From assembly GCA_051599415.1 (NCBI GenBank), contig AP039697.1:186001-250000 (forward strand): a DNA stretch of 64,000 nucleotides, written 5' to 3'. The translations under genes were made by a program, and so were the position numbers. Under the pieces are notes generated by a model that worked only from the letters and a program-made list of their open reading frames with translations, did no database searches and was not told the DNA's origin. Of this stretch, positions 1 through 64,000 are shown one piece after another (position 1 is the first letter of the stretch; the number at the start of each line of letters is the position of its first letter). This stretch comes from Savitreella phatthalungensis. Its lineage: Eukaryota.

Positions 1-579
1 CTCAAGACCTAAAAGTCCGCCACCAACGACGATAGCCTCTCTCGGCTTTTCGAGGCTGTTGGCGTACTCAATCATCTCCTCGAGGTCACCGATTGTGCGG
101 TAGACGAAAACACCCTTGGCATCGTGGCCGCGGATCTGCTTTGGCCAGACTGCATGTGAGCCTGTTGCAAGGATACAAACATCGTACGGATACGCTCCCT
201 CGCGAGTGTAGACAAGTCTTTGTGTACGGTCGATGCGTATGACGGGTGATGAGGTGCGGTATGTGAACTTTTGAACATCAGCCTGGCGGTACCACTCTTC
301 CGGATTCAGATAGAGGGATTCAACTGAGCGATGCTCGAAGAACGATGTGAGACCGACGCGATTGTATGCGACGTGCTTCTCCTCGCCAAGGACTATTACC
401 TGGTATCTGTTCTGCTGACTGTCACGTTCGAGCAGCTTCTCGACAAACGCGATACCGACCATGCCGAGGCCAACGACAACGATCTTGGTGGCATGAATTG
501 GATTGATCAGGGGTGTTGTTGGACGATTCGCATGATCTGCGATGTGTGAAAGGGAGTCCTGGTCATACAATGGCGCCAT
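1..579 (-). CDS. niiA: NAD(P)H-dependent assimilatory nitrite reductase, N-terminal 193 codons (runs off the left edge)
   Basis: Not in the ORF track because there is no stop in the window. Manual translation from ATG 579: MAPLYDQ...KIVVVGLGMVGIAFVEKLL...GEEKHVAYNRVGLTSFFEHR...YDVCILATGS...GVFVYRTIGDL...VVGGGLLGLE. These are the FAD- and NAD-binding motifs of fungal nitrite reductase. Confidence 0.93.
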   Translation of the reverse strand, partial: MAPLYDQDSLSHIADHANRPTTPLINPIHATKIVVVGLGMVGIAFVEKLLERDSQQNRYQVIVLGEEKHVAYNRVGLTSFFEHRSVESLYLNPEEWYRQADVQKFTYRTSSPVIRIDRTQRLVYTREGAYPYDVCILATGSHAVWPKQIRGHDAKGVFVYRTIGDLEEMIEYANSLEKPREAIVVGGGLLGLE

Positions 580-835
580 GACTGCCTACCTTTCTTCTGT
601 GTCTCTGGATCTGTGAATCGATCAAGTCGTCAGAGATGGTAGCGTCGAGTGTTGGAGAAAGAGGTCTCTTGTGGACGTCTTTGTAGATGGTGAAGTGAGA
701 GTGTGTGATCGAGGAGGCAGGTGAGCGAGTGAGAAAGAGAGTTCGAAGAACGAGAAGGATGGATGAGGTTGTTCGAGGTGTGATCGGAGAAGATCGTGAT
801 GACAGTCAGGACAAGATCTCGAACTACAGATCCCT

Positions 836-1536
836 TGATAGGTCAAGGACGCTCGATCGAAGAACAAGTTCTGATCTTTAGCGGTATGATCTCTCGGATA
901 AGACGGGGGATGTCTAGACCTGACCAGGGGATCTCCACACTATGATTGTCAGAACTCAAGGCTGCTGCTCCTGCTTTCTTTTCGGCAGCCTCGGGAGAAG
1001 GTGGAGATGGAGGATGAGTACGACATTAGGGATCTAATCTCCCTGCTGTAATGTGATGATGGGTGTATGGATCACACACCAGTTGGCAGGTGGTGGAGTA
1101 CGTCGGAGTGTTTATCACAGTGGCGCTCATCCTGGAACTGTGCCGATGTCTGTCTGTGGACCGTGGACCGTGGACATTGAGCACAAGAACTGACTCTGGT
1201 ATGGTTGAAGCAATGAGAGGATTGATCTCCGACGCCAATCTTGTCAAGTGGCGTTCTGAAGCGTTCAGGCTCTTGCTGGCTGGCTGTCTGGCTGACTGGC
1301 TATCAGGCAAGTTCTTTGGCGTGGTTGTGCAGGTGTATCTGTTGATAGACGGGTTCCAAGCTGATAAGGGATATCGTATCATGATACGGTTGATAAAAGT
1401 TTTAGTAGGTGTAGTGGGTTTGATCAGATGATATGGATTGATTGATATTCAGACGTACATATGTATACTTAAGAGCATGTGAAAGCTTATCAGTGATCAA
1501 TCTCGTTTCAGAAATGTTTATCTAGCAAATTGATAG
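836..1536. promoter_or_regulatory. Cluster of GATA (HGATAR-like) sites upstream of nitrite reductase; putative AreA/Nit2/Gaf1-type nitrogen control region
   Basis: Sites at about 836, 897, 1112 (rc), 1343, 1362, 1391, 1486 (rc), 1518 (rc) and 1531. GATA-factor control of nitrate assimilation genes is established in ascomycetes. Confidence 0.5.
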
Positions 1537-3122
1537 ATCAATCAATTTCTACGGAGTAAAGATCAAATTCTGAACCTGTCATACAACTCAATTGTAAAAG
1601 ATCTTTTCAGGGCTTTCCAGCTTGAATAGAAGATGAAACTCACTCTAGACAATCAATCAATCAATCCCTGACGTTGGGAGTTTTTCCCTTTACACAGCCT
1701 CCGAGATCTGTTTCAGTTACAGGTCAATTTGGCCAATCAAAGAGCCCAAATTCATTATACCTATCGAATGCCTATCTTTCTCACACGACCATGCACTCTG
1801 CCTGATACACAGCCCGGCAATCTCGGCAACATCAATACACAAAAGTCAACAGTCTGATGGCACAATCGACTTCTACCTCCGAAAGCTAGCAGAAGTGAGT
1901 TCAGTGAAGGAGCCAGTACAGACTTTGGCATAGAACTCAGTAAGTGGATCTTCAACAATCGATCGCGCTGGCTCAGTGAATGAATCTTTGCCATAGGCCT
2001 CCAGTTATGGAGGCAGTCGTGTTTCAGAGGATGAATAGCGTCATTTGATCACCACCTTGACATCCTCATCTGCGCTCGAAATGATCTCGGCTTTGTTACT
2101 AGCGCACGTGCACCTCTTTACATACAGTAATAGTGTTCAGTTGAACAGGCACACTGTCCCTTGTCTTTGATCCAGCCATAACAAAAGCCTTGATCGTGGG
2201 TGACAAGAGGTCGAGCTCCCATTCCCCCGAATGATCGTGAGAGCAAGCTGTGGACACGACTTGCTCTGCACACCGCGGACACCAGAAAGACGAGTCAATC
2301 GCAGCTTCATGGGACGCCGTGCCCATCCTTTTGCATCTAGGACTCTGGGTCAATACCCATACAAGTGGATCACAGTTGTGGTGGAGTCGGCTTCCGGGAT
2401 GCACATACGCTTTTATCTACCTACTTATTCATGCGCGTATATGATGTTCATGAAACGCTCGAACCACGCTGAAAAAACGTCGGCCTATCCCATACCGTTC
2501 GACGCGGACGGGACACGTTAGAGCTCGTCAGAATTGTGAAAATGGTCGCGTCGATGGAGAGAACTTGACTAGCACTGCCTTACGATTTCTGTGTGACCGT
2601 ACTGCTCTGACTACCTCAAGTCGATATCCCTTTCAGACCTCGAAAGACGTGTCATGGAAAACCAGATCGATATTTCGCCACAGCGATCGACAGTCCTCAC
2701 GTGCTCTACGCCACGACTAAGCCGCCGCCTCACTTCTATAGAATTATTGATCGGACGAAGACAAAAACTGCTTTGCTTAAAAGCTGGAGAGAAGGAAAAC
2801 ATTGGAACAACTCACGCCATATCTGGAGCAGGACAAAATGTTACAAGCACGTGTCTTCATTCAGCGATCGATCGAAAAAGTTGGTAGGTGACAGTCCACG
2901 TCGCCAGGGCCAGGGCCACAGACTACCAGCACTAGCAACTAGCAACGGCACAGCACAGCACAGTGTAGCAGTGCGCGACGTAGCACGCCAGCTCACCTCT
3001 GTCGAGCACGTACGCGTCGACCGAGCTGCCGGTGTACACGCGTACGAGCCCACCAACCCGTGTCGACTTACTTGACGAGCCAGATCTTTTTCTTTCTTGT
3101 CATACACCACACATCACACATC

Positions 3123-3833
3123 ATGGGTTTCGATTTCTCCAACGGTGACCTTTCTTCACTTGAGTCTTTCCTCAAGACCCGATCGTACATTGACGGACAC
3201 GAGCCTTCGCAGGCAGACGTGTCTGTGTACAAGGACGTCAAGTCTGCACCTGATGCATCCAAGTACCCGAACTCTGCCCGGTGGTACTCCCACGTGACAT
3301 CGTACGAGTCTGAGCACGGAACCTTGCCAGGAGACGCATCCCGCTCTGGATCATCGTACGGCCCTGACTCTGTGCCGACTGCAGTGAAGGTTGAGCAGGC
3401 AAAGGACACGACGTCCAAGGACGCAAAGGGCGAAGAGGAGGAGGACATTGACCTGTTTGGCTCTGACGATGACGAGGAGGAGGACCCTGAGGCTGTTGCG
3501 CTGCGTGAGAAGCGTCTGGCCGAGTACAACGCAAAGAAGGCGGCCAAGGGACCGAAGCCCGCTGCAAAGTCGATCGTCACCCTCGACGTCAAGCCGTGGG
3601 ACGACGAGACCGACCTGAAGGAGCTCGAGGATGGTGTGCGTGCCATCACCATGGACGGCCTCACCATCGGTGGATCGACCAGAGTCCCACTCGCCTTCGG
3701 ACTTTCCTGTGTCCGTTTCAACCTCGTCGTCGAAGACGAGAAGGTCTCCATCGACGAGCTCCAGGAGATGATCCAGAACGACCTCGAGGACTTTGTCCAG
3801 TCCACCGACGTTGCTGCCATGCAGAAGCTCTAA
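3123..3833 (+). CDS. EFB1: Translation elongation factor 1-beta (eEF1B-alpha), intronless
   Basis: MGFDFS start; motifs SYIDG..PSQAD, RWYSH, DIDLFGSDD, AKSIVTLDVKPWDDETDL, VQSTDVAAMQKL. Confidence 0.97.
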   Translation: MGFDFSNGDLSSLESFLKTRSYIDGHEPSQADVSVYKDVKSAPDASKYPNSARWYSHVTSYESEHGTLPGDASRSGSSYGPDSVPTAVKVEQAKDTTSKDAKGEEEEDIDLFGSDDDEEEDPEAVALREKRLAEYNAKKAAKGPKPAAKSIVTLDVKPWDDETDLKELEDGVRAITMDGLTIGGSTRVPLAFGLSCVRFNLVVEDEKVSIDELQEMIQNDLEDFVQSTDVAAMQKL

Positions 3834-4300
3834 GCGATAGATCTTATCCGTCTCTCTCCCCCCCATAGTCAAGTCATAGATGAAATGGATCTTGAGCTCT
3901 CTCTACTACCTGTCCTTGATGTGCGTATATGTGGATTGAATGCTGGACCACCCCTGTTCTGTGCATCCATCTCGTTGGATATGCTATTTGGGAGGCAACT
4001 CCGGCAGTCGGTTGAATTGACTCTGAATTTTCCATTCCTTACATGCATGGGAAATTTCAACTCGAAACATTATCTAGCCTGCTGCATGGTTGACAGCTGT
4101 CAGGTGTAACACATGGCCAAAGTGCTCTCCTGAGTGAGATTACTCTCCTTCTTGCTCACTCACGGGGCACGGGTAAGCGACGACGTCATACCACAGGGTG
4201 CCCATCCACATGCCCACAGAGAGAAAATAAATTCAACCCCACCACCCACACACAGGGGTCATCGACCAGTGGAGGGAAGGCATAGGCAGCAAAGGCGAAG

Positions 4301-6283
4301 ATGTTCCGGAACATCTTCCCATCGGCGCCGGTGCCGCGGGGCAAGGGTCCGAAGCATGATGGCAGGAACGCGAGCGCTCCAGAGAATCCGCGGAAACCTA
4401 AAACGCGACCTCCCCGATCGCTGCGTGACAAGATTCTGAAGTCCCTGCCGATGCCGAGCGGTCCCTACAGCGTCGGCAGCATCGACCTCGAGATTCCTGT
4501 GGAGCGGCGTGACTTTGGTGCCGATCACCGCGTTGGGCCTGACGTCCTTGTGGCTGAGACTGTGCTGATGACGATCTTCTACCCGATCGCGGTTGGTTCT
4601 GGTGGTGCAGTTGCGCCTGATGGTCGGGCGCACTGGTCTCGGATGACGTGGTTGAGCCGTGATCGTGCGTCGACTGCGCGCGGGTACGGTGACTTTGGTG
4701 GTGTGAACAAGTTGTTTGCGCAGACGTTCTTTCTGAGCACGGTCGGGTTGACGAAGCTGCCTGCGTGGCGGAACGCTCAACTGGCGATGCACTACCCTCG
4801 CGACACCGCCCGCTCACACGAGGGGGCGCCCATCTTCCCACTCATCCTCTTCTCCCACGGACTCGGCGGGACGAGGACGACGTACAGCTCGATCGTCACG
4901 GAGTATGCCTCCAATGGCTGGGTGTGTGTGTGCGTCGAGCACCGTGACGGCAGCGGTCCACGCACATTCGTCAACTACCCTCGCGCCTCACACAGGCCCC
5001 CTCGCAAGGTAGACTACGTCGAACCCTACGACCGAGACGGTCTCAACGACACCGCCAACGAGATCGCCACCGACCGCGACCTCCGCGACGCTCAGCTCGC
5101 GATGAGGAAGTACGAACTCGAGTGCGCGTACAACGTTCTTTGCAGGATCAACGACGGCGATGGCCACACCGTTGCAGAAGAGAACACCCGTTACAAGCCG
5201 AGCAAGAAACAATCACGAACGCCGACGCCAACTGCCTCACGTCCAGATGATCGCAACCGTGCACGCGTCCGCAGGCAGTCAAGTTTACGGAGTCTCGGCG
5301 ACGCTGCTGGAGACGTGGTTGATGCGATTGTGGGTGGGACGTCTCGGGGGACGATTGGTGTTGATTGGGGTAGTTGGGTTGGACGGTTGCAGATTGACAA
5401 TGTGGCGATGGTGGGTCACTCGTTTGGTGGTGCGACGGCGTACTCTGTGTGCCGAACGCCTGGGATGCTGTCATACGTGACGTGTGGGATCCTGCTGGAT
5501 ACTTGGGGCCAGGGGATTGCGCCGAACCCGCTGGCGGATGAGCAGTTGCACCCGGGCGTGCCGCTGCTGGTCATCGGCAGCGAGTCTTTCCTCTGGTGGG
5601 ACGAGAACACGCGGATCATGGAGGCCGTGAGCGCGGATGCGATCAACGCAGGACAGCTATGTTGGACCTGCACCATTAGAGGCAGCTTCCACCTCAGCTT
5701 CTCAGACTTCTGCCCACTCTGGCCACACCTCTCACGCATCCTCTTCAGCACCAAAGTCGACGCCCGTCGCTGCATCGATCTCGTCACGAACCTCTCCATG
5801 GAGTTTTTCAAGACGATCATGCCAAAGGAGATCGCCAGGTATATCGACCTGGCGGACGAGGACGCAGGACTCCTGAGCACACAGGTGTCTGAGGCCTGGA
5901 AGAACGTGAAGGGAAAACGGAACGCATGGCGGAAGAAGATGCAGCGTGCCGCAAAGGAGGCTGAGCGCGAGGCTAAGAAGGCTGCGGCTGATGCTGGTGG
6001 TGGTGATGGAGACAATGCATCGCCTGAACGGGGAGGTGATGATGGTAAGGGGGTGGAACAAATTGCGGGCAGGTCATCTGAGATCTGGATGCATGTGTCG
6101 CCATTCACCAAGGAAGAGTCAAACCTCTCAGCTGACGGGTGCACACCGTTCCAGTCAGACGCTCACAGCGACACACAGCGAGCCATCAAGCGCAATGCTC
6201 TCCCCGAGTCTCTCAGGAGAGCTCATCATCAAGGCACTCACGCGGCAGGAGATTCGCCAGTGAGCGTGGCGGCGCCCGTCTAG
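4301..6283 (+). CDS. PAF-acetylhydrolase-family (Plg7-like) phospholipase A2 / serine hydrolase
   Basis: GPYSVG, FPLILFSHGLGG.RTTYS, EHRDGS, nucleophile motif GHSFGG, LLDTW, GSFHLSFSDF; 660 aa. Confidence 0.9.
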   Translation: MFRNIFPSAPVPRGKGPKHDGRNASAPENPRKPKTRPPRSLRDKILKSLPMPSGPYSVGSIDLEIPVERRDFGADHRVGPDVLVAETVLMTIFYPIAVGSGGAVAPDGRAHWSRMTWLSRDRASTARGYGDFGGVNKLFAQTFFLSTVGLTKLPAWRNAQLAMHYPRDTARSHEGAPIFPLILFSHGLGGTRTTYSSIVTEYASNGWVCVCVEHRDGSGPRTFVNYPRASHRPPRKVDYVEPYDRDGLNDTANEIATDRDLRDAQLAMRKYELECAYNVLCRINDGDGHTVAEENTRYKPSKKQSRTPTPTASRPDDRNRARVRRQSSLRSLGDAAGDVVDAIVGGTSRGTIGVDWGSWVGRLQIDNVAMVGHSFGGATAYSVCRTPGMLSYVTCGILLDTWGQGIAPNPLADEQLHPGVPLLVIGSESFLWWDENTRIMEAVSADAINAGQLCWTCTIRGSFHLSFSDFCPLWPHLSRILFSTKVDARRCIDLVTNLSMEFFKTIMPKEIARYIDLADEDAGLLSTQVSEAWKNVKGKRNAWRKKMQRAAKEAEREAKKAAADAGGGDGDNASPERGGDDGKGVEQIAGRSSEIWMHVSPFTKEESNLSADGCTPFQSDAHSDTQRAIKRNALPESLRRAHHQGTHAAGDSPVSVAAPV

Positions 6284-6347
6284 AGTCGCCTCCGTCACGT
6301 CGTGTACATACATGTAGAGCTGAGTAGTTATAGAACGCATTTTTACG

Positions 6348-7370
6348 CTACACGATGTAGGTGGCAGAAGCTTGGCCGTGCCAGTAGTTCGGGGAGGTAG
6401 CTTTGACTGCTAGCCAAGCTTTGTCAAGGGTGTCTAGGATGTTTTGCGGAAGCGGTCCTCCTTCGAGTGCTTTGAGGTTTGCCTGGAGTTGGTCATTTGA
6501 GGATGCTCCGAGGATGATGCCATCGTTGCCTGAAGGTTTGACTCCCCTGATGTTCAGGGCGGAGTGGTGGAGGAGCCAGCGGAGTGCGATATCGACGACG
6601 GGAATCCCACTTTCGTCACTCGCCCGACGGACCATCTCAAGCGCGGAGAACGTGCCCTCCCTGAAGTACCGTTGCCGATACATATCGCCCTGACGGCCCG
6701 ATCCAAACCTGCCGTCGTCCGGGATCGTGTCGATGGTGAAAACACGATTAGTCAGGAGTCCACCGGCGATCGGATTGTAGACGACGATGTCGAGGCTGTA
6801 CTTCCTGCAGGCGACGACGAGTTCGGGCTCGATGGCACGGGTGATGGCGTTGTACATGCCCTGATAGAGCGTCGGTCTCACCCATCCCTTCTCTCTGCAG
6901 AGAATGCTGACTTCGGCCACTTGCCAGGCAGTGAAGTTCGACAGCGCAAATGTCTTGAACTTACCCTCACGGTGAAGCTTGTCGATCTCGGCCAGGGTCG
7001 GCTCAAAGTCCTTACCCCAGCAGGGGGCGTGCAGGTAGAAGATGTCTGGTGTGTCGCCAAGCGTGCTGATCGACGTTTCCAGGAGGGCACGTAGGTTCGC
7101 TGGGTCGTGCTCGTCCCCTTTCATCGGGTACACTTTCGTTGCCAATGTGAACCCAAACTCCGTCTTCCATCCAACCTCCTTCAAGTATCGCTCGGTCTCA
7201 CCCTCGCAGTACACGCGGGCAGTATCAATCTCATCATATCCATGAGACGCAAATGTCGTCAGAATCTCCTTCGCTCCGTCAACAGTGTATGTGCGAGCGC
7301 CAGACTTGCCTTCGGGACCGAGCGTCATTGTCCCGAAGATGATTCGCTTGTGTCGGTTGCTTCCGGCCAT
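6348..7370 (-). CDS. Aldo-keto reductase (AKR7 / aflatoxin aldehyde reductase-like)
   Basis: GTMTLG, IDTARVY, LATKVYP, DIFYLHAP, LSNFTAW, YQGMYNAITR, YNPIAGGLL. Confidence 0.92.
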   Translation of the reverse strand: MAGSNRHKRIIFGTMTLGPEGKSGARTYTVDGAKEILTTFASHGYDEIDTARVYCEGETERYLKEVGWKTEFGFTLATKVYPMKGDEHDPANLRALLETSISTLGDTPDIFYLHAPCWGKDFEPTLAEIDKLHREGKFKTFALSNFTAWQVAEVSILCREKGWVRPTLYQGMYNAITRAIEPELVVACRKYSLDIVVYNPIAGGLLTNRVFTIDTIPDDGRFGSGRQGDMYRQRYFREGTFSALEMVRRASDESGIPVVDIALRWLLHHSALNIRGVKPSGNDGIILGASSNDQLQANLKALEGGPLPQNILDTLDKAWLAVKATSPNYWHGQASATYIV

Positions 7371-7627
7371 CTTTACTACCTGCAGGAACTTCGACCGAGT
7401 AGACTGAATGTCCAGGAGCTTTTCTCTCTCGCGATGTTGACCCTGATGAGTAGGGGACGTGCGAGATGGGCGGAAGTTGTAGATTCTGCGGGCTTAAATT
7501 GCCGATGTGTAACTGGCCACATTATCCGGGGAAATTTGTGGAGTGGATGGTGGGATGCACGGACGAAGCAAAGTCTTAGAAGAGAAACGCCTAGCTCGCT
7601 TGGACTCGTCGCTGTGGTCGAGTAGGG

Positions 7628-8500
7628 ATGAAGCTGGGTCGCTTAGTCTGTCGATGTGGAAGGCTGCGCCGGAGCTACGCTTCTATCAGGGAGATCTCTC
7701 GAAAGGAGCTGGAGGCCGTGCTGCCAGGGGAGCCTGTGGTTTGCCGGCAGGCGTATAAAGATCTGCCAGCCGGTCGGTGGTGTGATGATGGGTTTCAACG
7801 ACTGCGTGAGGTATGCTCTGATGACGTGATGGTACCTGTGGAGCTTTCCACTGGCGGAGGAACGTACGCCGGAGGTACAGGCGACGGGAGTGGCTCGTTC
7901 GAGAGGGCTGAGTTTCCGCTAAGCCATTTTCTGAGCTACCTCGACGCTCGGCGCCGGGCTCCGCACACATCACAGACTGCTACAATCCAGGCGTACCTGG
8001 CCCAGCATGATCTCTTCACAGCGTTGCCGCAGCTTTACGAGGAGGATGTGTGCGATCCGTCGTTCGTGCGGGAGCGGAGTAGTCGTGGATTGAGGGTGCC
8101 TGAGTTGGTAGTGGGGGCGAAAGGGAGTCTAGGTGACTTGTATAACATCAACGTGTGGATCGGGCTGGACTCACACACGCCTTTGCACAACGACCCATAT
8201 CACAATGCGTACCTGCAGGTATGCGGCCGTAAGCGCGTCATCACATACCCCGGAACGTGCAAGGACGGCCTGAAATTTCACCGGGATGGATCGACCTTGC
8301 GCAATACGAGCACCCTGAAGGACGCTTTCGACGAGGTTGCACTGGCACAGATGGGCGTGACCGAGGAGATTCTAGCACAGGGTAAAATCACGGAATTGTC
8401 GTCAGGGGACATGCTATACATGCCCCGGGGCACCCTTCACAGCTTCCGGAGCGATGATCCGCGTGCTGCCTCAGCTTCTGTCAATTGGTGGTTCTTGTAG
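7628..8500 (+). CDS. JmjC / cupin-like 2-oxoglutarate-Fe(II) oxygenase
   Basis: YLAQHDLF, NVWIG..TPLHNDPYHN (HxD), QVCGRKR, GDMLYMPRGTLHSFRS (distal His), SVNWW. Confidence 0.88.
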   Translation: MKLGRLVCRCGRLRRSYASIREISRKELEAVLPGEPVVCRQAYKDLPAGRWCDDGFQRLREVCSDDVMVPVELSTGGGTYAGGTGDGSGSFERAEFPLSHFLSYLDARRRAPHTSQTATIQAYLAQHDLFTALPQLYEEDVCDPSFVRERSSRGLRVPELVVGAKGSLGDLYNINVWIGLDSHTPLHNDPYHNAYLQVCGRKRVITYPGTCKDGLKFHRDGSTLRNTSTLKDAFDEVALAQMGVTEEILAQGKITELSSGDMLYMPRGTLHSFRSDDPRAASASVNWWFL

Positions 8501-8554
8501 ATTGTATCTTATCACATCTTATGTACAGCTCGTTAGCCCGTCTACGGGAGATGC

Positions 8555-10021
8555 TCAGGCGAAGTCATACATGACGACGCCAGAGGTGTGACGAAGGATG
8601 ACATTGGTAGATCCGACCTTTAGAATTTGCGGAGCGTTTGCGTCGTCCGGATCAGCGACGACGCCGGCAACCGTGTGCTCTTGTGCTCGGCATGACAGGA
8701 GTTGTGACAGCTGCTGGAGCGATGGCTGGGATGGCTGGTCTGTGAGACGAACACTTGTGGGTGTGCTGCCCGGGGTGGAAGGCCGTATGATGAGGCCTGC
8801 TCTGCCGACGCCGATGTATTTGTCAGTGTCGACACCACACCCCGAGAGCGCCGCTGATGCAGCCAGGACTATCTCGGATCCCGTGACAGCCAGGCTGCCA
8901 CCTTCAGCGTCACTTGAAGTATACGTGTACGCCGTCAAGGTATTGTCATCGTGCGAGGTGAGGATGAGCTCCGGAGTGACGGCGATCCCGGTCCAGCCAG
9001 GTCTCCGTGCTGGGAAGCTAGTATGAACGACCTCAACAGTCTGTCTATTGGCAGTGACACGGATTTGCTGTAGATTGAGATCGCTGTGTAAAAGGCCGTG
9101 AGTCATGAAAATGATGGTCGCGACGCTACAGCCTGAGGCTTGTTGTGTCAAGTGGACAGTACGATCTCCAACAGTATCTCCTCTGAGCGTGTGAAGCAGT
9201 CGCGGAGTCGCGTTTCCAGGTTCCAGCGCATACAGCCGGAATAGTTTGCCTGTGAGTGTAGCGAGGAGGCTGCGACCGCATGCAATGTGATTCGTCGGCT
9301 CTCGTAGCCGATGAATACACTCACAGATTGTCTGATCGCCATGCTCGACTAGCCTGAATATGTCAACCGAATTCGGTGTGCGGGTACACAGTAAGCCGGT
9401 CTCAGGTTCTATCACTTGGACAATGTCGGAGACGCCGTCGCTGACGTCATGAAGATCGATCTTTGTCATGGAGGAGGTCCTGCGATGCTGGATATGCAGA
9501 ACGCATTTGCAACCTTGTTGCTGCGCAGTGACGATGTAGGAATCTGTGACGAAACTGTGCTTGGTCGTATGAGGAACCGGACGGATTGTGCACTTACCAG
9601 AAGCCCAGCGTGCTCTGACACGATACCGGAGCTTCCAGGAAGGTGCATGAGAGCGTGCGAGATCGCGGGTGGAGATGTGTCCAAGCGCTCTCCAGGGGAC
9701 GCTTGCGTGACTTTCACCGTTTTCGGGAGCACCGACGGCGCGCCGACGTGCGGCGCAGGCAGAGACTAGCGCGCTCGTGGCAAAGTCGCGCTCGAACAGC
9801 ACCTTCCACAAGACTGGTTCTGTCGCAAGCGCATCCCATCTGCGGCTGACCAGCTGAGCGCGAGCAAGCGCCTTTGCTGGTAGGTGAGACATGACCTGGA
9901 GGAGTATCTCATCGCTCAGCAGCTGAATGCAGGAGCGCTGATGACAATCATGAGGTGATGTAGAACGCCGGAAGCGCTTAGAATGTGACACCTGCTCGTC
10001 GTCCTCGTGTGAGCGCTTCAT
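8555..10021 (-). CDS. F-box protein with probable degenerate beta-propeller C-terminus
   Basis: F-box LSDEILLQVMSHL..KALARAQLVSRRW..LATEPVLWK; WKLRYRVRARWASGKC helix typical of F-box/WD proteins. Confidence 0.82.
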   Translation of the reverse strand: MKRSHEDDEQVSHSKRFRRSTSPHDCHQRSCIQLLSDEILLQVMSHLPAKALARAQLVSRRWDALATEPVLWKVLFERDFATSALVSACAARRRAVGAPENGESHASVPWRALGHISTRDLARSHAPSWKLRYRVRARWASGKCTIRPVPHTTKHSFVTDSYIVTAQQQGCKCVLHIQHRRTSSMTKIDLHDVSDGVSDIVQVIEPETGLLCTRTPNSVDIFRLVEHGDQTICECIHRLREPTNHIACGRSLLATLTGKLFRLYALEPGNATPRLLHTLRGDTVGDRTVHLTQQASGCSVATIIFMTHGLLHSDLNLQQIRVTANRQTVEVVHTSFPARRPGWTGIAVTPELILTSHDDNTLTAYTYTSSDAEGGSLAVTGSEIVLAASAALSGCGVDTDKYIGVGRAGLIIRPSTPGSTPTSVRLTDQPSQPSLQQLSQLLSCRAQEHTVAGVVADPDDANAPQILKVGSTNVILRHTSGVVMYDFA

Positions 10022-10417
10022 CCTGACTTGCGTAGCATGAAACCTGAGACTCTTATAGCCGTCGGAAGGGCAGAGACCGCTTCATTCGCTCAGGGACAAA
10101 ATGGAGATACGGAGTTCTTGTGTAACCAGGAAGCTACGCACGCACGTAAGATCACATGTTCATATTTTCAAACATGTGATCAGAGATGTCGAAGTTGAAA
10201 ATTCAAAATACACGTGACCGAGAACGACTACATTGTGGCCAGGCTTTGACAAGCATATGGCAGTACAAGGCGTTCGTGAAGTCCTGGAGAATCTAGTCAT
10301 CTCTTGGGCTGATGGCATAAGATCCAGTCATCAGCTCATTTCTATGGTATTATAGGAGACCCGGAAGCTTTGTTTTAGTGTATGGTACAGTGATTGGTGG
10401 AGCCAAGAGACATTTCC

Positions 10418-11290
10418 TCACTCCCGAGTAAGCTCCTCAATCTGGTCTGCATCGAGGTCGAAGAGGTGGAGGATGGTGGCGAGATCACCGAACCTGATTC
10501 TACAGGGTGCTTCTCGCTGGACCTTCTCTTTTGCGTGGATGGCAATGCCGATGCCAGCGGTGTTGAGCATGGGCAGATCATTTGCGCCATCTCCGACAGC
10601 GACGACTTGAGCAATGTCGCACCCGATCTCCTTCTGGATCTGTAGCAGAAGTTCACGCTTGCGCTCGGCATTGACCACGATACCAGAAGTCTCACCGGTG
10701 AGCGTGCGTGTTGCAGGGTCGATGTCGAGCGTGTTGCTGTGCATATCGTGAATACCAAGTTCTTTCTGGACGTATGCAGCTAGAGGCACGAATCCACCAG
10801 AGATGACTGCCATCCGCACACCCATACGGGAGAGTGCGCGGCAAAGGGCACGTGCTCCTGGGGAAAAGGTGATCCGCTCACGGACTTGCTGGAAGACAGT
10901 CTCTGGGAGACCCTTGAGGAGTGCTACGCGGGCTGCAAGGGATGCTGTGAAATCTAGTTCGCCGTTCATGGCTCGACGAGTGATGTCTGACACTTTGTCT
11001 TCGACACCTGCATATGATGCTAGCAGGTCGATGCACTCCTGCTGGATCAGGGTGGAGTCCATGTCGAAAACGACGAAACGCGGGTAGCGGTGATAGACGG
11101 ATTGAGGAAGGACGAGGAGGTCTTCATCTGCGCGTGCAAGTGTAGTCTCACGATCTACTGGTTGAGTTACTGTGTAGCTGATGATGCCGGGAGCCAGGGA
11201 CCTTGTGCTCCCTTGTAAGAGTCCGGGCAAGGTTTGTGATGGTTTTGAGCCGGGTCTAGCGATTGATAAGACCGTCCAACGACCGGTCAT
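10418..11290 (-). CDS. SER2: Phosphoserine phosphatase (HAD family)
   Basis: FDMDSTLI, TRRAMNGELDF..SL..RV, ISGGF, AVGDGANDL. Start placed at the first ATG (MTGRW); the track start is a TTG. Confidence 0.95.
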   Translation of the reverse strand: MTGRWTVLSIARPGSKPSQTLPGLLQGSTRSLAPGIISYTVTQPVDRETTLARADEDLLVLPQSVYHRYPRFVVFDMDSTLIQQECIDLLASYAGVEDKVSDITRRAMNGELDFTASLAARVALLKGLPETVFQQVRERITFSPGARALCRALSRMGVRMAVISGGFVPLAAYVQKELGIHDMHSNTLDIDPATRTLTGETSGIVVNAERKRELLLQIQKEIGCDIAQVVAVGDGANDLPMLNTAGIGIAIHAKEKVQREAPCRIRFGDLATILHLFDLDADQIEELTRE

Positions 11291-11370
11291 GATGGCGTGA
11301 AGTAGGAAGGCGTCAGCTTGAAAGTCTAAATGCAGCAGATAAGCTGACGATGAAGAGTAATTGAGCAAGA

Positions 11371-11425
11371 GATGAGCAGAAGATGGGCAGAAGATGAGCA
11401 GAAGGTGAGCAGGAGATGAGCAGAT
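11371..11425 (+). repeat. 11-bp tandem repeat (GATGAGCAGAA) x5, imperfect
   Basis: gatgagcagaa gatgggcagaa gatgagcagaa ggtgagcagga gatgagcagat, about 80 bp upstream of the SER2 ATG. Confidence 0.85.
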
Positions 11426-12057
11426 AGGAGATGGGACAATGAAAGCTCAATGGACAGTGGTGATTAAATGAGGTCTACTTGACTGGTAAAACACGTGATG
11501 ATCTGATACACAAGCACGTGCCTGGAGCCACAAACTGGGGGAAATCGGCGCCACAGAGATAATCAGTCGGAGATAATGTTTCAGACGATATCATCATTAA
11601 TTCATTATTTGATGACAACTAACTTATCATTATAATCTCTAGAGATTTTGTCCAAGATTCATACAATTTGACTCTATGGATTAATGATCTCATCTCCTCG
11701 GAACAACTCTGATTTAGATATCAGAAAAAGAACTACAGAAGGAAGAAAGAAAGAAAAAAAAAGTCACGAGAGCCGATCTCCACCATGCAGTGAGTGATAC
11801 AGACACAGAGACACAGACAGAGTGACAGACAGAGAGAGGGGATCTTCATCTTCACCCGTAAAGCCGCGGTACTCACGAGCACATACGACCGCACAAGAGA
11901 CAAACACACGGTCACCTAGTAGATATCTGCTTCGCCTTGACGTATACTCACGCTTGACGACTGAAGCTCTTTCGATAATCCTTGGGAGGATTCCAACAAT
12001 TGCAAGTAGACGCCCTTAGAAGTAACTCTCAACGATCATCACTATCAAGTCTACATC

Positions 12058-13011
12058 ATGAGTCCACCACCATCGACAGGTCCTCGGAAAGAGGGCAACA
12101 TTGCTCGCTTCGCCGGTGCTGGCTCTGCCGGTGTTCTTGAACTGGCGCTATTCCATCCGGTCGACACCATCTCGAAGCGGTTGATGAGCAACAAGACGAA
12201 GGTGATCACGCTCAGCGCCTTCAACACTGCAATCTTCAAAGGCGAAGCTCAGGCGACAGTTGGACGAAAACTTCTATCTTTGTTCCCTGGATTTGGATAC
12301 GCCGCAGGTTACAAGATCCTCCAGCGAATCTACAAATATAGTGGGCAGCCGATCGTCAAGGACTACCTTGCAGCCAACACGGGCGACTTCTTCGAGCGGA
12401 TGTGCGGCAGCAAAGGTACTGGCAAGGCCGTCATGTACGCCACTGCAGGATCTCTGGTCGGCATTGGTGAGATTGTCCTCCTCCCACTCGACGTGCTCAA
12501 GATCAAGCGGCAGACAAACCCGGAGGCTTTCCGTGGACGTGGCCTGCTGAAGATTGTGTCTGACGAGAAGTGGAACTTGTACCGCGGCTGGGGATGGACG
12601 GCTGCTAGAAATGCTCCTGGGTCGTTTGCTTTGTTTGGTGGGTCAGCATTCACGAAAGAGTATGTGTTTGGGCTGAGCGACTACAGCGGTGCCACCTGGT
12701 TCCAGAACTTTGTGGCCAGCATCTCTGGTGCAGCCGCCTCCCTCACCGTGTCCGCGCCCCTCGACGTCATCAAGACACGTATCCAGAACCGAGACTTCAA
12801 CGACCCGAAATCCGGCACACAGATCATCTCAGAGATGCTCAAGAACGAAGGCGCGACTGCATTCTTCAAGGGACTCACACCAAAACTCCTCACCGCAGGT
12901 CCAAAACTCGTCTTCTCCTTCACTGTCGCTCAGTCACTCATCCCAATCTTTGACAAGCTCATCAAGGGCGAAGCAGACACTCTTGCCGATGCATCCACTC
13001 TGGCAAAATAG
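12058..13011 (+). CDS. GGC1: Mitochondrial GTP/GDP carrier
   Basis: ELALFHPVDTISKRLMSN, AGYKILQRIYKY.GQP, LPLDVLKIKRQTNPE, WTAARNAPGSFALFGG, KGLTPKLLT.GPKL. Confidence 0.95.
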   Translation: MSPPPSTGPRKEGNIARFAGAGSAGVLELALFHPVDTISKRLMSNKTKVITLSAFNTAIFKGEAQATVGRKLLSLFPGFGYAAGYKILQRIYKYSGQPIVKDYLAANTGDFFERMCGSKGTGKAVMYATAGSLVGIGEIVLLPLDVLKIKRQTNPEAFRGRGLLKIVSDEKWNLYRGWGWTAARNAPGSFALFGGSAFTKEYVFGLSDYSGATWFQNFVASISGAAASLTVSAPLDVIKTRIQNRDFNDPKSGTQIISEMLKNEGATAFFKGLTPKLLTAGPKLVFSFTVAQSLIPIFDKLIKGEADTLADASTLAK

Positions 13012-13099
13012 ACCTACCACCAAATCCCTTCCAACCATCTGATATCCCATGTACAGTAGATCTTTTATTTCATTAAAACCCCTTCACCACCTCAAAGTT

Positions 13100-14995
13100 C
13101 TACATAGGCGCTCCTCTAAGTGCTCGGATGACCATCTCCAGCGAATCGACCTTTCTATTTGGATTTGGGCGTTTGTGGTCGATAGGGTCTATAATCTGGC
13201 CATGTGCCATGCGATGGAAGAAGTGTGTTGTGAGCCCCGCCTCTCTCAGGTAGTCTGCTACCGCTCTGGCATTCACAATCTCGTCCTTCTCTGCCAAGAA
13301 CACAGCAAATCTCGAACCACCATCTTCCCACCCATCCACCCGAACCTCATCCGTCACAACCTTCTCATCCCAATCCCCATCACCACCTTCAGAATCCACG
13401 CGCGTGGCGTCAGTATCGTATCCCGACATCTCAGACTCAGAATCTGATGTACAGGAGTCAGGCGGTGATGTGAGAGGGTAGGTGTGGCGTGTGAAGGGTT
13501 TGGGTAGGGTGGTTTGGGAGGGTGGTGGTGGATGGAGGGCTTGATGGATGTGGTGGGAGAGGAGTAGGTTTTGAGGCCACCAGAAAGCTCTGTGCATGGC
13601 TGTTGCGACGCCTAGTTCCCTGGCGACGGCAGCTGCCATGAGCAGCTGGTTCGGGGTGGAAGGCAGGCGGTAGAGGAAGTTAAAGCACACATCGGCTTCC
13701 CACAGTCTGAAGCAGATCGGGTCGACCATGAGGTGTCTGGCTGCGAGTTGGCTGAGATGTGGGTGCTTGAGGATCCAGGCATGCGCGATCGTCCCGTACG
13801 AGTGGGACAGGATTCGCCAGGTGTCAGGCGCGATGGCGTGCCGGTCGGCGATCAGGAGGAGAGCGGTGGTCGTGGACGCCATGGACGGAGGTCGGCACCA
13901 GTGCCGGGAACCGGGCCACATACCAACCTGACCCTGAACAGGCACAAACAACGGAGCACGCTCACCGACGGTGTGGGCGAGATGAGCCACAAGGTTGCGG
14001 TACTGCGCCAGCCCGAGACCCAGGCCGTGGAGGAAGAGCACCGGCTTCGTCGCCTCGCGCTCAAGATGGCTGTCGAGCTCGAGCTCGAAGCGTGGTGCCG
14101 GGGGACGGTACCAGTAGGGAAATTGCTCTTCGTCGACAGACACGTGCTTGAGCGCCCAGCCGTCCTGGCGCATTGTATACGCGAGGTGGGCATTCATCGC
14201 CCACACGAGGCCGTAGAAGAGTGCTGGGCGCGGAACGAATGGAATATCGTCTAGATTGAGCTTGATCGACTTGACTGCAGGGTTTCTGCCTGCGGGGAAG
14301 TGATGCCCGCAGCGGCGTTCCAGCATGGCGAGGAGAGAATCCACGACCTCGGTCTGCTCCTCAGACAATTCGCTCGGCCGCGTATTGAATGCGGACCACG
14401 CGAACCAGTCCGCAATATCGCCCCGTCGGAGGTCATCGAGTGACGCGTTCATGAACCAAAGTCTGAACCTGTCAGAGAATCGGATTTGCTCCTTTCGTAA
14501 CTCCGCTGCATCTTGTGTGTCGATCGAGTGGGCGGCGTTTGGATTGGGTTCCAAATCGAGAGCGTCTGCCACTTGACGGAGGGTATCTTCTGCGCTATTG
14601 TGGTCGTGCTGGTGTGGATGTGTGGGCGGGAGGATGCACGGGACTGCGAAGATGCGATTGAGAAGATCGATCAGCTTGTCCGTCGGCATTCGCGGTCCTG
14701 AGCCTGAGACGCCGGTCCTGAGCGTGAGCCAGCGCGTGTACAGCCAGACCCCGAAGATGCATTCTGTTGCTGCATAGGCGAGCAGGAGTGATTCAACGAG
14801 AGAAGGTATCCGGAAACCGCGAGCGTACCATGACCAGCCCATTCGGATGAGGAACACGAGACATGCTGGCTGAATTAGGAGAATCGGTAGAACACCGCCG
14901 AGAAGACCTGCGAGCAAGGGCCATGATGTCGAAGGGTTCAGGAGATCTTGCACGCTCACAAGCGTATCGAGCGCGCAAGGTGGGAACCTGGACAT
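13100..14995 (-). CDS. Membrane-anchored alpha/beta-hydrolase-fold protein
   Basis: N-terminal hydrophobic segments; PVLFLHGLGLG oxyanion loop, SHSYGT nucleophile elbow, DPICF, AEKDEIV, MAHGQ. Start set at the first ATG. Confidence 0.8.
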   Translation of the reverse strand: MSRFPPCALDTLVSVQDLLNPSTSWPLLAGLLGGVLPILLIQPACLVFLIRMGWSWYARGFRIPSLVESLLLAYAATECIFGVWLYTRWLTLRTGVSGSGPRMPTDKLIDLLNRIFAVPCILPPTHPHQHDHNSAEDTLRQVADALDLEPNPNAAHSIDTQDAAELRKEQIRFSDRFRLWFMNASLDDLRRGDIADWFAWSAFNTRPSELSEEQTEVVDSLLAMLERRCGHHFPAGRNPAVKSIKLNLDDIPFVPRPALFYGLVWAMNAHLAYTMRQDGWALKHVSVDEEQFPYWYRPPAPRFELELDSHLEREATKPVLFLHGLGLGLAQYRNLVAHLAHTVGERAPLFVPVQGQVGMWPGSRHWCRPPSMASTTTALLLIADRHAIAPDTWRILSHSYGTIAHAWILKHPHLSQLAARHLMVDPICFRLWEADVCFNFLYRLPSTPNQLLMAAAVARELGVATAMHRAFWWPQNLLLSHHIHQALHPPPPSQTTLPKPFTRHTYPLTSPPDSCTSDSESEMSGYDTDATRVDSEGGDGDWDEKVVTDEVRVDGWEDGGSRFAVFLAEKDEIVNARAVADYLREAGLTTHFFHRMAHGQIIDPIDHKRPNPNRKVDSLEMVIRALRGAPM

Positions 14996-15273
14996 GACGT
15001 TCAGAGAGAAAGAGGTGTAGCTCAACTGGCGTTTGGATATTTGTCTACCGGAGCATCCTGAAAGAATCGCCGTCGAGTCGACCGTTGGTGTCTATGCTCT
15101 GACTTGACGCCCAACAAGTGTGTGAGCGAGGACATGAGTCTCGAGGTTGAGGATGGAAGATACTCTTCTGTCGGAGCCGCTGAAGGATCTGACTAGCCTG
15201 GGGTTGGTGCCGCTTTGGAACTTTTTTTTTGGGTTGGTGTGTTCAGGTAGGCTGAGGTTAAGCTGTTCTTAGG

Positions 15274-15684
15274 TCATTGATTCTTGGTCGGCGGAAGTGA
15301 ACAGGTTGAGGATGGATTGGGGTGATTGTAAGCGGGAGATGATGCTGGACACCTTCGATGAGCAAAGCAGACGATTGACGGGGTCGAGCTTACGATATTT
15401 GACATCTTCGGGCTCGTGGATGTGATGACGGCGAGAGTGAAAAGGTGCGTGACGGCGGATTGAAGGACGAGTGGACGCCACTGCATAGCTCCGATCGGTA
15501 GAATCGACGTTCTGGATTCCGCCACTGTTATTGATTTTTCAACAGAGAATGAATGGAGTGTTCTGACGGAGCACTGATGATGTAGCCAGGATCGCAGACA
15601 GATGACGCTCAACAGGATGAGGACGATGATGAGGGTGAGGATGAGGATGAACCGTGTATGGGCCGCAGTGTGTTCTTGTGACAT
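15274..15684 (-). CDS. Possible small membrane protein, 136 aa, no recognised family
   Basis: ATG-started ORF with a strong hydrophobic helix FILILTLIIVLILLSVICL, preceded by an A/C-rich leader. No homology recognised. Confidence 0.3.
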   Translation of the reverse strand: MSQEHTAAHTRFILILTLIIVLILLSVICLRSWLHHQCSVRTLHSFSVEKSITVAESRTSILPIGAMQWRPLVLQSAVTHLFTLAVITSTSPKMSNIVSSTPSIVCFAHRRCPASSPAYNHPNPSSTCSLPPTKNQ

Positions 15685-16197
15685 GATGAGACTCTGTCCA
15701 GATTGACTGTTGGCTTCCTCGGTGGCCAAATATTTTTGTTGTTGATGAATGTGTTTTTGTTTGTTTTTGGAACTTATGATGACGATTGACTCGTGCCTGA
15801 TTGAAAGCCACCCTTTCATACCCACACAGGTCAAGGAGTCAAGGTCGACGGGAAGCTAGCAGGAGTCAGTGGTGCGGTAGCAGTGGCAATAGTGTTGAGG
15901 ACGATGAGTCAGAAGTGTGACGGAGGAGAATCAGAACCAGCTTCAACTTCCTCGTCCTGAGATACTCTTCTTTGGGCCTTCAGATCTTGGGGATCTCCGA
16001 AGACTGCGTGCTGGGTGATGCCGTCACTGCATCAATTTCTTCGGATACATCACCACATGGTCTCCGCCGTATTCCAGCAGAGCATGTGTGTATGGATGCA
16101 TTGGCGTCGGTGATGAGCAAAGAGTCACGCGACTGCTTGTCTGCTCTACCTTACCCAGGTGGCGACATGGCTGCCATGACCTTTGTGAAATCCATCC

Positions 16198-17346
16198 TCA
16201 CGTCTTTGGACGCTTTGTCTCTCTTGACTGATCCGTTGTCTCCGTTACAGCACGCTTTGCTGGCGGCGATAGCAATGTTGCCTGCGACTTGGAGAAAAAT
16301 GAGTCGATCCGCCCGTGACCGAACTGCTTCAGTGCGCTCGCAGCGTCCTTCAGCTGCGGCAGATCAGTCCTGAGCTTGTACTGCGGCATCTCCAGTGTAA
16401 TTGGGCAGTGGTCGCTTCCATGGACATTCTTCAGTACGTCAGACTTGACACCATTGATGAACTTCTCTCCTGGACGCAGGACATTACTGTTGTCAGGATC
16501 CACACCACTCGTCATCGTCTCCGTCTTTGACTTCTTCCCGTCCGCCTCGCCAGCAGTCTCTACCAGCAGTTCGCGTGAGGCCAAATGCAAGTCTATCCGC
16601 CAGCCGTTGTCAAGCGGACGCTGCTGTGTGCGGTAGTCCCAGAACGAGTACTTGCGCTCATCCGGATGCAGCAGCCTGAACGCATCGACCGCGTTGTGGT
16701 CCTTGCAGAACTTGACAATGTACGCTCGCTCCTGTGGAAGAAAGCCCGTATGCTTCTCGAATTTGGCTGGGTGGTAGATATCCAGTGGTGTTGGTGCGGT
16801 GTTGATGTCACCTGTGACAATGACTTTCCTGCCTGCTGCTCTCCACTTGCGTACGCAGTCTGACATGTCGTCGTAGAACTGCATCTTCCGCTTGAGGAAG
16901 AGGTCACCTCTGCCTGCGTTGGGCGCGTAGATGTTGAGGACGAGGAAGTCGATGTGGTCAGTCAGCACACACCTCCCCCTTGATACATCGGCATCCTCGT
17001 CCACATCGACAACCTGTGCTCGCGGACGCAGCACATCCGCTACCCGGCCTTCCTTGGACCCACCGAGCGGGTCGCTGAACGGTCGATCAGTCCACCACCG
17101 CGTTCCTCCCTTCCGCACGTATGTGGCCACCCCAGCATACCCCTTACCGGAGTACGTGAAAAAGCTGTCATACCCTTCCACGACGCCGAGATCCTTTGTT
17201 AGCTTCGAGGGCTCGCTGATCTTGTGCTCCTGCACGCACACGATGTCCGCCTCGTGTGCAGCAAAGAAGGTGCCGAGCGACTGACCTGTCAACTTTGGCG
17301 GCAGTGTCTTCAGCGAGGCCACGTTCCACGTCAGGATCTTTACCAT
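16198..17346 (-). CDS. Exonuclease III-family AP endonuclease (EEP fold)
   Basis: ILTWNV, DIVCVQEHK, GYAGVA, YAPN, GDIN, GFLPQER, GWRID, GSDHCP; tail has PIP-box-like RIDSFF and basic KRPK. Confidence 0.92.
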   Translation of the reverse strand: MVKILTWNVASLKTLPPKLTGQSLGTFFAAHEADIVCVQEHKISEPSKLTKDLGVVEGYDSFFTYSGKGYAGVATYVRKGGTRWWTDRPFSDPLGGSKEGRVADVLRPRAQVVDVDEDADVSRGRCVLTDHIDFLVLNIYAPNAGRGDLFLKRKMQFYDDMSDCVRKWRAAGRKVIVTGDINTAPTPLDIYHPAKFEKHTGFLPQERAYIVKFCKDHNAVDAFRLLHPDERKYSFWDYRTQQRPLDNGWRIDLHLASRELLVETAGEADGKKSKTETMTSGVDPDNSNVLRPGEKFINGVKSDVLKNVHGSDHCPITLEMPQYKLRTDLPQLKDAASALKQFGHGRIDSFFSKSQATLLSPPAKRAVTETTDQSRETKRPKT

Positions 17347-17597
17347 TCCCCAAGAGACTCTTCAGCTCAAGCTCTGTTGAAATGAGACAGTGAGGGAGAT
17401 GAGTGAGGAGACAGGCTTCATGTCGATGACATCCTTTACATTTAGGGTGGAGCCGGCGCGTCACTTCCTCCCTACACACGACACCTCATATGCACACACA
17501 GCTGGGATATCATGAACACACACACAACGCAGTCACTGCTCAGGTCAGAAGGTCATGATAGGTGATTTCAGGAGTTGAATCTACGGATCAAGACACG

Positions 17598-20444
17598 CTA
17601 GTGACGGCTACTCGAATTGTTACCACTGCCACCAAAGATGAAGCCGACATCAGCCATGCTCACTAGCCCTGCGAGCCTGCGCGAGGGTCTTGGCTGATGC
17701 TCCCTCTCCCCTTGCTGCTGATGCTGCTGCTTCTTCTGCTTTTTCTTCTTTGACGGATGTGGGGTGTCAGAGACTGACCTTTGCGCTAGCTCCTCCTGCA
17801 CTGCGTGGTAGCTGGTCTCACCTTGTGCAGACGACATTGAGCTCTTGCGAATCCGGCGTTCGGACGGAAGGTGGTGCTGGCGGTATGGTGAGATTGGAGA
17901 CTCTGACGACGTCGACACATCCTCGTAGATCGATACTGATGCGGTACGAAGTCTGCCTGAGGACTTGTCCCGCCGATCGGGTGTCCCACACGATCTGGGG
18001 GTCGTGTGCTTGGTGGGAGATACCGGAGTGTCGTCAATAGATGGCAACCTTGACCACACTGGCGAGCTAGGAAAACCCACACCTGCAGGAGACACAGCAC
18101 CCGGTAGCGGGCCTGAGCTCGTGAGCAGTGACGCCAACGACCCAATCGAGTTCATCCTGCCGGACCACTTGGTGCGGCTGGTATTGCGCCGACTTCGGGA
18201 TGATGCGGAGATGGCTGGAGGCTGTTGAGGGTGCTTGCCGGTTGTTTGCCGGAAATCCGTGCTGGTGGGAGGGGAGCGGGGCGTGCCTGGAGACGAAAGC
18301 ATGGTCGAATTTGTTGAGATTCGGCGGCCTAAAGGTACCATGATTGGGGACACGATCCGCGGCGTCACTGGGCTGCTCCCTGAATTGCTCTGTGTTCGAG
18401 GCGATGGTACTGCTGGCAGCGGCATTGACGGCGGTACGCGTAGCGGTGCAAGCTGTGGACGATGGTTCTGCTGTCGCGATGCCGGCGACGCCGTGGCTGA
18501 AGACGCAGCGGTCCCCATACGACTCGGGGGCTTCAAGGTGCTACAGCTGCTCGCATCGGAGGTTGAGGTGACACTGACTGCTTTCGGACGCCCGCCAGCA
18601 GCGAGCTCACGAATTGTCAGTTTGGATGATGCTCGGCTTGGAGATCTGGCCGATTTGTCCTCGCTCGTAGTTGCAGACACCTTGCTAGATGAGACCCGTA
18701 TTCCGCCACTGCCCACATTGTTGAGCTCTTTGCCGGAGCTGTGGCGGCGGAAGGACAGGGCAAGTGCATCAAAGGTGTCAGACACTCCTGCAAGGGCCTT
18801 CGCTTGTGCAGGACCAGGAACACTGGTTGAGAGCGGTGTCAGTGGCGATGGCCGCTGATCAGCAAGAGAGGATGACGACCGTGGTACGTTCGACGTGAGA
18901 TGCTCACCTGACGACTGCGCGCGCGTCGGACACACATCACCCTCGACCTCGTCTTCGTCACACTGCATCAGTCGGTCTCGCTCGCGACCGCTGCGGAAAT
19001 TCCCCATCCCAGGCCGGCGTAACTTGATGCTCCACGTCCGCTCGAGCTTGGGCGCAGACGTCGCGACAGTGTCGGCTCTCGAGTGCGGACGCGAACCGTA
19101 CTTGGCGCTGGCAAAGATGGAGCGGTCGTTCATGGCGGTACCGCGTGATCGAACACTGCCTGAGGCCTCCATCTTCTTCATTGCAGCTTGATTCTGCTGC
19201 TGCTGCTGGAGGATGACCATGGCTGGTGGTGGCGGTGGCGTAGGTGCTCCTGCTGGACGGACTGTCACGCTGACGTCCCACCTGTCGCCAGCTGCCGGGT
19301 CGTTTGTGAGATGAGCGATTCCATCAACGGCGCCACCGATGTGTCTCCGATTCTGGTGCGCCATGCGAGAGATGGCCAGGAAAAACGCTCGTCGCGTCAG
19401 ATCGAGGTCACCGAGAAACTCACCTGCACTCCGATTCAGCAGCCACGCTGTCCGACGGTGGATCAGGTGGTGCAGAACCGCAACCCACACCGTGTGCAGC
19501 TCAGGCTGGATCACGTGCAGCCTGATCTCGAGCGTGTCGGTGGTACCGCTGCCTGAGGCGCTTGCGACAGAACCCGGGCCCTTGATACTCGGCATCGCCT
19601 GAATGAGGATATACGGCTTACTTGCTTCGTTCTGTGGACGTGCCGGGCCGACGAGTGTCTGGTGGGAGTTTGTCCCGTCTGGTCTCGGGAGAGGTACCTC
19701 GAAGACTTCGCCGATGGGCACGTACGAGATGCCTGTGAGGTGGCACCGATTCTCGGTCGCGTAGTTGCTCTTGGGCTCCTTTGTCGCATAGCATACAGCC
19801 ATCTCACGCGGACGGATGAAGACAAAGCGCTCGTGGCAGGTGAATGGCAGCATCGCCTTCTCAGGATGCTGTGACGCAAAAGCTGCCCCGTGACCTTCAC
19901 TCAACACATCCCCGACCACATCCAGCCCACCACGACTCACCGTCTCGCGTCGCCTCGATCCTGAAGAACCCCCCGTCGCACTCGCAAGCAGTCCAGACAC
20001 GCTCCGAACGATGAAATTCTTCGGCTTTGGGCGGAGGCGAACAGCGGTCGTGCCGATCATCGTCGTCAGGATGTGCTGGTTCATGACGGGATCCGTGGGC
20101 GAACCTGGTGCTGGGGGCGGTAGACCCAAGGTCGTCATGCTTTGCTTATGTCGGAGCGTGCTGGTGCTGCTGGGTTCCGTGTCTGGAGGGAACTGGAATT
20201 GGCGAGATTGACTCGACCTCGGGGTACTAGGCGAGCGCGAAGATACGCGAGGAGGTGGTGGTAGGGAATTTTTGAGGACATCGTCTCTGCATGTAGCGAC
20301 ATCGTTGTCGTCGCTGTAGAGGACTGACATCATCTTCCTCCTGGCGCTCGGAAGACCACTCCCATACCGAGGCAGAACACCGAGTTCTTGACAATGGCGT
20401 CGTTGGCAGTAAGTCTCTCCCGAGGACGAAGGCCGGGAGAGCAA
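17598..20444 (-). CDS. Large protein with a divergent Num1/Mcp5-type PH domain and long Ser/Pro/Arg-rich disordered tail
   Basis: 948-codon ORF. DPVMNQHILTTMIG...HERFVFIRPREMAVCYATKEP...HTVWVAVLHHLI resembles the Mcp5_PH pattern. Start uncertain: either MMSVLY at about 20333, or ATG 20589 via an in-frame 52-nt intron at 20484-20535 (GTGCGT..CTAAC..CAG). Confidence 0.65.
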   Translation of the reverse strand: MLSRPSSSGETYCQRRHCQELGVLPRYGSGLPSARRKMMSVLYSDDNDVATCRDDVLKNSLPPPPRVSSRSPSTPRSSQSRQFQFPPDTEPSSTSTLRHKQSMTTLGLPPPAPGSPTDPVMNQHILTTMIGTTAVRLRPKPKNFIVRSVSGLLASATGGSSGSRRRETVSRGGLDVVGDVLSEGHGAAFASQHPEKAMLPFTCHERFVFIRPREMAVCYATKEPKSNYATENRCHLTGISYVPIGEVFEVPLPRPDGTNSHQTLVGPARPQNEASKPYILIQAMPSIKGPGSVASASGSGTTDTLEIRLHVIQPELHTVWVAVLHHLIHRRTAWLLNRSAGEFLGDLDLTRRAFFLAISRMAHQNRRHIGGAVDGIAHLTNDPAAGDRWDVSVTVRPAGAPTPPPPPAMVILQQQQQNQAAMKKMEASGSVRSRGTAMNDRSIFASAKYGSRPHSRADTVATSAPKLERTWSIKLRRPGMGNFRSGRERDRLMQCDEDEVEGDVCPTRAQSSGEHLTSNVPRSSSSLADQRPSPLTPLSTSVPGPAQAKALAGVSDTFDALALSFRRHSSGKELNNVGSGGIRVSSSKVSATTSEDKSARSPSRASSKLTIRELAAGGRPKAVSVTSTSDASSCSTLKPPSRMGTAASSATASPASRQQNHRPQLAPLRVPPSMPLPAVPSPRTQSNSGSSPVTPRIVSPIMVPLGRRISTNSTMLSSPGTPRSPPTSTDFRQTTGKHPQQPPAISASSRSRRNTSRTKWSGRMNSIGSLASLLTSSGPLPGAVSPAGVGFPSSPVWSRLPSIDDTPVSPTKHTTPRSCGTPDRRDKSSGRLRTASVSIYEDVSTSSESPISPYRQHHLPSERRIRKSSMSSAQGETSYHAVQEELAQRSVSDTPHPSKKKKQKKQQHQQQGEREHQPRPSRRLAGLVSMADVGFIFGGSGNNSSSRH

Positions 20445-21295
20445 GCGAAGGAGCGAGCGAGGAAGAGTAACAGATGAGATGTGCTGACGTTAGGCCTCTC
20501 GGTAAACGACCAGAAGGTGGCGATATCAAACGCACCTTGCAAATGGTATCACTAGTGACCACCTGAGCCCATCCTGATCTCCTGACCATCTCTTCCCTTC
20601 CTCTTTCCGCACGCAAACTGTCGCGATCGTCTCCGCTTGCACAGGCGCGAGCGCTCGAGCCCGCCCTAAGCGAGGAACGCCCGTGCGCACACACAGCCCT
20701 GAGGGCACGCAAGCAATTGATCGACCGATCGGCACGTTCGACATGACGAGAGGCGCGGGTGAGACGGGAGTGAGTCGGGGGGTGTGAGCATGTGCATGGA
20801 ATCGCGTCAAAGAGGGGGACAGTGAGCTCAGACGATTACGTAGGCGGCGCACGCGCAATTTGAGAGGACCGTGGGTGAAACAGGTCACGGACGCGATCAC
20901 GGTCATGGGAAGTGCCATGACTCGACCATGTCAAAAAGAGAGGGGGCCCCTTAGCAACATAGCCGGCTGGACGTACCGGAATAGCAATTTCGGACGGTAT
21001 GGTCACAGCCAAGGAAGCCGCTGACACACACTTACATACATGTGCGCATACGCGTGGGATGTCGTCGCAAAGTTGTCTAAAGCTGGGTATGGGGCATGGG
21101 TAGGTGCGTGTGTGAGGGTATGGATAGGAGCGTGTGTGGTTGCTCGAAAAGGTAGGCTGATACGCGAGGCATGCGACAGACAGATCTATCGGAAAGGCCG
21201 ACAACGACAGGGGACCGTACGGGATCAAGGTCGAGCCGAGTCGAGTCAGGTCAAAGAGGTAGAAAATGTGATTTACATGAGATGGAAGAGGGAGA

Positions 21296-23032
21296 TTAGA
21301 TCTTGGGTCTGACTTGCTTCGCCTTGATACCCCACCTGCCACGGATGACTTGATCCATGAGCCTGATGCCTTCGTGGTTGTCGTAGTCTTCTAGGAATTG
21401 GGAGCTTTCCTTGAAGACTTTGACTTTGCCGCTGCCTCCTGCGCCGTGGAACTTAGGCCAGTCCGTGGCGAGAGCAGGTCTGCCTGACGCGGCGAATCGA
21501 CGCCAGGCCTCACCGTATGATTCCGCCCACCGGTGCTCTTCCCGGCTCACGTCATTCTCCCACAGCGGCGAAAGGTTGAAGACAAGTGGCAGCTCCGTCG
21601 TGTGGTAGTATCCCCAATTGGGCATGACGAGTTGTGGAACCACAGTCTCTGACCGGTAAAGGTAGACGCTGCACTCTTTGCCTGTGTCTGCGTGGCGGCG
21701 AGCGCGGAGGGCGTGGGCGGCAAAGGCAACTGGTGCCTCGAATATGGTGTCGTGGAGCATGCGCGCTGCAGGGTGCGATACCAGATTCGGGTCCTGTTCC
21801 GCGAGTTCGACAGCCTTGTCGAGACCAGAGTAGATGGACCTGAGTTTTGCTGAGGCCGGACCCATAGCGTCGACGAGACCATCGACGGCCTGTTGACTAC
21901 CAGTCATGCCGAAGAATTCTGCAAACATGGTGCCTTCATCTCTGGTGACGCCGAGCATAACGGATTCGAGGGAAGGGATCCATTCTCCAGCTGCAATTCT
22001 GGTATCCGGGTGCTTGTCCCAGATGCTGAAGATGCCACGCTCTCTGCATGCAGCGTACTTGATGCCAGGGTATCGAGCGACGAAGTCCTGGATCTGCGCG
22101 GTCGAGACTGCTCGAGCCTTGGCAACACGATCGGGGTCGTCTTTGGCGATGTGGAGGAAGTCCAAGAGTTTGAGCCAGAGTTTCTCGTGCTGCTCTACAG
22201 ACTGGTATGCCATCGTACTTGCTGCACCTGACTGCATGATGGCCTTCTGGAAGCATGGGTCGATTCCGCCAACGTGGTAGCCGACAGAAGCTGCGCCTGC
22301 ACTCTCACCAAACAAGGTGATATTATCCGGATTACCACCAAACTCGTGAATATTGCGCTTGACCCACTTCATGGCTAGCAGTTGATCGCGAAGGCCGTAG
22401 TTGCCGACAAGGTCATTGTCTGGATCGCGAAGGTCTTCGCTCGCAAGGAAGCCGAAAATGTTGGTGCGGTAGTTGACTGAGACACAGATCATGGGCTTGC
22501 GCGAGTGGCGAACAAGAGTTGTGGCATCGTATAGGACGCTCGAGGTTTTTCCATCTTTCCACGATCCACCGTAGATCCAAAGCATGCAGGGCACGTTGTC
22601 ACCTCTCTTGACTCCTTCGGAAGCGAAGATGTTTAGAGTAAACATGGCCTTCTCATCATCAGGGATGTGGTTGCGAGCGTGGTAGCCCGGTACGTCCGAG
22701 AAGGAATCCATGAATCCTGGTACTGTGGGTGGGTTTGGACCGAACTCGAAGCAGTCAAGCACATGAGCCCATGGCTTGACCTGCTCACTCTGCTGCCAGC
22801 GACGCTCGATCCTGCCATAGGGCACGCCAAGGAATTTGAGTACTGGCTTGAATGTGCCCTTTGATTGAGCGTAGGTCGACCTGTCGCTGACCGGGTGGGT
22901 GTCAACGAAGCCTCTGATGGCTCCGGTGGAGGTCTTGACAATAGGCAAGCCTTTTGTGTGGTCATGCGAAGTGGAAGCAGAGGAGGATGAGGTCTGTGAA
23001 GACGATGCGGTTGCTGTTGCGGCAGCTGTCAT
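21296..23032 (-). CDS. Type-B carboxylesterase/lipase, no signal peptide
   Basis: FLGVPYG, LNIF, WIYGGS, NYRTNIFGFL, GNYGLRDQ, FGGNPDNITLFGESAG, DEG, HTTEL. Confidence 0.93.
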   Translation of the reverse strand: MTAAATATASSSQTSSSSASTSHDHTKGLPIVKTSTGAIRGFVDTHPVSDRSTYAQSKGTFKPVLKFLGVPYGRIERRWQQSEQVKPWAHVLDCFEFGPNPPTVPGFMDSFSDVPGYHARNHIPDDEKAMFTLNIFASEGVKRGDNVPCMLWIYGGSWKDGKTSSVLYDATTLVRHSRKPMICVSVNYRTNIFGFLASEDLRDPDNDLVGNYGLRDQLLAMKWVKRNIHEFGGNPDNITLFGESAGAASVGYHVGGIDPCFQKAIMQSGAASTMAYQSVEQHEKLWLKLLDFLHIAKDDPDRVAKARAVSTAQIQDFVARYPGIKYAACRERGIFSIWDKHPDTRIAAGEWIPSLESVMLGVTRDEGTMFAEFFGMTGSQQAVDGLVDAMGPASAKLRSIYSGLDKAVELAEQDPNLVSHPAARMLHDTIFEAPVAFAAHALRARRHADTGKECSVYLYRSETVVPQLVMPNWGYYHTTELPLVFNLSPLWENDVSREEHRWAESYGEAWRRFAASGRPALATDWPKFHGAGGSGKVKVFKESSQFLEDYDNHEGIRLMDQVIRGRWGIKAKQVRPKI

Positions 23033-23231
23033 GTTGTAATGGTGATAGATCAATGAGACAAATGCGTAGGGTGTGTTGATGAATGACTGATGGAAGTGTA
23101 GAGGGTTTGAATTGGGAAAAGGATAACAGAGCGCGCCGGACTACTGGAGACTCTTGAGTGCGTACTTTTGGTCGCTTCTTAGGATTATTGACTCTGAATG
23201 TAGGGTGTACAAGTCCGTTGAGCGTATACGT

Positions 23232-23260
23232 TGTCTGTGTCTGTGTCTGTGTCTGTGTCT
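23232..23260 (+). repeat. (TGTCTG)n microsatellite, about 5 copies
   Basis: Read directly from the sequence. Confidence 0.85.
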
Positions 23261-24197
23261 AAGTCTGTAGTGTTGTCGTGATGTATTCTGTTGACCCTCA
23301 GGGTGAGAATAGCTCTACTGTATACTGTAGTCGAGTTGGCGCTCTACCAACATACTGATCCATATCTTCTTCTTCTTCTCTTTCCTTCTTTAAATTTACC
23401 CTCATTAGCTTCTTCCCCGCCTTCTCTTAAAATAAGATGCTGGATTCATGAGGATTCCAATCTGACAAAGGTCAAACATTTCAATGCATAATATCAATCA
23501 CCCGATCACATGCATTCGAGGATTTTCCGGAGAATAACACGTGACTGAAGACAAAAGTTGTGGCGCTGAGCAGGGATCTGTGTCCAGGGTGGCTAAGTTT
23601 CACGTGCGTCATTTTGAACTCACGTGCGTGGAGGATACCGTGCAACATGGATATTCAGCCCTGGTACAGACAACCATCGAGAACAGACTGTCATCGTAGA
23701 CAACACCCACTCTCTCTTCTTCTTCTACACGGTCCTCCTGTTGATTAACAACTCGTTATCTTTCCTTCTACGAGTCCACAGTGAGTGACATCAGGCGCGC
23801 ATATATCAGGATTCCCGTCAGACTCTCGTCTCTCATCAAGGCCTGTCGTCTGACTAGCATCAAAGGGTTCCCGTCGGGTGCTTGTCCTGCTTTCTGGTAC
23901 GACGCATTAGACTCATAAACCGTCGTTCAATCGTACGCAGTCGCTACCGCTTTCGCACTCAATCGCTCCTCAGCTCTTTGTCAAAAGGAATCTTCATTCT
24001 TCCTCTTGTCTTCTGTGCAATCCCCTGCGTGATCCTGTCCCTCCCCGACGTCTGTCCTGTGTGCCTTTTCTTGCACGCTCTTATCAGTCAAGGCCATTCG
24101 CACCCCCCTTCAGCATATCATGTACATCACTCGCTAGACCAATCCCACCCTCAGCTGTACCTCCATCCCCAGCTTATCGACCAAACATACTTGCAAT

Positions 24198-26381
24198 ATG
24201 ACCACACAGGCCGAGCTCGAAGAGCTGGCCGCAGACTATGCTGTCTCCCTTCAAGACCTCACCTTCAACAGCAAGCCAATCATCAACATGCTCACCACGA
24301 TCGCACAGGAGAACATAGCTGCTGCAAGGCCGATCGCCAGAGTACTCGAAGAGCACATTGCAAAGGTATCCTAGCCCTTCTCTCCGCCGCCAACACCAAA
24401 GTTTCACACACTGACCCTGTCGCAGGCACCTCCACCACATAGACTTCCTGCCATTTACCTGCTCGACAGCATCACGAAGAACATCGGACCGCCTTATGAT
24501 ACCTTATTTGCCCAGAATCTCTACAAGACATTCATGGGTGTATACACCTCAGTTGACCCGCAAGTTCGGCGGAAGCTCGAGGATCTTTTCCAGACCTGGA
24601 AAGTGCCTGTTGTCAATGGTATGTCTTCACAGCCAGTGTTTCCAATCGACGCAACCCGCAAGATCGAGGAAGTCTTGATCAAAGTGCGCGCTCTCCATCA
24701 GCAGCAACAGCAACAACAACAGCAGCAAGCATATCCACAGTATCCTCAGCATCCACCGCATCCGTACCCGCAGCATCAGCAACAGCAACAATATTCACAA
24801 CAAGGCTTCCGTGCCTCTCCTTCGCCATTTCCAGGCGTAGTCCCCAATCAGCAGCAGGGATTCTCGACCGGCAACCCGGTTCAAGACCTGATGCACGATG
24901 TTGATGAGCTCATGCGTATTTTCCAAGCTCGACTGCGCCTGGATCCGAGTGACAACAAATCACGCGCTGATTTGAGCAATCTTGGCACTCTCAGACAACT
25001 GCTCGCCACGCAGACACTCCCGGCTGAGCAATTGATGGCTGTACGCGAGCAGATCCGTTCCTTTACCGCCAGTGCCGCTCAGCAGCTCGCTCATCAGGCG
25101 CGCAATACGCCTCCGCCAGCTCTGATGAATGCAGCGCCACAAGCCGCGCATGATCTCTTCGGCGCACTAGCCCGTGCCGATCTTCTACCGGCTGGCGTTG
25201 GTACTCAAACTCCACCTCCTCCTGCCAGCTTCGGCTATCCTCCTGCGCCAGTACCAGGCAATGGGTATGGTGTGCCACCAAATACGTATCCTCAAACACA
25301 GCAGCAGCAGCCTGCATATGGTGTGCCACAGTCGGCGCCCACCTTCATCCCTCCTTCACAGGTCCTCCAACGACCACGCGTTGAGCTTTCCACAGCATCC
25401 TTGGCGCAGGCGAGACCAGAATTGATTCATCAGTTGTACGGGGCAATGTCGCTGCAGTGTGGGCTTTGTGGTCAACGGTGGCACGACACGGCGACCGGGA
25501 AAGCGCTCAGAGATGACCACCTCGATTGGCATTTCCGCGTGAACCGGCGAGTGAGAGAACACGCGGTCCGCGGCCAGGCTCGCGCACCCTACCTCAGCGA
25601 AGAAGACTGGGTCAACTTCAGCGTGTCTGGAGGGGCGCTAGCCAACGAAGACGCATCTGGCACCGCATCAGCCGGTGCGGCATCAGGAGCAGCAGCTGCA
25701 GCGGGCCAGGTCGACGTCAATGGCATCCCATCGGCAAAGCAGCGGCAAGAACTCCTCGCTGCTGCTAAACGCCAGACCATCCCGAAACCAGCAGGTCTGG
25801 CCGCAGGAGAGCTCGTCTGCGCTATCTGCCAGGAAGACTTTGAGGCCGACTACGATGATGCAGCTGAAGAATGGGTACTCCGGAACGCAATCTCCCTGCC
25901 TCCCAATGGCGAAGTCGTCCACGCAGCCTGCCAACTCGAAGCACACTGGGCACAACTCGCAGACAAGCAGCGTGCCGAGACCCGAGCGGCACAAACCCAG
26001 GATCATGTCAAATCCGACAACGACTCGGATAGCGTCGATGACTATGAGGATGATGACGATGAGATCGCCTTACCTGGCGCCAGTTCCGGCGTCAAGCGGG
26101 ATGATAGTGAACCGCCGCCGTTCCCATCCCTGCCTGACGAATCAAGGGTAGATCGTGCTGGCGAGAGTGACACCTTCGGCGGGCTAACGCTCGACCCGGA
26201 GGCTCTGAGTAAACTAGCAGGCTCACTATCAGGACTCATTGGCACGACCAACCAATTCGATCGATCTGCCTCGCCCCCATCGCCCAGCGTCACGACAACC
26301 CCGATGAAGCGCAAGGCGGAAGACGACGATTCTCAAGAGACACCTTCTACAGAGACCCGAATCAAGCGCGAGTTCCATTAG
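24198..26381 (+). CDS. PCF11: mRNA 3'-end processing / termination factor Pcf11; exons 24198-24365 and 24426-26381
   Basis: CID domain (DLTFNSKPIINMLT.IAQEN, LPAIYLLDSITKNIG, LFQTWK), poly-Q tract, zinc fingers CGLCGQR..DHLDWHF and CAICQE..H..C. 60-nt phase-0 intron GTATCC..CTGAC..CAG. Confidence 0.93.
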
Positions 26382-26401
26382 TGCCCCCTTCTAATCCCGA
26401 T

Positions 26402-27103
26402 CTATGACTCCTTCTTTTCTCCCTGTCGTTTCTCATATGCCTTGACTGCTTCTGTAGCATTAGCCAAGCAATCTTTCGGTTTCGTCCCTACACTAACATC
26501 GATGAACTCTGTCTCCAACTCACCTCCCTCCTCCTTCCGCCTCCCTACCACGACCCAGTGTGACCTTGTTGCTGACTTCTTTCCCCCACCGACCGCTCCT
26601 AGCCTCTTGAGCAACCCATCCCCCTTTGGATCTGACAACAACGTATACCCCAACTTCTGCTTTTCCCTAAACTTGTTCTGGGCAGTCACCGTATCGGTCG
26701 AGATGCCTACCACCTTCCACTTGCCCTCTAGCCCTCTCAAAAACGACGCCTCGCCCAAACCGTCTCGGTACGAGCACGCCTGAGACGTGCAGCCGGGCGT
26801 CGATGCTGCAGGATAGCTAAACAGCACCACGCCACCGACCACCTTCGTGTCCGAGATATGCGAGAATAGGGTCGCCCCCGATTGAACGGTATCCGATTGA
26901 TCGCGCAGTGCGAATTCCGGGAGGGCGTCACCGACAGAGATCTTCTTGGAGGATGGCGAAGAAGAAGGAGAAGAAGAAGAAGAAGGGGTTGGTTTGGTGG
27001 TGGTGGTGGTGGTGGTTGAGGAGGAGGAGAGTCGGGTGGATTTGCGAGATCCTTCGGTAGGTGGGAGATCACTCTTGCGCTTGGTGGACGTTGATTTTGC
27101 CAT
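26402..27103 (-). CDS. DOT5: BCP/PrxQ-type peroxiredoxin with basic N-terminal extension
   Basis: YPAASTPGCTSQACSYRD, GISTD, YTLLSDP, RSHWV. Start at MAKSTS. Confidence 0.9.
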   Translation of the reverse strand: MAKSTSTKRKSDLPPTEGSRKSTRLSSSSTTTTTTTKPTPSSSSSPSSSPSSKKISVGDALPEFALRDQSDTVQSGATLFSHISDTKVVGGVVLFSYPAASTPGCTSQACSYRDGLGEASFLRGLEGKWKVVGISTDTVTAQNKFREKQKLGYTLLSDPKGDGLLKRLGAVGGGKKSATRSHWVVVGRRKEEGGELETEFIDVSVGTKPKDCLANATEAVKAYEKRQGEKKES

Positions 27104-27392
27104 GGTGGAAGACTGAGATGACTCGTGCCGAAGGTCGGAGACGTGAGCTGGATATAAGTTGTCACAACACGTCACGTCACGTAATCCTGTTTAGCCCCGT
27201 GTATGATCGACACACATGTGGGGGAGATTGATAAGCACGTGTAGGGTGATCAGATTTAAATATACTGTAGCTAGCAGTTTGTTCGGAAGAGATGTGAGGA
27301 CAATGGCTTTTGTGGACGTGCACATATACATATACGTACTTTACTGGTACAGATGGTTTGAATGATTATGGGAGAAAGAGGGGAGATGGTTC

Positions 27393-29360
27393 TCAGGACT
27401 GCTTGATCGGTGTTCTCGTAGAAGGTTCTGCGTCTGGTGCATCCGAGTTGACGAGGACGAGGTTGTTGTCTTCCTGGTAATTTGCAAGGGTGTCTGTGAC
27501 TTGGGAGAAGAAGAGACGTGCTTTGTGCTTGCCAACGTTGCGGATCTCGTAGTCGTTGTTGCGCGGGACGATGAATTGAGCACCTCTCGTGAGCCTAAAT
27601 AGGTGGTCGGAGATGACGACTTCGACGTAGCCTGCATGGACGCAGAAGAACATGAGGTTCCGTCTGGACGAACGCTTTGTCTTCTTTGTGCCTGGTGGGA
27701 GGTCGAGTAGGCCTGCGGCGAAGTAGTCGGCATCTTTCAGAGTGCGCTGGAAGAAGATGCCTTGGTCGGCAACGATCCGTGGCTCGTATGCTTGGCGCGG
27801 ATACGCGATCGTCATCGTCTGATGGACTTGATTGCCCAGTGAGTCCTCGAATTCTGGTATCTCTGCAATGAAGGTCTCTGTGATCTGAGCATCGTCTCCC
27901 TTTCGTGCTGGTGGGTCCATCCCTGCGTCCTCGTCTGAGCCGTAATCGTTATCGTCTCTGTCATCGTCGTCGTCGTCTGAGGCGGATGGGTGACGACGGC
28001 CGTTGCGCCTGCGCGTCCTTGAGCGTTGACGTGGGTTGGTCCTTCGGACTCGCTGGGTTGTGGGCTCTTCCTCGACGATATCAACGTGAATGACTTCTTT
28101 GATCTCCGGCATGGCGAGACCTAGCGTACCGCCTGCTGATTTCCGGCGATCTCCACGGCCGTACACCAATTTCTCACCTCGCCAAAAGGCTAGCGGCGCC
28201 ACCTTCATCCGCTTTGATCGCCGGACACCTTCCTCTTCCTCGCCATCTGAGTTCTCTAGCGTTCGGCGGTCGACCTTTTCGCGCCACTCGCGCTGTGGTG
28301 ATCTGGCACGTGATGACGAGCGTGCACGCTGACGACTCGACACTTGTGAGGGACTGAATGAGCGACGAGCTTTTGGCCGTGCTGCTGGCTTGCGCTTCGG
28401 TGCTGGCTTACGTCCACCACGTTTGGCCACGGGTTCCCGCGGCTCGTCATCTTCGGATGGCTCGTCGCGCTCGCTGAGCTGCTCTTCGATTGCTGCTTGT
28501 GGGAGCTGATCGTCGTCGTTGTCGTCGAAGCCGCCGATAGGCGGTGGAGAAGGATCTGTGTCGTCTGGCACAGGAACGTCGAGCGTATCTCTATCTGGTG
28601 ATGGGATAGACGTCTGAGTACGTGGCTCAGCTCTCCGTGGGACTGGAGAATCCGTCGAATCTTCTGCCATGTCGAGTGGTGGTGCGCCGTCGTCGATGTC
28701 ATCGTCGAATGCGGTGGCTGGGTCGTAAATTGGCGCCGAGGACTCTGCCATGCGCTTTTCAGCGGGTCTATTGTTGCGCTCGTCGTCAGACGGATCAATC
28801 GGGTCTGACCGGGAGAAGTCGAGTTTGCGAGCGACCTGGACTCTGTCTGCTGCGGTGTTGTGTGCGGCCGTGCGGGGAGACTGTCTTGACTTTGTTGCGC
28901 TACGGACACGTAATGCTGGCGAATTGAGATGTGTCTTTGTGGGTGAGAGTGATCGCCGCGCTGGAGATTTTGCCGCGGATGCACTGGCGTATGCCTCTGA
29001 TCTGCGTGCTGCTAGCATTGTCGTTGGCTCTGAGCCGGAGCTTTCGTCCATGTCTGCATAGTCGGCTGATCCGGAAGCTCTGTTGGAGGATGCACTGGCT
29101 GGGTCGACGATACTCTTGCGAAGACCTTGAGTACTGCGTCTCGATGCACTTGTGGTTCCTGGTGAGAAGAATGCAGACATGTTCTCGAAGCCATCTTCGT
29201 CGCGCGTTGTTGCTCCGACTCTGAGTCCTGTTTTGCGACCTGCATGACCGATTTCTGTCAGATCGCGATGTAAAGTGCGTCCTCTACGATCTGCTTCAGA
29301 GTATCGAGTGCCGGTCTTTCGCGCTGACCAGGACGGTGCTTCTTCTTCATCTGCTGCCAT
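27393..29360 (-). CDS. MIF2: Inner kinetochore protein CENP-C (Mif2/Cnp3)
   Basis: N-terminal GRKTG...DEDGFE.M..FF; CENP-C motif RRSKRMKVAPLAFWRGEKLVY; C-terminal cupin domain (VPRNNDYEIRN..ARLFF). Confidence 0.93.
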   Translation of the reverse strand: MAADEEEAPSWSARKTGTRYSEADRRGRTLHRDLTEIGHAGRKTGLRVGATTRDEDGFENMSAFFSPGTTSASRRSTQGLRKSIVDPASASSNRASGSADYADMDESSGSEPTTMLAARRSEAYASASAAKSPARRSLSPTKTHLNSPALRVRSATKSRQSPRTAAHNTAADRVQVARKLDFSRSDPIDPSDDERNNRPAEKRMAESSAPIYDPATAFDDDIDDGAPPLDMAEDSTDSPVPRRAEPRTQTSIPSPDRDTLDVPVPDDTDPSPPPIGGFDDNDDDQLPQAAIEEQLSERDEPSEDDEPREPVAKRGGRKPAPKRKPAARPKARRSFSPSQVSSRQRARSSSRARSPQREWREKVDRRTLENSDGEEEEGVRRSKRMKVAPLAFWRGEKLVYGRGDRRKSAGGTLGLAMPEIKEVIHVDIVEEEPTTQRVRRTNPRQRSRTRRRNGRRHPSASDDDDDDRDDNDYGSDEDAGMDPPARKGDDAQITETFIAEIPEFEDSLGNQVHQTMTIAYPRQAYEPRIVADQGIFFQRTLKDADYFAAGLLDLPPGTKKTKRSSRRNLMFFCVHAGYVEVVISDHLFRLTRGAQFIVPRNNDYEIRNVGKHKARLFFSQVTDTLANYQEDNNLVLVNSDAPDAEPSTRTPIKQS

Positions 29361-29610
29361 ACTGGAGATGGTCTTGTTTGGAGGTACGATTGAGGTGAGT
29401 ACGGTCGACAGGATGGCTAGTTGGAGAGGAAAGGAGATAGAAGGGTATGTATAGATTGCGCAATGAGAGGGGGAGTGGTTTGAGGATTAGGACTGCAGAT
29501 GGGAGAAGATAGAAGGACTTAGCGTCTACTTCGGTGATGATTTCTGTGAAGGAGGAGAGGGACAGAGAAGGGATGTTGTTGACTCTGTAGCTTGGAGAGA
29601 GAGTGTGATG

Positions 29611-29615
29611 GTGTA

Positions 29616-29654
<39 letters not shown>

Positions 29655-29656
29655 GT
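29611..29656 (+). repeat. (GTATGT)n microsatellite
   Basis: Six perfect copies at 29621-29656 plus an imperfect lead-in. Confidence 0.9.
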
Positions 29657-29992
29657 GCGTGTACATGTGTTTGGGGGACGGGTATATGTGTGGGTGAATG
29701 GTTGTTGTGTGTGTATATGTGCACGGGTTTTTTTTTCTTTTTGAGTGTTATAAGGCTGAATATTGGATGGATTCAGATTTGATTTTGGAATCAAAACAAA
29801 CCATTCAAGATGCACAGATTCAGTCCTACATGCACGTGTACTAGATCCAAGTCTTAACTCAAGAGAGCACAAGTAACAGACACCGAGCTAGGAATCGCTC
29901 TGTAGATAGGTCTATCTATATCGATACGATTCAATTCATCTCAGGTCGATACGATTCGTAGCAAGGGCAGGTGTAAATATGGGTCGATGCTG

Positions 29993-32074
29993 TCAAAGGG
30001 ACAGGTTTGGTGGATTGGAGACTAGGAAGTCTGCCATTCGGTCAGATAGATTTCGCGCTCTTAGAGCAAAGTCACACAGGGTCTGCTTGATCGTGGTTTT
30101 GCCCTGCTTGTTTGTGGATTTGAGAGATAGAATTGTGCGAAGGGTTTCGACGGCGGATGCGTCTGGTGTCGGTCTTATCATGAGGTCGTGCATGAGGTTC
30201 CAATTTGGGTCGTTGCAGAGGAAGCTCCAGTCGGCCTGCGCTTGAGGGTCGAGCGTGAGCGGTGGGTGGTCGAGGAGGGCATGGAGGTCGTCGTGCATGA
30301 CGCCTGCGGCTCTGCGCTCTGCTGCTGTCGTCTTGACGTTCAAGAGCGTGTACATTGGCTGGCATCGACCGAGTTTACCCATCAGCCTCGCCGCATACAC
30401 CAACACCCTCTCCAAGGCTACCGTGTAAGCGTTCGCCGTCAGCACGACCTCTGTCTCACTTGCCTCTAGCAACCTCGACATCCCTTCCACAATTTCCCCC
30501 GTTTGCCTCACAAGAATGCTACTCTCACGTGCAAACCCGATCGCCTTGTCCAGATCGTCCTGCAACTTTTCAAAATCGTCGTCACTCGATGCTGCAAAGT
30601 CGCTCATGGCGGTCAATTTAATGTCGGTGTGCTCGCCAGATCGCTCGACAGTGATGTCTTTGACAGAGTTGAGCATGTTCGCTAGGCCCTGGTTCATGAG
30701 TTCCCGCGGCATCGTCTCGAGTAATTCCTTGAAGATCGATTGGATCATGTCTCCAACTGCAGCCATGTCCGCTCCGCCCTGGCGAGACAGGGTTTGGTTG
30801 TCCTGCTCTAGACGTTTGCACACCAGCTTACGCTCCGTGAGTTGATCAGTCAGGTCTTCGACCTTGTCCTGCATCACCTTCATACTCGCATCGTGCGCTG
30901 CCAGCTGCTTACGCAGCCAAGCCTCCGCGCTAGATTCACCATCGGAATCGACATTCATGTTCTCGGAAGGATGAGTTCTAGCTTTCGCGAGCTTTTGACG
31001 GAGTCGATGGACCTCTTCCAGTAGACTCCTGATGGCTGAATTCTGCCGCTCACCACCACCTGGATTGTATACTTGTGTTGGGTGGTCTGGATCTCCGAAA
31101 TCTGCTTCGACACAGCAGAGCTCGAGATCGTGGAGGCGGCGACGGAGTTTGCGGCGCTTGACCGACTGCCTCTCGATGTCGGCTTTGAGGTCGTCGATGA
31201 TGAGTTGCTGGCGCTTGATGATGGCTGTGCGCCTGCGTTGCGCATCACGAAACCAGGTCTCGAGTCTGTGGATGTCGTTGGCGGTGACGACATGGGTAGT
31301 CGATGTGGACATTGCGTGAGTCGACACAGGGAAGGTATCGGAGGTTGGAGGCTCTGAGCGCTTCGCAGCGCAATCAGATTGGTACGGTGGGATATCGAGC
31401 TCCACACCATCGACGTACCAGTCCCTGATGATGCGGCCGAGTTGGCGGTCGACGGCTTCCGATCGCTCGCAAGCGTTGATCTTGTCGAGCAGATCCTTAG
31501 TCGACTTGCCATGCGGTCTGCGCAGGACAATGGTCTTGGACTTTGTGTCGATTGAGCTGCCGGCTGCTGCGATGAGGAAAGATGCCTTGGAGTCATCGTC
31601 GACGATCTCATCGCCCTCTTGGAGAGGTACACGATCGCCCTGGCCTGTATCAGAGCAGGCGGAGAAGATGAGCTTGACGGCTTTAAGTTGAGCTTCAAGA
31701 TCCTCTACACGATCTTTCAACCGCCTGTTCTCCTTTTGCAGCGGGTCATCGGCCACTTTGAAGTGGAGTAGCTGGAGCACAGCTGAGAGCGCATGCTGGA
31801 GAGCTTCTGTGACGAAGTTGTTGTTGACCGGGAGGAATTGCGCATAAGCGAGTTTTGCCGTTTTGGCATCTTCCCTGTCGAGTGCGTCTGCGATCGACAT
31901 GACAAGCTTCGAGTGCTTGCTCGTGAGTGAGCGCTTTTTGATAACTTGGCTGCTGGTGAGTGCTGCCATATATGTGTCGATGCCGGCAAGCGCATCTGCC
32001 TTTGGTGGCCATGAGAGCAATGGAGCATGCAAGCAGGCATTAGCAATCTGTCTGAGGGGCTGGGACGTATTCAT
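29993..32074 (-). CDS. Hypothetical coiled-coil protein, 693 aa
   Basis: Long uninterrupted ORF with several heptad-rich segments; no family recognised. Confidence 0.75.
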   Translation of the reverse strand: MNTSQPLRQIANACLHAPLLSWPPKADALAGIDTYMAALTSSQVIKKRSLTSKHSKLVMSIADALDREDAKTAKLAYAQFLPVNNNFVTEALQHALSAVLQLLHFKVADDPLQKENRRLKDRVEDLEAQLKAVKLIFSACSDTGQGDRVPLQEGDEIVDDDSKASFLIAAAGSSIDTKSKTIVLRRPHGKSTKDLLDKINACERSEAVDRQLGRIIRDWYVDGVELDIPPYQSDCAAKRSEPPTSDTFPVSTHAMSTSTTHVVTANDIHRLETWFRDAQRRRTAIIKRQQLIIDDLKADIERQSVKRRKLRRRLHDLELCCVEADFGDPDHPTQVYNPGGGERQNSAIRSLLEEVHRLRQKLAKARTHPSENMNVDSDGESSAEAWLRKQLAAHDASMKVMQDKVEDLTDQLTERKLVCKRLEQDNQTLSRQGGADMAAVGDMIQSIFKELLETMPRELMNQGLANMLNSVKDITVERSGEHTDIKLTAMSDFAASSDDDFEKLQDDLDKAIGFARESSILVRQTGEIVEGMSRLLEASETEVVLTANAYTVALERVLVYAARLMGKLGRCQPMYTLLNVKTTAAERRAAGVMHDDLHALLDHPPLTLDPQAQADWSFLCNDPNWNLMHDLMIRPTPDASAVETLRTILSLKSTNKQGKTTIKQTLCDFALRARNLSDRMADFLVSNPPNLSL

Positions 32075-32514
32075 CCTGGAACCACTCTCCGTAGAGAATC
32101 CGCTTTTGAGCTTGAAATGTCTTGTCAGCTTCGGAAATCTCGTCAGTCAGGTCACCAAAAGCAACGCTCGACTTGAGCAATCGTGCGCAGCTGTTTGAAG
32201 ATGTGTCTATCGCTTTGACAATATTGCTGGACGTTCGACTATGGAATATGACTGTTGAAGATAGGTTTGAAGATGAGGATGAGATCAGTTGCCACTTGAG
32301 ACGGCGAGTGTCTTGATTAGATTGCCCCTCCTGACTTTTGAACTCAATTGAGATGAAATAAGGTCACGTGATTGAAACTGGATTGTTGCTACCTGCACCG
32401 CCACACACACACCTTTATCGCCACAAAGATCAACATGACTATAAAGACGCGTTTCACCCAACCTCCTCTTTACGACGGGTAACCGCTTCGGACTCTTCTC
32501 CACCAACGTTGGCG

Positions 32515-33774
32515 ATGGCCGATTCATGGACGCCGGTGTCTGTGACCTGCTCTCAGGCTTCTACGACGGAGTCGTATACGTACACTTCTGCGATTCCTGC
32601 GGATTTGCTAGTGCCTTGTGGCGGGGTTGGGACGTGTGAGTCTGAGGTGGTGATGGGTATTGACGAGGCTGGCCGTGGACCTGTGCTTGGACCTATGGTT
32701 TATGGCGTTGCGTTCTACCGGCGTTCTGGCGTGGAGGCTGCTGTGAAGGAGGCTGGATTTATGGACTCGAAGGTGTTGTCTCACGAGACGCGGGTGTCGC
32801 TGGTGAAGCGGATGACGTCCGGATGTGAGGACGACGTTCTCGCGGGTTCTGTCGGTTGGAGTGTGAGGGTGATGTCGGCACGGGATATTTCGAGTGGGAT
32901 GCTGCGACCGAGGATGCCTGTAAACTTGAACACGCAGGCGTTCGAGGCCACGTGCATGCTCGTCCGCGGCGTGCTCGAGGCCGGTGTGCAGGTGACGCAC
33001 GTGTACGTGGATACGGTCGGACCGCCCGAGAGCTACGAGGCTAGGTTGTCTCGCGAGTTTCCGACGCTCGTGTGGAAGGTGGCGAAGAAGGCAGACGCTC
33101 TGTATCCCTGCGTTTCCGCCGCTAGTGTGGTCGCCAAAGTCACAAGGGACTATGCCCTCGCTCGCGCCTTTGCTGAGATGACAAAGACAGCGTCGAGACC
33201 TGCTTCCGAGCTCGCTGCAGCTAGCGCACCCACACCCGAATTGCTCAAGGCAGAGTCTGCCGTGCTTGCCACCGAAATTCCTGAGGGAGAAGAGGATCTT
33301 GTCCTACGAAGTCCCGGCGGCGGTGCCGTGATCGAGACGGTCGAGAAGGCGGAAGAAATGGCAGGTTGGGGATCTGGATACCCTGGCGATCCGGCAACAA
33401 AGGCTTTCTTGATAGGCAATAAGGACAAGGTGTTTGGATGGCCGATGACCGGAACTGTGCGGTATGCTTGGGCGACTGCTAGAGATATGCTCCAGCCACC
33501 GGGAAGTTCATCGAATGCGGGTACGAAGCGGTCGCGCGGGGCGGCTGTTGGTGGTAGAAAGGCTGCTTCGGGAGGACAGGACGAAATTGTCACCATCGAT
33601 TGGTTTGACGAGGTCGATGATGACGAGGAGGCTAACGACTCACAACAACAAAGTCTTTCAAGTTATTTCGGAGGGTCGGAAACATCCGCGGCAGAAGATC
33701 CTGCAGGCTCGACCGACGCTGTTTTCGACATATACAAAACTGTTGGACGATCCGTTGGTGTCGCTGCGTTCTAG
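32515..33774 (+). CDS. RNH201: Ribonuclease H2 catalytic subunit A
   Basis: GIDEAGRGPVLGPMVY, DSKVL, VYVDTVG, KKADALYPCVSAASVVAKVTRD, GSGYPGDP.T. Confidence 0.96.
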   Translation: MADSWTPVSVTCSQASTTESYTYTSAIPADLLVPCGGVGTCESEVVMGIDEAGRGPVLGPMVYGVAFYRRSGVEAAVKEAGFMDSKVLSHETRVSLVKRMTSGCEDDVLAGSVGWSVRVMSARDISSGMLRPRMPVNLNTQAFEATCMLVRGVLEAGVQVTHVYVDTVGPPESYEARLSREFPTLVWKVAKKADALYPCVSAASVVAKVTRDYALARAFAEMTKTASRPASELAAASAPTPELLKAESAVLATEIPEGEEDLVLRSPGGGAVIETVEKAEEMAGWGSGYPGDPATKAFLIGNKDKVFGWPMTGTVRYAWATARDMLQPPGSSSNAGTKRSRGAAVGGRKAASGGQDEIVTIDWFDEVDDDEEANDSQQQSLSSYFGGSETSAAEDPAGSTDAVFDIYKTVGRSVGVAAF

Positions 33775-33886
33775 GAATGACTGATATAAAATGTATAGAT
33801 ATACGTACGTATGACTTCGATAAGAGAGTTGGAAGGGCAATGCATTCGCTTTATGGACAGGAAGGTGGTTGACAGGTGGTCATGGT

Positions 33887-35263
33887 CTAGTTGGGAAGGA
33901 CGTTTGAGCGGAAGTAGGAGGCTGCGTCGCCTGATGTAGAGACGACGTTGCCTGGTGCTTGCCATCTGCAGACGAGGTAGTATGGATACTGACCTGGGCA
34001 GCCTGAGGTGAATCCGCAGCCTACCTGGGAGGTCGTTTGCCAGACCATCTGTGTGAAGTGTCCTGTGTCCTTTGAGAATCCCGGGTTGTTGTAGTCGTAC
34101 AGGGATGCCTCCTGTGCCCATAGGGACGTGTACCACGCTGGGTCAGAGGTCGAGCCTGCTGCCAGGGTCTCGCCAAACTTGGAAGCATCGTCTGCTGGTT
34201 GCGGTGCGTGGTCGAAGTTGCAGGTCTGTGCGTAGGCGAGCGCGTCCGCTGCAAGCTGCGTGTTCCAGGTGACGAAGGGAGAGGAGTGCTGCGATCGGAC
34301 GCTGTTGACGGCGTACAGAATCTGATTCTGGAACGATGCATCGTTCGACAAGGCAATTGACGAAGTGGCAGCTGGAGCAGTAGTAGTCGAGGAACATGAG
34401 GAAAAGGTGGTAGTCGAGACCGTGGTCACAGCTGCGGCAGCAGAGCTGGAAGTCTGACCAGCAGACTGTGACAGAGTCGCTTGATCGGAGCTGATCGTGG
34501 TGGCGATGCCGGTCACAGTAGTCTGAGTGGCCGGCTTGATCGTTGGCACGGTGGACGATGACAGCGTGACCGGCGTGCTCGTACTGGCCGCGGTTACGGG
34601 AGTGGTGTTGGGGCTGGTTGTGGCAGTCTGAGTAGAGCTGGCGGTCAACGGTGCCGTCTGAACGGCTGTGGTCTGGGCGACAGCGGATGTGGTCGAGGAG
34701 GAAGCCACAGCGACAACGCCGGTCTGTAAAGGTTCGTAGTATGTGAGCGTCTGGACAGGGACTGTGACGACTGCGTTGCCAACATTGACGAGGACGGCGG
34801 GCAGCGTTGCTGTAGCGAGCTGGTAGCCTGCCGTGCTAGCGGGGACAGAGGCCGGGTTGATGGTATTTGTGATGGTCGTGGTGGCAGGTGGAGCATTTCC
34901 GTCTGTCGGTGTGACCTTTGCCACCTGAGTGACCGTCTGCGTGTAGACTGTGGGGACGGCAAAGACGGTACGTGCAGAGGAGTACGTGTACTGCGCCGAG
35001 ATGACATCGACGATGACCTGTGTCTGGATGGCGGCTGCAGCGACGACTGCTGATGGTGCAGGTGCGCCGTCGACTGTCATGGTGATGTAGTTGTAGACCG
35101 TCTTGAAGCCGACGGTGTTGTACTGAGTTACAACGGCTGGCGCGGCAGTGACATACTCGACCACCTGGCGCTTGGCCTTGGGCGTGTCATCAGCGGCAGG
35201 ACGTGGTGCGGCCAGCGCAACAGTCGCCAGACAGGCGATCAAGGGTAGCTTGTTGATGAACAT
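33887..35263 (-). CDS. Secreted CAP/SCP (PR-1/Pry-like) protein with long Thr/Ala-rich region
   Basis: Signal peptide MFINKLPLIACLATVALA, then a KR site; C-terminal CAP motifs GETLA, GHFTQMVW..T..VGCG, YLVC.W..PGNV. Confidence 0.92.
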   Translation of the reverse strand: MFINKLPLIACLATVALAAPRPAADDTPKAKRQVVEYVTAAPAVVTQYNTVGFKTVYNYITMTVDGAPAPSAVVAAAAIQTQVIVDVISAQYTYSSARTVFAVPTVYTQTVTQVAKVTPTDGNAPPATTTITNTINPASVPASTAGYQLATATLPAVLVNVGNAVVTVPVQTLTYYEPLQTGVVAVASSSTTSAVAQTTAVQTAPLTASSTQTATTSPNTTPVTAASTSTPVTLSSSTVPTIKPATQTTVTGIATTISSDQATLSQSAGQTSSSAAAAVTTVSTTTFSSCSSTTTAPAATSSIALSNDASFQNQILYAVNSVRSQHSSPFVTWNTQLAADALAYAQTCNFDHAPQPADDASKFGETLAAGSTSDPAWYTSLWAQEASLYDYNNPGFSKDTGHFTQMVWQTTSQVGCGFTSGCPGQYPYYLVCRWQAPGNVVSTSGDAASYFRSNVLPN

Positions 35264-37119
35264 GGCTTTGCTGCTGTGGAGAGAAAGAGTGCAAAAGGGA
35301 GAGAGCGTGGAGGCGAATCGGCGCGATAGAGAGTGATGCGCACAAGCCTGTCGTTGAGAGAGCAATGATCAAAGAACACTTCACGGGCGAGTTGGACGTC
35401 CCTTGTGAAGGTCTGGATGTTCAAGTCGAGTACGACGATGGTTGGTGATACGTATGTCTTGTCGAGGAGTGATGAAAAATGGTCTTTGAGGGCATGATGG
35501 AAGTGATATAGGTCGTTGGTGTGGGTGAGGAAGGGTACCATGGCGAAGGAGGCAGTGCTTGGCATTGGTTGTAAGAGTGCTGGATGGGGATCGGAAGGAC
35601 GAAGCTAAGGTACAGAGGGTCGAGATGGGAACGAAGTGGACAATCACGGCATGGACCGAGGGCACGGAAGAGGGAGTTAGGGAAGATGGAGACTTGAATG
35701 AGATGGATGAAGATGGTGATGATGACCGAAGAAGGAAAGTGGTTGATCGACTTTGTGCATGTGCATATGTGCGGACGAAGGAGGCAAACGGTCATGACTT
35801 GCACATGTGAGTTATGTGGAATCAGATGTGGATGTGATGACCGTTTGACTTGTTCGTCTGATATTCCCCTTGAGCTTAGAGAGTCTGTCTATGCTGTAAG
35901 ACTGAAGAAGAATAGACTGACTATAGCTGTTTTGGGATTGGGTTTAAAGAAGGAGAGAGTGTTGCCTACTGCTTCGTAAGTGTTTGAACTCAGTGTGTGG
36001 TTGTTTGTGTGTGTGTGTGGGTGAGGGTGTGTTAGTGGAAGGAAGATGCCTGTTGTGGAGTGTTTGTGCATGTTGTTTCTGTTGATGGTGCTGAATTCAG
36101 ATTCTTCCGTGCATGGAAGCTTTTCTCAAAATTGAATTTTAAATCCACATTAAGTGGTTAGTGCCAGCCACCAAATCTACATTCAATCAATTGAGATACT
36201 CAACTTAAACTATATATATTCATTGTACACAGCTGTCGAATTGACCATATCCGAATGAGTCAAACAATTAATTGGCTATCGCTAGCTAGCCAGCCATCCT
36301 CCCACACAAAACAAACATCCCATCCTAATACACCTGCATTGCATTTTACGTCATTGGATACAGGCTCACCATCACCATATAGTGAGAAACCAAGAGTCAC
36401 AAATCACACAATCATCCAGATGACAGTGGTACTATTCTTATGCGTCATACTCCTGATTGACTCTGCATCTCAAAAGGCGATTCTCAGCTGCGTTGAGATT
36501 TTGGAGTCCTGAGGACACGGGTGGTGAGACTTGTGAAAGATGCCTATAGTGTACGTATGTAGCACGAATTTGTCGTGGCATTGTGGCAAGAGATGAGCGC
36601 AAGTCAAGATCCACGACTCCTTGACCGACAATGACTGCATAATCTCGGATCGCGTTTGCCGACATGATGCAAATCCTGCTTGCTCACGCGTGACTTGTGC
36701 AGGTACATCGGGTAGGAAGCAGGTTCCGTGCAAGACAGACATAGCAGCGTTGCGCCGTCATCGGCTCTCTACTAGAGACTAAGATGACACAACGAAATAG
36801 TTTGACCTGCAAGAGTCAAATGAGCGGATGAATGATACACGACAAGTGTTGACACTTCGATTTGTGCTGGCTTCGTAATGGTATTCGTGGGCGGGAAAAC
36901 TGATACGCTGGACTTTGCTGGCTAGACTAGGTGAAGGTGAAATGGAGAAGGAGAAATGGAGCAGAGTAAGAGAAGATCTGAGGGGAAGAGAACGAGTTGC
37001 GGAGAGTGATTGGTACACGCCGTTGCTGCTGCTGCACAACACAACAACAGAGAATTGCTTCGGGTTTGTGACTGAGCTTGTGATTGAGTGGAGGGATTCA
37101 AGGCCATTGAGATAGTCGA

Positions 37120-37758
<639 letters not shown>

Positions 37759-38019
37759 GATGAAGAACGACGTTGTGATGGGATTCTGCTGAAGCGTGGG
37801 TGTCGAAGAAGGTCTTGGTATGGATGTGGTGAATGTTGTCTCGGGTGATCGCCGCTGATTCAGTGGAGATACGCGCAGTTGAAGTGTGCTGTCGCTAGAT
37901 TGTGGCTGAGTGTGCGCGATCTTGATTAAATGGCCTGGTTGATTCTGGTGTGCGTGTAGACGATTTGACAAGCGCTTATGCTGTGGTTCGTGATGCGCAA
38001 GGGTGTGTACGTACGTGCG

Positions 38020-38072
38020 CGCCTGTGTGTGTATGAGTGAGTGTGTGTGCGTGTGTGTGTGTAGAGTGCGTG
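38020..38072 (+). repeat. Imperfect (TG)n tract upstream of ATG8
   Basis: Read directly from the sequence. Confidence 0.7.
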
Positions 38073-38277
38073 TATTAGTGACTCTGGATAGCCGGAGTGG
38101 AGAAGCGTATCTAGGTAAATCTATTTCTGGGTGTGTTCAGTACAGACAGTACAGTAGAGTGCGTAGGTAGGTAGAGTACAGTATATGGATGGATGGATGG
38201 ATTGCGTGTAGTAATGAGGTGATTCAGTCTAGGAGATTGATCCGGATTGATCAAACGCGTCTCTGGTTTGTCCTATA

Positions 38278-40197
38278 AAGTCGAAACACCTAATATTGAT
38301 CACCTTTAACTTCGCGCAGAAAATAAAGACGCGTCGAACACGTCACCACCTACCTTCAACACATCCTACTGCCTCTCCTAGCGCCTATGGACGCGCTCTG
38401 CCGTGAGGCCTGCCTCCAGGCAGCCTTGAACCACTACGCTGCTCGAAGAGACGGCAAAAAACCGTCTCTCCGTGATGCTGCAGCAGAATACAGCGTTTCA
38501 CCCTCTACTTTAAGGCATCGGCTGCAGAATGGCAATAGGACTGCCTCAGAGGCCGCCAGAGAGCGCCAAAAGCTGACAGAAACACAGGAGAAGGCCATAG
38601 TAGAGATGCTGCACAGAAGGGCTGCAGTAGGCTATCCTATGACTCCTATGGAGGTCACCAACCTAGCAGATAAGTTTTTCGAATCTCGCGGCAGCACAGT
38701 GCACCTCGGAATGCGCTGGTTTCCTTCCTTCAAATTACGCCATCCTGACATCCACACAGTGCGCAGCAATCGCATCGACCACAGCCGCATGTACGCGGTG
38801 GATTCAGCCACTGTGGACGCCTATTTCAAGATCCTAGGCGCCTATCTTCGAGAGGAAGCGATCCTGCCTGAGGATATCTGGAATGCTGACAAATCTGGCC
38901 TCATGATGGGCCGTTCCCAGTCCTCCCAGGTGGTGATTCCGCTGCAGCAGAAGGGTAAGAAGCGCGCTGTGGCAGCAGACAATGGAGATCGCGAAACAGT
39001 CAGCTGCATGGCCTGCATTTCTGCTGCAGGTGCTCATTTACAGCCAGTTCTGGTGTTCAGGCGGTCCGAGGCGAAGAGGCAGGCCTGTGGTAAGGCTGTG
39101 GAGGCAGGGCTGGCGCCTCCTGATGAGGCGAAGTACCTAGGCACGCCTGGAAACGCTGTACGCGTGTTTCACTCGAAAAACGGCTTCCTCACGTCCCAGT
39201 TAATCGTCCAGTGGCTACAGGAGGTCTTCCTGCCTGCCACAGCGCGAGATCCACCGAGGACGCGCGTCCTAGTGATCGATGGCGCCTGCGCCCACGCCAC
39301 CCACGAGGTCATGTACGAATGCGCGAAAAATGGCGTCAAACTTGTCTACCTGCCTGCTCACAGCTCCCACCTCACACAGCCGCTCGACCTAGCTGTATTC
39401 TCGCCTCTGAAGAACTACTATGGGCAGGCAGTAAGGGTTCTTAGCCACAGGCTAGCAGGCAGGCCCTGGGGACGCGAAGAATTCATCTCGATCTTTCTAG
39501 GCGCCTGGGGCAAGGCGCTGACGCGGCAGAACATCACCTCAGGCTTCAGGCAAGGCGGTATCTGGCCCTATGATCCACAGGCAGTGCGCCGAAGCCTGCT
39601 CTCTTACAACAATTCAGTCGAATCTGCCTCGGAAGCTGCGAAAAGGCCAGAAAGGCCTGCCTTGGCCACCCTGACCACCAATGCAGCCAATACACTGCCT
39701 AAATCGGTCAAAGCGACACGCGCGACACTGCAGGCAGCTGGAAAAGAGAGATACGAGGTGCTAGAGCTAGCACTCGCAGAGAATGCGCGAAAAGATCGCC
39801 TCATTGATGAACTGAAGACTGCTGCAGAACAGCTCCAGTTCATGATCGCCGATAGGGACGAGACTATAGCAGCCCTGCAGGCCAAGGCCTCGCGTCCTAG
39901 GGCAGCCTTCAAGGCACAGCAGCTGGCTAGAGGAGTGGACTGGCTAAAAGGCTTACTCGGCGAAGACTACACAGATATGAGGTGGCACTGGATTGCAGCG
40001 AAGGCGAGGGCTGCTAAAATCGAGCCTAGAGCATGGATAGAGGCACAGGACCAAGCTACCTTACTTTCAGAGCTAGCGCTGGTGATTCCATCGAATAGCG
40101 AGCAATCTACGGAGAAGGTGCCTTCGAAGAGGCGACAAAAAAAACGTGTGTGAAATTGATTAATCTTAAAGGTGATCAATTCTAGGTGTAGCGACTT
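38278..40197 (+). mobile_element. Full-length pogo/Fot1-type (Tc1/mariner superfamily) DNA transposon, 1920 bp
   Basis: Left TIR 38278-38309 AAGTCGAAACACCTAATATTGATCACCTTTAA; right TIR 40166-40197 (rc AAGTCGCTACACCTAGAATTGATCACCTTTAA); 28/32 identical. Flanked by TA at 38276-38277 and 40198-40199. Single transposase ORF. Confidence 0.95.
38387..40153 (+). CDS. pogo/Fot1 transposase (HTH-psq, CENP-B-type HTH, DDE_1 catalytic domain, DD35D)
   Basis: SLRDAAAEYSVSPSTLRHRL; WFPSFKLRHP; IWNADKSG; LVIDG..H; LPAHSSHLTQPLD, with 35 residues between the second and third Asp. Confidence 0.95.
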   Translation: MDALCREACLQAALNHYAARRDGKKPSLRDAAAEYSVSPSTLRHRLQNGNRTASEAARERQKLTETQEKAIVEMLHRRAAVGYPMTPMEVTNLADKFFESRGSTVHLGMRWFPSFKLRHPDIHTVRSNRIDHSRMYAVDSATVDAYFKILGAYLREEAILPEDIWNADKSGLMMGRSQSSQVVIPLQQKGKKRAVAADNGDRETVSCMACISAAGAHLQPVLVFRRSEAKRQACGKAVEAGLAPPDEAKYLGTPGNAVRVFHSKNGFLTSQLIVQWLQEVFLPATARDPPRTRVLVIDGACAHATHEVMYECAKNGVKLVYLPAHSSHLTQPLDLAVFSPLKNYYGQAVRVLSHRLAGRPWGREEFISIFLGAWGKALTRQNITSGFRQGGIWPYDPQAVRRSLLSYNNSVESASEAAKRPERPALATLTTNAANTLPKSVKATRATLQAAGKERYEVLELALAENARKDRLIDELKTAAEQLQFMIADRDETIAALQAKASRPRAAFKAQQLARGVDWLKGLLGEDYTDMRWHWIAAKARAAKIEPRAWIEAQDQATLLSELALVIPSNSEQSTEKVPSKRRQKKRV

Positions 40198-40840
40198 TAG
40201 ATTTTACTTACCACTTGGATCTACTCTGTCAATATCGATGATAAGCCAACGCGTATCTAGCCTGGATAACATTCAGATCAAAAACCCAAAGATTCATCAC
40301 ATCCAACCTTGATCTGGGTGTCTGTTTTGAAACGCTCACGAGACCTGGACTCAGTCTGGCTCTAGTCAGGTTTGGGCATTTCAAATCGAGGATCTCCAGA
40401 TCTCTGACTGGAGGAGGTTTAAATCTATATTGACTCTAAGCTCGTTCTCAGATCATCACTCCAGCTTTACACTCTCGCCCCGCCCAAATCAGAACATCAT
40501 CACCTCTTCCTTTATGATCATGACGCTATCGATTCTGAGTTACACACAACCCGTTTAAGCAGTCCGGATGCAGCTGTGACTCCTCATCTCTGCACGATTG
40601 AGGTCATGTGTCGCAGGGAGGGTATGAGTGATCCTTCATATACTGCATCAGCCGTGCCATGCAGACTTTCAATCGATGCAATTGATGAATGGAATCAAAG
40701 ACATACCTGCACCTCGGCAGCCTCACGTGTACACACTCATGTTCTGGTCGATTGCTCTGCTGCCACACCGAGTGAAAATCGTTGTATAGTCCTTCATAAC
40801 TATTTTGACCTGACTTGGTGAGTCGCTTGCTCCTCCCATT

Positions 40841-42724
40841 CTACAAAAGACCACTGGAGATGGTAAGGAGCGATTCTTCTGCGAGTTCCGTCTTGAACGT
40901 TTCTCTTTTGGTGTCGAGTGCTGCTAGATGGTATGCATTGATGGCTTGCTGGGTTAGATGTCTTCGCTTGAGTTCGATCGCGTCTGCGGCATCGCACTCC
41001 CGACGCATCTCCACAAGTTGCCGCTCGAGCTCGACCATGGCTGAAGGGATGTGTGGTCGACGGACGCCCGCGCCGTCCCATCTGCTGTTGTCGGAATGAC
41101 CTGTGGAGGTGCTGCCATTTGTGAGTCCTCCTGCGAGAGCACCATTAGCATTACCAGCGGTCATGCCTTCCTCTGGAGGTGGAGGCGATACTCTGCCATG
41201 TGCATGTGAGTGGCTGTGCATTTGCCCGTTCACGTGATCCCGGTCGGAACTCGACCTGTGTAAATGCGACACAGGTTGTCTTCTGCCTGAACTAGGTCCT
41301 GTCGGTGGACCGCCACTCGGGCCAAGAGGTGTACCCTTATTCGCGTGGCCAGTCGAGTCTGACCGGCTGGGTCCACTGGGCTTCGCTCGCCAATTTTCGC
41401 TAGATGACCCTGTTGCCGCGCCGCCGCCGCCGCCGCCGGCAGAGGTCGTATGAGGTCCGCTGCCACTGCTGCTGCCCCGATGAGATGCTGGCCCAGTCGG
41501 CAGAGATGACGAGTCTCTGCTGTGGTCTCTCTTGATAGGACCATCGTCGTGGTGGCGAGAGCTGGAAGACTCGTTCCTGACGATGCTTGGCCTGCTGCCG
41601 GCAGACCTCGAGCCACCATGATCCTGCTCGTGAGCGCTAGAACTGTGTCCAGGTGGACTGCTGCGAGCTTCATCGCCGTGACTCGACGGATGGTGAGCGC
41701 GGACGGATGTGCCAATCTGCCTAGGCGCTTCCATACGTGCAGCATACATCGCACGATCCCGCTCCTCTCGCGCTTTCAAGTTCGCCTTGTACTCTGCTGC
41801 CGCTCGTTCCCCACTGACTCGCCTCTCGTCATGACGCGTTGAGCCTCCGTGGTAACCCCCTGCTCCACCGTCGCGATCGCGACGTGACGGCGGACTTCTC
41901 GAACGTGAGTAACCTCGCCTAGATGCTGGCTGCGACCTGTCGCGCGACCGCTCTCCTGATCTGGCCCTACTGCTACTGCGTCCACCCACAGTGCTTTCAC
42001 CTGATACTCTGCGTGTGCTTCGAGGTCCATCATAGGCTCTCTCGTGGTTGGATATGGGGGAGGTACTCCCGCCGCTTTTCGCCTTCAGGGCAGCCTTGTA
42101 TGCTGCTGCCGCTCGCTCGCTTGCCAGTCTCTGCAAGTCGGCCTTCGTGTTTGCATCGTGGACGGTCGGCGTACCGAACCGTGGCCCGGCCTTGGCCGAA
42201 CGTGATAAAGCCTCGAGATCTCTGCCTGTCGGCCGTGCATCTAGACTACCACTCCGGCGGCTGGACGTATCACTGCCTGGCGCTGCCGCACTGCTACTGG
42301 TCACGTGCGCAGGTGGATCACGTTCTGGCTCACGGTCGCGATCCTTTGCATTTGATGGTGGATGTGCGGATCCACGAGGACCTCGATAGCTATCGCGTTC
42401 CCGATCCCGGTCGCTCGGGTATTCGTCATAGCTCGGCGGTCGGCGATACATGGGCGGAGACCTACTCCGCCGTCTTCCTGACCCATAAGGTCTGCTATAA
42501 TAGGAGTCATCGTTCGAGCGGCTGTAGTTGTTGTCGTTGCGGTATGATGAAGGGTTGTATCGATCATCTCGACGATCGTCCCCATTCAGACGTCTGGAAG
42601 ATGATGATGGTCCTGCTGTATCGGAATCTCTGTACATATCGCTGCCGTAGGGTGCGCGCAGCCTCTGTTCTTCCTCACGCGACCGCGAAGGACCGGCAGG
42701 ACGTTCTTCTCTGCTCATGACCAC
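40841..42724 (-). CDS. Arg/Ser/Gly-rich low-complexity protein with C-terminal coiled coil
   Basis: 627 aa; RSRSPP motifs; C-terminal helix LERQLVEMRRE...KRETFKTELAEESL. Confidence 0.75.
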   Translation of the reverse strand: MVMSREERPAGPSRSREEEQRLRAPYGSDMYRDSDTAGPSSSSRRLNGDDRRDDRYNPSSYRNDNNYSRSNDDSYYSRPYGSGRRRSRSPPMYRRPPSYDEYPSDRDRERDSYRGPRGSAHPPSNAKDRDREPERDPPAHVTSSSAAAPGSDTSSRRSGSLDARPTGRDLEALSRSAKAGPRFGTPTVHDANTKADLQRLASERAAAAYKAALKAKSGGSTSPISNHERAYDGPRSTRRVSGESTVGGRSSSRARSGERSRDRSQPASRRGYSRSRSPPSRRDRDGGAGGYHGGSTRHDERRVSGERAAAEYKANLKAREERDRAMYAARMEAPRQIGTSVRAHHPSSHGDEARSSPPGHSSSAHEQDHGGSRSAGSRPSIVRNESSSSRHHDDGPIKRDHSRDSSSLPTGPASHRGSSSGSGPHTTSAGGGGGGAATGSSSENWRAKPSGPSRSDSTGHANKGTPLGPSGGPPTGPSSGRRQPVSHLHRSSSDRDHVNGQMHSHSHAHGRVSPPPPEEGMTAGNANGALAGGLTNGSTSTGHSDNSRWDGAGVRRPHIPSAMVELERQLVEMRRECDAADAIELKRRHLTQQAINAYHLAALDTKRETFKTELAEESLLTISSGLL

Positions 42725-43360
42725 ATCTGAATGAGCACGAGAAAGAGCGCCAGGGCAATATCAACAGTAGATGCTAAATCGAGGTCAAGGGAGAGCCGAT
42801 GACTTGCACGACTAACTCAGTCTGGAGCCGCAAGACTTGGTGATGAAGTAGTTGTGTTGTTTAGGTACAGTGTGTGGATGTATGGTGCATGTTGTCCTGA
42901 CAAAAAGAATAAAGTCTTACTCCATTGAACTAGATGCACGCACGTGTATGCTCAGTCAATTCAATTCCCCGTGCACTGCATAAATAACTGCCTATATGAC
43001 CCCAAGTGCATACAATGAGCACTTTATTTATTGTTGATATGCAGAATTAATTCCATAGGCAAATTCTTGTCTTCAAATTTCTTAAAGTTTACATATTTCC
43101 AAGTGTCAGAGATGCTGACCTCTATCTATCACTCGATCTTTCACTCTATGCACATGACCGTTTAGATAGAACACACGGCCTGTCACGGATGCACGCAGGT
43201 AAGAGGTGAGTAGCAGGAGCTCATCAGGTAGCAACTACTCTTGCCCTGTTTCTCCCTGTTATGATAACATTCTCCAACAGTCGTCCCTGATCATTTCCAT
43301 ATTGCTGAAAGAACCCGGTTTGCTGGCTGGTCGATTTGTCTCGAGTCATTCTGGACGTTC

Positions 43361-45103
43361 ATGTCCGGTGCAGTGGCCAGGCAGACGCTCAAAGGCTGGT
43401 TAGAGCTTCCGAAGCGTCGTGTGTCCAGTAACTTGCGCTTTTTTCGTCTCCGCTACTTTGACGAAAGATCGAATGAGCCACGCTCATGTCAGCTGGTCTC
43501 GCGTCACCCGCCTGACACCAAGATCTCGAAATTGCTGTCGAGCTTGACACCAGAATCATGTGTGGCTGTCGAATGTTCAAAGAGCTTGCGGCCAGACAAA
43601 GATCAACGGGATGGAGAAGGTGATAAGTACGAGTACGAGATTGAGGGGATTAGCGTGCTGAATCGTGCGAATGAACGATTGCCCTTCCTGCCGAACGCTG
43701 AAGGTGAAGTCGATCCACTGGTCCGTGCTCAGCACAGACACATCGACCTGCGATCATCGAAGCTCGGTGGCGCTCTTCGAAGGCGGGCTCAGATCCGACG
43801 TCAGCTACAGAGATCCTTTGAAGACCAGGGTTTCCTCGAAGTCGAGACCCCACTGCTTTTCAAATCGACGCCCGAAGGGGCGAGAGAGTTTCTTGTACCA
43901 ACACGTCGCAAGGGCCGATTCTTCGCGCTGCCTCAGAGTCCGCAGCAATACAAACAGCTGCTCATGGCAGGCGGCGTGCACAGATACTTCCAGCTCGCAC
44001 GCTGCTTTCGAGACGAAGATTCTCGCGCGGACCGTCAGCCAGAGTTCACACAGCTCGACCTCGAGATGGGCTTTGCCGGGGCCGAAGACGTGATGTCGGC
44101 AGTCGCAGAAGCAGTGCTCTCAGTCGATGCACCTTTCAATGCAAAGCAGCCAGCAGACATCAAGCGCATCTCCTATATGGAAGCGATGAAGCGGTATGGC
44201 TCGGACAAGCCGGATCTGCGATTCGACATGGAGATCCAGACAGTCGGAGTCAAGGAAAAGGACTGCTCGACGGTCGAGGTCATTCGTAGCACCTTGATTG
44301 GCTCGGCGAGCAACAAAATGATATCAGAGTTGCGCGACCATGTCAAGGAGTTCGGAGACGGACTATACGTTATTTATGGCAAGACGAAGTCAGAGATCAA
44401 CCTGGAGCGCATGTTCAAGCTTGACGACAAGCTTTCCGCTCATCCTGATGAGATCTTGATTCTCGCAGAACGGCCGAACATGCTATTCGGCGGATCGACG
44501 AAACTCGGGCAGGTGAGGTTGTTGCTGCAATCGTGGCTTGAGCGACATGATCTCACCAATACACCACGACGACGTGAGCCGCTCAATCTCTGTTGGGTGA
44601 CGGACTTCCCTCTGTTCTCCCCAGCAGATGAGCAGACCTACCGCCCGAGTACACACGAATCTACACAGCTTGCATCGACACATCATCCGTTCACAGCACC
44701 TCATCCGGACGATGTGCACCTGCTCGAGACCGACCCGCTCAAGGTGCGCGGCCTGCACTACGACCTTGTGCTGAACGGTGTAGAGATCGGTGGTGGAAGT
44801 GCACGTATTCACGATCCATCGATGCAGACAGCTGTGTTGCGCGACCACTTGCGGCTGTCGGCGGATGAGGTGGCGAGATTCGACCACCTAGTACGGGTGC
44901 TCGGCAGTGGATGCCCGCCGCATGCTGGCTTTGCCCTGGGATTCGATCGCTTCGTCGCGACGATCCTAGGCGCTAGCAGTATCAGGGACGTTCTGGCATT
45001 CCCGAAGACGACAGGTGGTCAGGATGCCCTGGTTGGCTCCCCCTCCCAAGTCAACGCTGCTCGTCTTGCAGATTACCACCTGCAAGAGCTCGACCGCAAG
45101 TAG
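43361..45103 (+). CDS. MSD1: Mitochondrial (bacterial-type) aspartyl-tRNA synthetase
   Basis: EVETPLLFKSTPEGAREFLVP, LPQSPQQYKQLLM, ARCFRDED.RADRQPEFTQLDLEM, YGSDKPDLR, HHPFT, GCPPHAGFALGFDR. N-terminus uncertain: a possible extra exon 43189-43198 joins in frame through an intron at 43199-43280. Confidence 0.95.
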   Translation: MSGAVARQTLKGWLELPKRRVSSNLRFFRLRYFDERSNEPRSCQLVSRHPPDTKISKLLSSLTPESCVAVECSKSLRPDKDQRDGEGDKYEYEIEGISVLNRANERLPFLPNAEGEVDPLVRAQHRHIDLRSSKLGGALRRRAQIRRQLQRSFEDQGFLEVETPLLFKSTPEGAREFLVPTRRKGRFFALPQSPQQYKQLLMAGGVHRYFQLARCFRDEDSRADRQPEFTQLDLEMGFAGAEDVMSAVAEAVLSVDAPFNAKQPADIKRISYMEAMKRYGSDKPDLRFDMEIQTVGVKEKDCSTVEVIRSTLIGSASNKMISELRDHVKEFGDGLYVIYGKTKSEINLERMFKLDDKLSAHPDEILILAERPNMLFGGSTKLGQVRLLLQSWLERHDLTNTPRRREPLNLCWVTDFPLFSPADEQTYRPSTHESTQLASTHHPFTAPHPDDVHLLETDPLKVRGLHYDLVLNGVEIGGGSARIHDPSMQTAVLRDHLRLSADEVARFDHLVRVLGSGCPPHAGFALGFDRFVATILGASSIRDVLAFPKTTGGQDALVGSPSQVNAARLADYHLQELDRK

Positions 45104-45465
45104 ACACGGACCACGACTGACGACATACGATAGCATTCATATACAGTGCACTGGCATTTCTTGGAGGGTCTTTACGCCGGCATCCAACTCTGATGAAGAC
45201 TGCTAGTCGGCAACGGTGACCAATGTTACTGCTCAACGAATTTGCCCGCGTACAATATCCTTTGGTTGTGATAATCACGTGCATAAGCAAAACAACAAAA
45301 AACCGAAAATCAAAACAAAGCGTCAGTGGCATCGATCGCGCGCGCAAGAACATCCATCCTCCTATTGAAAAAGAGCACGAGCATATAGAGCAAGCCTCTA
45401 CATCAGTCATTAGCGGCTGCTCTCTTCTCTATCTTGATTTGGCGTTTGAGCCTGTGTGCTTGCTG

Positions 45466-47184
45466 ATGAATTGGCTGCGTGCGCGACATACCGGCGACAT
45501 GGTGTCTTCTGGAGAAGGTCCTGAGACGCCTGTTCACCGATGGGCGATCGATGCGTTCCGCGGTGTGCTGCTGCCTGGTCCGCGCCACCACCTTGTGCCT
45601 TCGGCGGACACGGCCGATGAGGTGACCCCGGCATCGTCTCCTCGAGCAGCACGCTCTCGCTTCGCCAAGCCACAAAATCACGCAGCATCACCGGCACCGG
45701 TACCAGGCCCATCCATCATGCGCACACCAGGAGGAACAAAGACGGATACAACTCACGGACCAAACACAGCCGATCGGAAAAAGGCAGTCACATTTATCGA
45801 TGAAGATGAGGGGAGCGAGAGGAGGCGGTCGAAAGGTGGGCGTGTACGGTCGGGATTGCCTCGAGAGTTTCCTGGAAAGTTTCCGTCGCCGTGGACGCCG
45901 AAAGTGGTGGATGCTGCTGAGGAATTGGTGGAGGTGCAAGAGTCGTTACCATCCACATCGCTCAAGGACTTCCACCCACGACGGTCCTCTACATCGTCCG
46001 TCAGCAGAGACCTCCTCCTGAGCGCAGCCACACGGCGGACGCAGAATCGACTGTCGTCTGCGGCCGAGAAGTTGGACGTCGAGGCCGCGATGCGACAGAG
46101 ACCTGCTGTCGGGATGAAGACGACGGCAGCTGAGTCTGAGCGTGCGCTAGCGAAGTCGTACGAGCAGCTAGATTGGTCGCTTGCGCAGGCGGGTGATGGC
46201 GGAAAGCTGCCCACGGAAGAGCGGGAGTTGGAGGCGCTTGTAGGTCAGCTGTCGAGGAACAACGCGGTGCTCGAGCAGATGATTGGGGAGATGCAGGCGC
46301 TGTGTGAGGCTGAGCACGGTGAGACCGGTGTGGTGATCGGGGACGATGAGGATGTGACGTTGAATTTAGACGCTCCCCGGAGTAGGTCGGGCAAGTTCTG
46401 GCAGACGCAGTTCAGGACGCTGGACGAGCTCGTCGGCAGATGTCGGTCTGAGCAGGCGCGAATGCGTGCGGCGTTGCACGACGTCGCTGTGCGCGCGCAG
46501 CGCGATGGTGGGGCTGCCTCGTCCGACGCAGTCGCGGCAGAGACGCGCAGGTGGCAGGCAAAGCTGGACAAGCAGGCTGCGCAGCACGAAGCTGCCCTCC
46601 AAGCCCTCAAGCACGCCACCGCAGACGGCAGGGAAGTCAGAGAGCTCAGGCGACAACTTCGCCTCGCGCAAGCACGCGCCGAGCGCGACACCGTCACGCG
46701 CACGCCCAACGCACGTACCCCACACACGAACCGGTTTGGAGGAGGGCGGAGCGCGTTGAAGGGGACTGGTGGGAAAGTGCCGATGTCTGCGACGTCTAAG
46801 CGATTGATGACCTTGCGTGATCGGGAGCTGGGAGTTGGTATGGATGGATTGAGTGGTACGTCTCCAACGAAACGTCCACAACAGCAGGTGCGGCCACCCT
46901 TGGCGGCAGTGTCTCCGAATAAGCGGCCTGCGAGCCCGATCAAGACGGCAGTTCGGAAGAGTACAGGTTTAGGTGCTCGGCCTGTGCTCGACGATCCCCT
47001 TATCAAGTCTCGGAAGGCTGTCTCGGGCGCGAGTGTCAGTGCAACTGCGGGAGGAAGAGGTGGCGACGAGGGGTCAGGGAATGTGGCGAGGATGCAAGCT
47101 GCAATGTCGCGACTGGAACTGCGGAAAGCGGCACGCCGCCAGCAACAGCAACAGCAGCAGTCGGCTGCGATTGATGTATCGTAG
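45466..47184 (+). CDS. cut12: Spindle-pole-body protein with Cut12-type domain and coiled coil
   Basis: PETP..WAIDAF, KKAVTF, RSGLP..FPGKFPSPWTPK, DVTLNL..PRSRSGKFW. Start set at MNWLR. Confidence 0.78.
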   Translation: MNWLRARHTGDMVSSGEGPETPVHRWAIDAFRGVLLPGPRHHLVPSADTADEVTPASSPRAARSRFAKPQNHAASPAPVPGPSIMRTPGGTKTDTTHGPNTADRKKAVTFIDEDEGSERRRSKGGRVRSGLPREFPGKFPSPWTPKVVDAAEELVEVQESLPSTSLKDFHPRRSSTSSVSRDLLLSAATRRTQNRLSSAAEKLDVEAAMRQRPAVGMKTTAAESERALAKSYEQLDWSLAQAGDGGKLPTEERELEALVGQLSRNNAVLEQMIGEMQALCEAEHGETGVVIGDDEDVTLNLDAPRSRSGKFWQTQFRTLDELVGRCRSEQARMRAALHDVAVRAQRDGGAASSDAVAAETRRWQAKLDKQAAQHEAALQALKHATADGREVRELRRQLRLAQARAERDTVTRTPNARTPHTNRFGGGRSALKGTGGKVPMSATSKRLMTLRDRELGVGMDGLSGTSPTKRPQQQVRPPLAAVSPNKRPASPIKTAVRKSTGLGARPVLDDPLIKSRKAVSGASVSATAGGRGGDEGSGNVARMQAAMSRLELRKAARRQQQQQQQSAAIDVS

Positions 47185-47353
47185 ATAAATTCAAGACAAC
47201 ATCATGTCAGTCATTGTTACATGTGCAAGCGAGCGAGACACCCGGGATTCATGCACAGACTGGGGAGAACCTGTATGGTGTTGATGTCTTTGGAAAGGTA
47301 ACGACGACTGTGCAAGACGTGATCGAGTGACGTTGTGCATGTCTGTGAGGGAT

Positions 47354-48787
47354 CTACATGGAAGTTGTTGTGAAGTAGTTGTCGTACCACGCGGCGTACT
47401 CGTTGGCGACGCCTCCAACGATTCCCCAGAGTGAGTGGGAGGCGCCTGCGAGGATGCCTGCATGTTGAACGGTGGCCGCTGCCGCCAGAGCTGCGCGCTT
47501 CTGGACTTCTTCCTGGGAGAGAGTGACGCCTGACGGAAGGGATGAATCGCGCACACCAGCACGGGCTTCGGCAAATCGAGCAAGACGCTCGAATAGCAGG
47601 GATCGGGTACGCGTCGAGTACGCTGCACCACGCATCACCCACCAGCCCATGCCGAACGCACGGCGCATGAGCTCCGAGCGCTCGAGCTTTGTTGGGCGGC
47701 GAAGAGCGGCGGAGACGACTGCGTTGGAGGATGTGGAGGAAGCGCCAGACACAGAGGATCCAGGCGAGGCAAGGTCAAGGACATTGGCGGCTCGAGACGG
47801 CGCAGCAGCAGCGGAGGTCAGGGCGAGGCGATGCAGCTCAAGCGCTGCATATTCGATCGCAATGCCGATCAGCCATGGCCGCCAGGACCGCTTATCTTGT
47901 GTGCGCGATAGCAAGAGTGCGTAGATGAGCGGCCGGAAGACGTATGCCAGCTCTGCCACCCGACGTACGCGTGTCAGTGGCAAGAGGAGGTGCTGTGGCG
48001 GAGTAAGCTCATCGACGCGAAGAGCACGCTTCGCCAGGAAGTCTGTGACTTGTTGCGTGTTCTTGAATTGTGTCAGACGCTTTGCTGCGGCAGTTTTGTC
48101 CTCGACTGAGTCATGAGAATCGTTCCCGTTGGTTTGCACAGCGACTGAAGACCTTCTGCGCTCGTGCTTACTAGTGGTTCCGTTCGCGATGGCAAGCGTG
48201 CCGTTGCCGTTGGCACCGAGGCTGCCATTGCGCTCTACTGACTCCTCTGCGTCGTCGCTAAATTGCACATTTTCCTCCTCGAGCTTCTTCTCCAGCGCAG
48301 CAGGTTCCAGAATCCTCTCTGGAATGTGAGGATATACCAATGGTCTCCAGCCGGTAATGCGGAGTAGGTAGACACGAGCGAAGGCCTTGATGGCTTCGAT
48401 CAGGATCACCAGCCTCCAACGTCCCTTCTCTCCGTACGCCTTGCGTGCTAGGATCTCAAGCAGGAAGGAAAGGGATTGGAGAGTTGTGATGAAGGTGGCC
48501 AAGTTGCGGTAGACGATCGAGTGAGTGCACCAGAACTTCGTGTAACGGCCGTGAGGTGATTGCGGTGGTCGATTATGTTGTAATTTTGCGACAGCGCGCG
48601 CAATGACGTTGTCATGGTATAGACCCACTAGACCACATGTCGCGTAGATGGCTTCTGAGGTGAGTTGGTGGTCACTTGTCCGTGATGGAAGGACGTAGGT
48701 CAGCATTCGAATCGCGGATTCGACGCTGGCTATGGATGAAGCACTTCGAAGGACAAAGTTGTCATACCGACGGACTAGTGACGACAT
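47354..48787 (-). CDS. PEX16: Peroxisomal membrane biogenesis factor Pex16
   Basis: ESAIRMLTYVLP, GLYHD, SPHGRYTKFW, RWRLVILIEAIKA, RPLIY, SWRPWLIG, WWVMRGAAY, terminal YFTTTSM. Confidence 0.9.
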   Translation of the reverse strand: MSSLVRRYDNFVLRSASSIASVESAIRMLTYVLPSRTSDHQLTSEAIYATCGLVGLYHDNVIARAVAKLQHNRPPQSPHGRYTKFWCTHSIVYRNLATFITTLQSLSFLLEILARKAYGEKGRWRLVILIEAIKAFARVYLLRITGWRPLVYPHIPERILEPAALEKKLEEENVQFSDDAEESVERNGSLGANGNGTLAIANGTTSKHERRRSSVAVQTNGNDSHDSVEDKTAAAKRLTQFKNTQQVTDFLAKRALRVDELTPPQHLLLPLTRVRRVAELAYVFRPLIYALLLSRTQDKRSWRPWLIGIAIEYAALELHRLALTSAAAAPSRAANVLDLASPGSSVSGASSTSSNAVVSAALRRPTKLERSELMRRAFGMGWWVMRGAAYSTRTRSLLFERLARFAEARAGVRDSSLPSGVTLSQEEVQKRAALAAAATVQHAGILAGASHSLWGIVGGVANEYAAWYDNYFTTTSM

Positions 48788-49392
48788 AACTGAGCGCTCG
48801 ACGACCAGTCTTATCGAACCTCTACTGCTCTACAATTCTCCGTTTAGTTTAATCACTGATGAGTGAGTGAGGAGCTTGGTCGTGTCGTGTTTTGTGAACC
48901 CTTGTGTGCGTAGATGTGTTCTATTGACTGTAAGGAGAAGCAAGCGCACAGGCTATACTGATGAACTGACCACTTTTGAAGTTGGAAGTGTGGAGAAATA
49001 GTTTCAAATAATAAATCTGTGCGAGGTCAGATTGCACAAACGCGGCTGATCCCGAGCATTGGAAACACGCTGGGAAGCTCACCTGTGCACCGGCGCTCCG
49101 GTCAGGCAATGTCACCTCGTGTCCTGTCATGCCATGCCAGTGGTCTTCCATATTCTGTGCTGTTCTCATCGAGCACAGAGACTTCAGTATGCAGACAATT
49201 GACAAAAACATATCATCGATTGCAGTCAGATCACGATCATTGAGGGTCATTATATCGTCCGACGACGTACTACTGATAGGAGAACCCGCATGTTTCTTCT
49301 GGTGCGGGGAAAGTTCTCTGCTAATTGGTGTCACACGGTGAAAAAGGAAGAGGTTGGTTGAGGATGATTCGAGAGTATCCAGCCGGTTTTTG

Positions 49393-50173
49393 TCAACAAC
49401 ATCGACCTACACCTGTCTTGCCTCCTCCGCCCTCGAATGACGGAATGATACCAGATTTTGCCTGCCTGATCTTGATTCCATTCGACTTGTCGTTCAGGTC
49501 AAAAACGCCTCCAACGATCTTGGCGTGTACTTGGCGAGCCACACCTTCGAATGCTTCCTCGACTTGGTCTCCTGTTTTTGCGCTTGCTTCCATGTATGCA
49601 ACATCATTGTCACGTGCCCATGCTGCGGCTTCGTCTGTGGAGACTTGACGCTCGCCTGCTGCCGCCAGGTCGAGCTTGTTGCCGACGAGCATGACGGCGA
49701 TGTTCGGATCTGCATGTTGCCGAAGATCATTTAGCCATGTAAGAGCATGCTCAAACGTCTGTCTGCGCGAGATGTCAAACACTAGCAGCGCTCCCGTTGC
49801 GCCTCGGTAGTAAGATCTCGTGACTGATCGGAACGATTCCTGTCCTGCAGTGTCCCAGATCTGTAGCTTCATCTTTGTGCCATCTACATCGACGATGCGC
49901 GCACCGAATTCGACGCCAATTGTTACTAGACGGGTTTGTCAGCGTGTGTCTCTGGGACAGACTAGAGGACGGTGTGAGTCATACCGTCGTGTGAATTCAA
50001 ATAGCGATCATCCGTAAGTCTTAGCATCAAGTTGGACTTGCCAACGCCACTATCGCCGATGATGACGAATCTAAAGAGTCGTTAGTCACGGCTCTGTCTT
50101 GAAATCGAGAATCGAGGCGGTCGGGGACATACTTGACAATGAATTGATATGGTGCTGCTGCTGCGTCTGCCAT
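49393..50173 (-). CDS. RAB2: Rab2-like small GTPase; exons 50173-50133, 50070-49985, 49925-49393 (219 aa)
   Basis: GDSGVGKS, HDVTIGVEFGAR, WDTAGQESFRSVTRSYYRGA, GNKLD, EASAK, C-terminal CC. Introns of 62 and 59 nt with GTATG donors and CTAAC/CTGAC branch sites. Confidence 0.88.
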
Positions 50174-51009
50174 GATATGCGAATATCGCGTAGACGCGCC
50201 TTCGTCAAGACAGCGGATCTGTGGTATGCGATGGGCTGGTGATCGGGTTTGTTTATAGCTTGTCGCGGGAGAGCAGGATCAGCGCTCCTGTTGAAGTTGT
50301 TGTAAGGATCGGAGGATAATTCGCTCACTACAAGATCACAGGAGATCCTGCGACTCTGGTGAAGCGCTTTTGTGGAAGGAATGAATGGGTCGAGCAGTCT
50401 ATGGCGGTCGTGCGGTAGCTAGGTGCTGTAGATGAAGGGGACTGTGTATATAAGAACGTGTGTTATCTCTGCTTGTGATCAAATTGAGTGAATGACTGAG
50501 ATGAAAGAATGAATGAATGACTAGCTGCAGTTCAATATTAATATGTGATCGAACTTCCAGCTGCATGTGTCACTTGAATTGTGGATGGGATGTTGGATCC
50601 AGAGCCTGCGTAGGTATATTGATTGATATCAACACATATATATCATCACACTCAACATTCATATATTCACATGTTCGGTCTGCTTGACGTGATCAACTAT
50701 ATAGACAGGTCGAGGTACATGATCTCGTCGGATGATGTAGTCTACCTGCACTGTCAATGCTTTCATGTTGATTGAGCGTACTCGCTGGACATGATCATAC
50801 GCACGTACATCATGCCGGCATGGTACTGACATGTGTTCCAACTAAATTCACCTCCAGCCACTATTATCACTCCATCTACACCTGCCTCTTGACCATGAAG
50901 GCAGTCAACCGGTCGTTGTGTACACATCCTAATATCTCCTTCATCCTCGATCAAATTTCTCACTTAGATATCATTAGACAATGGGCTAAGCGAAGTCTGC
51001 ATCAACGGC

Positions 51010-51824
51010 CTAAGCAAAGTCTGCATCCTGAGCGAGCCGTTGCTTCAGCTTGCCCAGGGAGATCTTCTCTGCTGAATCGGTTCTTTGACCAAACAAGCCG
51101 CTTGCATACTGTACCAGACAGGCAGCCAGGAGATGTTTGCACACGGGCACTTCAGCTGTCTCAAATTGTGTCCCATCTGATTTGCCGCCCCAGAAGTCGT
51201 TCTCCTGCTCGTCCACGTCCTGCTCGACTGATGAAGCTAGCTTCAGTGTCTTTGAAAGACTCCTGTCGTTCAGCTGGGGACAGTAGAGTGCTGCTGCGAA
51301 ATGGATGCATGAACAGTGCCATACATTCAGCCTTACCTCGTATTTTTCAACGATCGTGCCATCAGCCACAGTATCTCTCTTTCGTGATCCTGTCGGTAGT
51401 GCTGATGCAGGTGCGAACATGCCAGCGACGGCTGACTGAGTAGCACTTGGGGCTTTGCGTGAATGTGCAAGGTAGACCGGACTCTTTGGTATGCTGCCAG
51501 TATGAGTCAATGATGTCGGAGGCTGCAGGAGTGTCAGACCTGCATGATCCAGAACGTCGAGCGCCAGCAGGAATGTCTGTCCCAGAAGATCGTACAGCTC
51601 GATACAGATCGGTCGAGCTGCAGAAGGCATCTGATGTTTGCCGGCAGCATCAGTCGCTGGTTCCAGCTTGCCTAATTCGAGGATCAATTGCGAGACTTTG
51701 TGCATCGCAGCCAAGAGATCAGCAGCTGATGGAAGCGAGCGTATTGCTAGAGGTCTCTCACATAGCTATACTCATTGGTCAGTCGCTTGTTGAGTTGAAG
51801 ACAGGTATGCACCGCTTGCATCAT
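51010..51824 (-). CDS. sws1: SWIM zinc-finger protein, Sws1/Shu-complex-like; exons 51824-51813 and 51765-51010
   Basis: LL.ALDVLD, YEVRL..WHCSC..F, PVCKHLLA (CxC..CxH). First exon inferred from a 47-nt phase-0 intron GTGCAT..CTGAC..TAG; the alternative start is ATG 51705. Confidence 0.78.
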
Positions 51825-52484
51825 TGCTTGTAAGAAATTGCTCGTCAGGTCTAGTCTCGTCGGCTCCTTGCTTTTGGCAGGCTGCTCGCGAGGCAGACGT
51901 ATCTCAGGGGATTGACAGATATTTTCTTGTGTATAATCACTTTGCAAGCGGAAGCATCTTTATTGAAGACTTACCTGTCTAGCATCGTAGCTGTCGACTC
52001 TTCAATGATCGCTGAAGAGTCGAGCTGGAGCGTACCTGAGCCAGTATAGCTGCTTGGCCGGAGTGCTGATATGTGTGTAGCAACAGGGTTGACATTTCCA
52101 TCGATTAAACGTGCATTTCGATATGTGAAGAAGTGACTTTCAACTTCGATGCAGACGTACGTGCAACCACCCAATGCACCGAGTGTGAACATGAATTCCA
52201 CATGACGTGCAGCCGTAGCTGACTTAAGAGATACAAAGATTATCTCAAACTGTGATGACACAAGTTATCTACATCTGACAGGTCGAAGCTGACGACCTAC
52301 TCACGTATCTCAGAGCTTAGCTTGGCGCTTCCGCCGGTCTCGACACCAACATCCGTTACAGTTTGATTTTCCTCGGAGGAAGGCCGGCTGACGCGGGAAA
52401 AAAGATCTGGTGTCCACGTCTGAGAGTTAGACAGAGGTGACTTTTGCGCCTGTTTCCGGCCTGGACTCCTACCTAGACAATCGG

Positions 52485-52833
52485 ATGGCACCGCCGACAA
52501 AGGTATTCCCAGGCAGTTCGAAACCTTACTACCTCGATTCCCGCCACCAGGTCTATCCTGAGAGTGAGATTCGGCAGATCACGCAGTACGAGTGCGATTT
52601 GAGCGATCGACGGGTCGTCACCTGCGTCCCACTTGAACGATTCTTCAGGGTGTAAAGCTTCGTATCACTCATTCTATTTGGATCGCGGTTGCTGACTAAC
52701 TACTAGTGCTATTGGCGGCGGAATAGTTGAGATTTCACGAGCTGAGGCTCTTGGCAGTGGGAAGTTGAAGAAAGCTGCGTCTTCGACAGTGCCAGCACGG
52801 GATCAGACAATCACACAGGTAGACAACCGGTGA
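52485..52833 (+). CDS. SOM1: Mitochondrial inner-membrane peptidase subunit Som1; exons 52485-52651 and 52707-52833 (97 aa)
   Basis: MAPPT.VF...ITQYEC...CVPLERFFR..VEIS follows the Som1 pattern (MAPP, QxEC, CxPxxRxF, VExT). Intron has a strong CTAAC..TAG 3' end. Donor is either GTAAAG at 52652 or GTGTAA at 52650 (the latter stops at 52730). Confidence 0.78.
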
Positions 52834-52868
52834 CACGAATTCACGCACTCTGACGGGATGTCCTTCAG

Positions 52869-53342
52869 ATGAGCATTCCTAGCCTCATTGTTCCGCTCGA
52901 CCGGCTTCGGCTCGGGCTTGGCAAGGTGCGATTTCTCGGTCGGCTGCTTGTCTACGACGTCGAGACTGGTTGCTGCATGCTGGAGCACGGTGGGGCGAGG
53001 GTGATCGTAGATGTGAATTCACTCTTGACACGCACGCTCTCCATCACTTCGAAAGCCGATGGTTCCGAGAAACGCGCTGATCCTGGCGCTCAACTCAGAC
53101 TCGAGGTTGGCGCCATGTACAATGTGATTGGCTGGGTGCGTTCGCCTTCGTCCCCTCCGTCCTCACAAGCTGCTGCCGCGGCACCGATGCACGTAGATCA
53201 CGGTTCAGGAGCTCTCGACGTCCAGGTCGATGCCCTCCTCATATGGTCAGCAGGGATGATGACGGATGACGACATTGCTGCTTATGACAGGGCTGTACGC
53301 GGACGTGTCAGACTGCGGCGACTTGACGCTGCTTCCAAATGA
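52869..53342 (+). CDS. TEN1: Telomere-capping CST subunit Ten1 (OB fold)
   Basis: KVRFLG...YD...G, VDVNSLL, VGAMYNVIGWV and VDALLIWSAG match fungal Ten1 motifs. Confidence 0.82.
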   Translation: MSIPSLIVPLDRLRLGLGKVRFLGRLLVYDVETGCCMLEHGGARVIVDVNSLLTRTLSITSKADGSEKRADPGAQLRLEVGAMYNVIGWVRSPSSPPSSQAAAAAPMHVDHGSGALDVQVDALLIWSAGMMTDDDIAAYDRAVRGRVRLRRLDAASK

Positions 53343-53686
53343 GCCCCGCGCATCATGAGCTCAGCGTCCACACACAATGCCCAAGCAACTTTATGTACAC
53401 TACGATAGGATCGGTGGCCAAGGAAAAGCGGCTGATCCTTGGGACCGCTGCCGCGAGCACTGACACTTCTCTATTTTGATCAGAAATACAAATCCATGAT
53501 CGGACAAAAAGCATATTTGGCTCGCCGACCACAGATCAAATTGACGTCGTGAGTCCGGTACATGGTGTGCACTCCACTGTGCGCATCGCAGAGACACTGG
53601 TCAACAGGTGCTACACAGACTTTCATTGGCGCGATCATCCCTGGCTGCTTGTGTTCGTGAAGATCTATCACTGCTGACGTCCGTCG

Positions 53687-54535
53687 ATGCGCGTATACTC
53701 GACGTCTTTGGTGCGTCTTTTGCTTGGTACATTTATCGTGTGCTTGGTGTACTGGGGCTTATCGACGGACGATCTGGGCTCGATCGAGATGGGTCTTGTG
53801 GAGGAGTCTATGGCGGTTGGGAAAGGAGGACGTCATGTCTCGCTGGACGTGTATGTGATGTCGCGGTGTCCCGACGCCGTTTACGCAGTCGGATTCTTGA
53901 AGTCGCGCGTGTTGAACCACTTCAGCAATGCTCCGCGGGACATTGATGGCGCTGCTGGTCGCCGTGGGAATATCACAACGCACGTCCATATGCTCCTTGA
54001 CTGGCTGACACCCGAGACATCATCATCACAGAGAGTTTTCAACGGACAAGGGGTGGAAATAGAGGACTACCAAGAAGGTCGTGATTACGAGTGCCGCCAC
54101 GGGCACCTGGAGTGTGTCGGTAATGGTGTGGCCTTGGCTGTCGAGGCTGCCACGGAGGGTCGTTCGCCTCGCGGACTCGATTTCTTGGACGCTTGGTTCA
54201 GGCAGGGTGACTCTCTTGACCATATTGGCAAGGTTCCGTCTCGGGAACTCGACGATGCGCTTGCGGATCCTGCAGCAGGTCCTATCACTGCGTCAGAGGT
54301 GAAGAGGGTGTGGGAGATTCTCGGTGAGACTGGTGAGAGCAAAGAGGCGATGGCGATGGTCGCAGCGAGTGGTGCTGCAGCTAGAAAGAAGGGCATCCAG
54401 TATAGTGCTACGGTCGTGCTCAATGGAGAAACGGTGGCTGTTCGCGACGGAGGGCAATGGAAGGAAACTGAGGCGTCTGGTCTCGGCGATGACGCCGCGG
54501 CTTGGGTAATGTATATTGAACGCCTCATGGGTTAG
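53687..54535 (+). CDS. GILT-like thioredoxin-fold protein with N-terminal signal/anchor
   Basis: VYVMSRCPDA, CRHGHLECVGN, VRDGGQWK; hydrophobic N-terminus. Confidence 0.8.
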   Translation: MRVYSTSLVRLLLGTFIVCLVYWGLSTDDLGSIEMGLVEESMAVGKGGRHVSLDVYVMSRCPDAVYAVGFLKSRVLNHFSNAPRDIDGAAGRRGNITTHVHMLLDWLTPETSSSQRVFNGQGVEIEDYQEGRDYECRHGHLECVGNGVALAVEAATEGRSPRGLDFLDAWFRQGDSLDHIGKVPSRELDDALADPAAGPITASEVKRVWEILGETGESKEAMAMVAASGAAARKKGIQYSATVVLNGETVAVRDGGQWKETEASGLGDDAAAWVMYIERLMG

Positions 54536-54767
54536 TCAGAACGAGTTAAAGATCGATCGAATGACAAACAATAGGTGCCAGACATCAGGGAGACGCAGGT
54601 CAAGTGTCAAGCGTGTCTCGGGGAGAAGACAATGGGATTTGGATGAGATAGGTGTAAAAAATGAAAGGCGGTCGGTCTACGTGCGAATATTAAGGAGGCA
54701 AAAAACTTGTTGAATCGATTGCGTGCGTGTGCTGAACGTGTGATTGAGGGCACGCGGCATGAATCTC

Positions 54768-55808
54768 TTAGAAGAGGAAGAGGACACCGGCGCAAGCGAT
54801 GACTGCGGCGAAAAGTGATGGGCTGAGGATAGCACCTGCGCCTGTGCTTGGTGGCAGTGCGCCAGAACCGGAGGCCGATGGGTTGCTGGATGATTTCGGG
54901 CCGGTGCTGGAGCCGGAAGACGGCGTAGAGGTTGCTGATAGCGAGGCAGATGGGCCGGAGAGCGAGCTTGAGCCGGACGCAGAGCCGGTCGGCTTGACGG
55001 AAGGAATCGAAGGCGGGCATCCAACAGCCATGCTGCCAGAGGGTCCAGCGATAGTCGAACCGTTGCCCATCGCGCCGCCAGCGCCGCCACAAGGACCAGA
55101 CGGAATGGCAGAGGCCGAGCTCGAGGGACCGGCTACGGGTGTGCTGCCACTCGGAATGGGGACTTCTCCAGAAGTGGCAGAGGTTGAAGGCGTGACGGAG
55201 CCCTCAGGTCCAGCAGGCGAGGACGGAGTTGCAGACGACTCAGGTGCACCAGGGACGCCAGGAGAGGCAGGCGTCGACGGAGAAGCTGGAGACTCAGGTG
55301 TGCCAGGGGTAGCTGGAGAAGAAGGCGATGCTGGGGACGATGGGGTGACGGAAGCCTCAGGTGCTCCTGGTACGGCAGGCTGGCTTGGGGTCTCTGGCTG
55401 TCCGGGCGTGGCGGGCGCAGATGGTGTCGAGGAAGCGCCGGGAGCGGGCGTCTCCGGGATTTTGTCACCCTCGTGTCTGCATGGGCAGTCAGTGGCCGGC
55501 ACAATGTGAGAACCGCTGTCGGACGAAGCTCCTGAGGAAGGTGTTGAAGAAGGTCCGGCCGGTACAGGGGCTGAGACGCCAGAGCTAAAGTCCACTGAGC
55601 CGTGGTAACCAATGGTGACGTCGCCAGTCGAGTCGCCAGAAGGCGCGGCGGATGGGGCCGGTGCGCCCCAACCGGGCATGTCGAACGACACCGGGGATGG
55701 TGAACCACCCTCGACAGAGTTTGGTGTTTCTTCTTCGTGGCCAAAGTGGGCTGCGACGAGGGGTGCCGAAGCGGCGAGAAGAACGGCAAATGCGGTCTTG
55801 GTCTGCAT
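54768..55808 (-). CDS. Secreted, probably GPI-anchored Ser/Pro/Gly-rich cell-surface protein
   Basis: Signal peptide MQTKTAFAVLLAASAPLVAA; internal PGxPE/TPSSPA repeats; omega-like STGAG followed by a hydrophobic C-terminus. Confidence 0.87.
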   Translation of the reverse strand: MQTKTAFAVLLAASAPLVAAHFGHEEETPNSVEGGSPSPVSFDMPGWGAPAPSAAPSGDSTGDVTIGYHGSVDFSSGVSAPVPAGPSSTPSSGASSDSGSHIVPATDCPCRHEGDKIPETPAPGASSTPSAPATPGQPETPSQPAVPGAPEASVTPSSPASPSSPATPGTPESPASPSTPASPGVPGAPESSATPSSPAGPEGSVTPSTSATSGEVPIPSGSTPVAGPSSSASAIPSGPCGGAGGAMGNGSTIAGPSGSMAVGCPPSIPSVKPTGSASGSSSLSGPSASLSATSTPSSGSSTGPKSSSNPSASGSGALPPSTGAGAILSPSLFAAVIACAGVLFLF

Positions 55809-56750
55809 GTTGGGAGAGATTAGGCTGATTCAGTGATCGTAAGAGTATTGGAGGCCGTCAGAGGCTAGCGAGGGTCGGACTCAGGGGAAGGAGAAGAAGA
55901 GTGTGATGGTTGTGTTCTTGAGAGAAAGTGGGTCATAAGCTCCTCTTATACCTTCGCCTGACCTCTTGCTAGCGTGCGACGATGATGACCATGCGATGCG
56001 AATGCGTCGGACAGGCTCGCAGGTCAGTGTGCTCCAAGTCGGAGATTGAGAAAGGCTGCTGCGCATCTGGATCTGCCTTCTCGTAAGGCGAATGCGTAGA
56101 AATTCTTCCACGAACCAGCCTTCTGGGCGATTGAGCTTTCAGGAATTGGCTCGCGTGGACAGGCTAGTGCTACACATAACCAGTCCACGTCCGGGAACGA
56201 TTGGCACGAAGATCTGCGACGTACGACGAGCAGCAGAATGAAGAGGAGAGGGCAGAGCGGCGGGATCAGAAAATGTGCGTGTATCCTGGATTGTAGCAAG
56301 TTAAGCAGAGGGATGTAATGTATAACTCTCGCCCGCAGGTTCTGATGATCGCGAGAGCGAATGTGACATGGTCACGCATTGTCTCGTTAGCTCTAGTTGC
56401 ACGACGAAAGCATAGTCCTCGCGGTCTCAGGACGCATGGCGAGACGCATGTAATGCCTTATGCTGATTTAGGAATGTAGCGACTAGCGTGGACGGTCGCG
56501 TGAGCTTGGAAAAGCATGCATGACCTTGAAGACTTCCAAGAATAGTATCAGAACTTTCTTCCTGGTCAAGGCCTTTTGATTGCCTCATCTCCGACCGTGC
56601 ACACGAGGCCGACCATGCTTTGCGTCAGTACCCATCGGTACGCTTGGCAGCCACGGTGACGTGGCATGCGACATGGCGCAGTCAAGGCAACGAAGCGGTG
56701 AAGGCAGATAGTGCCTAAGCGATTGTTCACGTCAGACCTGTCTGAAACTT

Positions 56751-57204
56751 TTATAGCTTGCGGCACTCCATTTCTGTGCGTGTGGCCTCTGTTGATCGTT
56801 AGTCTCATGTCTCATACTGCTGGACACACAGGGCTTGGAAATGGAGAGCTCTGTGTTGTGGTGATATTACCTTGTGGAAGAATGCAAAAGTAGCCGAGGC
56901 GTTGCATTTCTGAGAAGAGCTTTGTGGAAGCCATGGCGAGCTTGAGACATTCTAGCGATGCGGAATGTCGGTTCGCTAGGTCTTTGCCTACTGCTGAGAT
57001 TGGCACTTTCAAAGGGTCGTCCTGAGGCGATTTGGTGATCATGCCTGCTCCGCCTCGTCGACAGATTGTAGACCTGTCGTCGTCCCGATCACCATCAATC
57101 AGGTATGTCTTATCCGGACCCTTCTCACGAATGAACGATTCTAGCCGTGAGACTTCCTTCGCAAATGCCTGCTCACGCTGCTGTGATGCTGCTGTATCCG
57201 CCAT
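56751..57204 (-). CDS. Small hypothetical protein, 123 aa; exons 57204-56871 and 56788-56751
   Basis: ATG 57204; 82-nt intron GTAATA..ACTAAC..CAG. Spliced C-terminus reads GYFCILPQEATRTEMECRKL. Confidence 0.7.
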
Positions 57205-57514
57205 TGTAATCAGACGCAAATGTCGGACAAGAAGCGATGCTCGGGGAGTGTAAACGCGTCTGGCTTGGTGTGCTCGTCCACTTGTGAAGCGATGTGTGAT
57301 ATACTTGCTGACGTCAATTACCACAAGCTTTTGAAGTTGTAGCTGTTCGAAATTTGGATCATTAGATTTTGCTTCTAGGCTTCTGCTTCTTATAAGTCTT
57401 GAAGCCACAGTGCAGCACATCGCTATGCCTCGGTTGGCGGGTCTATCACTAACTATGATACATGGAAAAAGGTCGATACTTCGACGGTGTGCGGATTCTC
57501 GTCACTAGTCCCCG

Positions 57515-58921
57515 TTAGTCCTCGATCAAGTGCGTGCGGAAGAGCTCGAAGATGACGAGACCGACTGCCGTCGCCGGGGAGGATCTCAGAGCGGTCTGCC
57601 AGAATCCTCTCGTAAGGAATGGCATCCAGCCGCCGGCTCTCGATGCCTTTCGAGCACACTCAGCATACGTCTTGCGGTATTCGTCCACGTAGACTGCTGC
57701 TGCAAAGCGTCTCGCGAATTGCTTATCGTAGCGCTGGCGGTAGTCTGCGCATTCTAGTCGTGTCAGATGCACTTCCTGCAATTTCGACATGGGGAAGTGC
57801 ACAGCGGTGTGTGCGAATGAGGCTGACAGACCTGCAAGAAGCAGGAATGCTGGGGAGAATATCCAGTGAGGTCTAGTCCTCTCATCGATGTGTCCAAACA
57901 GGCCCTGTGTGTCAACCTGCTGCTTTGTCGAGTCGTCTTCATGTGCGTGCTGATGCTCCATGTAGAGACCGCTCCGATGAACTGCCCGATGCTCCTCGCG
58001 GTAGCCTCTGAGGACCTGCATGGGTCCAAGGAGTGGTAAATGATGAGTACCGTAGAGAATGCGCAGACAGGTGTCCTGCCACTGATTTTTGACAACCTCG
58101 AACGTCGCGAAGAAGAAACCCATAGCCAGCGTGTCCTTTGTCGCGCCCAGGAGGAAGCCGCCGAATAGCGGCTTTACGCCTACTTCCCTGATCGTTTGCA
58201 CGCAGTAATGCCACATCGACCTGTAGTCGCCGTGCAACATTCTACTGACCTCGAAGCGTACTTTGAGCGCATCCACCGGCTGACTGACGACCGACTGTGC
58301 CAAGCCAGCGACAGCACCTGCTTTCAGTGTGGTCGTGAATGGTGGCGGTGGCGTTGGATCGTTAGGATTACGCCGGGACGGCGGATGGAGGATTCCGAGG
58401 GTCTCAATGTAGGTCGTGTAGAGCACAATGCCGATGAGCGAGTTGGCCAGCAGCGGTGGGAGGATGTAGTCTGGAACAAATCTCCATCCGTGCTTCCGAA
58501 TTGTCTGGGTGAGGACGACGGGTCCGCTCGAGACGACGTAATTTCGCCATGCTCGGACTCCGTAATTTCCCCATGACTCGATCGCGCCTCCGGATAGCTG
58601 AGGAGCCGGTGGCACAGTAGTGGGTGCGACTGCAGGTATCGTGTGAGAGGCGGCGGCTAATTGCTTTACGAGAGGTACAGATCCGGTGGTGTCCCCGATG
58701 CCTGGCATGCCTGCAGAGTGCAGCGCCCGTGGTAAAATCATAAAGTCGACGCGCGTCGGCCTGAATAGCTTGACCGGGACGCGGAACCAGAGCGCTAGTA
58801 TCTGTCCCACAAGCGACCGGGAGACTGCAGATGAGGCGCCCACCGATACGCTCCCAGAATTGCTGGGCTTCGTTGGCGGCGATCCAGCCGTATCGGTATC
58901 GCTAAGCGCCCTTGCACCCAT
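57515..58921 (-). CDS. Divergent mitochondrial carrier family (SLC25-like) protein
   Basis: Carrier signature QPVDALKVR, AGAVAG, FFATFE; fungal subfamily motifs PVKLFRPTRVD and ILPPLLAN..IG.VLYTTY. Confidence 0.83.
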   Translation of the reverse strand: MGARALSDTDTAGSPPTKPSNSGSVSVGASSAVSRSLVGQILALWFRVPVKLFRPTRVDFMILPRALHSAGMPGIGDTTGSVPLVKQLAAASHTIPAVAPTTVPPAPQLSGGAIESWGNYGVRAWRNYVVSSGPVVLTQTIRKHGWRFVPDYILPPLLANSLIGIVLYTTYIETLGILHPPSRRNPNDPTPPPPFTTTLKAGAVAGLAQSVVSQPVDALKVRFEVSRMLHGDYRSMWHYCVQTIREVGVKPLFGGFLLGATKDTLAMGFFFATFEVVKNQWQDTCLRILYGTHHLPLLGPMQVLRGYREEHRAVHRSGLYMEHQHAHEDDSTKQQVDTQGLFGHIDERTRPHWIFSPAFLLLAGLSASFAHTAVHFPMSKLQEVHLTRLECADYRQRYDKQFARRFAAAVYVDEYRKTYAECARKASRAGGWMPFLTRGFWQTALRSSPATAVGLVIFELFRTHLIED

Positions 58922-59194
58922 TCAGCAACTACTCTGAAGACATCGGAGCACGTCAGGCGTTACAAGCTGAACTGCTTGCACTCACTTTCTGCCGGATGAT
59001 CTGCTGGATAGTGTATACAATTTGTGCGTAGTTTGCAATGCATTGCTTGTCATGTTTGCATGAGCTATGACGACAATCGAATGCATGAAACCGAGCGAGA
59101 CTATATGGGCGATCCAATCACATATCGAGATCGACTAATGAAGGGGTCAATGAGGCTACAGATGTGTTCGAGACTATAGTATGGCGGTAATGAC

Positions 59195-61312
59195 TTAGAG
59201 CTTGGCAGTAGGCTGGAATGCCTTGTGCACGTCTCTGTTGGCCTTCTCATCGTCGCGAATGATCTGAAGGGCAGTGCGGTGTGCAAGTGCCATGGTTGTG
59301 ATCATCGGGTTGACGCCTGAGCAGGTAGGGAAGACGGAGGCGTCAGAGATGTAGAGCCCCTTGGCACCGTACACTTGGCAGTTTTCGTCGCACACACGAC
59401 CGATGGAGCATGAAGCCATCTGATGCGCAGAGCCGAGCGCAGCCTCACCGTTGCGAATTCCAGCCTTCCGCACAAGCTCAATCCAGGCCTTGTACTTGGG
59501 GTCTTCTGTGCCGAGCTTGGAAGACTTGTCCGGTCTAAAGGCTGGAACAGTGTTCTGACAGGTGATGATCTCGTCAGCGCCGGCCATGAGTGAGACGTCG
59601 CAGAGTCCAATAACGCCGAGTGTGATCGATTCTGCATCGAACCTGGAAAGCGGGTAATTGATGACGGCCTTGTGTGTTACCGGGTCGGTTGTCACCGATC
59701 CTCCGTCACGGTCACGCGAGAGGGCGATGTAAAGCGCAGAATGCGGGTATTTGAGCATGGTCCGCTTCCACTCTGCGGCACCACGCCAACCGAGCGTGGC
59801 GGAGAACAGACCCGGCTGATTTGACATGGCCTCGAGAACGGCACCGTGTCCCTTGCCGTCGCGATTTGCCACAGCTGTAGACAGAGTGGTCAAAATACCA
59901 CCCTCGTGCGGGCGGGTAGGCTTGTCCTCGTAAAATGCTGCGACGAAACCGCACGGGTGCAACTTGAGCTGGCGACCGATCTCCTTGTTGCGGAGACCGC
60001 TGCGCTGCAAGACCACGGGTGTGTTGAGTGAGCCGGCCGCGACAATGACGCGCTCAGCGCGAAGCTTGAGGGGACGTCCCCGCCAATGAACAAGAGCGCC
60101 TGTGGCTTTGTTCTTCTTGTCAAAGGTGATCTTCTCCACCTGACACTCCTGCATGAATTGTGCTCCGTGGTCCTTAGCGTCCTTGAGCCAGGAGACGAGT
60201 GCACCGCACTTGCCACCATTCTTGCATCCGTGGCCGCAGTGACCGCAGTAATGCTCTTTGCCGCCAGTGTTCTGTGGAACAGCGTATGCATAGTGTCCCA
60301 ACCTACGGGAGCCCTCAAGAAGTCTGGCATTGGCATTATTGTGACGAATGTTGGCGGCAGATACGCCCATTCTTCCGCACACAAAGTCGAGCGAATCCTG
60401 GAACTCATTGGTGAGAAACCACTTGATGCCAGTCTTCTCGAACCACTCCTTGCGCACGGAACGCGGTGTCTGGAGTGATGCGGACCAGTTGACGGTCGAG
60501 CCTCCTCCAAAAGTCGAGCCAGCAAGGATGATCATGGCACCGTCGTCTGTCATGGTCAGACCCCGGTTCTCGTACAGATTTTCCCAAGCATTTGCCTCCG
60601 TCATTGGGAAGTGATCGGCGGGCTTGTAGAAACGACCCTTGTCAACCACGAGAACGCGCTTGCCGGCTTTGGCTAGCGTAGCTGCAGAGACAGCGCCGCC
60701 GGAGCCGCTGCCGATGATGAGCACATCAGTGAAGACCTCGTCGTTTTCGGGCTGAGGCTCTAGGAACTTGTAGTCTGGTGTCTCGAAATCGATTGGCAGG
60801 TTGTGGATGTATTCGCCGAGATCATAGTCAAGGAACTTGAGGTCATAGTGTCTAGCGAAGGTCGCGCAGACGATGCCGACAACACCGCGAGGCAGAGAGC
60901 GAATCTTGCCGAGCGGTGAGCTGTACCACTTGAGCAGGACAGCTTCGCGATCTTCGCGAGCCATGTCGCTGAATTTCGTATAAGTCTGGTGGAGGGCGAG
61001 TGCACCGAGATGCCAGTCGAGCGCGGTAAGGACTCTGGCGATCTCGTCCCGCTTCACCTGATCGAGCATGCCGAGATTCTTGCGAAGTGCGCTGCACAAG
61101 GCAGAATCGCCCGAAAATTTGAGCTTTGCGAAATCGCGAGCTGCGCGAGTGTGCTGCGTTGTCGACATAGAATGCGAGTTGATCAGCACATCCTGTGTTT
61201 CTTTATCGGTCAGAGGTGCGACAACCGTGTCGGCTATGGCCATCAGCACTTTCCATTGCGCTGGGCTGAAGTCAGAAGCTGGTTGAGGCGCCTGTGGCAC
61301 AGAGACAGTCAT
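59195..61312 (-). CDS. FAO1: Long-chain fatty-alcohol oxidase (GMC oxidoreductase), peroxisomal
   Basis: IIGSGSGG, AGSTFGGGSTVNWSASLQTP, CGHCGHGC heme-type motif, SAHQMASC, DASVFPT.SGVNPM; C-terminal PTS1 AKL. Confidence 0.92.
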   Translation of the reverse strand: MTVSVPQAPQPASDFSPAQWKVLMAIADTVVAPLTDKETQDVLINSHSMSTTQHTRAARDFAKLKFSGDSALCSALRKNLGMLDQVKRDEIARVLTALDWHLGALALHQTYTKFSDMAREDREAVLLKWYSSPLGKIRSLPRGVVGIVCATFARHYDLKFLDYDLGEYIHNLPIDFETPDYKFLEPQPENDEVFTDVLIIGSGSGGAVSAATLAKAGKRVLVVDKGRFYKPADHFPMTEANAWENLYENRGLTMTDDGAMIILAGSTFGGGSTVNWSASLQTPRSVRKEWFEKTGIKWFLTNEFQDSLDFVCGRMGVSAANIRHNNANARLLEGSRRLGHYAYAVPQNTGGKEHYCGHCGHGCKNGGKCGALVSWLKDAKDHGAQFMQECQVEKITFDKKNKATGALVHWRGRPLKLRAERVIVAAGSLNTPVVLQRSGLRNKEIGRQLKLHPCGFVAAFYEDKPTRPHEGGILTTLSTAVANRDGKGHGAVLEAMSNQPGLFSATLGWRGAAEWKRTMLKYPHSALYIALSRDRDGGSVTTDPVTHKAVINYPLSRFDAESITLGVIGLCDVSLMAGADEIITCQNTVPAFRPDKSSKLGTEDPKYKAWIELVRKAGIRNGEAALGSAHQMASCSIGRVCDENCQVYGAKGLYISDASVFPTCSGVNPMITTMALAHRTALQIIRDDEKANRDVHKAFQPTAKL

Positions 61313-61548
61313 CGCCTATCGAGAGAAAAGGTTGGCAAGTATGCGAAATGCGAGCTTTATGATCCAGACGAAAGAGGGAGCTGAGTTGGATCTTAAAATC
61401 TGTCTCGCAGCAGAGGGCTATCTGACGATTTCTGACGTCCCGAGATTTGCGCGTGATACGCTTCTGGTGGAGTGCTTTGGGTGTCCTCGTAGTAGGATAG
61501 AATAGAGACACAAGGAACGGTTGCGACTGGAAAGTGTCTGTACGTGTA

Positions 61549-61592
61549 GGTGTGTGTGTGTGTGTGTGAGAGAGACAGAGAGAGAGTGTGTG
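61549..61592 (+). repeat. Compound (TG)n/(AG)n microsatellite upstream of the fatty-alcohol oxidase
   Basis: Read directly from the sequence. Confidence 0.8.
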
Positions 61593-62809
61593 TGGAGAGG
61601 TTGTTGAGGGCGAGCGGGAGTGCCTAGATGTGTCAGCACAGTGACTGGACTAGTGAGACTCGTGTGCGAGCGAGTAATTGGATGTTCGTCCTCCTTCCAC
61701 TTGCCCCAGCGATCTTAGATCTCTCTGTGAGTACGTGGAAATAAAGGTATATAGCCACAGCCGTAGGTCTGGCTCGGGTCCTTGATCAAATAGCTCTGAG
61801 CGCACCACAGGCCTTGAATGGATGGATCTGTCTGTACAAGTTGTGCTGCCAAGAAGGGTAAGAACCGACTAGTCCGCCTTATGCCTAGACTGTGGGGTAG
61901 AATAATCAACTCGTGAGCTTCATCAGCTCTGAAAAGTAGTTTATATCGTTGTCGTCGAGGCAAAAGACGGTGGAAGGCTGCCGACGGCGGAAGCGACCAC
62001 AATCCGTTCAATGACCTGTATCTGATCAATTATGTTGCTTGAACGAGTTGTGACAGGTGGAAGTGGAATTCTTGGCTGTGCATTTAATGGCCAATTCAAA
62101 TAAGTATTTCGTGGAGCATTCACCAATCAGATGTGGTCGAGTGAATTTAATCGATTCCGATTGATCCAAGATCCAGGATACAGGATCCAGAAGGCAAATA
62201 TAAACTTAATTGCGTCTACCAAGAAGCACTCGATTGTGATTGACTCAATTATCAATATTTGAATCGTTTGATCAGAATCGTGTATGGGTCTGCATGTGTA
62301 CATCACGTGCACCCTGCGTGCGTCAACTTGCTCCTATGACTGAGGACCTGAGCTTAGCATCGTATATCTGGCTTATGGTCGATATCGAGGCCTCTCAGAA
62401 GGAATCACTCGTCGAGTTGGAGCTCCAGACACATCCATCGCCACTCATCTCGACTGTCAAAAGAATGAGATTAATTACTACGTGCGGCTTGCGAGTGCTG
62501 AGCGGCAGGAAAGGCGACGACGAAATGAACTGCAAATGAGCTGTGAACCTGAATGATGAGAGAGACTTTGAAATGGATTGGTGTGATGGTGCAAAATGCG
62601 CGGATGCTGCGGATGACGAATGAAATGTTTGCATGGCAATAGGAGGATGTCTTTGACGTAGTGAGAGGCTTCAGACGCGGCGGTTTCTCTTCAGTGGCGC
62701 CTAGTATCGTATTGAGTTGGCAGAAGCGAGATTTAAGAATGGGAGAACGAGAGTTGCTGTCGAGAGCATAGACAAATAGCGCTGAGCCGCAGTGTCACGG
62801 CTGATGGAA

Positions 62810-64000
62810 TCAATTGTACGAGCGCGAGAGATACCGTGTTGCGCGTCCAGCACCACTGACTTGATCATGCGTTTCAGAGGGTGTACGCGAGCCACCAGGC
62901 CCCGTAGAGCGTGTCAGATATGTTGCTGCCTCGCGAGAGAAATCGGTCGGAAGGCGCTCACTGTGATCAGTGGCCTCGAGCTGCGATGCTAGTCGGGCAG
63001 AGTCTGATCCATCGTATCGTAGACGCTCCACCGCGAAAGCAATGCGTGCACCATAGCGACTGCCGCGCATGGAGACCATGTGCTTGCGTACTGCACAAGA
63101 CACGATTCTTCGCTGCTCGCTACTGCCGAATTGTAGAATGTGGTGGATGAGGTAGTTTCCGTACTGGTCAGAAGCGATGTCAATCAATGGTAGGCGAGGA
63201 CGCCCACGATTGTTCGCCGGGACGGTGGTGATGGCCTCCAGGTAGCGTGCGATCATGCCTGGCGCGTTAGCTTTGATGGCTTTCTCGAGTACTTTAGACG
63301 CAAATTGGTCGGTTGAGTATTCGACGGTTCTTGCAAAAACCACCTTCAGAACGTGCTCGCGGTCGGTATCTGGCCCATGTTCGATTATCTTAAGGTCAGT
63401 GAGAAGCACTGTGACAGTGAATGTGAATGTCTTACGTGTTGAATGACCCAATTGCCCCATTGCCCTCGGATGATAGCATCGACAGATTCAAGGATTTCCA
63501 GACGGCTGGGTAAAGCGTCCTCCTTCGTGCAGTTCTCAAATATGTTTTGGACAACGAGAGAGCCGGTCTCGCTCAAAGCAACGTCTTGCCAGAGCCCAGC
63601 GAGCTCGCGGTTGATGCCTTGCATGAAGACAGGGACTGGATCGTCCCATCGGATCTCGAAAAGCTTCTGCCATACATGGCAGGCGTGGCGATGCGTGATC
63701 GTCCCAGAGATGTCCTCGCTGAGTCCAGTGACGATGCGACGTTTTTGATGGTCCGAAACGTTATCGAGAGCCTTTTGTACGACGTGGCAACCAAATGCGT
63801 CACATGCAAGTGAAACGACATTCTCGCATATGATTTCGCCGAGGTCATGGATGTGCTCGGAATTACCGTGCTCGAAGCAGCGCTGGATCAGGAAGTTCCC
63901 GAATCGATTGGTGATGAGCAGAAGGACACGTGAAAAAATGGCTCTGAATATATCGTTCTTTTGCTCAGGGAGAGCCGTTTTCAGGCGCTGTTGGAGCGCC
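62810..64000 (-). CDS. Pumilio/PUF RNA-binding protein (fungal Mcp2/Mpf1-like subfamily), 3' part; exons >64000-63436 and 63388-62810
   Basis: PUF repeats NRFGNFLIQR, FGCHVVQK, ACHVWQK, TGSLVVQN, WGNWVIQH, FASKVLEK, YGNYLIHH. 47-nt phase-0 intron GTAAGA..CTGAC..AAG, with an AAG acceptor. Confidence 0.9.

Follow-up and report, generated by a model that had tools for sequence, protein, structure and literature searches.

Two neighbouring genes in Savitreella phatthalungensis raise the question of whether a mitochondrial and a nuclear protein can be drawn from one transcription unit, and, if so, whether they leave it as one polypeptide or two. Som1 is a helper subunit of the mitochondrial inner-membrane peptidase, where its partners are Imp1 and Imp2, and Ten1 is the small OB-fold subunit of the nuclear CST telomere complex. 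In the 64,000-nt stretch analyzed here (contig AP039697.1, positions 186,001–250,000, hereafter the window), SOM1 and TEN1 lie head to tail on the same strand, with a spacer of 35 nt (52834..52868, +) separating the stop of SOM1 from the ATG of TEN1. An initial annotation had linked them by a splice switch that would yield either free Som1 or a Som1-Ten1 fusion. We re-read the window sequence and rebuilt the gene models by coordinate, and all the coordinates given there were confirmed. Our preferred explanation, to which we assign a probability of roughly 0.78, is that SOM1 and TEN1 are two ordinary genes that encode separate proteins and whose transcripts would overlap or be shared. No long ORF was found on the opposite strand of the locus, and Rfam families had zero matches anywhere in the window. 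The literature searched contained no paper that names both Som1 and Ten1. The next gene after TEN1 (53687–54535, +) encodes 282 aa and matches GILT thiol reductases below the family threshold (20 bits; cut-off 22.4).

The upstream gene belongs to the family that had been proposed for it. SOM1 exon 1 (52485..52651, +; ATG at 52485) comprises 55 codons plus 2 nt, thus ending in phase 2, and exon 1 alone exceeds the 23.3-bit cut-off of the Som1 family model (Pfam PF11093), reaching 26.4 bits over profile positions 1–72 of 90. Language-model Atlas clusters assigned to Som1 (score 0.92) have members of 73–99 aa, which matches the size of a stand-alone protein. A word-index protein search retrieved three Som1 relatives (P0002–P0004), which are 64–85 per cent identical to exon 1, and the Som1 alignment (A1) has 32 invariant columns, C37 and C47 among them. 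The most informative relative is P0002 (85 per cent identity to exon 1), which is encoded on an intron-less 945-nt contig and reads on beyond the exon boundary. On the Som1 Pfam profile, P0002 scores 35.7 bits over positions 1–89 of 90, a span that includes the residues matching SOM1 exon 2.

This relative also helps to place the exon boundary. SOM1 intron 1 (52652..52706, +; 55 nt) runs from the donor GTAAAG through GCTGACTAAC to TAG, with CTGACTAAC as the branch region and the acceptor AG at 52705–52706, and is followed by exon 2 (52707..52833, +), which closes with a TGA at 52831–52833. In the reading frame that donor 52652 imposes, exon 2 aligns to P0002 residues 57–71, which directly follow the exon junction position (9 of 15 residues identical, 13 of 15 positive; E = 7e-6). 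A Som1 gene on a metagenome contig (L001; 69 per cent identical) is interrupted by an intron that agrees with this one in position, phase, and length (55 nt) and has the donor GTAAGG. The initial annotation had drawn attention to tandem donors, GT|GT at 52650/52652, as a second point of choice. Both dinucleotides are present, and use of the first would indeed end the SOM1 frame at a stop at 52728–52730. The frame from donor 52650 aligns to none of the relatives, however, and the orthologous intron in L001 is preceded by AT rather than GT; we therefore rejected the use of this donor, and with only the 52652 frame backed by homology, the tandem-donor idea falls. Because the 52652 frame is conserved and the intron is shared with L001, SOM1 is best modeled as a two-exon gene of 97 aa; on these sequence comparisons, donor 52652 is the one used, and a switch between tandem donors finds no support in the relatives. 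The protein collection contains the 157-aa Ten1, whereas a 97-aa product of SOM1 from this genome was not found in it.

TEN1 (52869..53342, +; stop at 53340–53342) is a single exon of 157 aa. Its assignment to the Ten1 family holds as well, with a score of 40.9 bits on Pfam PF12658 against a cut-off of 25. Three relatives (P0007, P0008 and P0011) score 30–37 bits on the same model, and Ten1 Atlas clusters (score 0.95) have members of 132–158 aa, again the size of a stand-alone protein. When a five-sequence Ten1 profile (A2) was compared to PDB sequences, Ten1 chains made up the best six of seven matches, all of them weak (E = 0.02–0.06). An AlphaFold model built from a five-sequence alignment has a mean pLDDT of 45.7, too low for the fold to be relied upon, and a strand order compatible with an OB barrel followed by a C-terminal helix. 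An exhaustive phmmer search yielded three genuine relatives of Ten1, which measure 109, 155 and 116 aa and all lack an N-terminal extension. Two further phmmer matches were spurious and were discarded: P0009 is a bacterial Ig/cadherin-like protein, and P0010 contains a phage Mu Gp37 domain. The start of the protein is conserved: the relatives P0007, P0012 and P0008 begin with MSLPS and the TEN1 of the window begins with MSIPS. There is nothing unusual about the Som1 and Ten1 proteins themselves, and it is the spacing of their genes alone that is unusual.

The 35-nt spacer is the smallest stop-to-ATG gap among the tandem gene pairs of the window, where such gaps mostly measure at least 250 nt. 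Convergent genes are packed tightly, with stop-to-stop gaps of 20–232 nt that include gaps of 20, 54, 64, 88 and 112 nt. The tight convergent pairs are located at 6283/6348, 8500/8555, 13011/13100, 26381/26402 and 33774/33887. Since convergent stops lie only 20–112 nt apart in these places, the 3′ untranslated regions (UTRs) of the genes concerned must overlap. The genome, as seen in the window, is poor in introns and very compact. Another closely spaced tandem pair consists of a class II tRNA synthetase gene (43361–45103, +; PF00152, 335 bits) and, 119 nt further on, a Cut12-domain gene (45223–47184, +; PF11500, 33 bits), whose product is unrelated to its tRNA synthetase neighbor.

A 3′ end, a promoter, and a 5′ leader do not fit into a gap of 35 nt, and the transcripts of SOM1 and TEN1 should therefore overlap or be shared. 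From this geometry, we predict that the two genes must lack fully separate transcription units. SOM1 transcripts would extend into TEN1 or beyond it, and the leader of TEN1 would overlie SOM1. Our best guess at the resulting mixture is a SOM1–TEN1 co-transcript that would end past TEN1, plus a shorter TEN1 transcript that would start within or just 5′ of SOM1; in either, ribosomes scanning a nearly ATG-free leader would arrive at the TEN1 ATG. Co-transcription of the two genes is plausible, and a mixture of this kind would resemble the one described for mushroom-forming fungi.

In Agaricomycetes, long reads have revealed neighboring genes that are co-transcribed and are also transcribed separately (Gordon et al. 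2015; PMC4503453). These read-through units resemble the arrangement we propose for SOM1 and TEN1 in that same-strand neighbors retain separate ORFs (PMC4503453), and they differ in the kind of evidence, as the Agaricomycete units are known from long-read transcripts, whereas SOM1–TEN1 is proposed here from DNA. The same report describes fungal polycistronic transcripts as absent in Neurospora and their conservation as dropping outside Agaricomycetes, and it leaves their translation as a question ("how are they translated?"; PMC4503453).

Whether SOM1 and TEN1 are also joined at the protein level depends on the segment 52819..52868 (+; 50 nt), in which the initial annotation had seen an intron (GTAGAC ... 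CTGAC ... CAG) whose regulated removal would give a fusion and whose retention would give free Som1. The geometry of this segment is as had been described. Both of its ends are in phase 0, the SOM1 stop lies inside it, CTGAC sits 15 nt before its 3′ end, and its terminal CAG abuts the TEN1 ATG. Its excision would produce an in-frame protein of 250 aa (93 from the Som1 side and 157 from Ten1) with the junction peptide that had been predicted, and it would also remove an ATG at 52858, to which we return below. The branch sequence CTGAC and the acceptor CAG are good. The fungal splice donor consensus is GTRNGT, and GTAGAC, which has A at +5 in place of G and C at +6 in place of T, departs from it, whereas the two introns backed by homology, those of SOM1 and L001, have the donors GTAAAG and GTAAGG. 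The window, being intron-poor, did not furnish a donor profile of the organism for comparison (317 loose ORF-joining candidates and 16 strict, doubtful ones), and donor hexamers upstream of CTRAC...YAG modules in the window showed no enrichment.

We gauged how readily such a segment arises by chance by simulating 20,000 constructs, each consisting of an ORF tail, a 35-nt spacer, and an ATG. Some in-frame, stop-removing GT...YAG segment occurred in 56 per cent of these simulated tight pairs, and one that also contained a branch sequence (GT...CTRAY...YAG) in 9.1 per cent. A branch-bearing, stop-removing segment with a consensus GTRNGY donor was present in 1.5 per cent; the real donor is non-consensus. 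The feature that is rare by chance is the position of the acceptor, which abutted the ATG exactly in only 0.45 per cent of the constructs; similarly, a YAG with a well-placed CTRAY occurs directly 5′ of just 7 of the 2138 ATGs in the window. The acceptor at 52868 may thus be real.

The protein comparisons speak against a fusion. Both domains were found together in none of seven relatives (zero of three for Ten1 and zero of four for Som1), most of which are plain ORF calls that would be blind to a spliced fusion. The word-index search returned no longer protein bearing Som1 and, when seeded with Ten1, only the window's own Ten1; both are weak negatives. No Atlas cluster mixes the two families, each cluster containing one of them. 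Furthermore, the Som1 relatives for which a tail is available (P0002, P0005, P0004/P0006 and L001) terminate at their own stop 20–37 aa past the exon junction, and their tails vary in sequence and extent. The Som1 stop, which the proposed excision would delete, and the Ten1 start, which it would place in the middle of a protein, are hence features that relatives keep. There is also no evident reason to tether a protein on the intermembrane-space side of mitochondria to a nuclear telomere protein.

The proposed splicing would conform to a known type of event. In transcription-induced chimeras, which are established by cDNA evidence, the last upstream coding exon is spliced into the next gene with loss of the stop, exactly as in the model of the initial annotation, and human TEN1-CDK3 is a read-through transcript. 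In contrast to such chimeras, SOM1–TEN1 has a non-consensus donor, and a fused homolog was not found. Therefore, while the frame, the geometry, and the 250-aa product of the proposed intron withstand scrutiny, the non-consensus donor, the absence of fusions among the seven relatives, and the 9.1 per cent chance expectation leave a regulated splice switch very improbable. The segment 52819–52868 most probably resembles an intron by chance or, at most, undergoes minor splicing; a genuine Som1-Ten1 fusion protein is unlikely and would be surprising.

The acceptor at 52868 could also be paired with the SOM1 donor at 52652, so that a 217-nt intron would be removed and exon 2 skipped. The sequence permits this event, which would join the good donor GTAAAG to the CAG acceptor and its branch sequence and leave a 56-aa Som1 core whose stop would overlap the TEN1 ATG (GT|ATGA). 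An overlap of this kind would suit reinitiation, and stop/start overlaps are described at some algal bicistronic loci (PMC11291117). The proposal is drawn from sequence alone, however. Exon 2 begins with conserved residues that fall within the Som1 Pfam profile, and a product lacking them would be truncated. We consider exon-2 skipping extremely unlikely.

Our preferred reading, in which transcripts that overlap or are shared would give two separate proteins, is grounded in several observations: the identities of the two genes, their exon structure, and the conservation of both the stop-terminated tail of SOM1 and the start of TEN1. A special case of it deserves separate consideration. In an obligate bicistron, a single mRNA would carry both ORFs, and TEN1 would be translated either by leaky scanning past a weak SOM1 start or by reinitiation. 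This too would yield separate proteins; the sole difference from our preferred explanation is that TEN1 would have no independent transcript.

The short inter-ORF distance of 35 nt is what a bicistron would be expected to have, and the spacer is unstructured: we detected no structure upon folding (z = +1.88), and 197 of 200 shuffled sequences fold at least as well. The context of the SOM1 start is a further weak hint. The SOM1 ATG has C at −3, which it shares with 2 of 29 long-ORF starts, a purine occupying this position in 22 of the 29. Downstream of it, all three frames are free of ATG from 52486 to 52857, and only one ATG-free stretch on the + strand is longer. (The longest on either strand of the window is a 1208-nt stretch on the minus strand, at about 45994–47202, where the + strand accordingly lacks CAT; it extends over most of the Cut12-domain gene.)

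The ATG desert loses much of its force on closer inspection. About 3 per cent of 315-nt coding windows lack an ATG, and the SOM1 desert has a P of approximately 0.03–0.05. Yet resampling of synonymous codons for the SOM1 protein gave zero out-of-frame ATGs in 26 per cent of trials, and 15 per cent of 96-residue proteins would lack Met. The desert is thus largely attributable to amino-acid composition and counts as weak evidence for a bicistron. Additionally, the one ATG between the SOM1 and TEN1 starts stands in the path of a scanning ribosome. Located at 52858, it opens a mini-ORF of four codons (MSFR; 52858..52872, +), the TGA of which overlaps the TEN1 ATG in an ATGA arrangement, and its favored G at −3 makes it a better start than those of either SOM1 or TEN1, both of which have C at this position.

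The distribution of the palindrome TGTACA offers a further argument, which likewise weakens when the whole window is considered. The initial annotation had noted a copy past TEN1 and none in the spacer and had connected the motif with 3′ ends. There is a copy at 53394..53399, 52 nt 3′ of the TEN1 stop, as a candidate 3′-end-associated motif, and the spacer indeed lacks one; a second copy, which had not been mentioned, is present at 53116..53121, inside TEN1 and 283 nt past the SOM1 stop. Across the window, TGTACA occurs 20 times against 9.9 expected, a count reached in none of 100 shuffles, and it is found within 150 nt past the stop in 10 of 31 genes, at distances of 20–110 nt. Three short convergent gaps contain one copy each, which serves both genes. 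Examples of TGTACA sites are those at 3033, 6303, 8522, 13050, 40728, 50919 and 53394. The association with 3′ ends is therefore partly supported, and we regard TGTACA as a candidate bidirectional 3′-end or termination element of this genome. That no copy is met until inside or after TEN1 would agree with a transcript running through both genes. However, because 21 of the 31 genes have no TGTACA within 150 nt, its absence after SOM1 says little.

Related DNA does not reveal the same arrangement. Our scan of metagenomes for related loci yielded L001 only, and in the 215 nt that follow the Som1 stop there, where the contig ends, we found no Ten1 and no tblastn match. The expectation that the linkage would be shared by related genomes was thus not borne out at this one locus, within those 215 nt. 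The upstream neighbor of Som1 in L001 matches nothing in the window. The L001 Som1, without an adjacent Ten1, contains several internal ATGs, and in this respect the locus fits the bicistron reading, in which an ATG-poor SOM1 would go together with a downstream TEN1; the missing linkage in the same 215 nt tells against it. The contigs that carry Som1 relatives (945, 1091, 36698, 21348 and 5799 nt) and those that carry Ten1 relatives (2253, 2227, 7856 and 75005 nt) have no length in common among those listed. Two of the former, the ENA contigs of P0002 (945 nt) and P0005 (1091 nt), the closest Som1 relatives, are intron-less and far larger than the 273-nt ORF, and the P0005 contig is open for at least 216 nt upstream of Som1. 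The sizes of these two contigs may fit Som1-Ten1 co-transcripts.

The closest parallels to an obligate bicistron are the leaky-scanning bicistronic loci of green algae (PMC11291117; see also PMC7896298). As described there, the algal loci combine a weak Kozak context at ORF 1, a scarcity or absence of ATGs ahead of ORF 2, and inter-ORF distances below 100 nt, features that those of SOM1–TEN1 resemble; moreover, their upstream ORF is small, TOM22 being an example (PMC11291117), and SOM1 is likewise small and mitochondrial. SOM1–TEN1 differs from these loci in being fungal, in having the intervening ATG at 52858, and in not being arranged in this way in L001. Against the exclusive use of a single mRNA, it also weighs that co-transcribed genes in the fungi studied are transcribed independently as well (PMC4503453). 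On balance, an obligate bicistron is possible, and we consider it doubtful. A more elaborate version, in which SOM1–TEN1 would be a true fungal bicistron and a minor splice (of 52819–52868 or by skipping of exon 2) would remove the ATG at 52858 and so tune the ratio of the two proteins, is clearly improbable. Taken together, translation of both ORFs from one mRNA by leaky scanning is an unlikely reading, and it is the most interesting of those that are left beside our preferred one.

SOM1 and TEN1 are, in sum, a pair of ordinary genes within a compact genome. If mere proximity is all that connects the two genes, the locus matters for annotation only, as a small two-exon gene such as SOM1 is easily missed. 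If both proteins are translated from one mRNA, the pair would be a small natural system in which to study leaky scanning or reinitiation in a fungus, and if it is a true bicistron, it would be a natural fungal counterpart to the leaky-scanning loci that have so far been characterized in green algae.
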